From NCBI GenBank assembly GCA_963621825.1, contig CAVFFP010000005.1, forward strand, positions 7,417 to 71,416: a DNA stretch of 64,000 nucleotides. Direction: 5' to 3'. A program made the position numbers and the translations under genes. This document shows, one piece after another, positions 1 through 64,000 of this stretch. Position 1 is the first letter of the stretch. The number at the start of each line of letters is the position of its first letter. Source of the DNA: a bacterium. GTDB lineage: Bacteria; Bacillota_I; Bacilli_A; RFN20; CAG-288. The notes beneath the pieces are model-generated. The model saw nothing but the letters and a program-made list of their open reading frames with translations, had not been told where the DNA came from and ran no database searches.

Positions 1-452
1 GTTTTTATTTCACCATAGGATGAAGCGTCATAATAGTTCAACTCTGCGTTGAGAGAGCCGGTGGATGAAAGGTAGCAGGAAACATCTTCGTTATATCCTT
101 GATTACAATATGTGTAATACGTATCAAAAGAAAGCCCACTACACAAAAAGGTTGTTTTAAAGGACATCGATCCATATTTGGGATATGTTTTACCTTCTAA
201 TGAAATTTCTGTTCCGGTGTTATGATAAAGGTCACAATCTTCGTATACTTCATTTAGAAAACCATCGTATTCGTAATTTGAGTCGATGTAATCGAAATTG
301 TCTGATACGGTGAAATCGTCATAAATAGTTAAACCTTTTGAATTCGATTTTGTAATGGCAATTGTATTGCTATTGTTGCTTTGATTGATTAGAGTGAAAA
401 AGAATAATAAAACAGTTAAAACAATAGTCTCAGTTTTTTTGAAAATGTGCAT
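1..452 (-). CDS. Hypothetical secreted protein; its 3' end runs off the window and about 150 N-terminal aa are visible
   Basis: Manual minus-strand translation from the ATG (revcomp of 450-452) stays open to base 1: MHIFKKTETIVLTVLLFFFTLINQSNNSNTIAITK... The N-terminus is hydrophobic and signal-like. It is absent from the ORF track because no stop lies in the window. Confidence 0.45.
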   Translation of the reverse strand, partial: MHIFKKTETIVLTVLLFFFTLINQSNNSNTIAITKSNSKGLTIYDDFTVSDNFDYIDSNYEYDGFLNEVYEDCDLYHNTGTEISLEGKTYPKYGSMSFKTTFLCSGLSFDTYYTYCNQGYNEDVSCYLSSTGSLNAELNYYDASSYGEIK

Positions 453-565
453 GATACATCTTCCTTTCTTTTTATTATTGGGAACAGGGCTTTCGATAGT
501 CGAATAAACGAAAATGATTGTTGTGATTGTATTTTTTGTGGGGTGAAAATCCTACTTGAAATCAT

Positions 566-964
566 CTATGCTTTTATACGATAGTCCTCGATACAGTTTA
601 GTGTCACCTTCTTGCCGGTATAGTCTGAGACAAAGTCTTTGATGATGTCTAACTCGATGAGGCTGTCTTTCTCATACGCATAGAATTTCCAGATAAGGTT
701 TGATTCGTCTATACAGAACTGATCATCTCTTGTTGGCGTATAGAAATAGAAGTAGTATTTCTGGTCTCCGTACATTTCAAAGGTATAGGTGATTTCATCC
801 AACGTTATTGTCCCACCGCAGGTGACAGATCGCTTGTTCTCAAAGTCAATGAAGTCGTTTTTGTAATGCCCGTAATAGGATCTGAATGAAATCTGTCTGT
901 TGCAGGAGGCTAGGGATAAAAGGATACACAAAGGAGTGAAGAGTTTTATTGGTTTATCAGTCAT
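566..964 (-). CDS. Small lipoprotein of unknown function
   Basis: 132 aa ORF. The N-terminus MTDKPIKLFTPLCILLSLASC has a signal peptide and a lipobox Cys. It is a weak paralog of the next ORF, with similar C-terminal segments (DIIKDFVSDYTGKKVTL versus KILDDFIKYYVGGRLVL). Confidence 0.6.
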   Translation of the reverse strand: MTDKPIKLFTPLCILLSLASCNRQISFRSYYGHYKNDFIDFENKRSVTCGGTITLDEITYTFEMYGDQKYYFYFYTPTRDDQFCIDESNLIWKFYAYEKDSLIELDIIKDFVSDYTGKKVTLNCIEDYRIKA

Positions 965-979
965 TGTCTATCCTCCTTG

Positions 980-1396
980 TTATTCAGAGACGCGGTCTAG
1001 TACCAACCGACCGCCTACATAGTATTTGATGAAGTCATCCAGTATCTTCACAACCAACTGCTCGACATGAGTCTCCTCGTCTTTCTGCAGAGTCCATTCT
1101 GCATACCAGTGGTCTATGTTCTTCGGGAATATTCCTTCTGTGTCTTCACTAGCTAACGTATATTCGAAAGTGACCATAGCATATGATGTTGGAGAAACGT
1201 CAAAATAATACATAGAATCATTGATCCACATGGTTGCCTTACAGTCGTATCCGATGGTGTTTACAAACATGATATCATTCCTGTATTGGTCTGGTCGTAA
1301 ATTTGGATAAGTATAAAAAGGATTGAGACAGGATGTCAAAGATGCACTTAAGGCAAAGGCTGATAACAGGCCGATTGGTTTCTTTTTATTCTTCAT
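980..1396 (-). CDS. Small lipoprotein of unknown function, paralog of 566..964
   Basis: 138 aa ORF. The signal peptide ends in the lipobox LTSC. It lies 15 nt upstream of 566..964 on the same strand. Confidence 0.6.
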   Translation of the reverse strand: MKNKKKPIGLLSAFALSASLTSCLNPFYTYPNLRPDQYRNDIMFVNTIGYDCKATMWINDSMYYFDVSPTSYAMVTFEYTLASEDTEGIFPKNIDHWYAEWTLQKDEETHVEQLVVKILDDFIKYYVGGRLVLDRVSE

Positions 1397-1877
1397 ATAT
1401 CAGGCATCCTGTATTAGTTTGAAGTTTTCTTGAAATACGCATAAGACATCCTCCTGTCATAGAATTTCAGTATAAACGTGATGGGATAGGTGTCAACAAA
1501 TCGAGCGATTTGTGTGCTGATAGAGACTTTTTCTTTGGTTTTGCACAATCGGATAAAAATAAGAGACTAATTGTAAAGATAGTAAACAAATATCACTCAA
1601 ATGTATAAAATTGAAGGTTGAAATAAAAATATAGCAAGGTGAATATTTTATGAGCTTTCGCGGTGAAAATATCGTATCTTTTTAACTAAATTGTATTGCA
1701 AATTCAATAATAATCAAATGCTTATAGGAATTAACTTAAAAAACGACCTTTAATTAGTAGAGTAGGTTGCTTATAAATTACAATAATGATATGATACCGC
1801 TTTCAAATACGGAGTGCATATTTTTCTTTCTTTTTCTTTAGTCGGTTTTCTATAATGGAGAAGGTTGAAGAAGTGAC

Positions 1878-1945
1878 TATTCGTATAATTGCCCTAATCG
1901 GTGGGAAAGTCTCTACGCTGGACCGTAAATTCAGCACTACGAATA
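1878..1945 (+). promoter_or_regulatory. Purine riboswitch aptamer (guanine/hypoxanthine type, C at the specificity position) in the leader of the BMP ABC operon
   Basis: P1 is TATTCGT (1878-1884) paired with ACGAATA (1939-1945). J1/2 is TATAAT-like. P2 is CCC/GGG with a loop containing GG. J2/3 is AGTCTCTAC, against the consensus AGUUUCUAC. P3 is GCTGGA/TTCAGC with loop CCGTAAA. J3/1 is A-C-T, and that C is the pairing nucleotide of guanine-class switches. A TATAAT -10 lies at 1851-1856, about 20 nt upstream. Confidence 0.8.
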
Positions 1946-2038
1946 AAACTCCTTATTCCTCTTTTTTATTTTCATCGGAGTTGTCGGGACTTTCTTTCTG
2001 ACCTTGGCGGTTACAAAGACCAAAAAAGGAGAAAGAAA

Positions 2039-3322
2039 ATGAAAAAAGGTCTCAAGTCTGTCGGTGTCGTTCTGTTATCTGTCTTGGCGATGGCGGGATG
2101 TGGTGAAAGTACAAATTCTGGAAAGGAAAATGACCAGACTGGTTTCAAAGCTGGATTCATTTTGATCGGTGATGAGAGCGAAGGCTATTCGGAAGCTCAT
2201 ATCAATGGTATCAAGGCTGCTCAGACTGCCTTGAATCTTTCTGATTCCCAGATTTTGCTCAAGAAGAAAGTCTTAGAGGATGATGGTGCTAAGACTGCTG
2301 CTGAGGAACTTGTTGCCAATGGCTGCAAACTCATCGTCTCTAACTCTTATGGACATCAGTCTTATATGGCTGAAGTCGCTAGCGAGTATCCGGATGTTCA
2401 GTTTGTTGCCGCTACTGGTGATTTCGCTTCTATCTCTGGTATCAGCAATCTCAACAATGCTTTCACTAACATCTATGAGGCTAGATATGTCTCCGGTATC
2501 GTCGGTGGCATGAAGTTAAAGGAACTCATCGAAGACGGAAAACTTACCGATTCCAATAAGGACAGCGATGGAAACTATAAGATCGGCTATGTCGGTGCTT
2601 ATACCTATGCTGAAGTCATCTCCGGATATACTGCTTTCTATCTCGGTGTCAAATCCATCGTCAATAATGTTTCCATGGATGTTGAATTCACCGATTCTTG
2701 GTTTGATATCGATAAAGAAGGAACCGCTGCTGAAAACTTAGTCAACAGAGGCTGTGTCATCATCGGTCAGCACGCTGACTCCACTGGTGCTCCTAGCAAA
2801 GTCCAGTCCCTTTTGGAGAACGGAAAGGTCTGCTACTCTGTCGGATACAATGTCGATATGCTCAACGTTGCTCCTCAGGCAGCCTTGACTTCTTCCACAA
2901 ATAACTGGGAAGTCTATTATGAATATGCGATGAAGACTGTCATGGAAGGCAAGACAATTGCTAAGGATTGGTCCGAAGGCTATAAGACTGGTGCTGTCGG
3001 TATGACAGCTTTAGGTGCTTCCGCTGCTGAGGGAACCCAGGCTGCTGTTGATGCCGCAGTCGCTAGCATCAAGGATGGATCTTTCCATGTCTTTGATACA
3101 ACCAAGTTCACTGTCGACAACCAGAAACTCACCTCCCATAAGCATGATTTCTCCTTCATGGATTATTCCACGAATCCCGCAACAACTGTCTACAAGGGTG
3201 AAACCGTTGAGACTGTCAAGACAGAAGGAAATGCAACCTATGTTGAGGAAAGCGTCATTCGCTCCGCTCCGTATTTCGATATCATGATCGACGGAATCAA
3301 TTGGACAAACAAAACAAAATAA
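2039..3322 (+). CDS. BMP-family (PnrA/Med/NupN-like) ABC transporter substrate-binding lipoprotein
   Basis: The ATG at 2039 follows the RBS AAAGGAGAAAG. The N-terminus is MKKGLKSVGVVLLSVLAMAGCGES, with a lipobox. The body carries BMP-family motifs (GFILIGDESEGYSEAH, KIGYVGAYTYAEV, IIGQHADSTG). The track ORF start at 1901 (GTG) would read through the riboswitch and was rejected. Confidence 0.9.
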   Translation: MKKGLKSVGVVLLSVLAMAGCGESTNSGKENDQTGFKAGFILIGDESEGYSEAHINGIKAAQTALNLSDSQILLKKKVLEDDGAKTAAEELVANGCKLIVSNSYGHQSYMAEVASEYPDVQFVAATGDFASISGISNLNNAFTNIYEARYVSGIVGGMKLKELIEDGKLTDSNKDSDGNYKIGYVGAYTYAEVISGYTAFYLGVKSIVNNVSMDVEFTDSWFDIDKEGTAAENLVNRGCVIIGQHADSTGAPSKVQSLLENGKVCYSVGYNVDMLNVAPQAALTSSTNNWEVYYEYAMKTVMEGKTIAKDWSEGYKTGAVGMTALGASAAEGTQAAVDAAVASIKDGSFHVFDTTKFTVDNQKLTSHKHDFSFMDYSTNPATTVYKGETVETVKTEGNATYVEESVIRSAPYFDIMIDGINWTNKTK

Positions 3323-3339
3323 TATCCGAAATCTGTTTT

Positions 3340-3369
3340 CAGGAGGGCATCTGCCCTCCTGATTTATTT
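3340..3369 (+). terminator. Intra-operon rho-independent hairpin after the binding-protein gene
   Basis: The stem is CAGGAGGGC (3340-3348) and GCCCTCCTG (3353-3361) with loop ATCT, followed by ATTTATTT. It sits between the SBP stop (3322) and the ATPase start (3386). Confidence 0.7.
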
Positions 3370-3385
3370 AATATAGGAGTGATAT

Positions 3386-4906
3386 ATGGGAAATCAGATA
3401 CGTCTGCACCACATTAGCAAACGCTTTGGCTCCGTCTATGCCAACAAAGATGTCAATCTCACCATTTATCCTGGTGAGATTCTTTCTCTCTTAGGAGAGA
3501 ACGGATCTGGCAAGACGACATTGATGAATATGCTCTCCGGAATCTACTATCCGGATGAGGGAAGAATTACATTAGACCATTCTGTCATTCAGATTGCTTC
3601 TCCGAAGGATGCTTATCGATATGGTATCGGAATGGTGCATCAGCATTTCAAATTGATTGATACCTTTACCGCAGCACAGAACATTGTTCTAGGTCTGAAA
3701 GGTTCTTTCTTCTTAAGCAAAAAGAAGATTGATGAGAAAATCAATGCTATCGCAAAGAAGTATGGTTTTATCATCGATCCGGAAAAGAAAATCTACGAGA
3801 TGTCTGTCTCTGAGAAACAGACTGTAGAGATTGTCAAACTTTTATATCGCGGTGTAAACACTCTGATTTTGGATGAACCGACTGCTGTCTTGACTCCTCA
3901 GGAGTCAGAGACACTCTTTTCCGTTCTTCGTGCGATGAGAAAGGACGGAAAGGCGATTGTCATCATTACCCATAAGCTCAACGAGGTTCTATCTCTCTCC
4001 GATAGAGTAGCCATTTTAAGGAAAGGCGAAATGATTGGATGCATCGATACGAAGGATGCTAACGAAGAGATACTGACTGACATGATGGTAGGTCAGCATG
4101 TCCACCTTGAAATCGATAGACCAGAACCGACAAGAAGAAAGAAGAGAATCTCAATACAGCATCTGACGACCTACAACCAGGAGAATGTCAAGACATTGGA
4201 TGATGTATCCTTTGATTGCTATACCGGTGAGATTTTAGGTATTGCTGGTATCGGAGGAAGCGGACAAAAGGCATTGTTAGAGGCGATGTCCGGACTTCAG
4301 AGATGTGAAAAAGGATCTTCTATGATCTTCTCTAACGGAGATTTGGATGAAGAGATTGTCGGCATGTCTCCCAAACAGATCAAAAAGCTTGGCATCCGTC
4401 TTGCCTTTGTTCCGGAAGACAGACTTGGCATGGGTCTTGTCGGTGATATGGGTATGACTGGAAATATGCTTCTTCGTAGTTACGAGGAAGGTAGAGACAG
4501 CAATCTTCATATCAAGAAGCCGCACGCTCTTGCAGAAGAGATCAAGACAAAGCTGGATGTTGTCACACCGTCTATCGATACACCGGTCAGAACTCTTTCT
4601 GGCGGCAATGTTCAGAAGGTTTTAGTCGGAAGAGAGATTGCAACAGCTCCTAGACTTCTCCTCACCGCTTATGCGACACGAGGACTGGATATTAATACCT
4701 CTTATCTGATCTATGAGATTCTGAATGAACAGAAGAAGAAAGAGACAGCTATTATCTATGTCGGTGAGGATCTGGATGTCTTACTAGCGCTTTGTGACAG
4801 AATCCTTGTCCTCTGTGACGGCAAGGTGTCTGGCATTGTTGATGCTAGGACAACAGATAAGAAGACGGTCGGTCAGATGATGGCTAAGGTCATGGGAGAT
4901 AACTGA
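3386..4906 (+). CDS. ABC transporter ATP-binding protein with two fused ATPase domains (nucleoside/sugar type, NupO-like)
   Basis: 506 aa. Walker A is GENGSGKTT, and LSGG and DEPT motifs are present. A second degenerate cassette has GIGGSGQKAL and LSGGNVQK. Confidence 0.9.
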   Translation: MGNQIRLHHISKRFGSVYANKDVNLTIYPGEILSLLGENGSGKTTLMNMLSGIYYPDEGRITLDHSVIQIASPKDAYRYGIGMVHQHFKLIDTFTAAQNIVLGLKGSFFLSKKKIDEKINAIAKKYGFIIDPEKKIYEMSVSEKQTVEIVKLLYRGVNTLILDEPTAVLTPQESETLFSVLRAMRKDGKAIVIITHKLNEVLSLSDRVAILRKGEMIGCIDTKDANEEILTDMMVGQHVHLEIDRPEPTRRKKRISIQHLTTYNQENVKTLDDVSFDCYTGEILGIAGIGGSGQKALLEAMSGLQRCEKGSSMIFSNGDLDEEIVGMSPKQIKKLGIRLAFVPEDRLGMGLVGDMGMTGNMLLRSYEEGRDSNLHIKKPHALAEEIKTKLDVVTPSIDTPVRTLSGGNVQKVLVGREIATAPRLLLTAYATRGLDINTSYLIYEILNEQKKKETAIIYVGEDLDVLLALCDRILVLCDGKVSGIVDARTTDKKTVGQMMAKVMGDN

Positions 4907-4907
4907 A

Positions 4908-6107
4908 ATGAAAGAAAAAGCAACAAAAATATTTCCGTTCCGTGTTGCGAAGCGGAATGATGTTACCTGGAAAATGAAATTGCTCAGTGTCTCTTTGACC
5001 ATTGGAAGTGCACTCTTGCTCTCTGTCTTTTTCCTTTGGGTCGTTTCGATGAAAAATCCGTTCCCTGCCATTAAGTATATCTTCATGGGAACCTTTGAGA
5101 ATAAGATCAAATTCTGGTCGTTTGTGAAAGAGCTTGTCCTGCTTTTAGGAATTGGTCTTGCACTTGTTCCTGCTTATAAGATGAAGTTCTGGAACATCGG
5201 AGCACAAGGTCAAGTGTTGATCGGCGCCTTGGTCACCTCCTTGTGCATGCTGAAACTTCCGGAAAATATCCCTTCCTATGGTGTAATTCTTATCTCCTTC
5301 TTCCTTTCTATGATCGGTGGTGGTATCTGGGCCTATATTCCTAGTATCTTCAAGGCAAAGTGGAATACGAATGAAACGTTGTTCACGTTGATGATGAACT
5401 ATATCGCTATTGCACTTGTCACATTCTGCGTTGACAGATGGAGAGGTTCCAAGAGTGCATTAGGCACCATCAATCCTTCTACGAAAAGAGGATGGGTGGA
5501 TTTCAAGACGGGCGTTACGAATATTGATAGTTTCGTTACCAACTATCTGAATAGCCGAGTCATCATTCCTCTTCTTGTCGTTCTGTTCCTTACGGTCTTC
5601 ATCTACTTCTACATCAAGATGAAAAAGCATGGCTATGAGATTCGTGTTGTCGGAGACTCTGTCTCTACTGCAAGGTACACCGGAATCAATGTCGGACATG
5701 TCATCAGACGTACCATGTTCTTAAGCGGCGCTATCTGTGGCTTGATGGGATTCTTCTATGTTGCCTGCTTCGATCATACGATATCCATGGCGACAAGCGG
5801 CAATTACGGATTTACTGCTGTCATTGTTTGCTGGTTATCCAATTTCAATCCGTTTGTTATGGTTGGTTACTCTTCTTTGATTGTATTCTTAGACAAGGGA
5901 GCTAGAAACTTATCGAATGTCTCCTACGCGACGACGCTTAATGAATATTCAACGGAATTCATCTTGTTCACAATCATCATTGCAATCATGCTGACTACTT
6001 TCTTCCTTCGCTATCACATTGTCAGGTCTACCCCAATCAACCATGATAAGAAATATAAGAAGATACTGACAAAAGGATTAATGATCAAGGAGGTGTGCCA
6101 TGATTGA
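4908..6107 (+). CDS. ABC transporter permease (BMP/nucleoside system, NupP-like)
   Basis: 399 aa polytopic membrane protein. Its start abuts the ATPase stop and its end overlaps the next permease by 8 nt. Confidence 0.85.
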   Translation: MKEKATKIFPFRVAKRNDVTWKMKLLSVSLTIGSALLLSVFFLWVVSMKNPFPAIKYIFMGTFENKIKFWSFVKELVLLLGIGLALVPAYKMKFWNIGAQGQVLIGALVTSLCMLKLPENIPSYGVILISFFLSMIGGGIWAYIPSIFKAKWNTNETLFTLMMNYIAIALVTFCVDRWRGSKSALGTINPSTKRGWVDFKTGVTNIDSFVTNYLNSRVIIPLLVVLFLTVFIYFYIKMKKHGYEIRVVGDSVSTARYTGINVGHVIRRTMFLSGAICGLMGFFYVACFDHTISMATSGNYGFTAVIVCWLSNFNPFVMVGYSSLIVFLDKGARNLSNVSYATTLNEYSTEFILFTIIIAIMLTTFFLRYHIVRSTPINHDKKYKKILTKGLMIKEVCHD

Positions 6108-7089
6108 GAGTGTTCTTTCTTGGTTATCCATCGCAGTCGGATTCGGAGCTATCCTGGCCTTGTCTGGATTAGGTGAAACTATCACAGAGAAAGTCGGACA
6201 TTTGAACTTAGGTGTTCCTGGCATTATGTATTTCTCTGCAATCTGTGCTTATGTCTGCTGTATGGTATATGAAAAGGATAATGATAATCCGATTGCCATA
6301 GTTACAGTACTGATTGCTCTTCTTGTATCCTTTGCAGTCGGTATGATATTCGGTTTGATTTATTCAGTTGTCTGTGTGACTTTCCGCTGCAATCAGAATG
6401 TCATGGGACTTGCGATTGCATCATTCGGTGTCGGATTCGGTAAATTTCTTTCCCTTTCCTTAGGACTGAGAGATTATAAGTTGTCCTTTGCGGGAACAGT
6501 CTTCAATCAAGGAATTCCCTATCTTAAGGATATTCCCTATGTCGGAAGAATTCTCTTCGATCATGGATTCATGACCTATCTTGCTATCTTCTTCAGTATT
6601 GTCGCCTATATCTTCTTCACACGTACTAGACTTGGTTTGAATGTTTGTGCCGTTGGTGAATCACCGGCAACTGCTGATGCAGCCGGTATCCGTGTTGGAT
6701 TATACAAGTATGTCGCCACCTTAGTCGGATGCGGATTCTGTGGACTTGGCGGTATGACCTATGTTTTAGACTATACTCATGGACTTTGGTCGACCAATAA
6801 TAACATCGAAGCAATCGGTTGGCTTGCTGTTGCACTGGTCATCTTCATCGCTTGGAAACCGATTCATCTGATCTGGGGTGCTCCATTATTCGCATTCTGC
6901 TATTGGGCATACACGTATGTTCCGGTCATGATCTCTTCCAGATTCAATTTCACAGGATTCAATGATCTGTTGCAGATTCTTCCTTATCTTGTCACAATCA
7001 TCATCTTGATCATCAATTCGATGAAGAAGAAAAAAGAAAATCAGCCCCCGCAGTCGTTGGGTGTCGCTTACTTCAGAGAAGAAAGATAA
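6100..7089 (+). CDS. ABC transporter permease (BMP/nucleoside system, NupQ-like)
   Basis: 329 aa polytopic membrane protein and the last gene of the operon. Confidence 0.85.
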   Translation: MIESVLSWLSIAVGFGAILALSGLGETITEKVGHLNLGVPGIMYFSAICAYVCCMVYEKDNDNPIAIVTVLIALLVSFAVGMIFGLIYSVVCVTFRCNQNVMGLAIASFGVGFGKFLSLSLGLRDYKLSFAGTVFNQGIPYLKDIPYVGRILFDHGFMTYLAIFFSIVAYIFFTRTRLGLNVCAVGESPATADAAGIRVGLYKYVATLVGCGFCGLGGMTYVLDYTHGLWSTNNNIEAIGWLAVALVIFIAWKPIHLIWGAPLFAFCYWAYTYVPVMISSRFNFTGFNDLLQILPYLVTIIILIINSMKKKKENQPPQSLGVAYFREER

Positions 7090-7094
7090 GTATG

Positions 7095-7124
7095 AAAAAC
7101 AGAAGCGTTTCCGCTTCTGTTTTT
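7095..7124. terminator. Bidirectional rho-independent terminator between convergent operons
   Basis: AAAAACAGAAGCG-TTTC-CGCTTCTGTTTTT. The 9 bp stem has an A-run on one side and a T-run on the other. It lies 6 nt after the stop at 7089 and 3 nt from the minus-strand stop at 7127. Confidence 0.75.
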
Positions 7125-7126
7125 CT

Positions 7127-7597
7127 TTACTCTAATGTTTGATCGATGTAACTAATAAATGGTGCCGTTTTGTAATCGAATCCAATCACAATGGATGAAA
7201 CAATCTCAGGCATTTCGCAGGATGTGACACTGATCCAGTTCACATCATCTTTCCCGGTGATTCGATAAGAGTTCGGATTGAATAAAGCGTAGACGTTTTC
7301 ATAGTTCTTTTCTTTTAAGTCTTTTATAGTTACCTTTGTGTCAGCGCTTGTGTAGATTTCTGTCTTATCATTCAACAGTCCATGGAATCCATGTTTTGTG
7401 ATGTTCGTGTTTACAAAATAGTATTGGTTGTTTTCCTTGACTAATTTTCCTTTGAAGAGCTGTTGTGGATATGCAATCATCCAACCGGTGGAACTGATTC
7501 CGTCACAATAATATGGTTCGTTGGAGGGCACTTCAGAAACAGACGAACATGATGTCAGCAATAATGCCGCTGAAAGCAATATAAGATTCTTTTTCAT
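7127..7597 (-). CDS. Lipoprotein of unknown function, paralog of 7610..8089
   Basis: 156 aa with signal peptide and lipobox LLLTSCSS. It shares PSNEPYYC and HGF(H/S)G motifs with the upstream ORF. Confidence 0.65.
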   Translation of the reverse strand: MKKNLILLSAALLLTSCSSVSEVPSNEPYYCDGISSTGWMIAYPQQLFKGKLVKENNQYYFVNTNITKHGFHGLLNDKTEIYTSADTKVTIKDLKEKNYENVYALFNPNSYRITGKDDVNWISVTSCEMPEIVSSIVIGFDYKTAPFISYIDQTLE

Positions 7598-7609
7598 GAT
7601 GTAGCTCCT

Positions 7610-8089
7610 TTACTGTTCAAGTTCGTTTCCGTTAAACGTTTCTATCTTCTCTAACTCTTCCGGAAGTTCTCCAATGACTAGATAGGTGATGTTTTCTGCC
7701 ATGGGTGCTATAAGGACCTTTAACCATTCTGCATCATCGGATTTTGTCTTTGTGCTGAAGAATGCTGTTGCAGTAAGGTGTTCAGAATCGATTTTGTCTA
7801 TTTTTGTTTTGTCTTTGTAGATAATGGTGTTGGAATCGATGATTCCTGAGAAACCATGATATGTTTTCTTGAAAGAAACAAAGGAATAACCAAAAGAGAC
7901 ATTATCATTCTTTCTGATTAAACCGGATATCTTAGCAAAATCATATGTCGGATCTTTTGCTGGGGAGGAACAATAATAGGGTTCATTGGATGGAATGTAT
8001 TCTGGGGTTACTGAAATTTTTTCGGATGCTTTGCTTCCACAACTGCATAGGAAGAGGAGAGATAGAATCACTGGTGATATCTTTTTCAT
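7610..8089 (-). CDS. Lipoprotein of unknown function, paralog of 7127..7597
   Basis: 159 aa with lipobox LFLCSCGS. It has the same PSNEPYYC and HGFSG motifs. Its start overlaps the protease stop (8086-8089), which suggests translational coupling. Confidence 0.65.
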   Translation of the reverse strand: MKKISPVILSLLFLCSCGSKASEKISVTPEYIPSNEPYYCSSPAKDPTYDFAKISGLIRKNDNVSFGYSFVSFKKTYHGFSGIIDSNTIIYKDKTKIDKIDSEHLTATAFFSTKTKSDDAEWLKVLIAPMAENITYLVIGELPEELEKIETFNGNELEQ

Positions 8090-9159
8090 TTTGAGATTCC
8101 TCCTATAATATCAATCATTGTGTTTGTTATTCTTGTATAACCACTCCAAGAATAGAAGTCTTTTTCGTATGTATCTGGCTCACCTGTGGAATTGATACCA
8201 ATGATGTAATTGTAATAATGATAATCTTGAATGTGATCATCGTATTCATCATATAAGCCAATCAATGGTCCGCCACTCATGCCAGCACTGATACTATTAT
8301 AAAGGTCGTATCTATATTCTGTTTTAGAAATAACTCCTTTTCCTAATGAATAAGTGAGTTTATAATTGTTAATTTGTGGATAACCTAAGGAAATATAGTA
8401 TGTGTTACTATCCATAGTTGTATTGGAAGCAATTGTTGTTGCACCAAAGGTTTTTGGTAATGTTAAGTCGTCGAATTTAAGAATGGCCCAGTCTACATTT
8501 TTTTGAGCTTCCGTCGGTGTTTCACTTATACTGTTTGGATTTAATGCTCTCCATAGTTTAGGAATGTAGGTGTTGGTGACTTTCACGGTTTTAGAATACT
8601 TGGTTCCGGCGTTGAAACTGAATGTTGCGGTAATATTAGATGTGTACCCGCCGTTTATGTAGACGCAATGAGCGGCAGTTAATGCATAGCCGTTTGATAA
8701 TAGAAAACATGAAGCGTATTCGGAACCGGATTTTTTTAATAAGCCAGTGCTTGTGTATGGTTGCGCGACATAACTGTCGTTAACGATTGTTGAATTAGTG
8801 ACACTAGCAAGTATCGTATTTCTGAAAGACTGGTTGCAATAATCTTTAAAGGTATAGTTCAAAAGACTACTAGGCCAACAACCAGCAATCGTCATTGAAT
8901 TTGCTGAGGTGTTTTTTGCAAAGGTGTGTAATGTAATGCTGCCCGTTGAGTTGTTTCTTTCTTCTACGACCATTGTGTTGGAATCATCTTTTTGGTCAAT
9001 GGAATAGGAATTATCAACATCAGTCTTTTCGCTCTCAGATGTTTCACAAGACGAAGACATCCAACGAACGTGTTTAGTGACAGGTTGGTCATTTTGACCA
9101 CTAAAAACGCAAGTAAGAGAAATAAAAAATACTAAGTTTAAAGCTTTATTGAATAACAT
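8086..9159 (-). CDS. Secreted trypsin-like serine protease (S1 family, V8/glutamyl-endopeptidase-like)
   Basis: 357 aa with an N-terminal signal peptide. The catalytic motifs are LTAAHCV (His), DWAILKF (Asp) and GMSGGPL (Ser). The RBS AAAGGAG lies upstream. Confidence 0.8.
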   Translation of the reverse strand: MLFNKALNLVFFISLTCVFSGQNDQPVTKHVRWMSSSCETSESEKTDVDNSYSIDQKDDSNTMVVEERNNSTGSITLHTFAKNTSANSMTIAGCWPSSLLNYTFKDYCNQSFRNTILASVTNSTIVNDSYVAQPYTSTGLLKKSGSEYASCFLLSNGYALTAAHCVYINGGYTSNITATFSFNAGTKYSKTVKVTNTYIPKLWRALNPNSISETPTEAQKNVDWAILKFDDLTLPKTFGATTIASNTTMDSNTYYISLGYPQINNYKLTYSLGKGVISKTEYRYDLYNSISAGMSGGPLIGLYDEYDDHIQDYHYYNYIIGINSTGEPDTYEKDFYSWSGYTRITNTMIDIIGGISK

Positions 9160-9348
9160 AGCAATCTCCTTTCGATGCTACGAATATTATAGTACAAGTA
9201 AACATATTAAGTGTAAAAATGTTGTAAATATTCAGCTATAGATGAAATGGTTTATATGTAGCCTGGTAAGTGACGAGACGTATCAGAACATTACAGACAA
9301 TTGATAAATCTCCCGATAGATATTCAATTTGAATTTATGAGGTGGAGT

Positions 9349-10192
9349 ATGATTGAAAGAAACATATACAAGGAGACTAAAAAGGCAGTTAAGGAAAAAA
9401 CAGTGGTAGTTATCACTGGTGCAAGGCAAGTAGGAAAGACGATGCTTTGTACTGATAGGATTCAAAAAGAATTAGGATTTTCCTATGTTTCTTTAGCGGA
9501 CGCTATATTAAGAGCATCTGCAACAGAAAATCCTAAAGCCTTTTTATCTTTGCATCTTGCGCCTCTTATCATTGATGAGATAAAAAAGGCACCTAGCTTA
9601 TTTGATTACTTAGAGGGGGCGGTTGATGAACAGAAAAGAAAAGGAAATAAAACTTCCTTATATATTCTCACCGGTTCTGAGACGTATAAATTAAAACAAG
9701 GCGTCAGTGAATCTGTGCGCGGGAAGTAACCTTCATTCATCTGTTACAGCCTTATAATGACTCTTCTATCAAATGTCAGATTATCAAAAGACCCAAGGTT
9801 TATTTTTCCCATACTGGTCTTGCCTGTTATCTAACAAAGGTAAATGGCAAAGAGACATGATTGCCTCCTATTTAAAAGGACATATGCTAGAGACCTATAT
9901 CATCAATGAGATACTGAAATCCTATTCCAATAACCGAAAAGATAAATCATCCTCGTTCTATTATTATCGTGATTCTCAACAGAACGAAATAGACCTTATC
10001 ATCTTAAATGATGGAAAACTTACCGCATTAGAATGTAAAAACGGAGAACAGTATTTCTCTAAAGATTTAAAAGCGACAAAAGTATTAAAGACGGTTCATT
10101 ATACAATTGAATCCAAAGCAATCATCTGTACCTGTAAGTCTGTTTATCCTGTCGGTGATGATTGCCATCTGTTACCTGTGACTGCAATTTAA
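9349..10192 (+). pseudogene. Decayed AAA ATPase / DUF4143-family gene with frameshifts and an internal deletion
   Basis: The N-terminal piece (MIERNIYKE...VVVITGARQVGKT...SESVRGK*) stops at 9729. The family motif KRPKVYFSHTGLACYL is readable only in another frame around 9785-9835. The C-terminal piece (9773..10192) ends with the nuclease-like NEIDLIILNDGKLTALECK. The total length of about 0.84 kb compares with about 1.35 kb for the intact paralogs. Confidence 0.7.
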
Positions 10193-10195
10193 TTG

Positions 10196-11545
10196 TTACA
10201 AATCAGACAGATTGAGCTGATATTTCATGTCCTGGATTTCATCTTTTCTGAAAAACATAATCATATAGATTGGAAGATAGATTTTCTTTCCGTTCTGTTC
10301 GATGTTGTTGTTTGAAAAAATATATCCTTTTTCAGTATCCGGATTATTTGCTAATAAATTATCTAATGCGTTATGCTTTTTGTAATTCTTTCCAGACTTA
10401 ATTTCTAAAGGAATCACATGACCCTTATTTTCAATCAGGAAATCAATTTCTCCTAGTTTGTTATTTTTGTAATAATACAAATTAAACCCTTTGGATGCTA
10501 ATTCTTCTGCAATAGCATTTTCATATATTGAACCAAAGTTAATATCATTCTCTTTATTTAAGATCTTTATTTGCAGATTGTTGTCCATATACATGCTTGC
10601 AAGCAATCCAACATCGCAGTGGAATAACTTAAATAGGTTTCTGGATTTGCTTAAGATCAACGGAGTCTTCGGTTCGTCTGCACAATATACCGGTAATGCA
10701 ACACCTGCATCCTTTAACCAAAGAAAGCTGTTTTCATATCGATTGAATTTTACATTCTCGTTCAGATTCTTCATTATGAATCTTTTGTTTTGATTATTCA
10801 ATTCGCTAGGTATCAGATCGAATATTTCCTTGATATAGAGTTTGTTTGCTGAATCATATTTTGCAATATCCTGTCGATATGCGTTGTTGATAGATAATTG
10901 TTCTTCGACAACTTCTTTTAGATTATTAGTCTCGATGTATTTGTTCAGAACAGAAGGCATACCGCCGACAATCAAATATAAATGGAAAGCGTCAATCAGT
11001 CTTTTATGAATGATATCGTCTACAGGGGTCAGCGTGTCGAAATTATCATGCAGCTTATCGATAACGGCTTGATTAAGTCCGTTTGCAATCAAAAATTCCT
11101 CAAAATCTATTGGAAACATTTGCAAAGAATCCATGTATCCAACGGGAATGGAACGGATATCTTTTAATTCAGTTCCAAGCAAGGATCCACTTAATATGTA
11201 TCGGTAGGATCCTTCTTCAACGAGAAATTTAATTGCAGTGATGATATTGGAACTGACTTGTACTTCATCGAGAAAGATAACTGTTTTACCCTTATATAGT
11301 TTTTTGTTTGTTAATGCGGATAAACGAAATAACAAATCATTGGAATCCACTGCGTTGTCTATTGCTTTAGCGGCAATTTCGTTTTCAAGAAGATTTAGTT
11401 CGATATAATAGTCTTCTCCTAATTCCTCTCTTAAAAATTCTCTGATGATAAATGTTTTTCCAATCTGTCTTGCACCTGTGATCAGCAACGCTTTGGTGCT
11501 GTTGTTTTTCCAATTGATGATTTTTGATTTGATTTTTCTGTACAT
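10196..11545 (-). CDS. AAA ATPase (AAA_14 type) with a DUF4143 / PD-(D/E)xK-like C-terminus (COG1373-like)
   Basis: 449 aa. Walker A is ITGARQIGKT and Walker B is IFLDEVQ. The C-terminal GEIDFLIENKGHVIPLEIKSG fits a D...E-x-K nuclease-like motif. Confidence 0.85.
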   Translation of the reverse strand: MYRKIKSKIINWKNNSTKALLITGARQIGKTFIIREFLREELGEDYYIELNLLENEIAAKAIDNAVDSNDLLFRLSALTNKKLYKGKTVIFLDEVQVSSNIITAIKFLVEEGSYRYILSGSLLGTELKDIRSIPVGYMDSLQMFPIDFEEFLIANGLNQAVIDKLHDNFDTLTPVDDIIHKRLIDAFHLYLIVGGMPSVLNKYIETNNLKEVVEEQLSINNAYRQDIAKYDSANKLYIKEIFDLIPSELNNQNKRFIMKNLNENVKFNRYENSFLWLKDAGVALPVYCADEPKTPLILSKSRNLFKLFHCDVGLLASMYMDNNLQIKILNKENDINFGSIYENAIAEELASKGFNLYYYKNNKLGEIDFLIENKGHVIPLEIKSGKNYKKHNALDNLLANNPDTEKGYIFSNNNIEQNGKKIYLPIYMIMFFRKDEIQDMKYQLNLSDL

Positions 11546-11578
11546 ATTCTTTTGATTCCTAAAACTATTTTAAAGGAG

Positions 11579-11662
11579 TTTGTCCACTTTTACAACCTTA
11601 AAATGTACTATTTTGTCCGTTTATAGAACTTTTTCAATGCCAGATTGTCCGTTTTTACAACA
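11579..11662 (-). repeat. Three direct repeats at 32-33 bp spacing upstream of ATPase gene 10196..11545
   Basis: On the coding strand the copies are TTGTAAAAACGGACAAT, TCTATAAACGGACAAAA and TTGTAAAAGTGGACAAA. The plus-strand TGTCC cores are at 11581, 11614 and 11646. The proximal copy supplies a TTGTAA -35, 17 nt upstream of a TAAAAT -10. Confidence 0.7.
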
Positions 11663-11703
11663 GTTGAGCTGATTTAATCAGTTGTGAATTCATGAAATAG
11701 AGA

Positions 11704-11732
11704 TAAAAAAATTCCAGGTTTTCACCTGGAAT
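11704..11732 (-). terminator. Rho-independent terminator of maa
   Basis: The stem is ATTCCAGGT (11711-11719) and ACCTGGAAT (11724-11732). A T7 run follows on the minus strand (plus-strand A-run 11704-11710). Confidence 0.75.
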
Positions 11733-11750
11733 AAGTCAAATAGTTTTAAT

Positions 11751-12365
11751 TTAGAACAGTTCTTTTTTCAGATAGACAGAATCGGATTCATCAATCATGC
11801 GAATCGGCTTGGCGGGAACTCCGTAGGCGATATATCCGTCAGGAATTGTGCCTGTTACGACACTGCCAGCTCCGATGACACAGTTGTTCCCGATTCTGGC
11901 ACCAGCACAGATGGTGACATTGGATGCAATCCAGCAATTGGAACCGATGACAATCTTCTTTCCGTATTCTAAGTCTGTCAATCCATTTTCACCATTGAAT
12001 TGGTTTCTCTCGGTTGCTAGGAGTGGATGAAGAGGTGTGTTGATAGAAACATTAGGTCCACAGAAGACGTTGTCTCCGATGATGACTTCGCAGACATCAA
12101 GGCAAGTGAAATTGAAGTTGCAGTAAAAATTATCGCCGGCGTGGAAGTTGAATCCATAATCGAAGTAGATAGGCCCTGTGATTCCGGGATTCAATCCGAT
12201 ATTGGGAAGGAGTTTTTTGATGATTTTAGCTCTTTCTTCTACCTGATCTTCCGATAATCTGTTGTATTCGAAGCAAAGCCTATGTGCAGTTCTTCGTAGT
12301 TCAGAAAGCTCCTCTACGTTTGGATCGTAGAGCTTTCCGACTGTCATTTTCTCTAGTTCCGTCAT
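11751..12365 (-). CDS. maa: Maltose/galactoside O-acetyltransferase (hexapeptide-repeat family)
   Basis: 204 aa. The N-terminal Mac-type segment is GKLYDPNVEELSELRRTAHRLCFEYN. Left-handed beta-helix hexapeptide repeats follow (IGSNCWIASNVTICAGARIGNNCVIGAGSVV). Confidence 0.85.
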   Translation of the reverse strand: MTELEKMTVGKLYDPNVEELSELRRTAHRLCFEYNRLSEDQVEERAKIIKKLLPNIGLNPGITGPIYFDYGFNFHAGDNFYCNFNFTCLDVCEVIIGDNVFCGPNVSINTPLHPLLATERNQFNGENGLTDLEYGKKIVIGSNCWIASNVTICAGARIGNNCVIGAGSVVTGTIPDGYIAYGVPAKPIRMIDESDSVYLKKELF

Positions 12366-12372
12366 AGTGATA

Positions 12373-12972
12373 CTAGGCTTCTATTTCAAAGTAGTTAAGA
12401 TAGAGTGCATAGGAGGATTCATCGCTGACTTTGAAATAATTGGTGAATTTTGCTGTGTAGATGATAGCGTTGCTTTCCTGCTTTTTGCTTTCCCATTCTA
12501 TGCTTTCTGTAGGGTTCTCTGTATTTCCGACAAAGATGGTCGGAACACCGGTATATTCTCCTTTATCTAAGACGGATAAGGTGATGGTACCAGTTGCCAT
12601 TGTCTTATTGTAGAAATAAGAAACACCTTTCTTCATCTGAATGGTGTTAGCGTAATCACCGGTACCACGCTGCATATAATCTCCGAAGAGATCAAAACCA
12701 TCATGAGAGAAGTCGAATTCATTGTTGTACTTGCTTTGTCCTGTTTCTGGGATGTCTTCGTTGGTGAAGGTGTATTTCTTTGTGGCAGGTGCATCGGATT
12801 TGCTTTCTGATTCGGAAGAAACCGTGCTATCGGATGTAGCTGAACTTTCTGTCGACGCTTTTTCGGATGTGTTTCCTGTTGTGTCAGGAGTAGACTCAGA
12901 CGAGGTCTGTTCCTTGTTTCCACATGAGACAAGAAGAAGGAGAGAAAAGAGAGCGATAATCTGTTTTTTCAT
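12373..12972 (-). CDS. Lipoprotein of unknown function with an S/T-rich linker
   Basis: 199 aa with lipobox LLLVSCGN, an S/T/E-rich low-complexity region and a C-terminal domain of about 120 aa. Its start overlaps the tilS stop by 4 nt. Confidence 0.6.
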   Translation of the reverse strand: MKKQIIALFSLLLLVSCGNKEQTSSESTPDTTGNTSEKASTESSATSDSTVSSESESKSDAPATKKYTFTNEDIPETGQSKYNNEFDFSHDGFDLFGDYMQRGTGDYANTIQMKKGVSYFYNKTMATGTITLSVLDKGEYTGVPTIFVGNTENPTESIEWESKKQESNAIIYTAKFTNYFKVSDESSYALYLNYFEIEA

Positions 12973-14195
12973 TTTAATATGCCTTTCTGATATTTGAGCT
13001 GAAAAGGAATCTTTCCTTTTTTGATATCTTGAAAGAAGGGTACATAGAAGATTTTACCATCTTTGACGAAAACTGGATATAGTGGATAGAGATAGAGAGG
13101 AACATCCTGTTTTTTTAAGAAGAGGGAAACCTCTTTGATTCCAAGATTGGTTGAGATTTCATCTCCTTCTTTATAATTTCGGATCTTAATTGGGAATCCT
13201 TTGATGTTGAAAGCGTTGCTGTCGTTCAAGTCTGCGCTGAAGTATTCGTTATCGATTGTTGCAGGCTCTGCAATTTCAAACTGATACGATAGTCTTTCAA
13301 AAGGAACGGAAAGGAAGAATTCCTCGTTTGTTCGATAGAGAACCAAGTCATCATCAATTCGGAATGATTTGTTTCCTTTCTTTTTCAGAAAGTCTTTCAT
13401 CCTCTTTGCAATTCCTTCTCTTCCACATTTTACAAAATGGGAATCGAGCAGATAGAAACAATAACGTTGTTTATCTTCTTCTGACCATGTGTCATAGATT
13501 GAGAATGATATACCATTCTTATTTGATGAAAATAGGTTGTAAATAGTTTCCAGTCTATCGTTCTCTTTATCCATCTCATCGATGATCTGATTCAGTTCGT
13601 TTTCTTTTAGCTTGCTTCTGATGCGGTTTCTTTCCTTTTTCACATCAAGATTTGTGATGTCATCATAGTAAGGAAGATGAAGATTGTCCAGTTCCTCTGT
13701 CAGTTCTTTTTTGGATATATTAAGAAGAGGACGAATCAGCTTCATTCCTTTTAATGTAGTGACGGAATTCAGACCATAATGATAAGGAAGATTCTTTCTC
13801 TTTTTCTGAAGGAGATAGGTTTCTACGACATCTGTCTTCTGATGTGCAGTCAAAAGAGCAGAATATCCGTTCTCTTTGATGATCTTCGCAAATAAGTCAT
13901 ATCGGTATTCTCTTGCCCACTCTTCGAAGTTATGATCTTTTTCTTTGTTGTAGTGAACATCATCCTTATGTAACTTCAGGTTATATTTATCGACATAATA
14001 TTTGACGATTCTCTCTTCTTCTTCCACATAAGGGGAATCATGATAGTCGATATAGCTAATGGAAACCTTCTTATTCAGATCATTTTTATATAAAAGAGAA
14101 AGGCGATATAAAAGATAGACGGAATCCGGACCACCGGAAAAAGCCAACAGAAAAGTATCTTCCTTCAGTTCATCTAGACAAAGAAGTTCTTTCAT
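12969..14195 (-). CDS. tilS: tRNA(Ile)-lysidine synthase
   Basis: 408 aa with the PP-loop motif SGGPDS near the N-terminus. The synteny with the S4-domain and divIC-like genes matches Bacillus-type gene order. Confidence 0.85.
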   Translation of the reverse strand: MKELLCLDELKEDTFLLAFSGGPDSVYLLYRLSLLYKNDLNKKVSISYIDYHDSPYVEEEERIVKYYVDKYNLKLHKDDVHYNKEKDHNFEEWAREYRYDLFAKIIKENGYSALLTAHQKTDVVETYLLQKKRKNLPYHYGLNSVTTLKGMKLIRPLLNISKKELTEELDNLHLPYYDDITNLDVKKERNRIRSKLKENELNQIIDEMDKENDRLETIYNLFSSNKNGISFSIYDTWSEEDKQRYCFYLLDSHFVKCGREGIAKRMKDFLKKKGNKSFRIDDDLVLYRTNEEFFLSVPFERLSYQFEIAEPATIDNEYFSADLNDSNAFNIKGFPIKIRNYKEGDEISTNLGIKEVSLFLKKQDVPLYLYPLYPVFVKDGKIFYVPFFQDIKKGKIPFQLKYQKGILK

Positions 14196-14482
14196 GGATG
14201 ATATTCAATGACGACATCTTTTGCAGGAATATAGAGGTTATCCCCTTCAAAGTAAATTCTTGCATAGTCTTCGTCTTTGATGTTCTCGTTCTCTTTGGCA
14301 AGATCTTTGTATTTCTCGACAATCGCAGCTTCTTTGGCTTTGAGTTCCTGGTTCTGCTTGATCTTGTAGGCGGAAAGGATGACAAGGACAACCAAAACAA
14401 TGGCACAAAGTCCCATGATGACAATGTAGAGGATGGAAAGCTTCTTGCTAGAACGTGTATTGGACGCAGTGTACTCTTTCAT
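14192..14482 (-). CDS. Septum-formation-initiator-like (DivIC/FtsB family) bitopic membrane protein
   Basis: 96 aa with one TM helix, then a coiled-coil segment and a short C-terminal beta segment. Its position between the S4-domain gene and tilS matches yabO-divIC-tilS synteny. Confidence 0.5.
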   Translation of the reverse strand: MKEYTASNTRSSKKLSILYIVIMGLCAIVLVVLVILSAYKIKQNQELKAKEAAIVEKYKDLAKENENIKDEDYARIYFEGDNLYIPAKDVVIEYHP

Positions 14483-14483
14483 A

Positions 14484-14735
14484 TCAGTCTCCTATGATTT
14501 CATACATCTTGGATGCATTGTCGATGGTAGATACCATTCGAATCTCTTTTACCTTGGCTTTGACGCTTTTTCCTCCTAAGGGGGAGATGATCTGAATAAT
14601 ATCATCCAGTTTCACCTCACTAGAGGGTTTGGCGACTTTGTCGTTAAGAAGGACGTATCCTTTATCGATGAATTGTTTCGCAGCCTCTCTTCTTTTGATG
14701 AGACGGCTAACTTTAAGATATTTATCTAATCTCAT
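14484..14735 (-). CDS. S4-domain RNA-binding protein (YabO/Hsp15-like)
   Basis: 83 aa beginning MRLDKYLKVSRLIKRREAAKQFIDKGYVLLNDKVAKPS, which is a canonical S4 motif. Confidence 0.8.
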   Translation of the reverse strand: MRLDKYLKVSRLIKRREAAKQFIDKGYVLLNDKVAKPSSEVKLDDIIQIISPLGGKSVKAKVKEIRMVSTIDNASKMYEIIGD

Positions 14736-14770
14736 AATGTGTACCTTCTAATATCTTATCATAAAACTGA

Positions 14771-14805
14771 ATAAGAAAAACCCTCGGTTCGGATTCCGAG
14801 GGTTT
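14771..14805 (-). terminator. Rho-independent terminator of rplM-rpsI
   Basis: The stem is AAACCCTCGG (14778-14787) and CCGAGGGTTT (14796-14805). On the minus strand it is followed by TTTTTCTTATT. Confidence 0.85.
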
Positions 14806-14845
14806 CTTCTTTTGTTGTTGCTGGACAAGCTCGGCAAACGCTGGA

Positions 14846-15253
14846 TTAACGCTTGGAGAACTGCTTGTCTTTTCTAGCCTTACGAAGACCGTATTTCTTA
14901 CGCTCAACAACTCTGGCATCAACTGTCAAGAGTCCCTTAGCGCGGAGAAGCGGCTTGTTTGCATCATTGGCTTTGACAAGGGCTCTGGCGATACCTAATC
15001 TTAAGGCACCGGTCTGACCATTGTAACCACCACCGACGATGTTGGCCTTGATGTCGTACTTTCCTTCTGTGCTAGTGACAACCAAAGGCTGTGTGGCATC
15101 GAGGATAAGAACCTTGTGAGGGAAGTACTCATCGATTTTCTTTCCGTTGACGATGATCTCGCCATTGCCAGGAGTAAGGAAGACTCTAGCCACAGAAGAT
15201 TTTCTTCTTCCGACGGCGGAGTAGATAAGCTTTTCAGATTTTGTGTTAGCCAT
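14846..15253 (-). CDS. rpsI: 30S ribosomal protein S9
   Basis: 135 aa with the typical C-terminus ...RKARKDKQFSKR. It lies immediately downstream of rplM. Confidence 0.95.
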   Translation of the reverse strand: MANTKSEKLIYSAVGRRKSSVARVFLTPGNGEIIVNGKKIDEYFPHKVLILDATQPLVVTSTEGKYDIKANIVGGGYNGQTGALRLGIARALVKANDANKPLLRAKGLLTVDARVVERKKYGLRKARKDKQFSKR

Positions 15254-15256
15254 ATT

Positions 15257-15712
15257 TTACTTCTCCCTCTTAGCAGTCAGCTCGACTTCGATCGGATTGT
15301 GTGCCTGTCTGTCATGCTCCGGACCGGCATAAACGAATAACTTCTTGATCATCTCTTTGCCAAGCGGGCCCTTAGGAAGCATTCCCTTGACGGCTCTTCT
15401 GATCATTTCAGTAGGATATTCCTTCTTCATGACCTTGGCACTTCTGGTTCTGAGACCACCATAATTGTTGGACTTGTTGTCATAGTACATCTTATTATGG
15501 ATTTTGTCTCCGGTCAACCAGACCTTCGAGCAGTTGACGACGATGACATAGTCACCATTGTCAAAGTTCGGTGTGTACTGCGGCTTGTTCTTGCCCATCA
15601 GTACGACAGCGATTTCGGAGGCTAATCGACCAAGGGGCTTATCGGAAGCATCAACGACGTACCAATTCTTGGCGACGTCCGTCTTCTTGTAAATAGTAGT
15701 TTGACGTTGCAT
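15257..15712 (-). CDS. rplM: 50S ribosomal protein L13
   Basis: 151 aa containing ...NWYVVDASDKPLGRLASEIAVVLMGKNKPQYTPN..., which is canonical L13. Confidence 0.95.
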   Translation of the reverse strand: MQRQTTIYKKTDVAKNWYVVDASDKPLGRLASEIAVVLMGKNKPQYTPNFDNGDYVIVVNCSKVWLTGDKIHNKMYYDNKSNNYGGLRTRSAKVMKKEYPTEMIRRAVKGMLPKGPLGKEMIKKLFVYAGPEHDRQAHNPIEVELTAKREK

Positions 15713-15788
15713 TTTCTATTCTTACCTTTCTTGTATCTTGAGGAAACTGTAACCTTACCGGGGTGTAGTTCACAATTAGCCATAGGGT

Positions 15789-15816
15789 ATTTTATCATTT
15801 TCTAGAGAAAAATCAA
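15789..15816 (-). promoter_or_regulatory. Candidate sigma-A promoter of rplM-rpsI
   Basis: The minus strand reads TTGATT (15811-15816), a 16 nt spacer ending in TGa, then TAAAAT (15789-15794). This leaves a leader of about 75 nt before the ATG. Confidence 0.4.
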
Positions 15817-16214
15817 TTCATATTTTATGTTTTTACTATAGTAAGTGTTCTTTTTTCTAGATGATAAAACTATGAATTTGATGTGAAACAATCCTTTTCG
15901 TTTGCAATTTTGGGCCTAAGTATGCTTTGGAATGATGATGTAAATCACATAAAAGTTTCGTTAAGTTTGCCAAACTAATTACATAACTAAAAATTGTTTA
16001 TTCTAAACTATCGAGTTAATATATACTAAGATGATTGCTGCTTATGCTGATAACACTTTATTAAAAACATTTTTTTGCAAAGTTTAACTTTTATTGACTT
16101 CTCTTAACTTCAGTATACTTTGATTAACTTTATGTGATAAGTAAGCACTAAGTGTCAAAAATCATATGATGAAATAATGTCTGTTTTTTATAACGGGCGC
16201 AACGAATGGTGATT

Positions 16215-17078
16215 CTAATTACATTCAGTTTGTGAATTTATTTCTTGTGTTTTGTTGTTTATTCTTACTTTGTCGTGAATGAAATACTTTACTGAATAGA
16301 AGATTGCAAGTGTGATTGTGGCACCGGTAGTTACGTCGGATGCGAAATGTGCACCAGCGATAACGCGAGATACCATCACAGAGATGAGCCAGAGGTAAGA
16401 GATACCGACAGTGATTGCATAACCGACTTTCTTTCTTCTCGAGAATACATCAGGAAGCAAAGTGATGACCACAATACATGCAGCGTTAGCGGAGTGGCCA
16501 GACGGGAAGGAGTTTCCGCCTCCGAACCAATTTGGCAAATACCATGGAATGAACTCAGTGATAGGATCACTCATATCTCTCATTCTAGGACGGCCCCAAA
16601 TAACTTTGATGAGATTCACAAATACCTGCTGTCCTAAAATTGTCAATATTGCGATGATTGCAACTGTTTTCAACTCATCGCCGTGTTTTTTACAAAGCCA
16701 TTTCATCGAAAAGTAGGATGCCGCACAATTAGGAAGCATTAAGGCAATACCATATATCCAGGCTTTGCTTACCTTCAGATAGTTGAGCACAAAAAACGGA
16801 AGCAAGAATCCGTATGCGAGCATACCTACTACTGCAATGATTGCAATCAGTATATTTTTCCATTTGACGTTCTTGTTACGCGTTATAAATAAGATTGTGA
16901 ATCCTATCAATGCGATGAAGGTAAAAGGAACCTCACCAATCACCTCAAAAATCTTACCGAACAGATTTTCTTTGTTGTACATAGCGTTAGAGATATCCAA
17001 GTCGAAAAACGCAAAGGTGGTCATTGCAGCTATGTATAGTAGAAGCGGTATTCCTATTTTACAGACTTTTTTACACAT
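16215..17078 (-). CDS. PAP2-family membrane phosphatase
   Basis: 287 aa polytopic protein. The three PAP2 motifs are KVIWGRPRMRD, SFPSGHSA and SRVIAGAHFASDV. Confidence 0.8.
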   Translation of the reverse strand: MCKKVCKIGIPLLLYIAAMTTFAFFDLDISNAMYNKENLFGKIFEVIGEVPFTFIALIGFTILFITRNKNVKWKNILIAIIAVVGMLAYGFLLPFFVLNYLKVSKAWIYGIALMLPNCAASYFSMKWLCKKHGDELKTVAIIAILTILGQQVFVNLIKVIWGRPRMRDMSDPITEFIPWYLPNWFGGGNSFPSGHSANAACIVVITLLPDVFSRRKKVGYAITVGISYLWLISVMVSRVIAGAHFASDVTTGATITLAIFYSVKYFIHDKVRINNKTQEINSQTECN

Positions 17079-17083
17079 GATTC

Positions 17084-19648
17084 CTAATCCTCTAATGTAT
17101 ATTCGTATGTTCCGGCACCGACAGTCTTCTCTTCGTTAGACAGAATGATTCTTGCTGTGGTGTTAGAGGGGATGGTGATTGTATATTTTATCTTTCCGTC
17201 TTCTTTCTTCCATTTGCTTGAGACCTTACCATAGATGCTATCGTATTCGCATTCGGCTTCCGTGATTTTTCCACCTGGCTTCGGTGCGATAGTAAACTTT
17301 CTATCACCACTTACCTTAATGCCGCACATGCTTCCAATCAGCCATTCACAGAGAGCACCTTTGGAGTAATGGTTTAAAGACGCTACGCCTTTGTCCTTTG
17401 TTGTCATTCCTTCCCAGCTCTCCCAGATAGTAGTTGCTCCGCTTTTCGGCATAAAGAGCCATCCGGGCATCTCTTCATTTTCTAAAAGACGATAAGCGTA
17501 TTCGATGTCAATGCTTGCAAGCACATCCAAAATGAGAGGTGTAGACAGGAATCCGGTGCCTAAGCGCCATCCATAGTTTTCTAACGCCTGAATCAGACGC
17601 TTCTTAGCAAACTCTTCCTGTTCTTCGTTAAGCAATCCCATGTATAGAGGACGGACAAGCTTTGCCTGTCTATCTGTATCTAATGTAAAGTTCTTCTTTG
17701 TGACGAGCTCCTGATATGCTTTTCTTGCTCCTTCACTATACTTTTTGATCTTATTTAATTGTTTATCCTGTGTTTTGTTGAGAATCTTTGCAATCTCAAG
17801 GACTCTCTTTAAAGTGAAATAAGTATAAGCTGTGGATTCTTCCGGATGCGGAGAGGCAAAATCATACCAATGGAAGGCACAGACGTCATTCGGTTCTGTC
17901 CACTCTCCGTAAGACTGTCCACAGTTTACGGCGTATTTTCTGTTTTTATGGGAGAGATGCATCGGCTTTGCGTATATTCCACCCCATTTCCCAGCACGTT
18001 TTATCATGAAGTTTGCGTATTTCAGTATGCCTTCATAGTTTTCTTCCAGGATGCGGCTATCTCCGTATTTCTCATAAAAGTAGAGAGGGATATAAACACC
18101 AGCACATGCCCAACCGACACTTCCGTTCATTGTCCACATGAACCAGTCTTCATTGGCGAAAGGTACAATCTGAGGTAGTCTTCCGCTTTTCCACTGCCTA
18201 TCGTATATATCGCGGACATGCTTCCTTGCAAAGGAGGCATAATTTGTCATATAGGATGCCGTGTTGAAGAAAATCTGACTGTCGCCTGTCCAACCCATTC
18301 TTTCACGGGTAGGACAATCAGAAGGGAGATCGGTAGAATTGCTCTTTAAAGACCAAACTGTATTCTTATAAAACTGATTGATCAGAGGATGAGAGCAAGA
18401 GAAGGTTGCCGTTTCCTCAAACGCACTATAAACAGCGATGGCTGTAAAGTCATCTTTTTCAAATGGTACATCTGTATCGATCTGTGCGTACTGAAAACCA
18501 CCATAGAAGAACTTCGGAGTGTATTCGTTTTGTCCTTCTTTGCAGGTATAGTCAAATTCCTGTAGCGGTGTTCTTTTTCCTTTATGTACACACTGTACAT
18601 TTGTCAAAGTGAGTTCCCCTTGACTGTCTATCATCTCACCGAGAGTGATATGTATTTTCTGCCCCTGGTGTGCGTTCAATTGGAATGAGATATATCCGGA
18701 TAGATTCTGTGGGAATTTCAAAACTTTCTTACCCTTTGGAGTGGTGATCAGTTCGATAGGTGTGAATCGTTCTCTTTCCTTTACGAAAACGTTGTTGGAT
18801 GCTGTCAGATTTGCGGTGAAGTTCACCTCTTTTGCATGATTAGAATAAGTCGGGACTTTGTTTGCAACAACAATCTCACCATCCTTCAGATCTGCAAAAC
18901 GGATAGGACCATCGTTACTATAAGACCAGGTTCTATCACTAGTTATATAGGTGACTTTTCCATCTGTTCCGTATAACTCCAATTGAGCGATGAATTTGGT
19001 CTGTTTTCCGTAGGTATTCGTTCTTCCTTTTGCACCGTTGCTTCCTCTATACCATCCGTCAGCGAGTTCGACAGTGATTTCATTGCTTCCGCTATTTATG
19101 AGTTCAGTTACATCATAAGTTTGGTATTGAATCCTCTTATCATAGTCTGTTGAACCAGGTGCAAGGATGAAGTCTCCGATGCGGATGCCGTTAAATTTTG
19201 CTTCATAAACTCCGCATGCGGTAATATATAGCCTTGCTTTCTGAATAGGAGAAGAAGAGAAGACTTTTTTAAAACAGTCTACTGGATAACGCTTTTTCTT
19301 GTTTACATGATAATTGCCGGTAATCCATTTTGCTTTCCAATCGGATTGGAAGAACAAACCTGTCTCGAAAAATGCAGAATTGTTCTCACCTTCTGTATCA
19401 TTTTCATCCCATAGAGTGATTGTCCAGTCGATACGCTGACGGGAGAATAGCTTATTGGGATAGTCGACGTGCATTTCGCTTGATAAGTTTTTGCCGCTAT
19501 CCCACACTGTTTTTCCGTTTGCGGTTGCAACGATGCGGTATGCGCTTTGCGTGATACCGCCATCGCATGTCCACATCAGACGAGGTTTCTGAATGTCGAT
19601 TCCTATTGGGTTGATCAGGTATTCGGTTTTAAGATTGATTGCTTTCAT
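17084..19648 (-). CDS. Alpha-L-rhamnosidase (GH78)
   Basis: 854 aa. The N-terminus MKAINLKTEYLINPIGIDIQKPRLMWTC is the characteristic GH78 start. No signal peptide is present, so the enzyme is probably intracellular. Confidence 0.85.
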   Translation of the reverse strand: MKAINLKTEYLINPIGIDIQKPRLMWTCDGGITQSAYRIVATANGKTVWDSGKNLSSEMHVDYPNKLFSRQRIDWTITLWDENDTEGENNSAFFETGLFFQSDWKAKWITGNYHVNKKKRYPVDCFKKVFSSSPIQKARLYITACGVYEAKFNGIRIGDFILAPGSTDYDKRIQYQTYDVTELINSGSNEITVELADGWYRGSNGAKGRTNTYGKQTKFIAQLELYGTDGKVTYITSDRTWSYSNDGPIRFADLKDGEIVVANKVPTYSNHAKEVNFTANLTASNNVFVKERERFTPIELITTPKGKKVLKFPQNLSGYISFQLNAHQGQKIHITLGEMIDSQGELTLTNVQCVHKGKRTPLQEFDYTCKEGQNEYTPKFFYGGFQYAQIDTDVPFEKDDFTAIAVYSAFEETATFSCSHPLINQFYKNTVWSLKSNSTDLPSDCPTRERMGWTGDSQIFFNTASYMTNYASFARKHVRDIYDRQWKSGRLPQIVPFANEDWFMWTMNGSVGWACAGVYIPLYFYEKYGDSRILEENYEGILKYANFMIKRAGKWGGIYAKPMHLSHKNRKYAVNCGQSYGEWTEPNDVCAFHWYDFASPHPEESTAYTYFTLKRVLEIAKILNKTQDKQLNKIKKYSEGARKAYQELVTKKNFTLDTDRQAKLVRPLYMGLLNEEQEEFAKKRLIQALENYGWRLGTGFLSTPLILDVLASIDIEYAYRLLENEEMPGWLFMPKSGATTIWESWEGMTTKDKGVASLNHYSKGALCEWLIGSMCGIKVSGDRKFTIAPKPGGKITEAECEYDSIYGKVSSKWKKEDGKIKYTITIPSNTTARIILSNEEKTVGAGTYEYTLED

Positions 19649-19676
19649 TTTTCCTCCTACTAAGCATGCTACATGC

Positions 19677-21557
19677 TTATTGACTCACGGAATTCTTTGC
19701 TATAAGTTCAGCTTGAATCTTTGCACGATAGACTTCACCTTTTGCAAGTTCTTTTGCCCAGAACTTGTCATTACGTTCTTTCTTCTTTCTTGCTTTTTCT
19801 TCTCTCTTGGCTAATTGCTCTTTAGTGAGTTTTGCAAGTTTCATTTTTTGTCTTTCTTCTGCTTTCTTTTCCTTTGCGTCCGCTTTTTCTTTTGCGATAC
19901 GTTTCTTTTCATCTTGCTTTGCTTTCACTTCGGATGCATGGCGGTTATGCTTTTCTAACTCTGCTTCGAAATCCAGACCTTTCGCATCACATTTTATCTT
20001 AAGCTCTTCGACATAGTTTTTCTCAGCCTCAAGAATATACTTCTCCTCTTCTTCGGCGGCTTTGATTTCCGGAGCTACCCATTCTTCTCCACGGGCTTCT
20101 GCTTCCTCTTTCTGATGTTCTCTTATCTTTTCCTGCTTATGTCCAAGTGTCTTTTCAACGGATAAGAAGAATAACAGAACAGCAAGGATGATTCCGGTAA
20201 TCGCTTCTAATCCGACAAAAGAGAAAGTAATGACATTGGTAACCGCCTCAGGCTGCTGATAGGCGACAGTAACACCATCAACTAATTCGGGAGCAATATA
20301 TCCAGCAGCGGAAAGCATTGCATTGAATGCAGCCGTTGCCATACCGGCTATAGAAACAGCAATGATGTTATAGATCGACATCGCTGTACCATCACAACGG
20401 ATACCACTCTTCCATTCTAAGTGGTCAAGGGTGTCTGCGAACAAGGCCATAAAGATATATGCGCAAGGTAATCCACCGATATTCTTGATGAACTGACCGA
20501 CAAGAACAATATAGAGATTCTGCGGAGATAACCAACAGATTGCACTACCTAAGGAATATAAAAGGAAACCGGCAAGTGTGACATTTCGTTTTCCGAACTT
20601 CTTTGCAAGCGGCCAAACGGCAAAGATACCAATGCCCATAGGGATGCCACCGATGACGGATACCAGAGTCTGAGTTCTGCCATCGTTATAGGACCCTAAA
20701 ACGTAATTGCAGTAGTAGACAAGTCCAAGATTCTTCAAGGATGAACCGAATGTATAAATCAGGAAATACACGAACATGATGATCATGTATTTGTCTGTGA
20801 GAACAATCTTCAACTGAGTAAGGAATGGAATCTTTCTCTCTTCACTGCTGTGTGCCATCTGCTCTTCTGTGACTCTTTCTTTGGTGAAGTAGTATTCTAG
20901 TAGAGTAAGCGGCAATACAAGAGCGGAAAGAACGGACATGACAATGATCCATTTTGTCATATCGACACCGAGCAGAGGCATGACTGCCATCGGGAAAACA
21001 AGAGCGACAACGATACCGCTCATCATGACTGTTGAAATCTGATTGAATACGGATAATCCGCCTCTTTGGATGGAGTTTCTAGTAGATAACGGACACATCA
21101 GGTTGTGACTCATATTGTAAATCGTATAGGCAAAGGAATAGAAAAGGTTGTAGGATATAATTACCCAAACGACTTGTAAAGTCTGATTTCCACTTGGGAC
21201 AATAAATAACAAGATTCCTGTGATTGCAACCAGTGGTGCAGATAATAACAGCCATGGCCTGGCTTTCCCTTGCTTTGTCTTGGTTCTGTCGATGATGTAA
21301 CCCATGATGATGTTTGTGATTGCATCGATGATCTTGGATACGAGAGGGAATACGACTAAAAAGGCGCCGCCCCATACCGAAGAGAGTTTGAGAACATCGG
21401 TGTAATACACATTGAGATAGGTGGCAAGGACGGCATTGAACAGAAGAGCACCGCAAGGACCGAGCAGATATCCTAACCATTTCTCTTTGTTTGTTACGTT
21501 TTTAGAATGAATGCGGCTATCAAATATTCGGCCGCTTAGCATTTTTCCTTTTTCCAT
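19677..21557 (-). CDS. Glycoside-pentoside-hexuronide (GPH/MFS) cation symporter with a long charged C-terminal tail
   Basis: 626 aa. The first 460 aa or so form a 12-TM GPH-like core ([18 protein letters not shown]...). The last 160 aa or so are K/E/A-rich and coiled-coil-like. Confidence 0.8.
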
Positions 21558-21560
21558 TTT

Positions 21561-24002
21561 TTACTCCTCCTTATCTTTCGGCAGTGCCGGAACTTCTATT
21601 TTGGTACAGAAATTCTTGATTCCTTTGAACAGATGTCCGTTTGACAGATTCATGAAACCGAGTGCAAAGTTATATGGTAGACTTTTTCCGGCTGACATAG
21701 ACATACTTCGTATTGAGTTGCTCTCCAGAATTCTTTTTAAGAACATAGCCCCTTTGATATGGTTGTCCTTCTCAGTGCCATCCGACATTTTCTTGGCTTC
21801 TTTCATCTGCTTCTTCGCTACGCTTAATACGGCGTTGAAGAGAATCCTTCCAAGGAATGTCTGTTTTAAATCAGTGAACCTGCTTTCCAGTGTGATTGGT
21901 TTCTTCTCTGGAAGTGGTGTGATTTTGACTCTGCTCATCTCTTCGAATAACTCATCATAGACACCTGTCAGATTAGCGCCATTATATACTTTTAATACAT
22001 TCTCACTATATGGTGATGGAATGGTTTCACCGTTTATATCGACACTTTTCGTCAACTGAATTGTTCTACAATCAGAACAGATTTGTAATTCATATGTTCC
22101 GTTTTCTAGCACCCAACGATTCTCTTGGATGTTCCAATATCGAAGATCGGTTTTATCTACGGTTAGAGTTACTGTTTTGCATTCTCCTGCTTTCAGATAT
22201 ACTTTAGTGAAAGCGCGAAGCTCTTTGATTGGCTTGAATACATCTGTTACAGGTGCCTTCACATAGAACTGTACAATTTCTGCTCCATCATATTTTCCGA
22301 CGTTTTCGATTTCACAGGTGACTGTGACATGATCATCGGTATCTTCTAGAACCTTCATATTGCGATATTCGAATGAGGTATAGGATAAACCATATCCGAA
22401 TGGATAACGCACCTCTTTCTTTGCAGTCTCATAATATCGATAACCGACGAAGATGCTCTCCTTATATACTTCTCTTTCATTTTTGGAATAGGCGTCTCCG
22501 AAGGGAACATCGTCATATGTTTTGACCCATGTTTCCGGTAATTTTCCGCATGGTGTTTTATCACCGAACAATAGATGATACACGGCCGTTCCTCCATTCT
22601 GTCCAGGTAGGAACATGTTGAGGATGGATGAGACTTTATCTGCAAACGGCAATTCTATGACAGAGCCTCCGAATAGTACGATGATGACTTTCTTTCCGGT
22701 ATTTACTATTGCATCGATCAGAGCACTCTGATTCTCAGGAAGAGACAAACTTTCTCTGTCTCCGCCTTCGCTTTCCACATAATCGGTAAGGCCAGCAAAT
22801 ACTAGGACTTTATCATAGCTCTTCGCTTTCTCAAGAGCCTCTGATATCAGATCATCCTGAGGTTTCAGCTGATTTTCGGAATAGCCTTTTACAAATTCAT
22901 AGGAGACACCATTCTCATCGAATGCGTTCTTTGGTGTGGTTAGTCGATATGGATTGATCATCGAACTTCCCGCTCCCTGATAACGCATCTTATCGAATAG
23001 ATCGCCGACGATAAGGAGTTTCTCATTTTTGGAAAGCGGAAGAGATCCGTCATTCTTCATAAGTACGGCACTGTCCTCTGCGATTTCTGCAGCAAGAGCG
23101 TGATGTTTGTCCCAGTCTACCGTTTCTGCTTTCTTTGTATTTGCATATTTATCGATCAGTTTCAGGATATTGACTACTGCTTTATCTAAGTGTTTGATAT
23201 CGAGACTTCCGTCTTTGACTCCGTCCAATAACCACTTTCTACATATAGCGGTATCACCTGGCGTCTCTAAGTCTAATCCGGCTTTCAGTGACTCTACTCT
23301 ATTGTGCATGGCGCCCCAGTCTGTCATTACAATGCCGTTAAATCCCCATTCATTTCTTAAAACATCAGTCAGAAGCCATTTGTTGTCGGAACAATAGATT
23401 CCGTTGATCTGATTATATGCACACATCATGGCATATGGTTCGGCTTCTTTGACGATGCGTTCAAATACTTTCAGATAGATCTCCCGCATTGCACGCATAT
23501 CGACAATACAGTTATCCATGAAGCGGTAATTCTCGGAATTGTTCAACGCAAAATGTTTGACGGTTGCACCCACTCCTTTGCTCTGTAATCCTTTTATTTC
23601 CATAGCGGCCATCTTACCGGCAAGGTAAGGGTCCTCGGAGAAGTATTCGAAATTTCTTCCGCATAGTGGATTCTTCTTGATATTAGCACCAGGACCTAAC
23701 AATAGGTTTACACCATAGAAAAGACACTCTTCTGCGATGGCTTTTCCTAGTTTTTCTGTATTTGCTGGATTCCAGCTAGATGCAGTGGCTGCCGCGGTAG
23801 GAAAAGCAGTGGAAGGCTTGCTTCCGTTTACACCGTTATCCCCAGCTTCTGACTGTACACGTAAGCCGTGCGGCCCATCTGACATTCTCAGTGCGGGAAT
23901 ATGAAGTCTAGGGATAGGGTTGGTGTACATGAAATCTGTTCCGGAGACAAGTGCAACTTTCTCTTCGACAGTCATATCTGAAAGCAATTGATCGTAGTCC
24001 AC
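21561..24002 (-). CDS. GH3 beta-glucosidase (BglX-like), GTG start
   Basis: 813 aa with GH3 motifs MSDGPHGLR and VMTDWGA, plus a C-terminal extension of about 120 aa. No signal peptide is present. It is a paralog of 34801..37212. Confidence 0.9.
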   Translation of the reverse strand: MDYDQLLSDMTVEEKVALVSGTDFMYTNPIPRLHIPALRMSDGPHGLRVQSEAGDNGVNGSKPSTAFPTAAATASSWNPANTEKLGKAIAEECLFYGVNLLLGPGANIKKNPLCGRNFEYFSEDPYLAGKMAAMEIKGLQSKGVGATVKHFALNNSENYRFMDNCIVDMRAMREIYLKVFERIVKEAEPYAMMCAYNQINGIYCSDNKWLLTDVLRNEWGFNGIVMTDWGAMHNRVESLKAGLDLETPGDTAICRKWLLDGVKDGSLDIKHLDKAVVNILKLIDKYANTKKAETVDWDKHHALAAEIAEDSAVLMKNDGSLPLSKNEKLLIVGDLFDKMRYQGAGSSMINPYRLTTPKNAFDENGVSYEFVKGYSENQLKPQDDLISEALEKAKSYDKVLVFAGLTDYVESEGGDRESLSLPENQSALIDAIVNTGKKVIIVLFGGSVIELPFADKVSSILNMFLPGQNGGTAVYHLLFGDKTPCGKLPETWVKTYDDVPFGDAYSKNEREVYKESIFVGYRYYETAKKEVRYPFGYGLSYTSFEYRNMKVLEDTDDHVTVTCEIENVGKYDGAEIVQFYVKAPVTDVFKPIKELRAFTKVYLKAGECKTVTLTVDKTDLRYWNIQENRWVLENGTYELQICSDCRTIQLTKSVDINGETIPSPYSENVLKVYNGANLTGVYDELFEEMSRVKITPLPEKKPITLESRFTDLKQTFLGRILFNAVLSVAKKQMKEAKKMSDGTEKDNHIKGAMFLKRILESNSIRSMSMSAGKSLPYNFALGFMNLSNGHLFKGIKNFCTKIEVPALPKDKEE

Positions 24003-24047
24003 GTTCTGTAATACTCCTTATTATGAAACTATCAAAATTATAGCAAC

Positions 24048-24061
24048 TGAAAGCGCTATTA
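24048..24061. promoter_or_regulatory. Imperfect cre-like / LacI-family-type palindromic site in the divergent GH3/AraC promoter region
   Basis: TGAAAGCGCTATTA differs from TGWAANCGNTNWCA only in the last arm. On the minus strand it lies just upstream of a TATAAT (plus 24037-24042). Confidence 0.3.
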
Positions 24062-24115
24062 TCTTACATAATTGTTTGTTGTTATTCATAATTGTATTGA
24101 GTTAGGAGAAGTGTT

Positions 24116-25324
24116 ATGAAAAATATCGATTATAGTTATCTTTGCTCTGTCATTGGCAATCTTTCTGGTATTCCAATCAGAACGTTTGAAGGGAATAAAC
24201 AGATGTTCTATTACTCACTAGTACATCTTCCGAAAGACCCTATCACACCATATAAGGATAGCATTATAGCTATCGATGCCCATGTCGGCTACTTCATCAC
24301 TCCTCTTTTTGACTATTACGGAATTGTCAACTGTGCACCGTATAAGATAGTCATAGGACCGTCCCGCCAATCTTCTATGACACAACAGCAGATAAGAGAA
24401 TTAGCTTTTCAATGCGATGTCTCATCCGATGACATCGATGAATTTACATCATCGATAAAGAGTATTGTTCAAATGCCTCTTTCTAGCATCATGCAGATAC
24501 TCTGCACGATGAATTATGTCATGAATGAAGAGAAACTATCCTTAAAGGATGTCATGGTTTATGACAGTGAGCAGGAAAACTTAAAGGAGATGTTAGAGAC
24601 AGAGCAGGTAAATCATAATTTTGATTCTGTTACGACAGACATCCAGTCTCAGCAGGTAATCCATAACACCATTACATTAGAACAGACATTATCCAATATT
24701 GTCCGAAAAGGAGATTCCTCCGCTTTAAGAGAGTGGATTGCAAATGCACCTGCTGCCCGTGGTGGTACATTAGCCTTTGATCAGATACGTCAATTGAAAA
24801 ATACATTTATCGTTACAGCGACTCTTATCAGTCGCAGTGCGATCCGAGGCGGTATGGATACTGGAGATGCTCTTTCTCTTTCTGATGATTATATTCAGAA
24901 ATGTGAACTGCTTTACAGTGTAGAACAGATTACGAACTTACAATATCACATGGTCCTTGATTATACAGAACGGGTAGAGAAACTGCATTTAGGAAAGGCA
25001 CCATCAAAACTAGTAAACGAAGTAGGGAATTATGTTCAGCATCATCTATCTGAACCTGTTGATGTAGAGGCACTTGCAAAGGCGATGTTTATGAGTAGAA
25101 CCTATTTATCGACGAAGTTTAGAAAGGAAGCGGGCATGACTTTGACCGATTTCTTTTTGAAGGAGAAGACAGAAGAAGCAAAAAGACTGCTTCGTTACAC
25201 AGATAAACAGCTTACCTCAATTGCCACATATTTAGGCTTTTCTTCACAGAGCCATTTTGCAAACACATTTAAAAAGTATGTCGGTATTTCACCTAGCGAA
25301 TATCGTAGAAAACATAGCAATTAA
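24116..25324 (+). CDS. AraC-family transcriptional regulator
   Basis: 402 aa. The C-terminus has the dual HTH of AraC/XylS (...TSIATYLGFSSQSHFANTFKKYVGISPSEYR). It is transcribed divergently from the GH3-GPH-GH78 operon. Confidence 0.8.
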   Translation: MKNIDYSYLCSVIGNLSGIPIRTFEGNKQMFYYSLVHLPKDPITPYKDSIIAIDAHVGYFITPLFDYYGIVNCAPYKIVIGPSRQSSMTQQQIRELAFQCDVSSDDIDEFTSSIKSIVQMPLSSIMQILCTMNYVMNEEKLSLKDVMVYDSEQENLKEMLETEQVNHNFDSVTTDIQSQQVIHNTITLEQTLSNIVRKGDSSALREWIANAPAARGGTLAFDQIRQLKNTFIVTATLISRSAIRGGMDTGDALSLSDDYIQKCELLYSVEQITNLQYHMVLDYTERVEKLHLGKAPSKLVNEVGNYVQHHLSEPVDVEALAKAMFMSRTYLSTKFRKEAGMTLTDFFLKEKTEEAKRLLRYTDKQLTSIATYLGFSSQSHFANTFKKYVGISPSEYRRKHSN

Positions 25325-25370
25325 TCGCGTGGAATAGGTCAATAAATAACCTATTTTCATCAAAACAAAA

Positions 25371-25461
25371 TCAAAAGTCCCTTTAAATTTCTTAGAAAAG
25401 TGGTAAAAAGTCCCTTGATTTTTCTTAGAAATCTATTGAAAAGTCCCTTTAAATTTCTTAT
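25371..25461 (+). repeat. Three direct repeats at 33 bp spacing upstream of ATPase gene 25510..26865
   Basis: The copies are TCAAAAGTCCCTTTAAATTTCTTAG (25371), GTAAAAAGTCCCTTGATTTTTCTTAG (25403) and TTGAAAAGTCCCTTTAAATTTCTTAT (25436). The AAAAGTCCCT cores are at 25373, 25406 and 25439. The last copy abuts or overlaps a TATATT/TATATA -10 (25470-25477). Confidence 0.75.
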
Positions 25462-25509
25462 ATTCTAGTTATATATTCTCTTTGAATTCAATTGAAAGAG
25501 GTGAATGGT

Positions 25510-26865
25510 ATGTATTTCAAAAGAAAAATAGATGAACAATTGGACACCTGGCTAAAGAAGGAAAATAAAACACCGGCATTAGTGGTCGGTATCAGACAAT
25601 GTGGAAAAACGGAAGCCATTAGAGAGTTTGCAAAAAGAAACAAGCTTCAATTACTCGAAATGAATTTTTGGACAAACCCGAATTACTGCTCCGATTTCGA
25701 TAACGAACTAGATGTTGATACTATTATTTCCAATATTTCTTTGCGTTTTCCGCAAGTGAATTTCAGTTCTAAGAATCTTTTGCTATTCTTTGATGAGATT
25801 CAGGATTGTCCTAAAGCAAGATTGTCCTTTAAAAATTTCAAAAATGATGGAAGGTATCTTGTTATCGGTAGCGGTTCGTATTTAGGTGTTAATGGATATG
25901 TTGTTGGAGATACAACTCCTACTCCGATTGGATATGAGGATGTTTTTCATATGAAAACGATGGATTTTGAAGAATTCCTCTTAGCTACTGGGTACAAACA
26001 GGATCAGATTGATTCTCTTGTCTCATACTTTGTAATGAAGAAACCGATTCCGGAGAACGTTAACCAGAATTATAAAAATCTTTTTTTGAAATATGCATGC
26101 ATCGGCGGTTTCCCAAAAGTGGTAAAGGAATATCTAAAGACTTCTCGTATTGTTGATGCATATCGGGTGCTGTCTAGCACAATATTCGATATGAAGAGTG
26201 ATTTCGGAAGAAGAAAGGATAAAAATGATAATCCGGTCTTCAAATCTGCAGAGGTTTCTAGAATTCAGAATGTATTTGATTTGATTCCTACCTTCCTATC
26301 AAAGGAAAACAAGCGCTTCGTTGTTTCAAAGGTTCCCGGTGGATCTCAATATGATAAGAATGATGCAATTGAATATCTAAGACAGTCTCATATCATATCG
26401 AAAGTCTACAACCTTGAAGTTCCAACATTGCCTTTATCTGGTCAAAAGATTGAGACGCAGTTCAAATTATTCCCGGAGGATATCGGAATTGTGACAGCAA
26501 TGTATGGAATAGATACTGTTGCTGCTATCAATAAGGGAGAACTCGGATTAGGAAAGGGAGCAATATACGAAGCGCTTGTTTTTGATTCTCTGATCAAAGC
26601 CGGAATTGAACCTTACTATTTTGCAAAAACGACCGGATTGGAAATCGATTTTGTCATTTCTTATCAAGGTTATGCAACCTTGATTGAATCCAAAGCGACT
26701 ACTGGAAATACAAAATCGAGCAAAACAGTAATGAGGCATCCGGAACATTATGGAAAGACAAAGCTTATTAAGATTGGTGATTATAATATTAGTGAAAAGG
26801 ATGATATCATCACGATGCCTCATTATCTGACATTCGTATTAGGGAAATCAGAATATGATTTCTGA
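25510..26865 (+). CDS. AAA ATPase (AAA_14 type) with a DUF4143 / PD-(D/E)xK-like C-terminus
   Basis: The ATG at 25510 follows the RBS GAAAGAGGTGA. Walker A is VVGIRQCGKT and Walker B is LFFDEIQ. The C-terminus is LEIDFVISYQGYATLIESK. Confidence 0.85.
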   Translation: MYFKRKIDEQLDTWLKKENKTPALVVGIRQCGKTEAIREFAKRNKLQLLEMNFWTNPNYCSDFDNELDVDTIISNISLRFPQVNFSSKNLLLFFDEIQDCPKARLSFKNFKNDGRYLVIGSGSYLGVNGYVVGDTTPTPIGYEDVFHMKTMDFEEFLLATGYKQDQIDSLVSYFVMKKPIPENVNQNYKNLFLKYACIGGFPKVVKEYLKTSRIVDAYRVLSSTIFDMKSDFGRRKDKNDNPVFKSAEVSRIQNVFDLIPTFLSKENKRFVVSKVPGGSQYDKNDAIEYLRQSHIISKVYNLEVPTLPLSGQKIETQFKLFPEDIGIVTAMYGIDTVAAINKGELGLGKGAIYEALVFDSLIKAGIEPYYFAKTTGLEIDFVISYQGYATLIESKATTGNTKSSKTVMRHPEHYGKTKLIKIGDYNISEKDDIITMPHYLTFVLGKSEYDF

Positions 26866-26918
26866 ATGAGAATCAGGTTAGGGCATAACATCTTATTTTT
26901 GAATAGGCTGGAGGATTT

Positions 26919-27356
26919 ATGAGATACTGTACACATTGTGGAACTCAGTTGACAGATGACTGTAATTATTGTCCGAAATGCGGGAAGCGTGTTTCAGAGG
27001 ATGTTAAAACCGATAATCAGACAACAGAACAATCTAATCTTAAAAATACGATGCCAGTGAATACATCGGCAAACAGTACATTATTTTTCTTTGATATCCT
27101 TAGTGGTATTGCTTTCCTTGTTGGATTGATTCTGTTAGGTATCGGAGGCTATAAAGAGTATATGTTCCGTACTAGCTATAATCTGAAAGGACTGACAAAA
27201 GCAGGAATTGATCTTCTCAGGAAATCAACTGCCTATTCGGATTCTATCTCATTTTTGATAGCTGGTGGAATCTGTGCGGGAGTTGCTTTTGTATTTGGCG
27301 GTTTCCTGATTCCATTCTTGAAAGCATTGCACAGAAACGACAATGTGAACAAGTAG
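26919..27356 (+). CDS. Zinc-ribbon membrane protein
   Basis: 145 aa. The N-terminus MRYCTHCGTQLTDDCNYCPKCGKRV is a CxxC...CxxC zinc ribbon, followed by two hydrophobic helices. Confidence 0.6.
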   Translation: MRYCTHCGTQLTDDCNYCPKCGKRVSEDVKTDNQTTEQSNLKNTMPVNTSANSTLFFFDILSGIAFLVGLILLGIGGYKEYMFRTSYNLKGLTKAGIDLLRKSTAYSDSISFLIAGGICAGVAFVFGGFLIPFLKALHRNDNVNK

Positions 27357-27393
27357 ATTCTAGGGAAAAGTTTTCTATATTTCTATTGCGGTT

Positions 27394-28329
27394 TCATTTC
27401 TTCAATATGATGTTATCGATAAGTTTGTGTGCGTCTTTCAATTGAGAATCTATTCCTATGGAATTTGCTTTTCTATATTCCAAAGGTGTCAATCCTGTTT
27501 TGCTTTTGAATAGCTTTTGGAAATAATCTGTCCTGTATCCAAGTGTTTTAGCTACTTCTGATATGTTTTTGTCATTTTTGATCAGTGCTTCTTTTGCTTT
27601 TCTGATTTTGACATCGATTAAAAATGCACTCATATTGATTCCAGTTTCTTTTTTGAATAATCTAGAGAGATATTGTTTGTCATAGTGGAAGTATTCAGCT
27701 ATTTTTTCAATGCTATTGAGTTCCGCTGTATCCGGAGAAAAATAATAATATGTGATGATTTGAGATATCAAAGTGTTTTTTGTTGTTTTTTCCGAATCAT
27801 TTTCATAATAAAAATATTCTATTGATTTTAGTAACGCCTTCAAAAGATAAGACGTTACAATTGTATCTATATTTGATTTTTTAGCATTGACAATTTCGTT
27901 GAATAATGAAACCAAAGGCAGGTAATCCTTTAAAGCAAAGGATTGTGGCAAGACAACGTATCTATCGTTTCCAAGATAATCGTTTATCTTATTTTTGTTG
28001 ATCAAAGTCACATTAGGAGGAGTGATATGTAGAAAGAAAAAAGAACATTTTGATTTTTTCTTTCCACCGAAAGGAATTGAATTATCGCTGATGAAAATAC
28101 TGCCTTTCTTAAGGAGGAAGGCTTCTTTTCCCTGTTCTAGAGGTAGGCTACCATCGGTAACTAGAAACAATTCGACTTCTGTCATTGTCCTTTTTATGTG
28201 TTTTCTGTTGAAAACAGCGATAAAACCAGCCTCTGACACCGCTCCGATATTATCTAGGTCAAGCAAAAAATATTTCATGACAAAAGTATTATAATCACAA
28301 TTTAATATACAGAAAAAGACAATTGTCAT
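27394..28329 (-). CDS. AraC-family transcriptional regulator; the true start may be 28278
   Basis: The C-terminus has the AraC dual HTH (ISEVAKTLGYRTDYFQKLFKSKTGLTPLEYR). The internal Met start MKYFLLDLD at 28278 lies 9 nt after a TATAAT on the minus strand. That start would leave a more normal divergent promoter region of about 100 bp. Confidence 0.75.
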   Translation of the reverse strand: MTIVFFCILNCDYNTFVMKYFLLDLDNIGAVSEAGFIAVFNRKHIKRTMTEVELFLVTDGSLPLEQGKEAFLLKKGSIFISDNSIPFGGKKKSKCSFFFLHITPPNVTLINKNKINDYLGNDRYVVLPQSFALKDYLPLVSLFNEIVNAKKSNIDTIVTSYLLKALLKSIEYFYYENDSEKTTKNTLISQIITYYYFSPDTAELNSIEKIAEYFHYDKQYLSRLFKKETGINMSAFLIDVKIRKAKEALIKNDKNISEVAKTLGYRTDYFQKLFKSKTGLTPLEYRKANSIGIDSQLKDAHKLIDNIILKK

Positions 28330-28351
28330 TTTGACAAAGAAAAATTATTAT
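28323..28351 (+). promoter_or_regulatory. Candidate sigma-A promoter for the LamG/GH127-like gene
   Basis: TTGTCA (28323-28328), a 17 nt spacer, then TATTAT (28346-28351). The RBS AGAAAGGG and the ATG at 28378 follow. Confidence 0.4.
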
Positions 28352-28377
28352 AAAAATACAAGAAAGGGCTTACGTAT

Positions 28378-31300
28378 ATGAGAAATCCAATAAAAAAGTC
28401 ATGTTTGTTCGTTGCGATGTTTTTCCTTTTTGTGGCAGCTTCTTGTGGTGGGTCAGAAACATCAGACTCTTCTTCTGAAGCATCGAAGCAAACGACCACG
28501 AATCATACAGATACCTCTTCTGGTTCGGATACTAGTGATATAGATCCAGAACCTATCATCAAAAACACCTCTATCTATAATCTGGATTTCAAAGATTCAG
28601 ATTTTGGAAAAAATACTGCTGTAGAATCCGGGTATGCAGACGCTTTAAAAATAGGTGATAATATTGTTCGTTCTGAGAAAAAGCATAAAGGAAAGGAAGT
28701 TATTGAATTTAAAAACACATCTCATTTTAATTCATATTTTTCTTTGCCTGAGGATGTTCTCGAGCAGGATGAAATTACAATTGCACTTTGGGTGAAATTA
28801 CCGGAAGATTTGGCCGCTTTCAATAATAATGCCCCGCTTTTCTCGATTGCTTATGATGATGGCTATTTCTATACCTCGCCTTACGATGCTGGAACATGGT
28901 TCTCTTATTCGATGAATTCAAAATTGTCTGGTGAACAAGCGGTGAACCTGACTTTGGCGGAGCCCAGTGACAAATGTGCATGGCAGAATACCCCTCTTAG
29001 CGGGACTCTTCAGTCTCCGGCCGGTGCTTGGCAATTAGTTGGCTTCAGTTTTACGAAAGATGCATTGTACGTTTATCAGAACGGAAGAACGATGCTTACT
29101 TTTGAAGGCAATTATTCTTTGAAAGGGAAAAATATATCAGAATTCTTGCTTGGTTCTAGTTCTTTGTCTTCGGCTAATGATTTCAACGCCTCTATTTCTG
29201 ATTTCAGGATTTATGATAAGGTTTTGAATAATTATGACTATGTTTCTGAGTTTAGTCTTGTTTCTTCTGATTTTCTTACTGCGAATTATGAATTTGATGG
29301 AAACGGAAAAGAAACCGTTAGAAATTTTGATGCCACATTGGCAGGAACAGCATCTTACACGACGAAAGATGGCAAAGGAGTTGTTTATCTAGATGGCGAT
29401 AATCCCGGGACAGCTTCTGACCGTTCTTCTTTGACTTTGCCTAAACAAATTTTCTCTGGCCATAATGAGATAACACTTTCCACTGATATTTATCTAATCA
29501 ATTCCATGGATCGCTATCAACGAATATTCGATTTTTCTACAGGTGGTGGCAGATATTTTTCTCTTTTCGTTGGTTTTTCTGAGACGAACGATTTGAAATT
29601 AGAGTATACACCTGATGTAAATAGTAATCGACATAGTGTCATGAAGACGGGATATACTGTTCCAACGGAGAAATGGATCAATATTACTGTTACAGCTGAC
29701 AAGGAAAGAGGTGTTATCTATGTAGATGGCGTTCCGATTGCTGCTACGGAGGATTTCGGTTTTGATCCTGTCATCAATTACTATTTTCCTGATGTTGTAT
29801 CCACGATTGGAAGAACACAGTTCTACAATGACAATCCGCTTTCTGCTTATATCGATAATTTTAGGATGTATTCCATCGCCTTAGAAGAAAAAGAAATCAT
29901 GCAGCTTAACAATGTTATTACGATTCAGGATGATAAGATTGCTGTGGATAAGGTGGCATCTGAATACAAGATTGTTCAGAAGCATGATGCTCTGCTTCAG
30001 TTTGATGATTATGTTGATGAAGGTGTAAAGTTGTCTTATCAATCTATGAATCCTGACATTATTGATTCGAAAGGGAAAATCTATCAGGACGAAATAGATC
30101 ATGATGTCGATATTGAGGTTACATTCAAAAGAGGGGAATATAGTGTGAAAAAAACGTATACAGTAAATGTAAAATCCTTCCATCAAGTGACACGTAAATT
30201 AGAGAATACTGACTTAGAGGATGTCACATATGATAGTGAAAGCTATTATGATAAGACTATGATGTCTAATCTAGACTATCTGTTTAAGTTGGATGTCGAA
30301 AGACTCTTATACAACTATCGTTTGAATGCAGGATTGGACACAAAAGGATATGAAGGATATGGAGGGTGGATCAGCACATCTTGTGGAGGGGCTGGACAAT
30401 TTGAATCACAGTATATAGGAACTTTGGCAAGATATACTCTGACAAAACCAGATTATGTTTCTGAAAGTTCACCAGAATACGTGAACACTCCTTTTAAGAG
30501 ATTATATTATATGCTCACAGAGATTCGTAAATGTCAGGTGGCATATGGTGAAAAGTATCCGGACCAGAAAGGATATTTGAGTGCGTTTACTCATCTTTGC
30601 ATAGAAGCAATCAAAAATGGTACATCCAGCGTTGATCAGGGAGACGGAATACATGGAACGGTTCCTGTTGGTGGTGTGAATGCCTGGGTTCCTTTCTATA
30701 TGTATCATAAAAATCTGATGATGTGCTATGACGTATATCAATATGTCGAAGATTCAGAATGCAAGTCGCTGGCGTTCAAGATGCTGACTGATGCTTGTGA
30801 TTGGACTTATAATGCTATCATCGATCTGAGTGAAACGGAAAGAGCGAATGTTCTTGGCTTCGAATATGGTGGCATGAGTGAAGTTATGTATTTGACTTAC
30901 AAAATCACAAAGAACTCTGATTATCTCAAGGTTGCTAGGTTTTTTGAGCAGGAATCCTTACTGGATAACATCTATAACAATGTGAATTGCCTTAAGGGAA
31001 TTCATTCTAACACAACGGTTCCTAAGATACTTGGAGCTGCTGCTGCATATGAAGTCACTGGCAACGAGTATTACAAAGTGATTTGTGAAAATTTCTGGGA
31101 GATGGTTAATTCAGATATGTCCTATGCTAATGGTGGTTTTTCATTAGATGAGCATTTTGAAACACCAGGAGTTACTTCACAGGGATGTTATGGTGAGGAA
31201 ACTTGCTGTTCTTATAACTTCATGATGCTGACGGATTACCTGTATCGTTGGACTGGTAAGGCTAAGTATTTTGATTATTTTGAAAATCTTTTCTATAACC

Positions 31301-32673
31301 ATATCATGTCTTCGATTGATCCAGCAACTGGAGGAAAGACATACCCGACTTCAACCGCTTTCGGCTATCATAAGATTTACAGTGCGGATGTTGATGCCTT
31401 CTGGTGCTGTTGCTGTACCGGTCAGGAGACGTTCTCGAAACTTGTCTATGGAAATTATCATCTCTCTGCTGAGAAGATTTATATACAAATGTATAACCCT
31501 ACAACATTGTCTATGGATGATAAGTCTATCTCTATCACTGGTGATCTGCTGACAGATGAAAAAGTACATCTTTCTGTTTCAAAAGAGGATTCCTATCAGA
31601 TCAGATTAAGAAAGCCCTCTTGGACAACACCGACAATTACAATTAACGGAAAAGAATACGCCTATAAAACAGATGAGGATGGCTATATGGTTTTAGATGA
31701 CAAACTGAAACCGACGGACAACATTGTCATTAACCTTCCTATGCAGATTTATATGAAGGAACAGAAAGGAGTCAACAATAGTTATGCACTCTTCTATGGA
31801 CCGATGATGCTTGTTGCAGACTTGGGAATCCAGGAAGGAGATACGTATATTTCGACAAATCAGACAGGAACCTATCAGTCGAACGGCTCGTTCCTTAGCT
31901 ATGATGGTGCCTACTCCGGTAGCATTTCTCAGATTAATGTCATGGAGGATTTCGATTTAAAGAATATTTCCACCAGAATCGTGAAAACCATGGAAGATGG
32001 AAAATTGAGGTTTACTTTGACAGCGGATAATCAGATAGTAACCTTTATTCCGTTTATTGACTGCATCTATAATCGTTTCTCAATGTATATGTATTATTTT
32101 GATCAGGATGCGTTGAATGTTTTTGAATTTGATGGTGAAAGACATGATATTTCAACCTCATCTAGTTCAGGATGGTCTATTTGTAAGGAACAATCATCTA
32201 ATATTTCTGCTTTCCGTACAGCTGGTCTTTCATTAAGAGGTGGAGAACAGAAAATCATCAACGACAATATTGAACTGAAAGGAGACTATGAAGTCGGCTT
32301 CCAAGTTAGTGGAACAGGTTCTGTATATGGTGGTTTGTATCTTGGTGCATCAAATCCACACAATGAATTGGATGCTATCAAAGCATTGAATGTTAATGTT
32401 GAGCGTGATCCGGGTAATTCATCTTGGAGAATTATGATATATCAGTTCAATCAATCTTATTTAGGATGTATAGGGTCGGCAGCTGTGCTTTCAGGCGATT
32501 CTATTTCAATTCGTGTGCTTGTAAAAGCCGGTCGTCTCTATGTTTTTGCTAATGGTGAAGTAGCTCCGCGAATCAATATCAATATTTCATCTTCGTGGAC
32601 GAATGGCCATATTGGCATTCGAAATCAGTCTTCCTCTACGGCAACATATTCCAATCTGTATTATAAGCAGTGA
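28378..32673 (+). CDS. Giant surface lipoprotein with two LamG-like lectin modules, a GH127/GH146-type (DUF1680) beta-L-arabinofuranosidase-like catalytic region and C-terminal beta-sandwich modules
   Basis: 1431 aa with lipobox FVAASCGG and an S/T-rich linker. LamG_3-type endings are present (SISDFRIYDKVL, YIDNFRMYSIALEEKEI). The DUF1680 N-terminal signature is LEDVTYDSESYYDKTMMSNLDYLFKLDVERLLYNYRLNAGLDTKGYEGYGGW. Cys-rich active-site-like segments are GEETCCSYNFMML and AFWCCCCTGQETF. Confidence 0.7.
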   Translation: MRNPIKKSCLFVAMFFLFVAASCGGSETSDSSSEASKQTTTNHTDTSSGSDTSDIDPEPIIKNTSIYNLDFKDSDFGKNTAVESGYADALKIGDNIVRSEKKHKGKEVIEFKNTSHFNSYFSLPEDVLEQDEITIALWVKLPEDLAAFNNNAPLFSIAYDDGYFYTSPYDAGTWFSYSMNSKLSGEQAVNLTLAEPSDKCAWQNTPLSGTLQSPAGAWQLVGFSFTKDALYVYQNGRTMLTFEGNYSLKGKNISEFLLGSSSLSSANDFNASISDFRIYDKVLNNYDYVSEFSLVSSDFLTANYEFDGNGKETVRNFDATLAGTASYTTKDGKGVVYLDGDNPGTASDRSSLTLPKQIFSGHNEITLSTDIYLINSMDRYQRIFDFSTGGGRYFSLFVGFSETNDLKLEYTPDVNSNRHSVMKTGYTVPTEKWINITVTADKERGVIYVDGVPIAATEDFGFDPVINYYFPDVVSTIGRTQFYNDNPLSAYIDNFRMYSIALEEKEIMQLNNVITIQDDKIAVDKVASEYKIVQKHDALLQFDDYVDEGVKLSYQSMNPDIIDSKGKIYQDEIDHDVDIEVTFKRGEYSVKKTYTVNVKSFHQVTRKLENTDLEDVTYDSESYYDKTMMSNLDYLFKLDVERLLYNYRLNAGLDTKGYEGYGGWISTSCGGAGQFESQYIGTLARYTLTKPDYVSESSPEYVNTPFKRLYYMLTEIRKCQVAYGEKYPDQKGYLSAFTHLCIEAIKNGTSSVDQGDGIHGTVPVGGVNAWVPFYMYHKNLMMCYDVYQYVEDSECKSLAFKMLTDACDWTYNAIIDLSETERANVLGFEYGGMSEVMYLTYKITKNSDYLKVARFFEQESLLDNIYNNVNCLKGIHSNTTVPKILGAAAAYEVTGNEYYKVICENFWEMVNSDMSYANGGFSLDEHFETPGVTSQGCYGEETCCSYNFMMLTDYLYRWTGKAKYFDYFENLFYNHIMSSIDPATGGKTYPTSTAFGYHKIYSADVDAFWCCCCTGQETFSKLVYGNYHLSAEKIYIQMYNPTTLSMDDKSISITGDLLTDEKVHLSVSKEDSYQIRLRKPSWTTPTITINGKEYAYKTDEDGYMVLDDKLKPTDNIVINLPMQIYMKEQKGVNNSYALFYGPMMLVADLGIQEGDTYISTNQTGTYQSNGSFLSYDGAYSGSISQINVMEDFDLKNISTRIVKTMEDGKLRFTLTADNQIVTFIPFIDCIYNRFSMYMYYFDQDALNVFEFDGERHDISTSSSSGWSICKEQSSNISAFRTAGLSLRGGEQKIINDNIELKGDYEVGFQVSGTGSVYGGLYLGASNPHNELDAIKALNVNVERDPGNSSWRIMIYQFNQSYLGCIGSAAVLSGDSISIRVLVKAGRLYVFANGEVAPRININISSSWTNGHIGIRNQSSSTATYSNLYYKQ

Positions 32674-32704
32674 TGGTTAGAAACAAAAAGGAGGTAACAT
32701 AATA

Positions 32705-34690
32705 ATGAAAAAGAAAATTTTTGTTCTTACCGCATTGGCTTTGCTTGTAAGCTGTGGTGCCAATCCTAGTACAAGCGAAGACACATCCACTAACTCATCT
32801 ACCGTCAGTGACTCGGCAAAGTCCTCTTTGCCTGTCACAACAGACAAAACACCTGTCACTTCATCGGGCACAGAAAAGAGCGAAGACACATCAATCTCAT
32901 CTGAAACAACTCATGTTCATTCTTTTGGGGAATGGGAATTCGTCGATGAGAATGATCATCAAAGAGAATGTGAGTGTGGTGAAATAGAAGTCGCTGAACA
33001 TGAATGGAGTGAAGAGGTCGTCATCCATGCTCCAACAATTACGGGAAAAGGTGAAAGCAAATATACCTGCCTTGATTGTGGATACACGAAGAATGTAGAG
33101 ACAGATAAAACGGTTGACACAAATCTCATTTATGCTTTGGATTTTGAAAATGAGGATGACCGCGCTTGCAGTGTTGTCGAAACAAATTGTTCTAAGGCAA
33201 GCATTGTGGATAACGGTGGAGTGGTTTATGAAGCAAATGCATTCAACGGAAAAACTGTTGCTAAATTCACATCCGCTGGATCACATCAGAATTATATCCG
33301 ACTTCCGAAGGAAATTATGGATAATGATGAAATCACTGTTACAGGATGGTTTAATCTTTCAAGTGCTCAGAAAGTCACTTGGGGTCGATTGTTTTACATG
33401 GCGTCGGATGTTGAAACAGTCACTGACGTTCCACGTCTTGAAATGATGCCTTTCCAAGGCAATTATGGTGGCGTCAAATGGGATTTATATGATTCAGTGG
33501 ATAAATCTTGGAATGACGGTTGGTTGAATCAGGGTGCGGCATATGAGCAACCGAATACCCCTGCTGCAAGAGGCGCTATACAATCGACAGATGTGTGGGT
33601 TCATTATGCGTGGGTCTTAAAAGATCAGGGGTTTAAATTCTATGCCAATGGTCTTTGCATTTTTGAGGACAACACAAAGAATCTTTCACCAAGACATTAT
33701 GCCGGTGACAAATCAGGTATTACATTCTTTGCCACTTTCCGTGAGGATTCGGATGACTTCAGTGGTTCCGTTTCCGATGTCAGGGTATACAATAAAGAAC
33801 TTACTGAGGGGGAAATACTTGATGTTGCGGATATTGATTTTGAGAATACAAAAACATTTGATGTTGATTTCGAAAGTGGCATAGATTCCTCTATACGTGG
33901 ATTCACTGGCGAAAATAGAGGAGATACTTCTCTTATTGACGAAAACGGATCAAAAGTTGCTCAGTTTGTCGGCGGTTCATCCAATACGCAGGGAATTAAA
34001 TATTACGGAAAACAGATACTTGCCGGTTCTCATCAGTTGACGATTGATACAGATATCTATGTTGATCCTTCTACACCAGAATTCAGTCGTGTTTTCCAAG
34101 GCCAAATCAATTCAAATTATGGTGGATGCATTTTGGCATTATGGGCAGATCCGGTTGGAAAACTTTGCTTGAAATGGTCTCAAAATTGGGATGTTGATTG
34201 CTCTTACATGGATTTTGCCTGTACATTAGGTAAATGGCATCATATCGTAATTTCTCTCGATTCAAAGTCTGTCATAGTTATGATGGATGGTAGCATTGTC
34301 AGCAAAACAGACTTTGTCTATTATGATTCTGTATTCTGGGATGGAACTGCATGTTTCTTTTTTGGCGATCAGGATGTATGGAACGATGGGGCGTTTGTAG
34401 GTAAGATCGACAACTTCTCAATGTATAGTTATTCATTGCAAAAGGCTGTTACTGCATTTACGGCTAAGATTGAGAATTTGACTCTATACCATGACGAGAA
34501 AACAAACATTTATGGATTTGAAAATTTCAAATATCGTTACAATGAATTGGACGATATGACAAAAGGCATCGTCAAGGCTACGGAAGGCAATGAGAATGGC
34601 ACTGTTCTTGAAAAACTTATTTATCAGTACGATTTATCTATATTTGATTTAGGAGTAGAATACGATTTCCTAGGAAGATTTGCAGACTAA
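32705..34690 (+). CDS. Surface lipoprotein with a Cys/His-rich module and two LamG-like lectin modules
   Basis: 661 aa with lipobox LLVSCGAN and an S/T linker. The Cys/His-rich segment is HVHSFGEWEFVDENDHQRECECGEIEVAEHEW...YTCLDCGY. LamG_3-type endings are SVSDVRVYNKELTEGEI and KIDNFSMYSYSL. Confidence 0.65.
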   Translation: MKKKIFVLTALALLVSCGANPSTSEDTSTNSSTVSDSAKSSLPVTTDKTPVTSSGTEKSEDTSISSETTHVHSFGEWEFVDENDHQRECECGEIEVAEHEWSEEVVIHAPTITGKGESKYTCLDCGYTKNVETDKTVDTNLIYALDFENEDDRACSVVETNCSKASIVDNGGVVYEANAFNGKTVAKFTSAGSHQNYIRLPKEIMDNDEITVTGWFNLSSAQKVTWGRLFYMASDVETVTDVPRLEMMPFQGNYGGVKWDLYDSVDKSWNDGWLNQGAAYEQPNTPAARGAIQSTDVWVHYAWVLKDQGFKFYANGLCIFEDNTKNLSPRHYAGDKSGITFFATFREDSDDFSGSVSDVRVYNKELTEGEILDVADIDFENTKTFDVDFESGIDSSIRGFTGENRGDTSLIDENGSKVAQFVGGSSNTQGIKYYGKQILAGSHQLTIDTDIYVDPSTPEFSRVFQGQINSNYGGCILALWADPVGKLCLKWSQNWDVDCSYMDFACTLGKWHHIVISLDSKSVIVMMDGSIVSKTDFVYYDSVFWDGTACFFFGDQDVWNDGAFVGKIDNFSMYSYSLQKAVTAFTAKIENLTLYHDEKTNIYGFENFKYRYNELDDMTKGIVKATEGNENGTVLEKLIYQYDLSIFDLGVEYDFLGRFAD

Positions 34691-34704
34691 TGCGACTATT
34701 TTAA

Positions 34705-34741
34705 TGCCTTATGGATATGCTTTATGACACTCCATAAGGCA
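34705..34741. terminator. Hairpin between convergent genes, a possible terminator
   Basis: TGCCTTATGGA (34705-34715) pairs with TCCATAAGGCA (34731-34741) across a 15 nt loop. The T-run is weak. Confidence 0.4.
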
Positions 34742-34800
34742 CTTTAAATTCTAATCCATGCTAAAAAGATGGAAATCAGAAAGTATAGTAGTATCTACGC

Positions 34801-37212
34801 TTATTTATCTTTTTTACACATCTCGATAAGTCCTCGGATAATGCGATTGTTGCACATGTAGAGTAAACCTTGTGCGACGGGATATTTCAGCATGCCAGAG
34901 GATGAGTAGCAGAGACTTCTAAGACTGTTATTAGGAACCATCTTCAGAACGAATAAAGCAGCCTTCTTTTCTCTTTCTCTTAATAAAGGTTCTTTGATCT
35001 TCTCTGCTTTTCTGAAATTCTTATTTGCTAATCGGATAGCAGTATTTCGGAAGATCTTTCCAAAGAAGGTGTTGAAGTCTCCAATCGGTGTCTCGAATGT
35101 GATTTTCTTTTTCTTGATGATCTCAGGTATTTTATATCCTAACAGTTCTTCATATTCTTCTTTTGTGATATCCGTTAAGGTATCTAAGTTCTGATATCGT
35201 TTTATCACTCTTTCACTATAGGGATTCTTTAACTCTTCTCCGTCTAAGGTGAGCGAGGAAGAGAGTCTTATATCCAGAATAGAGGATCCTATTTCAAAAG
35301 TATATTCACCTTTTTCAAATCGGAAGGTTTTGCTTTCGATATCGTAAAGCTTCAAATCCTCTTTCCGCACTATTACCTCTACTTGTTTCTTCACACCTTT
35401 TTCAAGAAATACTTTGGTGAATCCTTTGAGTTCCTTTTTCGGCGTTATCAGACTGCTATGATGAGAGATATAGACTTCTGCAATTTCCTTAGCATCATAA
35501 TTACCTATATTCTCGATGGTAAAGATGAGAACGATCTCTTTCTCTTTTTCTTCGATATGAAGGTCAGAATAATTGAATTTGGAATAGGATAATCCATATC
35601 CGAATGGGTAACGGATGCAGTCTTTCTTTTCTAGATAATATCGATATCCGACAAAGATAGATTCCTTATAGAGCTCATTCATAGAGGAAGTGAACTCGTT
35701 TCCGAAAGGTACATCCTTATAATCTTTCACCCATGTCTCAGCTAATTTACCGCTAGGGGAGCAGTTTCCGAAGAGCAGGTTATAGCATCCTTCTGCACCT
35801 CCTTCACCCGGAAGGAGAAGGTCAAGGATAGCGGATACGGAATCTAGTACATCCTCAGCAATGACGCTTCCGTTATGTAGGATAAGGACTACCTTCTTAT
35901 TCATGGATATCAGCTTTGTCAAAAGCGATACCTGATTCTTAGGCATGGATAGATCATCTCTGTCAAATCCTTCCGATTCCACGTAATCATTTAGTCCACC
36001 AAAGAAGAGGATTGTCTCCTCTTTGTCTTTAACGGATGCGATAGTCTTATCTTCTAACTCTTTGTTTATTTCTGTTTCCTCTTCTTTGAACCCCTGATAG
36101 TATTCATAATCTACATGGTTCTTATCGAATATGTCACGATGTGAGTAAAGACAGTATGGATTGAGCAAAGCGGATCCGGAACCTTGATAACGGATTTTGT
36201 CAAAGAAGTCACCGATGACAAGATACTTCTTTTCTTTCTTTAAGGGGAGAAGGTTATCCTCATTCTTTAATAGAACCGCACTATTTTCGACGGCTTCTAC
36301 AGATAGTGCGTAGTCTTTTTTAAAGTCTGCTTCCTTCTTTTCATTTCTTGTCTTTTCGATTGCGGTTAGGATTCTTTTTACTGAATCATCCAGTAAAGAG
36401 ATATCGATTTCTTTCCTATTTACTTTATCGATTAAAAGAGAGATAGAGTGTTTGACTTGACCTGGCATTTCAAGATCAGTTCCACCTTTTAATCCAGTAT
36501 CTCTTGAAACGATTCCGCCCCAGTCCGTCATGCTAACACCATCGAATCCCCATGTATCTCTTAAGATTTCTTTTAAGAGATAACTGTTCTCAGAACAGTG
36601 AACTCCATTGACTTTGTTATATGCGGACATGATGGCATAAGGATGGGATTCCTTGACTGCCATTTCAAATGGCTTAAGATAAATTTCATGTAGCGCTCTC
36701 TGGTCTATGATGGAGTTTCCGACAAAACGATACTTTTCATTGTTGTTGCAGGCAAAGTGCTTCAGGCAGCATCCTACACCTTTCTCCTGCACTCCTTTTA
36801 CATAGTTTGTGGCCAGGATTCCGGATAGATAGGGGTCCTCAGAAAAGTATTCGAAATTTCTTCCGCATAATGGATTGCGTTTTATATTGATGGCAGGGCC
36901 TAAGACAATGTTTACATCATAGTGAATAGCTTCTTCTCCGATTGCATTACCAACGCGCTGAATCAAGTCGGTATCATAACTGGAAGCGAGATTGACTCCG
37001 GAAGGGAAACAGGTAGAGGGTAATGTATTGGAGATTCCGTTTAAGGAATTTCCGCCTTGGGCTTCTACACGTAATCCATTCGGACCATCCGAAAGGATGA
37101 GAGAAGGAACGGATAATCTATCAATCGGATAGGTTTTCATGTTTCCATAACCACAAAGAATGGTAGCCTTCTCTTCTAACGTCATTTCCTTGATTGTTTT
37201 TTCGATGTTCAT
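34801..37212 (-). CDS. GH3 beta-glucosidase (BglX-like), paralog of 21561..24002
   Basis: 803 aa with LSDGPNGLR, SMTDWGG and the same type of C-terminal extension. No signal peptide is present. Confidence 0.9.
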   Translation of the reverse strand: MNIEKTIKEMTLEEKATILCGYGNMKTYPIDRLSVPSLILSDGPNGLRVEAQGGNSLNGISNTLPSTCFPSGVNLASSYDTDLIQRVGNAIGEEAIHYDVNIVLGPAINIKRNPLCGRNFEYFSEDPYLSGILATNYVKGVQEKGVGCCLKHFACNNNEKYRFVGNSIIDQRALHEIYLKPFEMAVKESHPYAIMSAYNKVNGVHCSENSYLLKEILRDTWGFDGVSMTDWGGIVSRDTGLKGGTDLEMPGQVKHSISLLIDKVNRKEIDISLLDDSVKRILTAIEKTRNEKKEADFKKDYALSVEAVENSAVLLKNEDNLLPLKKEKKYLVIGDFFDKIRYQGSGSALLNPYCLYSHRDIFDKNHVDYEYYQGFKEEETEINKELEDKTIASVKDKEETILFFGGLNDYVESEGFDRDDLSMPKNQVSLLTKLISMNKKVVLILHNGSVIAEDVLDSVSAILDLLLPGEGGAEGCYNLLFGNCSPSGKLAETWVKDYKDVPFGNEFTSSMNELYKESIFVGYRYYLEKKDCIRYPFGYGLSYSKFNYSDLHIEEKEKEIVLIFTIENIGNYDAKEIAEVYISHHSSLITPKKELKGFTKVFLEKGVKKQVEVIVRKEDLKLYDIESKTFRFEKGEYTFEIGSSILDIRLSSSLTLDGEELKNPYSERVIKRYQNLDTLTDITKEEYEELLGYKIPEIIKKKKITFETPIGDFNTFFGKIFRNTAIRLANKNFRKAEKIKEPLLREREKKAALFVLKMVPNNSLRSLCYSSSGMLKYPVAQGLLYMCNNRIIRGLIEMCKKDK

Positions 37213-37304
37213 AAGTCACCTCAGTTGTTTATTATTATAAGGTATTTGCTTGTCATATCAGTAAATTAGTATTTATAATTTTGAGGAAAGAAGGAGAAAG
37301 CATC

Positions 37305-37964
37305 ATGTTTGAGGATAAAAGAGGAAATGTGTCGGAGTATGATATCGATACGATAAAAGAGGATATCTCTTCTCCTTTGAAAGGGAAGAATATCTGTTTT
37401 TTAGGTTCCTCTGTAACGAAGGGATTTGGATCCTTGGATGTCTCTTTTCCAGAATTCCTATCTAAGGAATGCGGAATCACATTCTTGAAAGAGGCGAAAA
37501 ACGGAACAACATTAGTCAATGAGGGTGAGGATTCATATGTAAGTCGATTATATCGCATCGATAAAAAGAATCGCTTTGATTGCTTTGTCGTTCAGTTATC
37601 GACCAATGATGCATCCAAAGGAAAAGAACTAGGAAAAGCGGATGACATTGATGATAAGTCAATATGTGGTGCTATCAATACAATCATTTCCTATATTGAA
37701 GAAAATTATCATTGTCCTATCCTTTTCTATACGAATCCGTATTATGAGATGGAGAACTATAAGTGTATGGTCTCATTATTGCATGAGATAGAAAAGAACA
37801 GAAAAATATACGTCTTAGATTTATTCAATGATAAAGAATTCAACAGCGAACTAAACAAAGATAAAGATCTTTACATGGTAGACGATATTCATCCTTCTAA
37901 GGCTGGATATCGTCTTATTACTCATAAAATGAAGGAAGCTTTAACTGTTATTTTAGGAAAATAG
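37305..37964 (+). CDS. SGNH/GDSL-family hydrolase (probable carbohydrate esterase)
   Basis: The ATG at 37305 follows the RBS GAAGGAGAAAG, and a TATAAT lies at 37274-37279. Block I is ICFLGSSVTKG, block III is LSTNDA, and block V is DDIHPSKAGY. Confidence 0.7.
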   Translation: MFEDKRGNVSEYDIDTIKEDISSPLKGKNICFLGSSVTKGFGSLDVSFPEFLSKECGITFLKEAKNGTTLVNEGEDSYVSRLYRIDKKNRFDCFVVQLSTNDASKGKELGKADDIDDKSICGAINTIISYIEENYHCPILFYTNPYYEMENYKCMVSLLHEIEKNRKIYVLDLFNDKEFNSELNKDKDLYMVDDIHPSKAGYRLITHKMKEALTVILGK

Positions 37965-38140
37965 ATATAAGTTCTATTTTCGTAAAATAGTAATATGTTT
38001 TCGTAATCGATTGAAAAATGGATTCTTGCTTATACGATACCTGGGAAACCCAAGAGCAAGAATCAAAAGATATGCCCGAAAGAAGATAGATAAACATATA
38101 GTGACGCAAAAGTAAAAAGAACAATAAAACGCCTTGATGG

Positions 38141-38223
38141 TGCAAAAATGGTGGTTTTGAGGATAACTGATGCCGCAAAAATGGCGGTTTTGGCTTCAAA
38201 TCATGTTGTAAAAATGGTAATAT
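38141..38223 (+). repeat. Three direct repeats at exactly 33 bp spacing upstream of ATPase gene 38250..39584
   Basis: The copies are TGCAAAAATGGTGGTTTTG (38141), CGCAAAAATGGCGGTTTTG (38174) and TGTAAAAATGGTAATAT (38207). The proximal copy contains the extended -10 TGgTAATAT (38215-38223). Confidence 0.75.
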
Positions 38224-38249
38224 ATAGTCAAATAAAGTGAGGCTGTATT

Positions 38250-39584
38250 ATGTTCAGAAGAAAAGTTTATGATGAACTTACCGAATGGAAGAATACGTTA
38301 TCGGGAAGATATGTGGCATTATTGGAGGGTGCAAGGCGAGTTGGAAAATCCACTATTGCAGAAGAATTTGCAAAGAACAACTATAAATCTTATATTCTTA
38401 TCGATTTTTCAAAACTGACAAAAGAGGAAGAGGAAGCGTTTGAGGATATCAATAATCTGGACTTCTTTTTTATGAGATTGCAGGCGATAAGGAATGTGAA
38501 GCTTGAACGAAGAAATTCCGTCATCATTTTTGATGAAATTCAGTTTGCCCCTAAGGTAAGACAGGCGATTAAACATTTAGTCAAAGATGGTCGATATGAT
38601 TATATTGAGACTGGTTCTCTGATTTCTATTAAAAGGAATGTACAGGATATCCTGATACCATCGGAAGAGCATAAGATATCTGTATATCCGATGGATTATG
38701 AAGAATTCTGTTGGGCTATCGGGTACGATTACGATATTTTGAAGCAAGTGAGCGGACATAAAGGACCACTTGGTCAGGCAACGAATCGAAAACTGATGAG
38801 AGATTTCAGTTTATATATGGCTGTTGGCGGCATGCCTCAGGCTGTCGATGCCTATCTTAGAGAAAAGAATCTGAATGAGGTAGATAGGATAAAAAGAGAT
38901 ATTCTGAGTCTTTATCATGATGATTTCTATAAGATTGACAATAGCGGACGATTATCTGCTTTATTTGATGCCATCCCTAGTCAGCTTGCTAATAATAATA
39001 AGTTCTACATAACGAAGGTCACTGAAAAAAAGATAACAGAAAGAGACTTGGAGAATATTTATAACCTGATTGATTCGAAAACTGTCTTGCCATGCTATAA
39101 AGTCAATGATCCGTCCTTATCCTTGAACGCCACAAAGAATCTGAATGATTTCAAACTCTATCTGTCTGATATCGGTTTGTTTACGACAGTGTTATTTCAA
39201 GACAGGATGCTCTATAATGAGAACATCTATGCGAAGCTTCTATCGGATAAACTAGATGTCAATCTAGGTTATCTATATGAGAACGCGATGGCTCAGATTA
39301 TAAAATCGACGAATAGAGATCTTTATTTCTATACGTTCAAAAACGAAAACAAGACTCATTCTTTTGAAATTGATTTTCTTACTACTGACAGAAGCAAAGT
39401 CGTTCCTATAGAGGTTAAGTCATCCAATGTAAGAAATCATAAGTCTATCAATGAATTTATGTTGAAGTATTCGAATAAAATATCTAGAAGCATTTTATTT
39501 TCTCAAGATGATATTTCAAATGATGGAGCACTAGAACTGAAACCGATGTATTTAGCAGAAATAATCCTTTCTACATTGAAGTAA
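38250..39584 (+). CDS. AAA ATPase (AAA_14 type) with a DUF4143 / PD-(D/E)xK-like C-terminus
   Basis: 444 aa. Walker A is LEGARRVGKST and Walker B is IIFDEIQ. The C-terminus is FEIDFLTTDRSKVVPIEVKSS. Confidence 0.85.
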   Translation: MFRRKVYDELTEWKNTLSGRYVALLEGARRVGKSTIAEEFAKNNYKSYILIDFSKLTKEEEEAFEDINNLDFFFMRLQAIRNVKLERRNSVIIFDEIQFAPKVRQAIKHLVKDGRYDYIETGSLISIKRNVQDILIPSEEHKISVYPMDYEEFCWAIGYDYDILKQVSGHKGPLGQATNRKLMRDFSLYMAVGGMPQAVDAYLREKNLNEVDRIKRDILSLYHDDFYKIDNSGRLSALFDAIPSQLANNNKFYITKVTEKKITERDLENIYNLIDSKTVLPCYKVNDPSLSLNATKNLNDFKLYLSDIGLFTTVLFQDRMLYNENIYAKLLSDKLDVNLGYLYENAMAQIIKSTNRDLYFYTFKNENKTHSFEIDFLTTDRSKVVPIEVKSSNVRNHKSINEFMLKYSNKISRSILFSQDDISNDGALELKPMYLAEIILSTLK

Positions 39585-39586
39585 AA

Positions 39587-39636
39587 AAAGACTGATCTTC
39601 TATAGGACTTTGATAACCTATATTAGATCAGTCTTT
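39587..39636. terminator. Long hairpin between convergent genes, a probable bidirectional terminator
   Basis: AAAGACTGATC (39587-39597) pairs with GATCAGTCTTT (39626-39636). Inner pairing TATAGG/CCTATA is also possible. TCTGTTT follows on the plus strand and a T-run follows on the minus strand. Confidence 0.55.
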
Positions 39637-39659
39637 TCTGTTTGACTTATAAAATGAGA

Positions 39660-40247
39660 TTAGAAGTCAATTTTGATGAGTTTCTTCACGATTTCAATAG
39701 CGGCTTCAGAGATATCATCCAAAGTACCATCGAATTCACCTTTGAGGTAGTTGAGATAGGTTGCGGCCACACCATTGGAGATGAGTTCCGCTGCCATCAA
39801 GACGGATTTCTGCTTGTCATCCGTTACGGTCTTAGAAAGCTCATCGACTAAGAAGTTGCGGTAAGACTGTAAAAGCTTGTTATGGAAGTCATCATAGATG
39901 TGGATCGGGATATATTTGACAATATATCGGAACCCTTCATCATTGTTCCTTAAGAAATCGGTAAGCTGCGCAAAGAAGAAGTCACATCTTTGTTCGAAAT
40001 TGAGATCCTTGTTCTTGCATAATGCCTCATCAAAATTGCGGATGAGTTTGTTTTCGATATCTTCGATGACGTCTTCAATGGATTTATAGTGGTTGTAGAA
40101 GGTTCCACGGTTGATATTTGCTTTTGTGACGATGTCGCTGATTGTAATGCTCTGCAATCCCTTGCTTTCGTGAAGAAGGTCGAAGACGGCTTGCTGAATT
40201 TTCTCTTTTGAACGGATAGAGTTTTTGTATTCCTTTCTTTCTTGCAT
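39660..40247 (-). CDS. TetR-family transcriptional regulator
   Basis: 195 aa with the N-terminal TetR HTH (ITISDIVTKANINRGTFYNHYKSIEDV). Confidence 0.8.
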   Translation of the reverse strand: MQERKEYKNSIRSKEKIQQAVFDLLHESKGLQSITISDIVTKANINRGTFYNHYKSIEDVIEDIENKLIRNFDEALCKNKDLNFEQRCDFFFAQLTDFLRNNDEGFRYIVKYIPIHIYDDFHNKLLQSYRNFLVDELSKTVTDDKQKSVLMAAELISNGVAATYLNYLKGEFDGTLDDISEAAIEIVKKLIKIDF

Positions 40248-40535
40248 AGATTCCCCCTTTTATGACTGCGTTTAGATAATAATATAGATATGTTCAAAAT
40301 TTTTCAAGTATAAATAAGAGATAGAAACAAAAATGTTGTTTTGTTTCTTATCGTAATCATCGGGATATTTCGCTTTAAAATTGGTGAATGTTCAATATTT
40401 TTTAAAATGATACACTTAAAGTGTCCAAAATTATATAACTACTAGGAGAACTCAAAAAAATGTTTTTTTCTGAACGGAAAAGATTCTTTATCTGAACTTG
40501 TTGAAAAACATTGAAAGTGAGTTGAAAGATTATTC

Positions 40536-41084
40536 TTAATCAGAACGTCCGATGATCTTGATGAAATGGAAGGACGCGGATTCTAAACATTTCATGAGTT
40601 CTTTTGCGACATCCTCCGTGTTTCCTTTCATTCCTCTTTTGATCCATTCATCGATGAATCCGAATATGGCTGCTGCTTTAGCTGCTTTTAAGTAGGCAGT
40701 ATGATCTTCTGTCTCCTTCTTTGGTCCACATCTATCATAGATATGTTCGTATAAGAGATGGGAGAGATTGTTTTTATATAGTACTTCAAATTGATCCTGA
40801 TAATTCTTCAGATGATCGAGTAGGTGGATAAGAAGTTCGTTTCCGCTTTCTCCTTTATGTTCATTATGGAACTTTTCTGTCTCTTCATTCATATAGGAGT
40901 TAAGGACATCCTCTTTGCTTTTGAAGTTTCTGTAATAGGAAATACGGGATACTCCTGCTTTCTTAGCAATATCCTGGATACGTATTTCTGAAAACTGTTT
41001 TTCCTTCATCAATTCAAGCAATGCGAAAAAGATACTTTCTTTGATGTAAGGCGCTGAATTCTTGTTCTTCTTTATGTTATTCAA
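40536..41084 (-). CDS. TetR-family transcriptional regulator
   Basis: 182 aa with the N-terminal TetR HTH (IRIQDIAKKAGVSRISYYRNFKSKEDV). It is transcribed divergently from the GH43/ABC operon. Confidence 0.8.
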   Translation of the reverse strand: MNNIKKNKNSAPYIKESIFFALLELMKEKQFSEIRIQDIAKKAGVSRISYYRNFKSKEDVLNSYMNEETEKFHNEHKGESGNELLIHLLDHLKNYQDQFEVLYKNNLSHLLYEHIYDRCGPKKETEDHTAYLKAAKAAAIFGFIDEWIKRGMKGNTEDVAKELMKCLESASFHFIKIIGRSD

Positions 41085-41273
41085 AGCAGTATCACCTGTT
41101 CGAATATTATACTCTATTTTTAGACTGAGAAAACGGGTTTGAATTCAGTTGGGTAGCGAATATGTTCTAGACTGTTACGGGACTGGCAATTCATGTTGAA
41201 TAGTGGACACCTTGTTCTTTCGCAAGAAAAAATATCATGTTGAATATTTTTTGAAAAACAAGCATTTTGGGTA

Positions 41274-41303
41274 TTGCTATAACGATATAGTAGATGATAT
41301 AAT
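41274..41303 (+). promoter_or_regulatory. Candidate sigma-A promoter of the GH43/ABC operon
   Basis: TTGCTA (41274-41279), an 18 nt spacer ending in TGa, then TATAAT (41298-41303). The RBS GAGG and the ATG at 41336 lie downstream. Confidence 0.5.
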
Positions 41304-41316
41304 GAAATCGCTTACA
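41303..41316 (+). promoter_or_regulatory. cre / LacI-family operator-like palindrome overlapping the -10 and predicted transcription start
   Basis: TGAAATCGCTTACA matches the CcpA cre consensus TGWAANCGNTNWCA at every constrained position. Confidence 0.6.
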
Positions 41317-41335
41317 TAGGGCGAGGTAATACAAA

Positions 41336-42520
41336 ATGGTCCAGACAAAGGCAAAGTCTAAGCTCGTAAAATACCTTTCCATCTTCAGTCTGTTTTTCGT
41401 CTTGCAGGCTTGTAATTCTACAGCCGATAGTTCTAGTTTTGACACGACAAGTTCTCAAAAAGAATCAACGGTTTTAGAACGCGTCAGTCAGAATAATACC
41501 TATTCTAATCCCGTATATCCTATTGTAGATGGAGTAAAGCAGCCAACATATACTGCAGATCCTTTTATAGTCAGAGATGATGACGGAATGTATTATCTAT
41601 ATTGCACACAAACGGATGTCTTCAACCCTAAAGCAAGTTTTCAAAGGGGACCTGTTTGGAAATCGATCGATATGGTCAATTGGCAATATGTCTCTGATGT
41701 TTTTGAAAATTATACGCCGGACTGGGGGACAAGTGGTGCGGGTGTTTGGGCACCTACTGTCATTAAAATAGGAGACACGTGGAACTTTTATTATTCATTG
41801 TCTACTGGTGGTGATAGTAATCCGGGTATTGGTGTTGCGACATCTCCAACACCCTATGGTCCATTTACTCATCATGGAAAACTTTTCAATTCAGAAGAAA
41901 TCGGTGTCACAAATTCGATAGATCCTTATGTTTTTATAGATGACGGTACTGTCTATATGGCTTTTGGTTCCTATGGCGGATTGATTACACTGATTGAATT
42001 GACAGATGATGGTTTAGGTTTGAAAAATGGCTTAGATTATCAAAAAGACAATAAAACAGCTATTGCAGGTTTTGAACTCTACGACATGACAAATTATGAG
42101 GGAACATTCATTCTGAAGAAAGAAGGATGGTATTACTTGTTCTTATCTACGGGAAGCTGCTGCAGTGGTGTCAACTCGACTTATAAAGTAGTTGTCGGAA
42201 AAAGTCAAAATGTAAAAGGCCCCTATCTAGATAGCAAAGGCAGAGATTTATTTAAACCGAATCGTGGTGATCCGGTCGTGGTCCCTTCTCTTTCGGGCGC
42301 CATGGGTACTGGGCATTGTGCTGTTATTCAAGATGATAAAGAAAACTACTGGATGCTTTATCATGGATATGACACAAAAGGAACAAAACAAAGTTATCGC
42401 TCGTTGTACTTAGATCTTTTGATTTTTGATGAAGACACAGGAATGCCGCATGTACAAGATAATGTCGCTTCTAACGAAGAAATAAAAGATGGTCCGTACA
42501 TTAAAGTCTTGGAGGAATGA
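41336..42520 (+). CDS. GH43 glycoside hydrolase lipoprotein (arabinanase/arabinofuranosidase type)
   Basis: 394 aa with a signal peptide and lipobox-like VLQACNS. GH43 blocks are ADPFIVRDDDGMYYLYCT, GVWAPTVIKIGDTWNFYYS and SIDPYVFIDDG. Confidence 0.85.
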   Translation: MVQTKAKSKLVKYLSIFSLFFVLQACNSTADSSSFDTTSSQKESTVLERVSQNNTYSNPVYPIVDGVKQPTYTADPFIVRDDDGMYYLYCTQTDVFNPKASFQRGPVWKSIDMVNWQYVSDVFENYTPDWGTSGAGVWAPTVIKIGDTWNFYYSLSTGGDSNPGIGVATSPTPYGPFTHHGKLFNSEEIGVTNSIDPYVFIDDGTVYMAFGSYGGLITLIELTDDGLGLKNGLDYQKDNKTAIAGFELYDMTNYEGTFILKKEGWYYLFLSTGSCCSGVNSTYKVVVGKSQNVKGPYLDSKGRDLFKPNRGDPVVVPSLSGAMGTGHCAVIQDDKENYWMLYHGYDTKGTKQSYRSLYLDLLIFDEDTGMPHVQDNVASNEEIKDGPYIKVLEE

Positions 42521-42522
42521 TT

Positions 42523-43707
42523 ATGAAGAAAGGAATATTGCTTAGCCTGATAGTTCCTATACTCATCTCTTGTCAGGGACAAACTTCTGCATTGAAACCT
42601 TCCAGTACGGGAACGACTTCGGATACACAGGAAACGAATGAGATTCACTATATTCAGAAAGAATATCAGAATCCTCTGAAATTCTATAAACAAGACGGCT
42701 CAGAATATTTTGTTGGAGTTGCGGATCCAGATGTGATTAAGGGTGATGATGGATACTATTATCTTTATTGCACGAATACCTATTGTGAAATGGGCAGTAA
42801 AGGGATGCAATATGACAGAGGACCTATATTTCAAAGTAAGGACCTTGTCAATTGGAAATGGGTGGCCAGTGCATTTGATGGACACCCTGACGCCCTGAAT
42901 TGGGGCAAAGCAGAAGCTGGTGTCTGGGCGCCTACTGTCATCAAGGTCGGTGATCATTACTGCTATTACTATTCCTTATCGATATTGAATGATGATAATC
43001 CAGGAATTGGTGTCGCTACTTCTCCTACTCCCTATGGTCCGTTTACACACTACGGCAAGATTCTTGATTCAAAATTGTCTGGCGTCAAAAATTCGATAGA
43101 TCCAGTCGCACATTATGATAAAGACGGGAAATTATATCTGATTTGGGGTTCTTTCTTCGGCATTGGTGCTGTTGAATTGACTGATGACGGAACGGAAGTA
43201 TTCTACGGTATGGAAAATATGCAAGAACATGTTTCATATCTAGTCAAAGACAACACGGATGGAAATATGAACCTTGAAATCAATTATGAAGGTTCATACA
43301 TCATAGAGAAAGATAACCAATATTATTACATGGGATCACAAGGAACCTGTCTATCCGGCACAGAGTCTACATATCGTGTCAAGGTGGGTAAGTCTGATTC
43401 ATTGTTTGGCCCGTATTATGGTAGTGATGGGAAAGAATTGGATGACTTAGAAGGAAGCTTCGGTGACTTGGTTATTGCTCCTAGTGACGAGGTTGCTGGC
43501 ACAGGTCATAATTCTGTTATTCAAGATGAAAACGGTGATTATTGGCTTATCTATCATGGATATGATAAGGCGGGAGAATATCCGACGGAAAGAACACTCT
43601 TTATAGATAAGTTGCTGTGGGATGAAAATACAGGCATGCCATATGTCAAAGACAAGAAGGCGACGATTCGGGAAGATGTCAAAGGTCCAAAAACAATAAA
43701 TTTTTAG
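42523..43707 (+). CDS. GH43 glycoside hydrolase lipoprotein, paralog of 41336..42520
   Basis: The ATG at 42523 lies 6 nt after GGAGGA, so the track start at 42517 is probably 2 codons too early. The lipobox is ILISCQG. GH43 blocks are ADPDVIKGDDGYYYLYCT, GVWAPTVIKVGDHYCYYYS and SIDPVAHYD. Confidence 0.85.
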   Translation: MKKGILLSLIVPILISCQGQTSALKPSSTGTTSDTQETNEIHYIQKEYQNPLKFYKQDGSEYFVGVADPDVIKGDDGYYYLYCTNTYCEMGSKGMQYDRGPIFQSKDLVNWKWVASAFDGHPDALNWGKAEAGVWAPTVIKVGDHYCYYYSLSILNDDNPGIGVATSPTPYGPFTHYGKILDSKLSGVKNSIDPVAHYDKDGKLYLIWGSFFGIGAVELTDDGTEVFYGMENMQEHVSYLVKDNTDGNMNLEINYEGSYIIEKDNQYYYMGSQGTCLSGTESTYRVKVGKSDSLFGPYYGSDGKELDDLEGSFGDLVIAPSDEVAGTGHNSVIQDENGDYWLIYHGYDKAGEYPTERTLFIDKLLWDENTGMPYVKDKKATIREDVKGPKTINF

Positions 43708-43719
43708 GAGGAACCTCAA

Positions 43720-45222
43720 ATGAATAAGAATTTGAAAAACTGTTTGTCGTTGATGTTTCTGACGTCGGTGCTGTTCTCGTGCGGTACAACCACTTCTACT
43801 TCTGATACTAGTATGAATACTGGCGACGGAGATATAAATCGTGATGAGAACGGCAATGTTATTTATAAGGATATCACATTGAAAATGTGGTCTGTTACCA
43901 CAGGTGATGATGCGGCAACACAGGATGAAATCATTTCTGATTTTAATGAACTTTACAGTGGAATGATCAAGGTTGAAGTGGAACATCATTCAAGATATGA
44001 TCTTGAGCAATTATTGAATACAACAATGCAATTCGATAAGAAAAACGCCCCGGATCTGATGTTCAACCATGGAAGCAGAGCGAGCGAGTATAATGCGCGT
44101 GGGTGGCTTACACCTTGTGAAACATATTTTGAAAAGGCGAATGTTATTTTTGATAAGTCTGATTTCTCTTCTTCTCTTTTGTCTTCTGTTACATTAGACG
44201 GAAAAGTCTATGGTATGCCAATTGACTGCCATAGTGCAATGGTTGAGATTCGAACAGATATTTTGGAAAAGAATAACTTATCTATACCGACGAATTATCA
44301 AGAATTAGTCGATGTATGTGACAAAGCGGCTGAACTTGCTAGTAATAACAATCTATGGATTAGAGGAGAAAATTCTGATGGATACGCCTCATCAGAATGG
44401 AGAAAAGCCAGTACAGCAGAAGCTTATACCGCTTTCCCGATTTCCTATGGTGATATGTGGGTACATGAATTTTTCGGATATACTGCAATTGTTCAAAATG
44501 GTGCGGATATTATCGATACCACTACGGGAATGCCTAAATGGTATAGCAAAGAAAGCAATGAAGGCTTACAGCTTGTACGTGATTGGGTTACACCATCGGA
44601 TAGCAGTCTAAACAATTATGCTATGTCGAAGGATTATGGATCAACTTATGATGTCGGGGATGCTCCCTTCAGAAGTGGAACAGCTATATTTAAATTGCAG
44701 GGTCCCTGGTCTTATCAGAAAGATATGGATGATTTTGATAGCATTTTAGCAAAAGACGGCGGGAAGAATAATATTACAACTAGAAGCATGTCTAATTTGC
44801 TCGCTAAGGATAACAGCAAAGAATATGCTTCAAAGGTTAAGGGTGAGGGTCATGCAATTATGATGCTCAACACAATTTCATCGATGACTAAAGCCTGTGC
44901 TTCTGCCGTTTTCATGGACTATATGGCTTATAACAGCGGAATCAAATGGGCGAAAAGAGGTCATATTCCTGCTGCACAATCCGTTGCTCAATCGGAAGCG
45001 TATACCGGTGATGAAGATTATAAGAGCTATATCAAATATTGGGGAACACCGAACGATTATGTTGTTGTTCAACCAACTCCCTATTATTCCTATGTCGATC
45101 AGTACTTTAAGAATGGTTTGAATCAGGTTATGTCTAGTCAGTATAAATCAACTAGTGTTGATGACATTATGAAAAAACAGTTTAACGACTGCAAAGAATA
45201 CATTGAACTCTTTGAAGAGTAA
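43720..45222 (+). CDS. Sugar ABC transporter substrate-binding lipoprotein (family 1 SBP)
   Basis: 500 aa with lipobox VLFSCGTT. It sits immediately before two MalF/MalG-type permease genes. Confidence 0.85.
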   Translation: MNKNLKNCLSLMFLTSVLFSCGTTTSTSDTSMNTGDGDINRDENGNVIYKDITLKMWSVTTGDDAATQDEIISDFNELYSGMIKVEVEHHSRYDLEQLLNTTMQFDKKNAPDLMFNHGSRASEYNARGWLTPCETYFEKANVIFDKSDFSSSLLSSVTLDGKVYGMPIDCHSAMVEIRTDILEKNNLSIPTNYQELVDVCDKAAELASNNNLWIRGENSDGYASSEWRKASTAEAYTAFPISYGDMWVHEFFGYTAIVQNGADIIDTTTGMPKWYSKESNEGLQLVRDWVTPSDSSLNNYAMSKDYGSTYDVGDAPFRSGTAIFKLQGPWSYQKDMDDFDSILAKDGGKNNITTRSMSNLLAKDNSKEYASKVKGEGHAIMMLNTISSMTKACASAVFMDYMAYNSGIKWAKRGHIPAAQSVAQSEAYTGDEDYKSYIKYWGTPNDYVVVQPTPYYSYVDQYFKNGLNQVMSSQYKSTSVDDIMKKQFNDCKEYIELFEE

Positions 45223-45227
45223 AAATT

Positions 45228-46196
45228 ATGAAAGTATCTTTAATTGAATACGCGACAAAAAAAGAGAAGACGAGGAGCTTGGCTAGGAAGTCTGGGGCTG
45301 TATCTTTCTTTCTTGGACCTTATGGTGTTTGCTTCATTATGTTTTTCCTTTTTCCGTTTGTCTTCGGTATCATCATGTCATTATGTTCTTTTGATGGCAC
45401 CTCTATGTTTCCAAGCCAATTTGTCGGTTTTTCAAATTATCAAAGATTATTTTCGGATAACATTCTTTCCAGAAACTTCTGGACGAGTGTATGGACCACG
45501 GTTAAATTTGATTTGATCATAGTTCCTCTATCTATTCTTATTCCTTTGGGACTAGCTCTCTTGATCAATATGAAGCCACCCGGATATAAGATTTTCCGTG
45601 CTGCAATCTATTTACCTGGCATTTTCCCACTTACTGCGACGGGTTTGATTCTCTTGAAGATGTTCAGTTATCAAAATGGCTATATCAATAATTTGTTCAA
45701 TATCAATGTTGATTGGTTTGGCAATACTACTACCGCATGGCTAATGGTGGGTTTGCTTTGCATTTGGTGTGGCATCGGCGGAAATTTCATCATCTTATGC
45801 GCTGGTCTTGAAAATGTGGATAAGACCTTATATGAAGCGGCTAATGTTGATGGCTGCTCATCATTCAAAAAGTTCTTGCATGTCACTCTTCCTGCGATAC
45901 AGCCTCAATTGTTTATTTGTATTTTTACGACTTTTATCGGCTATATGAACCTTTATGGACAACTCTTCATCTTGACATCGAACACACCAGATCAGAACGC
46001 AATGAAGAGTGCGGTTTATCGTATTCAGGATTTGCTGATGGGATCAAGCAAGACATATGGATATGCGGCTAGCATGGGTATTTGTTTAGGCGTGATTATT
46101 ATTGCTGTTGCCATCGTTCAACTTATCTTATCCAAAGAGAGGAAAGGAGGGAACAAACATGAAAAAGGATTCATGGATTGGAAAAAATCTAGGTAA
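45228..46196 (+). CDS. Sugar ABC transporter permease (MalF/UgpA-like)
   Basis: 322 aa, 6-TM type, with the EAA-loop region YEAANVDGCSSFKKFLHVTLP. Confidence 0.85.
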   Translation: MKVSLIEYATKKEKTRSLARKSGAVSFFLGPYGVCFIMFFLFPFVFGIIMSLCSFDGTSMFPSQFVGFSNYQRLFSDNILSRNFWTSVWTTVKFDLIIVPLSILIPLGLALLINMKPPGYKIFRAAIYLPGIFPLTATGLILLKMFSYQNGYINNLFNINVDWFGNTTTAWLMVGLLCIWCGIGGNFIILCAGLENVDKTLYEAANVDGCSSFKKFLHVTLPAIQPQLFICIFTTFIGYMNLYGQLFILTSNTPDQNAMKSAVYRIQDLLMGSSKTYGYAASMGICLGVIIIAVAIVQLILSKERKGGNKHEKGFMDWKKSR

Positions 46197-47052
46197 AACG
46201 ATTTCATTTCTTGTTTTGCTCCTTGTCTCTGTGCTAATGCTGATTCCTATCGTTTGGGGTATTGTTGGTTCGTTTAGAAATGCTTCCGATATGCAGAATC
46301 ATCCTTCTTTGTTCTTCCCATCTTCTTGGAGTGAGTTTACATTTGATGGCTATAAAGAACTCTTTTCCAAAACGGAATATATTGAAGGACGTGGCAATGA
46401 ATGGTTCCCTATATGGAACTGGCTGTTCAATTCTTTGATTGTTTCTATTGGCGGAACATTGCTTTATCTTGTGATTGCTTCCTTTGCGGCTTATGCGTTT
46501 GTGTTCTTGGATTTCAAATATTCAAACAAAATCTTCTATTTCCTTATAGGAACAATGACAATTCCTGGCATTATATCTACCGCTCCGCAGCTTATTAACA
46601 TGAACATGCTGGGATTATATAAGAACCTGTTAGGTCTTATCGTTCCGAGTCTAGGTGGTGTATATGGCGTGTTCTTGATTCGTCAATTCTTCCTTGGTAT
46701 TCCTAAAGATCTGATTGAGAATGCAAGAATGGATGGCGCTTCCAACATGAAGATTTTCCTCAAAGTTGTTTTACCTCTTGGAAAATCTGCCTTATTTGTT
46801 GAGGGCTTGTTTGGATTCATGGGAGCCTGGAATGATGTTCAATGGGCACAGCTAATCATAGGCAACGCGCCAAGAAGCACATGGACATTGGCATATGGAT
46901 TGAAAGTTATCTCGGATAATTCTGAGTCGTATGAAGCGACAACGCTAGCATTGGCGAGTGCAGTCATAACAATGATTCCTATCTTGCTCGTTTATCTTGT
47001 TACGCAGTCTAAGATTATAGAAGGTGTTGCCAACACTGGTATAAAACGATAG
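46159..47052 (+). CDS. Sugar ABC transporter permease (MalG/UgpE-like)
   Basis: The ATG at 46159 follows the RBS AAAGGAGGGAAC. The EAA loop is ENARMDGASNMKIFLKVVLP. The gene overlaps the end of the previous permease gene. Confidence 0.85.
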   Translation: MKKDSWIGKNLGKTISFLVLLLVSVLMLIPIVWGIVGSFRNASDMQNHPSLFFPSSWSEFTFDGYKELFSKTEYIEGRGNEWFPIWNWLFNSLIVSIGGTLLYLVIASFAAYAFVFLDFKYSNKIFYFLIGTMTIPGIISTAPQLINMNMLGLYKNLLGLIVPSLGGVYGVFLIRQFFLGIPKDLIENARMDGASNMKIFLKVVLPLGKSALFVEGLFGFMGAWNDVQWAQLIIGNAPRSTWTLAYGLKVISDNSESYEATTLALASAVITMIPILLVYLVTQSKIIEGVANTGIKR

Positions 47053-47061
47053 GAGAACAAT

Positions 47062-48474
47062 ATGGATATTAATGAAAAAATAGATAAAAAAGAAGCACAG
47101 AAGATTTTGAAAGAAAACCATAATAAGCTTGTAAAAGATGATATGGATTCTTTTGTTTCTTTATCTCATATCAATAAGGTTTATCCCAATGGCGTTCAGG
47201 CAGTGTATAACTTCAATTTAGATGTCAACCCGCATGAATTCATTGCTCTTGTCGGCCCTTCTGGATGTGGTAAAAGTACAACACTGAGAATGATTGCTGG
47301 ATTGGAAGAGATTACTTCAGGAGAGCTTTTTATCAACCATATTTACTCTAATTATCTTCCAAGTAAAGATAGGGATATCGCAATGGTATTCCAATCCTAT
47401 GCTTTATATCCACAAATGACCGTTTACGATAACATCGCGTTTGGATTGAAATTACGTCACGTAAAGAAAGAAGAGATTGAAAAACAAGTTTATCAGGCGG
47501 CAGATATCTTAGACTTAGGGCCGTACCTTGATAGAAAACCAAAGGAACTCTCGGGTGGTCAGATGCAACGTGTCGCTTTAGGAAGAGCAATCGTCAGAAA
47601 TGCAAAGCTCTTCTTAATGGATGAGCCTCTCTCTAATCTCGATGCAAAGCTTAGGGTTCAGATGAGAAGTGAGATTGTCCGTATTCATGAACAAATCGGC
47701 GCGACTACGATTTATGTTACACATGATCAGACAGAAGCGATGACAATGGCGACGAGAATCGTTGTAATGAATAAGGGATTCATACAGCAAATCGGAACCC
47801 CGATTGAAATCTATCATCAGCCTAAGAATCTCTTTGTTGCTACTTTTATCGGTACGCCTATGATGAATATTTTAGACGTGGAATACAATGATGGAATTCT
47901 ATTTTTCAAAGATGGCAGCAAATTGAAACTGAAAGAAGATGAAGTAAGAAGATACCAAATTTATCTGACCCGTAAGATTCAAAGACTGAGAGAACTGAGA
48001 GATAAGGCAAGTGACATGAAACTAGAAGACTTGATGAATGAATATCTTCCTTTCGTGGCATATAAAAACACATTCGCTAAGAAGAACGAAAAACAAAAGT
48101 GGTATCAGAAAATAACCTGTATATTCAAAAAGAACACAAAAGATAACAGCGACGATTGTAGAGCAACCATACTTGGCAAAATCGACGAATTAATTACAGA
48201 GTATGAAGGTAAAATGAATACACCACACAAAATCAATTTTGGTATTCGTCCTGAAAATGTTCATGTTATCGATAACGGAATTAAGGTTAAAACAAATATT
48301 GTTGAAATCCTTGGCAATGAATTCATAGCCTATAGCGAAGGAGAGTTAGGAAAACTTACAATCAAATCGAGTGAGAATATCCTGTCTCATCATGATATCC
48401 AAATCGAGTTTGAAGATGGGAAATATTATTTATTTGACGAAATCAGTGAAGAAAATGTTCTTTTGTCAGAATAG
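47062..48474 (+). CDS. MsmK/MalK/UgpC-type sugar ABC ATPase with an N-terminal extension and a large insertion in the C-terminal regulatory domain
   Basis: 470 aa. Walker A is GPSGCGKST, the signature is LSGGQMQRVALGRA, and Walker B is LFLMDEPLSNLD. Typical members are about 370 aa. Confidence 0.85.
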   Translation: MDINEKIDKKEAQKILKENHNKLVKDDMDSFVSLSHINKVYPNGVQAVYNFNLDVNPHEFIALVGPSGCGKSTTLRMIAGLEEITSGELFINHIYSNYLPSKDRDIAMVFQSYALYPQMTVYDNIAFGLKLRHVKKEEIEKQVYQAADILDLGPYLDRKPKELSGGQMQRVALGRAIVRNAKLFLMDEPLSNLDAKLRVQMRSEIVRIHEQIGATTIYVTHDQTEAMTMATRIVVMNKGFIQQIGTPIEIYHQPKNLFVATFIGTPMMNILDVEYNDGILFFKDGSKLKLKEDEVRRYQIYLTRKIQRLRELRDKASDMKLEDLMNEYLPFVAYKNTFAKKNEKQKWYQKITCIFKKNTKDNSDDCRATILGKIDELITEYEGKMNTPHKINFGIRPENVHVIDNGIKVKTNIVEILGNEFIAYSEGELGKLTIKSSENILSHHDIQIEFEDGKYYLFDEISEENVLLSE

Positions 48475-48487
48475 AAAGGAGCTTATT

Positions 48488-50335
48488 ATGAAAAAGAAAA
48501 TTGCATTGTTCACTTTGACTGCCGTTTCTCTTATGTTACCTTTGGCTGCCTGCTCTTCTAATACGGAAAGCGGAAAGGAAACAGATACTTCCAGTGCATC
48601 AACAACTAGCCCATATAAGATTGTTTTGACTGCGATTGGTCAGACAACAATCAAAGTATCTAAATCGCTTCAGCTGCGCTCATCTGTTACTGGAACGACC
48701 CAAAAGGATGTCACGTGGACATCATCGGATGAATCAAAAGCAACCGTTTCTTCTACTGGTGTTGTCAAGGCTCTAAAAGAAGGTGAAGTTACAATTACTG
48801 CAACATTGAAGATTGATAGTTCTTGTACTGCTAGCATTAAAATCACGATTGAACCTTCTTTAGCTCCGACAAGTATTCAGATCACTGGTACGAATGCTGA
48901 CAATGAGATTCAATGGGTTGGTGAAGAACTGCAGTTAGGAATTACTGCTGATCCTAAAGAGTCTTCAAGTTTGGTGACTTGGTCAAGCGATAACGAAGAG
49001 GTTGCAACTGTAGATGAAAACGGTAAGGTCGTTTTCATTAAAGAGGGGACCGTAAAAATCACTGCGACAAGTCAGGAGGATTCTTCTGTCACAGCCTCTT
49101 ATCAGTATCGTGTGAAATATGGTTATTTCCGCTCTGATTTAGGATCTCCTTATTGGGATTTGTCTAATCAAGCCGATGATACATCGCCGAAAATCACAAT
49201 TGACGAAGATACTCCGACTGGTTATCATTCCGCATATTTTGCCCATGTCCTTTCTACTGAATACTATGTTGAGTTCAATTTCAAAATCAATAAGCAGTTA
49301 TCTGCATGGACATGGCAAGGTGTAGGATTAGGAAGTGGTCTATCTGAAACAGACACGAGATACTATCTTTTCTCGCCTCGTGTTGATGGCCAGGGCAATG
49401 ATCATAATAAAACTATTGTAAAAGATCTTCCGAATGAATCATGGCCTGCGATTACTACAAGAAGCCAGGTCTGGGGTGAAAACGGCTTGGATTACATCGA
49501 TTGGGAGCATGACATTGTCAAACTTGGAATGATCAGAAAAGGCAATGAGCATTATTGGTTATTGAATGATCATGTGATGTGGTATGACTACTCTACGAAA
49601 TACGAGGACGTCAAAACGATGCCTATTCTTTGTGGCGTTGATGTTGCCTGTACAATCACAGATTATAAAGTTGTTACAGATACTGCGGAAATTGAATCGA
49701 TGCTAAGTCAAAGTGAATACAAAAAGTCATTCTTCTCCTGCAATCAGGATATTGTGGATTACAAAGACGATTCATCATTCTCATTCATTTCGAATAATGT
49801 TCTTTGCAAGGACAATAAAGTGAGGAGCATTGGCGATAAAGCCAGGCTAGTCGGTGATTTCGATGTTGAATTTGATATCTCTGATATGCTTTATAACAAA
49901 GCACATACTAAGGGATTCACCGGCGCATGTCTTTCTCTTTCCAGATATGATCAGCCGGACACATGCGAATCCTTCTTAGTTGGACGCAGTGCTGTCCAAA
50001 CGGATAATCAAAACAGTGTCGCCCGCTTCGTCTCTTGGAATTATCAATTGTCAATGGATGAGGACAATGCACCATACAGCTATCTTGAATCTAGCGCTGC
50101 GGTTCTTGAAGATGAAAGTAAAACACATCATGTCAAGGTTACAAGAACAATCGAAAATAATATCTCCTATTTCCATATGTATGTAGATGGAAATGAAGTG
50201 GAGTTTGATGTGAAGTCGAGCAAAAACGTCACGAGCACTTCCCGTTATACAGGAGCATATCTCATGTGGGTAGGTGGCGAATACACTTCGCTTTCCATTT
50301 CCGATTTCACGTTTAGTTCAGGCCTTAATTCTTAA
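48488..50335 (+). CDS. Surface lipoprotein with two Big_2 (Ig-like) domains and two beta-sandwich-like C-terminal domains
   Basis: The ATG at 48488 follows the RBS AAGGAG. The lipobox is PLAACSS. Big_2 signatures are VTWTSSDESKATVSSTGVVKALKEGEVTITAT and VTWSSDNEEVATVDENGKVVFIKEGTVKITAT. Confidence 0.7.
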   Translation: MKKKIALFTLTAVSLMLPLAACSSNTESGKETDTSSASTTSPYKIVLTAIGQTTIKVSKSLQLRSSVTGTTQKDVTWTSSDESKATVSSTGVVKALKEGEVTITATLKIDSSCTASIKITIEPSLAPTSIQITGTNADNEIQWVGEELQLGITADPKESSSLVTWSSDNEEVATVDENGKVVFIKEGTVKITATSQEDSSVTASYQYRVKYGYFRSDLGSPYWDLSNQADDTSPKITIDEDTPTGYHSAYFAHVLSTEYYVEFNFKINKQLSAWTWQGVGLGSGLSETDTRYYLFSPRVDGQGNDHNKTIVKDLPNESWPAITTRSQVWGENGLDYIDWEHDIVKLGMIRKGNEHYWLLNDHVMWYDYSTKYEDVKTMPILCGVDVACTITDYKVVTDTAEIESMLSQSEYKKSFFSCNQDIVDYKDDSSFSFISNNVLCKDNKVRSIGDKARLVGDFDVEFDISDMLYNKAHTKGFTGACLSLSRYDQPDTCESFLVGRSAVQTDNQNSVARFVSWNYQLSMDEDNAPYSYLESSAAVLEDESKTHHVKVTRTIENNISYFHMYVDGNEVEFDVKSSKNVTSTSRYTGAYLMWVGGEYTSLSISDFTFSSGLNS

Positions 50336-50364
50336 TTTTAGCGTTATATAAAAGGAGGAAATTT

Positions 50365-51975
50365 ATGAAACGCAAAAACATTATGTTGAGATGTTCTTTA
50401 CTTGCTATTCTCTCCTGCTTATTTGCTGTTGGCTGTTCCGGTGGAAACGAAACCGGTACAGAGAATCCGGATTCCGTCAATTCCGCCGATTCCGCCAAAA
50501 CTTCACAATCTGCTGTATCTGAATCCACTAAGAAGACAGAGGAAGACAAGAAGTCGACGGAAGTTGTTAAAAACATTGCTATTACCAACACGGAAGAAGA
50601 CGTCTTTGTTACAAAGCAGATTCAGATTAATGTCACTACTTCACCAGAGACATACGATATCGTTTATGCAGTTGATAACGAAGAAGCAGGAACAATATCT
50701 GAGACTGGTTTATTCACGGCAGTGAAACCTGGACATGTCAAGGTGACAGCAACGATTGCTAATACTACTATCTCTGCCGATTATGAATTTGATGTCATTG
50801 ATACTATTATTGATGATTCTTTGGCTACGGAAGACTTTGATTATTCAGGAATCTTCAGCAAAGAGAATGTGTCCTTCAAGACAAAAGAAGAGAAGACAAA
50901 CACAGTCAACAACTACACTACAATTAAGAATGTGAAAGGGACCTCCTATGCATTCAGCGCCAAGGTCTCTCTTTCTAACCCGAAAGGCGATGATACATGG
51001 AGCCGTGTTTCTTTAGGCCATGCTGATGATAGCGGAAAATTCCATGGCTTCTTCGTTTCTCCTGGCCCGTCTTTCAATGCTAAGAAGAGCGTTGTCATGG
51101 ATATTCAGAATGGAGAAGTTGCCTGGGGCGAAACCACAAATAGATCACAGATCTGGGGCATGCATGATCTGGCTTCTTTGGATATGACAGACATGACTTT
51201 GGAAACTATCCGTGATGGAGACAAATATTATTATTTCATCAATGGTGAACTCTATTGGTATGAAGATCTTTATCTTGCTGGCGGTGATACGATGCCTGCC
51301 TTCTCTGTAGGACAGACGGAAGCTTCATTCTCTGAGATTAAGATTGAGACGGATACCGATAAAATCAAAGAGAAGATAGCCAATGATGGAAATGAAATGT
51401 TGTATCCTTCTTATAAGAGCCGTGTTGAGATCACAAACAATTCTAAGACAATTCATTTCAATGCTATTTATCAGTCTGGTGACGAAAATCCGAAAGATTT
51501 GGCAGCCAAATCTATTGGCGATAAGTTTGTAATGCCGGCAAATAAAGATTCCTCTGTCACGTTTAATATGACAATCAATTCTTATGGTGCTACGAATCCT
51601 ATGCCTGCATTGGCATTCACGATCAATAGACACGAAGGATCTATTGCTGAGTCTCGTTCTTATGTTATCACTGAAACTAAAACTGGATTCACTGGATGGA
51701 ATGGTGATGGCAATTTAAACGAAGGAATTGGAAGTGGCGGAAAAGAATATGCTGATGAAGCTACTCTTGAAATTGGTGTGACATATAAGGTAACTTGTAC
51801 TAGAGTTATGACAGATAATGGTCAAGACACCAAAGTAAAGATTGAAAAAGAAGATGGAACCGTCTTATTAGAAGACCAGCATGGCTGGCAAGATGGGTAT
51901 AGTGGAAACGCTATTTGTTCCTTCCTTTGCAGAGATTTAGACGTTACTCTTACCGATATTGAGCTGAATGCATAA
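50365..51975 (+). CDS. Surface lipoprotein with one Big_2 domain and C-terminal domains paralogous to those of 48488..50335
   Basis: 536 aa with lipobox LFAVGCSG. The shared segment is RSQIWGMHDL...IRDGDKYYYFINGELYWYED versus RSQVWGENGL...IRKGNEHYWLLNDHVMWYD. Confidence 0.7.
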   Translation: MKRKNIMLRCSLLAILSCLFAVGCSGGNETGTENPDSVNSADSAKTSQSAVSESTKKTEEDKKSTEVVKNIAITNTEEDVFVTKQIQINVTTSPETYDIVYAVDNEEAGTISETGLFTAVKPGHVKVTATIANTTISADYEFDVIDTIIDDSLATEDFDYSGIFSKENVSFKTKEEKTNTVNNYTTIKNVKGTSYAFSAKVSLSNPKGDDTWSRVSLGHADDSGKFHGFFVSPGPSFNAKKSVVMDIQNGEVAWGETTNRSQIWGMHDLASLDMTDMTLETIRDGDKYYYFINGELYWYEDLYLAGGDTMPAFSVGQTEASFSEIKIETDTDKIKEKIANDGNEMLYPSYKSRVEITNNSKTIHFNAIYQSGDENPKDLAAKSIGDKFVMPANKDSSVTFNMTINSYGATNPMPALAFTINRHEGSIAESRSYVITETKTGFTGWNGDGNLNEGIGSGGKEYADEATLEIGVTYKVTCTRVMTDNGQDTKVKIEKEDGTVLLEDQHGWQDGYSGNAICSFLCRDLDVTLTDIELNA

Positions 51976-51997
51976 TTCTTAATTCGACTGTCTATTT

Positions 51998-52036
51998 GGG
52001 CTGTTAGATGAAATGAAACATTTGATTTAGCAGCCC
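51998..52036 (+). terminator. Imperfect hairpin after the second Big_2 lipoprotein gene
   Basis: GGGCTG (51998-52003) pairs with CAGCCC (52031-52036), with partly paired inner arms, followed by TTTATAAAAAAA. The T-run is weak. Confidence 0.35.
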
Positions 52037-52063
52037 TTTATAAAAAAAGAAATGAGGACCACA

Positions 52064-52924
52064 ATGAAACTATGTGAAATCAATATTCGAGATCCTTTTA
52101 TATTGAGGGATGTTGCCACAAACAAGTACTATTTATATGGAACGACGCCGGTTTATGATGGACTTGGATTTTATTGCTATTCTAGTGACGATTTAGAATC
52201 TTGGAATGGTCCTTATAAAGTATTCTCGCCTGACAAGGATTTTTGGAGTACTAAGGATTACTGGGCTCCAGAAGTACATGTATATCGCGGAAAATATTAT
52301 ATGTTTGCGAGTTTCAAAGAAGATGGACATGCAAGAACTACAATGATCCTATCTTCCACATCTCCATTAGGCCCATTTACAGTACATTCGAATATCCTGA
52401 CTCCAGAAGATTGGGAATGCTTGGATGGTACATTATATGTGGATGAATCAAATCATCCTTATATGATATTCTGCCATGAATGGGTCCAAATCGATGATGG
52501 AACGATATGTGCTGTTTCTTTATCTGATGATTTGAAAGAGGCAATTGGTTATCCTGTTACTTTGTTTAAAGGTTCTGATGCGAAATGGAGTGAACACCCT
52601 GTTTGGTCGAAGAAAGAGGTGCATGTAACAGACGGCCCGTTTGTTTTTGAAAAGAATGGTGTTCGCATTCTTTTGTGGTCAACGTATGGAAAGGATGGAT
52701 ACAGGATAGGTGTTGCATATCCGCAAGAATCATTTGCTGAACCGCACTATATTCAGGATGAAAAGGCGTTTCCTTTCCAAGGAAGTGGTCATGGAATGAT
52801 CTTTACTTCCTTTGATGGAAAGGATTACCTAGTCCTTCATGTCAATAATGACAATGATAAAAAAGAATATCCAATCCTGGTTCCGATTGTTTTTCACGAT
52901 GGCAAGTGCGAATTGATTAAGTAG
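52064..52924 (+). CDS. Intracellular GH43 glycoside hydrolase (arabinofuranosidase/xylosidase type)
   Basis: The ATG at 52064 lies 6 nt after GAGGA. GH43 blocks are IRDPFILRDVATNKYYLYGTT, YWAPEVHVYRGKYYMFAS, LDGTLYVDESNHPYMIF and VTDGPFVF. No signal peptide is present. Confidence 0.8.
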   Translation: MKLCEINIRDPFILRDVATNKYYLYGTTPVYDGLGFYCYSSDDLESWNGPYKVFSPDKDFWSTKDYWAPEVHVYRGKYYMFASFKEDGHARTTMILSSTSPLGPFTVHSNILTPEDWECLDGTLYVDESNHPYMIFCHEWVQIDDGTICAVSLSDDLKEAIGYPVTLFKGSDAKWSEHPVWSKKEVHVTDGPFVFEKNGVRILLWSTYGKDGYRIGVAYPQESFAEPHYIQDEKAFPFQGSGHGMIFTSFDGKDYLVLHVNNDNDKKEYPILVPIVFHDGKCELIK

Positions 52925-52989
52925 AATGGATGTTTGTCTGATATCTTTGTTAAGAATGAATCTGTTGGTTTTTGTGTTACCTTAAAGTA

Positions 52990-53018
52990 TTGACATTATC
53001 TGTTTCAATCTAGATAAT
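52990..53018 (+). promoter_or_regulatory. Candidate sigma-A promoter of the LacI-family gene, with an embedded inverted repeat
   Basis: TTGACA (52990-52995), a 17 nt spacer, then GATAAT (53013-53018). The inverted repeat ATTATCT (52995-53001) / AGATAAT (53012-53018) spans the spacer and the -10. Confidence 0.5.
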
Positions 53019-53045
53019 ATGTTTAAAATTTGATGGGGAATATTG

Positions 53046-54023
53046 ATGATGAAAATGGCAAAGAAAAATGTTTCGTTAAAGGATATCGCGGAAAGTCTTG
53101 GTATTTCTGTAGATGCTGTAAGCAAAGCATTACGAGATTCTGAACAGATCAGCGTTGAAACGAAAAAGATTGTAAAAGCGAAAGCAAAGGAAATGGGGTA
53201 TGTGAAGAATCAGTCTGCTCTTGCGCTGAAAACAGGAAAGACTAACAATATTCTCATTTATATCAACAGTCTTTATAACCAATACTTTGCTATTATGGCA
53301 ACAGAACTAATCAAAGAAATAGGAAAGAACGGATATACATCTACCATATGTTTTACAAATAGTTACCTGTTGAAGGCGGAGGATCTCAATCAATCTGAAG
53401 TGTCTAGCTGCAGTGCGATTATTTCTCTTGTAGAACCTACGGATGAAGCAATAAGTTTTTTGGAAGAGAACAAGATTCTTTTCTATCTTATTGGTATCAA
53501 ACCGAAACAGTCATATCCCAATTATGCGATTACCGATGACTATGATGGCGGATACAAAATAGGAGAATACTTTGCCTGTTCTTCTTTTAAGAAAGCGGCT
53601 TATGTAACAAATTCCCCTTCTGAAACATCATTCAGAAGAAGAAAAGGTTTCATTGACGCTATATCTTCATTATGCAGTAAGGAATATAAATCATTCCCGT
53701 TGGAAGAGGCAGATGAAAACATGGAACATATTGTAGATACGATTCAGGAAGAACAGATTGATTTTGTCTTCTGTTTCTCCGATTATGTTGGCTTTATCAT
53801 ACGTAATCTCTTGCATAAGAAATACCGCAATTATGATGTAATCATTTTTGGATTTGATAACATCGGGAAATATATCAATACTTTCGATCCTTTGAACTCT
53901 ATTGCAACAAATATTGAATTGATCTGTTCTGATGTTGTTCTGCATATCATACAAACAAAAAATGACAGTAAAACTCCAAAACTCGAAAAAATGTATCCGG
54001 TTAAATTGGTCTTAGCTAAATAG
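53046..54023 (+). CDS. LacI-family transcriptional regulator
   Basis: The N-terminal HTH is VSLKDIAESLGISVDAVSKALRD. The C-terminus has a periplasmic-binding-protein-like fold pattern. Three possible in-frame ATG starts lie at 53046, 53049 and 53055. Confidence 0.85.
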   Translation: MMKMAKKNVSLKDIAESLGISVDAVSKALRDSEQISVETKKIVKAKAKEMGYVKNQSALALKTGKTNNILIYINSLYNQYFAIMATELIKEIGKNGYTSTICFTNSYLLKAEDLNQSEVSSCSAIISLVEPTDEAISFLEENKILFYLIGIKPKQSYPNYAITDDYDGGYKIGEYFACSSFKKAAYVTNSPSETSFRRRKGFIDAISSLCSKEYKSFPLEEADENMEHIVDTIQEEQIDFVFCFSDYVGFIIRNLLHKKYRNYDVIIFGFDNIGKYINTFDPLNSIATNIELICSDVVLHIIQTKNDSKTPKLEKMYPVKLVLAK

Positions 54024-54028
54024 AATCA

Positions 54029-54062
54029 AAAACTCTCTGGCTTTTATAGCCAAAGAGAGTTT
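54029..54062. terminator. Bidirectional hairpin between convergent genes
   Basis: AAACTCTCTGGC-TTTTATA-GCCAAAGAGAGTTT, a stem with a 2 nt bulge and T-rich flanks on both strands. Confidence 0.5.
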
Positions 54063-54079
54063 CTAGATAGATTTATAGT

Positions 54080-54352
54080 CTAATGATGGCAGCATCCGCA
54101 AGGTGTGCGGATGAAGTCCAATAAGGAGTCTACATACTCCTTGTTGATGAAATAGGTGTCTCCTTCTTTTCGGATGAGATTACCGTCTTCCATCATCTTT
54201 AAATGGGCATCTAATTCTTCTTTGTCATCAGTGATGATAGAAAGAAGATTCTCGTAGGAAAGACTATCGTTGACATAGAGGAACTTTGCGATTTTGACTC
54301 TGTCTGGATTGGATAAGATTGTAAATCCTTCAGCGGCTTCATTTTTATGCAT
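54080..54352 (-). CDS. Small ArsR-like winged-helix protein with a C-terminal CGCCHH tail
   Basis: The ATG at 54352 follows the RBS AAGGAGAATAATAACC and a TATAAT. The sequence includes FTILSNPDRVKIAKFLY (ArsR-like) and ends ...TPCGCCHH. Confidence 0.55.
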   Translation of the reverse strand: MHKNEAAEGFTILSNPDRVKIAKFLYVNDSLSYENLLSIITDDKEELDAHLKMMEDGNLIRKEGDTYFINKEYVDSLLDFIRTPCGCCHH

Positions 54353-54497
54353 GGTTATTATTCTCCTTACCATCATTATATACGATTTTGATTTCGGATT
54401 CATTGGATACGCTTTGGGAATAATTGATAATTATCGTATACGGATATAGTTTCTAAAGTTGGCTTCTGCAAAATAACGTGGTAAAAACGATGGATAC

Positions 54498-54530
54498 GAA
54501 AATCAAGGAAGCAGTTTTGCTTCCTTGATT
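54498..54530 (-). terminator. Rho-independent terminator of the XRE-TM / lipoprotein / small-TM operon
   Basis: AATCAAGGAAGC (54501-54512) pairs with GCTTCCTTGATT (54519-54530). TTTT follows on the minus strand. Confidence 0.7.
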
Positions 54531-54535
54531 TACTG

Positions 54536-54916
54536 TTATAGATACTTTTTTGCTTCTTCTGATACCTTATTCATCCTAGCTATCATCTCGTTGTTGTGAG
54601 CGGTGATTTCTTCTTTCTGCTTGGCTTTGTAGACAGTGTAGATGACACCGGGCAAGATGAACAAGAAATAGAGGAGAATCGTGACTCCTTCATCCATCGG
54701 CTTGTACTCCTGTAGTGAGTTTTTGTAGGATCTGTACTTCTGTTCCAGTTCCTTTAACTCTTTGTAGTGTTCTCTGTCTTTGTCTCTTGCCATGAGGAAG
54801 ACAAATCTTGAATGTCCGTGATAGGTGCGTTCTGTCATGGCGTCCTTTACGAACCATCCAAACTGCATCATTTGAGTATGCTCTTTTTCGAGCATCTTCT
54901 TTACTTCTAAATCCAT
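54536..54916 (-). CDS. Small membrane protein of unknown function
   Basis: 126 aa with a single TM helix (ILLYFLFILPGVIYTVY) flanked by charged segments. It starts 2 nt after the upstream gene. Confidence 0.5.
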   Translation of the reverse strand: MDLEVKKMLEKEHTQMMQFGWFVKDAMTERTYHGHSRFVFLMARDKDREHYKELKELEQKYRSYKNSLQEYKPMDEGVTILLYFLFILPGVIYTVYKAKQKEEITAHNNEMIARMNKVSEEAKKYL

Positions 54917-54918
54917 GC

Positions 54919-63303: not shown

Positions 63304-64000
63304 ATGACCGATAGCAAAGATTTCCTGATCAACTTCACCGATACTGTGAAAAAGGAGATAGGAAAAAGACCTATCGGTTTTTACCATGCTCTGGATTTGC
63401 TCGTCTATACAGAACCCTATCATTTTGATGAAGAGAAGAACCGATTAGAGGATCTTAAAACAGTTACTGATAAGATTCTCTCCATTCTTTATCATCCTGC
63501 TATCCATGCGACTACAAGTGAGATTGTACAGAGAAGTGAACTATCCGGAAAACTTTCCCACGATTCGTTCTCTGATACGATGCGAGATCCTAGACTTTGG
63601 AAAGAAAAAGGGGATAGCATGGTTCCGGAGTATGTCCATACTGTTGAGACGAGTGATAACATCGATATCTACGAGAATCGATTCCTCTCTCTTCTCATCC
63701 GTGAGCTGGATGAGGATATCTCCTCTACGATTGAGGATATGACTCCGATGGTGGAATCCTTAGGAGAACACTATCAGAGTAATCTCTTCACTTTCGGTAA
63801 GTATTCTCCTCTCCGTGATATGAGAAAGAGATACTATCCTTATTCTTCCTTTGTCCTAAAAGGAAACGGATCAAAGGAAGAACTCTATAGCAAGGCGAAG
63901 AAGTTAAAGAGAAGAATCCGGAATATGATGGGAAGTGAGTTCTACAAAATCACATCCAAGCATCCTATTTCAAAATCAGTCCGTCCTACCAATATCCTGA
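63304..64000 (+). CDS. McrC / DUF2357-like partner protein; only the N-terminal 232 aa are in the window
   Basis: Manual translation gives MTDSKDFLINFTDTVKKEIGKRPIGFYHALDLL...RDPRLWKEKGDSMVPEYVHTVETSDNIDIYENRFLSLLIRELDEDI..., open to the window end. The D-x-x-ENRF(L) motif is typical of McrC/DUF2357 N-terminal regions. The start lies 5 nt after the ATPase stop. Confidence 0.55.
   Translation, partial: MTDSKDFLINFTDTVKKEIGKRPIGFYHALDLLVYTEPYHFDEEKNRLEDLKTVTDKILSILYHPAIHATTSEIVQRSELSGKLSHDSFSDTMRDPRLWKEKGDSMVPEYVHTVETSDNIDIYENRFLSLLIRELDEDISSTIEDMTPMVESLGEHYQSNLFTFGKYSPLRDMRKRYYPYSSFVLKGNGSKEELYSKAKKLKRRIRNMMGSEFYKITSKHPISKSVRPTNIL

Follow-up and report, generated by a model that had tools for sequence, protein, structure and literature searches.

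The ATPase-nuclease gene at 38250–39584 of the window—the whole 64-kb stretch of DNA analyzed here—is preceded by three phased 33-bp direct repeats that overlap its predicted promoter, and comparable arrays stand upstream of most homologous genes surveyed. Such an array is very probably under selection as a protein-binding element dedicated to its gene. With less assurance, and from sequence comparison, we lean toward reading it as a private operator that the encoded protein would bind cooperatively and through which it would autorepress its own gene.

The three copies that a sequence-only reading had reported at 38141 (TGCAAAAATGGTGGTTTTG), 38174 (CGCAAAAATGGCGGTTTTG), and 38207 (TGTAAAAATGGTAATAT) are confirmed by the window letters. 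A repeat search resolves them into three in-register 33-nt units spanning 38135–38233, with start-to-start distances of 33 and 33. The units, the gene that they precede (paralog 3 of three in the window), and its expression signals are as follows.

38135–38167, plus strand: repeat unit 1, with box GTGCAAAAATGGTGGTTTTGA at 38140–38160, then a 12-nt spacer.
38168–38200, plus strand: repeat unit 2, with box CCGCAAAAATGGCGGTTTTGG at 38173–38193; 73% identical to unit 1.
38201–38233, plus strand: repeat unit 3 (proximal), with box TTGTAAAAATGGTAATATATA at 38206–38226; 64% identical to unit 1.
38215–38223, plus strand: extended −10 element TGgTAATAT inside box 3; predicted promoter.
38236–38242, plus strand: Shine-Dalgarno-like AGTGAGG, read from the letters, ending 7 nt before the ATG.
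38250–39584, plus strand: ATPase-nuclease gene (paralog 3), 444 aa, AAA_14 + DUF4143, PADLOC PDC-S01.

This three-copy repeat is real and non-random. Its core, AAAAATGGYRRT, has three occurrences in the 64 kb, all of them within the array, against 0.15 expected, and none of 100 shuffles reached three. Within the 200 nt upstream of the ATG, the best 16-nt self-match is 15/16 at lag 33; 200 dinucleotide shuffles of those 200 nt averaged 11.8 and peaked at 14. Unit 3 departs from units 1 and 2 in its 3′ half, which carries the −10 element. The spacing is exactly 33 bp, as had been stated, but the accompanying proposal that all copies share one helix face holds only approximately: 33 bp corresponds to 3.14 turns of 10.5-bp B-DNA, which turns successive sites by ~50 degrees relative to each other.

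Several nearby candidates were set aside. The octamer AAAAATGG does occur at 38014, where a further copy had been noted, but it is no member of the array: It lies in flanking sequence alignable to L135, a relative with another gene at this site, and it was rejected as a fourth box. Across the window the octamer is unenriched (7 found vs. 5.4 expected). A 13-mer at 37984 that resembles box 3 lies in the same L135-homologous flank and was likewise rejected. In box 2, a terminator scan picks out a 5-bp hairpin with Ts after it; because box 1 is unable to form it and relatives lack it, we regard this hairpin as incidental. An Rfam scan of 37800–38400 at E values up to 1 returned zero RNA elements. 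Because the array precedes the −10 element in most loci, a DNA-level role is preferred over an RNA element.

The comparative survey covered 80 loci, one genome per species, whose proteins are 53–60% identical to paralog 3 and which derive from Lachnospiraceae, Treponema and other spirochaetes, Fibrobacter, Bacteroidaceae, Selenomonadales, Erysipelotrichales, and other taxa. For the 76 loci with at least 200 nt upstream, we scored the best self-match with all lags from 12 to 69 allowed. The best lag was 32–34 in 60 loci and 66 in a further 13—73 of the 76 in total—and the score exceeded all 50 shuffles in 62/76. The control set was 127 further upstream regions, mostly non-coding, taken from these loci: Thirteen reached 13/16, at scattered lags, and three fell at lag 32 or 66, two of which precede further DUF4143 paralogs (28–31% identical). 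The search for phased repeats upstream of orthologues, which the sequence-only reading had proposed as a check, thus finds them in 73/76 loci vs. 3/127 controls (Fisher P ~ 2e-47, a value that overstates independence because the loci are phylogenetically related, though their words differ). The repeat was also found in 13/14 metagenomic relatives of paralog 2 and in 25/31 loci on IMG/VR contigs. Loci L103–L134, 32 in number, lie on contigs classed as viral, which may be phage, prophage flank, or misclassified host, and encode proteins 42–53% identical; most carry arrays.

Aligned in a common register, the units read nnTTGAAgAAA, then a variable word of 6–8 nt and a T-rich tail. With the promoter-proximal copy left out of the calculation, within-array identity was 0.70–0.99 over the 19 box positions vs. 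0.34–0.55 over the 11–12 spacer positions, the latter equal to the between-locus background (0.26–0.49). The word is private to each array: It is 0.72–0.85 identical within an array and 0.25–0.46 identical between loci. Random spacers combined with a maintained box and period indicate that the copies are old and under selection, not products of recent duplication. Arrays mostly hold three or four copies and range from one to six or seven, the largest (6–7 copies) including those of L006 and L047. Six loci (L016, L017, L022, L029, L035, and L051) have a box with an extra A (TTGTAAAAAACTGCTCC) and a 34-bp period throughout, and the period appears to tolerate 32–34 bp and to be inherited along with the unit. 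At L048 a microsatellite-like tandem run of GCTGGTAT(G) abuts the array ~100–160 nt before the ATG.

The boxes are tied to one end and one strand of the gene. We counted 183 within 320 nt upstream on the gene's strand vs. 7 elsewhere in 464 kb on both strands, and in the same 464 kb, both strands, no inverted boxes occur at the far gene end. Transposon ends were rejected as an explanation, since neither direct nor inverted boxes lie at the far end of the gene. The exception among 71 loci is L055, the sole one with boxes on that side: two, on the gene's strand and 33 bp apart, at 20 and 53 nt after the ATPase stop.

The proximal box in turn overlaps the predicted promoter. In most loci it supplies the −35 element plus spacer, reading TTGAAG or TTGAAA, 16–17 nt, and then a −10 element (e.g., TTGAAG-17-TATAAC and TTGAAA-17-TAAAAT). 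In the sub-clade closest to paralog 3, the −10 element falls within the proximal box. A subset of loci carries one extra box directly downstream of the −10, 43–45 nt before the ATG. Bacteroidota-type loci place the proximal box over a −33 TTTG, followed by a −7 TAnnTTTG motif; because the box–promoter overlap is kept there, the arrangement survives a change of promoter grammar. The sites thus lie on the core promoter of their own gene, the promoters being predicted, as expected of the operator class, and in every layout a protein on the proximal box would compete with RNA polymerase.

For paralog 3 itself, the extended −10 TGgTAATAT described earlier for the proximal copy is present, with 26 nt between its end and the ATG at 38250. 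An 80%-identical homologue (L082) has TGgTATAAT at the equivalent position. Where relatives have their −35 and −10 elements, paralog 3 offers weak hexamers (CCGCAA-17-TCAAAT; TTGTAA-16-TCAAAT), so the promoter assignment draws solely on the extended −10, which is the best candidate as a prediction. A promoter scan requiring both hexamers found none at the array and one site elsewhere, at 38011. The contrast between boxes and spacers, the upstream and strand restriction, and the core-promoter overlap together support the earlier reading of these repeats as an ordered set of binding sites for a protein, linked to this gene.

An improbable alternative is that the ATPase never reads the boxes, which would instead be tandem duplications of a promoter module (−35 + spacer + −10 + 4 nt, ~33 bp) persisting by slippage, or sites for RNA polymerase or a host factor that set promoter strength in an UP-like manner. 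The shared box half TTGAAG/TTGAAA is a −35-like hexamer, and copies farther upstream frequently retain a degenerate −10-like hexamer 17 nt on (GTATGT, GTATAC, and TATAAC at L038). Strain differences also show that units can be gained or lost whole: L081, whose protein is 98% identical and whose synteny is GH3, GDSL esterase, ATPase, TetR, TetR, GH43, lacks exactly one 33-bp unit, equivalent to unit 2 (38168–38200), which points to copy-number shifts by unit-length slippage or unequal exchange. In this close comparison the boxes are no better kept than their flanks (4 changes per 42 nt vs. ~14 per 250 nt, a hand count of small numbers). Over the wider survey, however, the spacers are randomized while boxes and the 32–34-bp period are held, as in old, selected copies, and other upstream regions of the same genomes lack such repeats. 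At paralog 3, boxes 1 and 2 have lost the TTG (reading GTG and CCG) but keep the word.

Period and word also speak against this alternative. In L138 (6010–7490), and also L139 and L140, a 423-aa DUF4143 gene of another subfamily follows the second TetR gene and is preceded by three ACGTCCAAATGAAGGA copies upstream of TTGACT; the period there is 23 bp, vs. 33 bp, so that the period differs by subfamily and the repeats of this sister lie upstream of its −35. The word, for its part, differs between paralogs of the same genome and between clades, excluding a common host factor. The window itself contains two more AAA_14 + DUF4143 genes, at 10196–11545 (minus strand) and 25510–26865 (plus strand), 27–32% identical to paralog 3, each with its own array.

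11575–11660, minus strand: paralog 1 array, three boxes TTGTAAAAACGGACAA whose starts, at 11660, 11628, and 11595, are 32 and 33 apart.
25370–25464, plus strand: paralog 2 array, three boxes (T)TGAAAAGTCCCTTtAAATTTCTTA / TTGAAAAGTCCCTTTAAATTTCTTA whose starts, at 25370, 25403, and 25436, are 33 and 33 apart.

At paralog 1 the copy nearest the gene provides a −35-like TTGTAA, 17 nt, and TAAAAT; at paralog 2 it provides a −35-like TTGAAA, 17 nt, and TATATT. One genome therefore holds three gene–array pairs of shared geometry with three differing words.

This within-genome divergence bears on the identity of the binder, because a general host factor cannot read a word that differs between paralogs of one cell. 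Nor is there a conserved partner gene: The most widely shared neighbor family reaches no more than 8 of 77 loci, none stands at a fixed position, and close homologues (72–80% identity) sit among unrelated genes. A paralog-specific word without a conserved neighbor makes the ATPase itself the obvious candidate binder. Word distance correlates with protein distance (r = 0.67), a correlation that cis-linkage alone would give. Pairwise partial correlations, entropy-corrected mutual information, and alignment inspection were used to examine covariation further; with global distance controlled, the ATPase core shows no signal, which is instead concentrated toward the C-terminal half, peaking at residues 309–328 and 392–403 (z ~ 2) and more weakly at 211–250. 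We claim no residue-to-base code, as every C-terminal segment changes together with clade.

The encoded protein combines an ATPase with a nuclease-like module. Paralog 3 belongs to PF13173 (AAA_14; E = 7e-23, residues 22–154) and PF13635 (DUF4143; E = 5e-17, residues 227–392), and it matches the PADLOC model PDLC04792 over its full length (E = 4e-97, residues 1–439); each of the three window paralogs is matched along its whole length by PDC-S01 models (E = 1e-97 to 1e-183). Walker A spans G27–K33 and Walker B D95–E96, with G27, G32, K33, D95, and E96 invariant across 80 sequences, as are the nuclease-like residues D375, E388, and K390. A sequence search found no solved structure for paralog 3. 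An AlphaFold (AF2) model (pLDDT 87, pTM 0.88) predicts the following regions.

Residues 1–145: AAA+ core.
Residues 150–229: lid.
Residues 234–305: winged-helix-like region, with helices 234–247 and 264–275 and β-hairpin 279–305.
Residues ~340–432: PD-(D/E)XK-like α/β domain.

Among solved structures, the best Foldseek matches are DNA-bound archaeal Orc1/Cdc6 proteins (2v1u and 2qby; E ~ 2e-6), a similarity of low TM-score (0.29) and ~13% sequence identity; ORC subunits, MuB, TnsC, and STAND NTPases follow. The predicted fold thus appears most like archaeal Orc1/Cdc6, with a PD-(D/E)XK nuclease-like domain in addition. By sequence, paralog 3 has zero matches to Cdc6/Orc1 Pfam and NCBIfam models and falls outside that family. 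The helix at the canonical recognition position (residues 264–275) is acidic, which leaves the nuclease-like module, the second option named by the sequence-only reading, as a possible DNA reader beside the winged helix.

The resemblance invites comparison with initiators. Orc1/Cdc6 initiators bind repeated DNA elements adjoining their own gene, and the order of AAA+ core, lid, and winged helix is common to them and the paralog 3 model. The paralog 3 protein differs in its extra PD-(D/E)XK-like domain, and its boxes form direct repeats in strict phase over a promoter, whereas ORB elements have irregular spacing and are often inverted about an unwinding element; the window also has several arrays close together on one chromosome. 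DnaA boxes and plasmid Rep-iteron systems (pSC101, F, P1, and R6K) present a regulatory parallel, in that the initiator occupies an array of direct repeats close to the gene encoding it and so represses that gene's promoter, with binding that is cooperative and, for DnaA, ATP dependent. Iteron words are plasmid specific, much as the window words are paralog specific. The Rep fold (WH1-WH2), however, differs from that of paralog 3, and the periods differ as well: ~22 bp for iterons and 9-mers for DnaA boxes vs. 32–34 bp for these arrays and 23 bp in the sister subfamily. DnaA and Rep systems are replicative, with Rep autorepression acting through inverted half-sites, whereas the array shows no origin sign. 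In Lrp-family and ParR/parC arrays, equally spaced sites are filled cooperatively and the promoter-proximal site autorepresses; their binders are unrelated small RHH or HTH proteins without an ATPase or nuclease domain.

A reading of the repeats as true replication-origin iterons, or as a partition site of plasmid or phage type, is very improbable. Phased direct repeats do adjoin an initiator-like AAA+ gene whose best structural matches are origin-bound Orc1/Cdc6. Three arrays with differing words nonetheless lie within 27 kb, among chromosomal carbohydrate-utilization genes (glycoside hydrolase, ABC transporter, and regulator), and they sit exactly on the gene's promoter. Paralog 3 is no member of the Rep, DnaA, Cdc6, or ParB families by Pfam and NCBIfam, and at the array we saw no partner gene, no adjacent AT-rich unwinding element, and no inverted box pair. 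Of the Rep gene, AT-rich unwinding element, and replicon context that mark plasmid or phage iterons, none was seen at the array.

Under the operator reading that we favor, the ATPase-nuclease would recognize a box of ~19 bp that joins a clade-shared 5′ half, TTGnAAnAA, to a private 3′ word of 6–8 nt—TGGYGG / TGGTAA at paralog 3. Monomers would align head to tail on the 33-bp direct repeats, probably touching as AAA+ protomers do. Occupancy would then spread to the proximal, most divergent box and cover a core promoter element: the extended −10 in the paralog 3 sub-clade and the −35 plus spacer in most relatives. Once enough protein had accumulated, the gene would be turned off, giving negative autoregulation with a cooperative threshold. 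We infer the ATPase as binder, its cooperative or ATP-dependent binding, and the repressive outcome.

We also weighed whether the array might be mainly a loading, parking, or assembly platform for the protein, for instance as a poised immune sensor or effector, with any effect on transcription a by-product; a variant would make it a site for the maintenance or spread of a single-gene cassette. We judge this unlikely, though several features fit it. Nuclease and ATPase motifs are both invariant, the fold resembles Orc1/Cdc6, MuB, and TnsC, all of which assemble on DNA, and the clade spans phyla at 53–60% identity. Arrays of up to 6–7 copies exceed the need of simple repression, and copy number varies between near-identical strains. 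Against this, the proximal box sits on the core promoter in nearly every locus despite the change of promoter type, which is a regulatory signature; boxes are missing from the other gene end and inverted copies are absent, unlike at transposon ends; and one PDC-S01 gene in E. coli B gave no protection against T4, T5, or T7 (bioRxiv 10.1101/2024.09.26.614923).

The genomic site itself is variable. We compared window 37965–39659 with L138:4669–4705, L135:4667–5173, and L137:4539–4701. In L138–L140, more distant relatives that keep the GH3-GDSL-TetR-TetR order, the GDSL and TetR genes are separated by a 35-nt hairpin alone (L138:4669–4705), and L135:4667–5173 carries an AlbA_2/Schlafen-like gene at the equivalent GDSL–TetR site. 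A site that is empty, AlbA_2-filled, or, in the window and L081, DUF4143-filled marks array plus gene as an accessory cassette in a variable spot, and it looks like a small accessory-gene hotspot. Presence or absence of the cassette at one site in related genomes, with other accessory genes there, fits the platform reading. To the right of the ATPase gene lies the following feature.

39590–39637, no strand assigned: long hairpin GACTGATCT...AGATCAGTC then TTTT, separating the stop codons of the ATPase gene and the convergent TetR gene.

This hairpin, read from the letters, probably terminates transcription in both directions and marks the cassette's right end. On the left, window 37944–38021 aligns with L135, and the homology stops right after TTGAAAAAT(G/A)G. 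For insertion borders at the nucleotide level, the empty-site relatives have diverged too far.

Additional sequence features cluster around the left junction. The L135 homology ends exactly at a box-like TTGAAAAATGG (38011–38021). A perfect 10-bp inverted repeat, GATTCTTGCT / AGCAAGAATC, starts at the same junction, occupying 38021–38030 and 38055–38064 around a 24-nt loop. Downstream of the GDSL stop, two direct (A/G)TTTTCGTAA copies lie 22 nt apart at window 37976–38006; they are conserved in L135:4700–4740, upstream of the AlbA_2-type gene, and the pair is possibly a remnant operator or promoter of a gene formerly at the site.

The family to which these genes belong is abundant and thinly characterized. 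PDC-S01, an ATPase fused to a PD-(D/E)XK domain, has been described as ranking fourth in frequency among "defense" systems of prokaryotes (PMC12988326; PMC3424549), with DUF4143 listed among PD-(D/E)XK families (PMC3424549), and it has been reported as the most frequent single locus in rumen genomes. Its standing is that of a guilt-by-embedding defense candidate only (PMC12988326). The window paralogs share with PDC-S01/COG1373 both Pfam domains and the single-gene organization. A full-text literature search on DUF4143, COG1373, and PDC-S01 found no description of the array architecture, in agreement with the sequence-only reading, which was aware of none for this family. The published PDC-S01/DUF4143 work that we found comprises censuses and PD-(D/E)XK classification and describes no upstream repeats, DNA binding, or regulation.

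A broader proposal, tentative and on the doubtful side, is that PDC-S01/DUF4143 proteins form a large family of sequence-specific, ATP-driven, Orc1-like nucleases whose specificity can be read from the array word. The array would then be a platform for head-to-tail oligomers, serving for autorepression and also as the place where an immune or selfish single-gene cassette rests or marks itself, and paralogs of one genome would be orthogonal protein–DNA pairs. For the family, the array offers a first concrete molecular handle on PDC-S01: a predicted native DNA ligand for each member and a putative natural set of orthogonal protein–site pairs, three of them in the window. The likely control logic would be cooperative autorepression of a potentially toxic nuclease, and counting PDC-S01 genes as defense systems may be premature.
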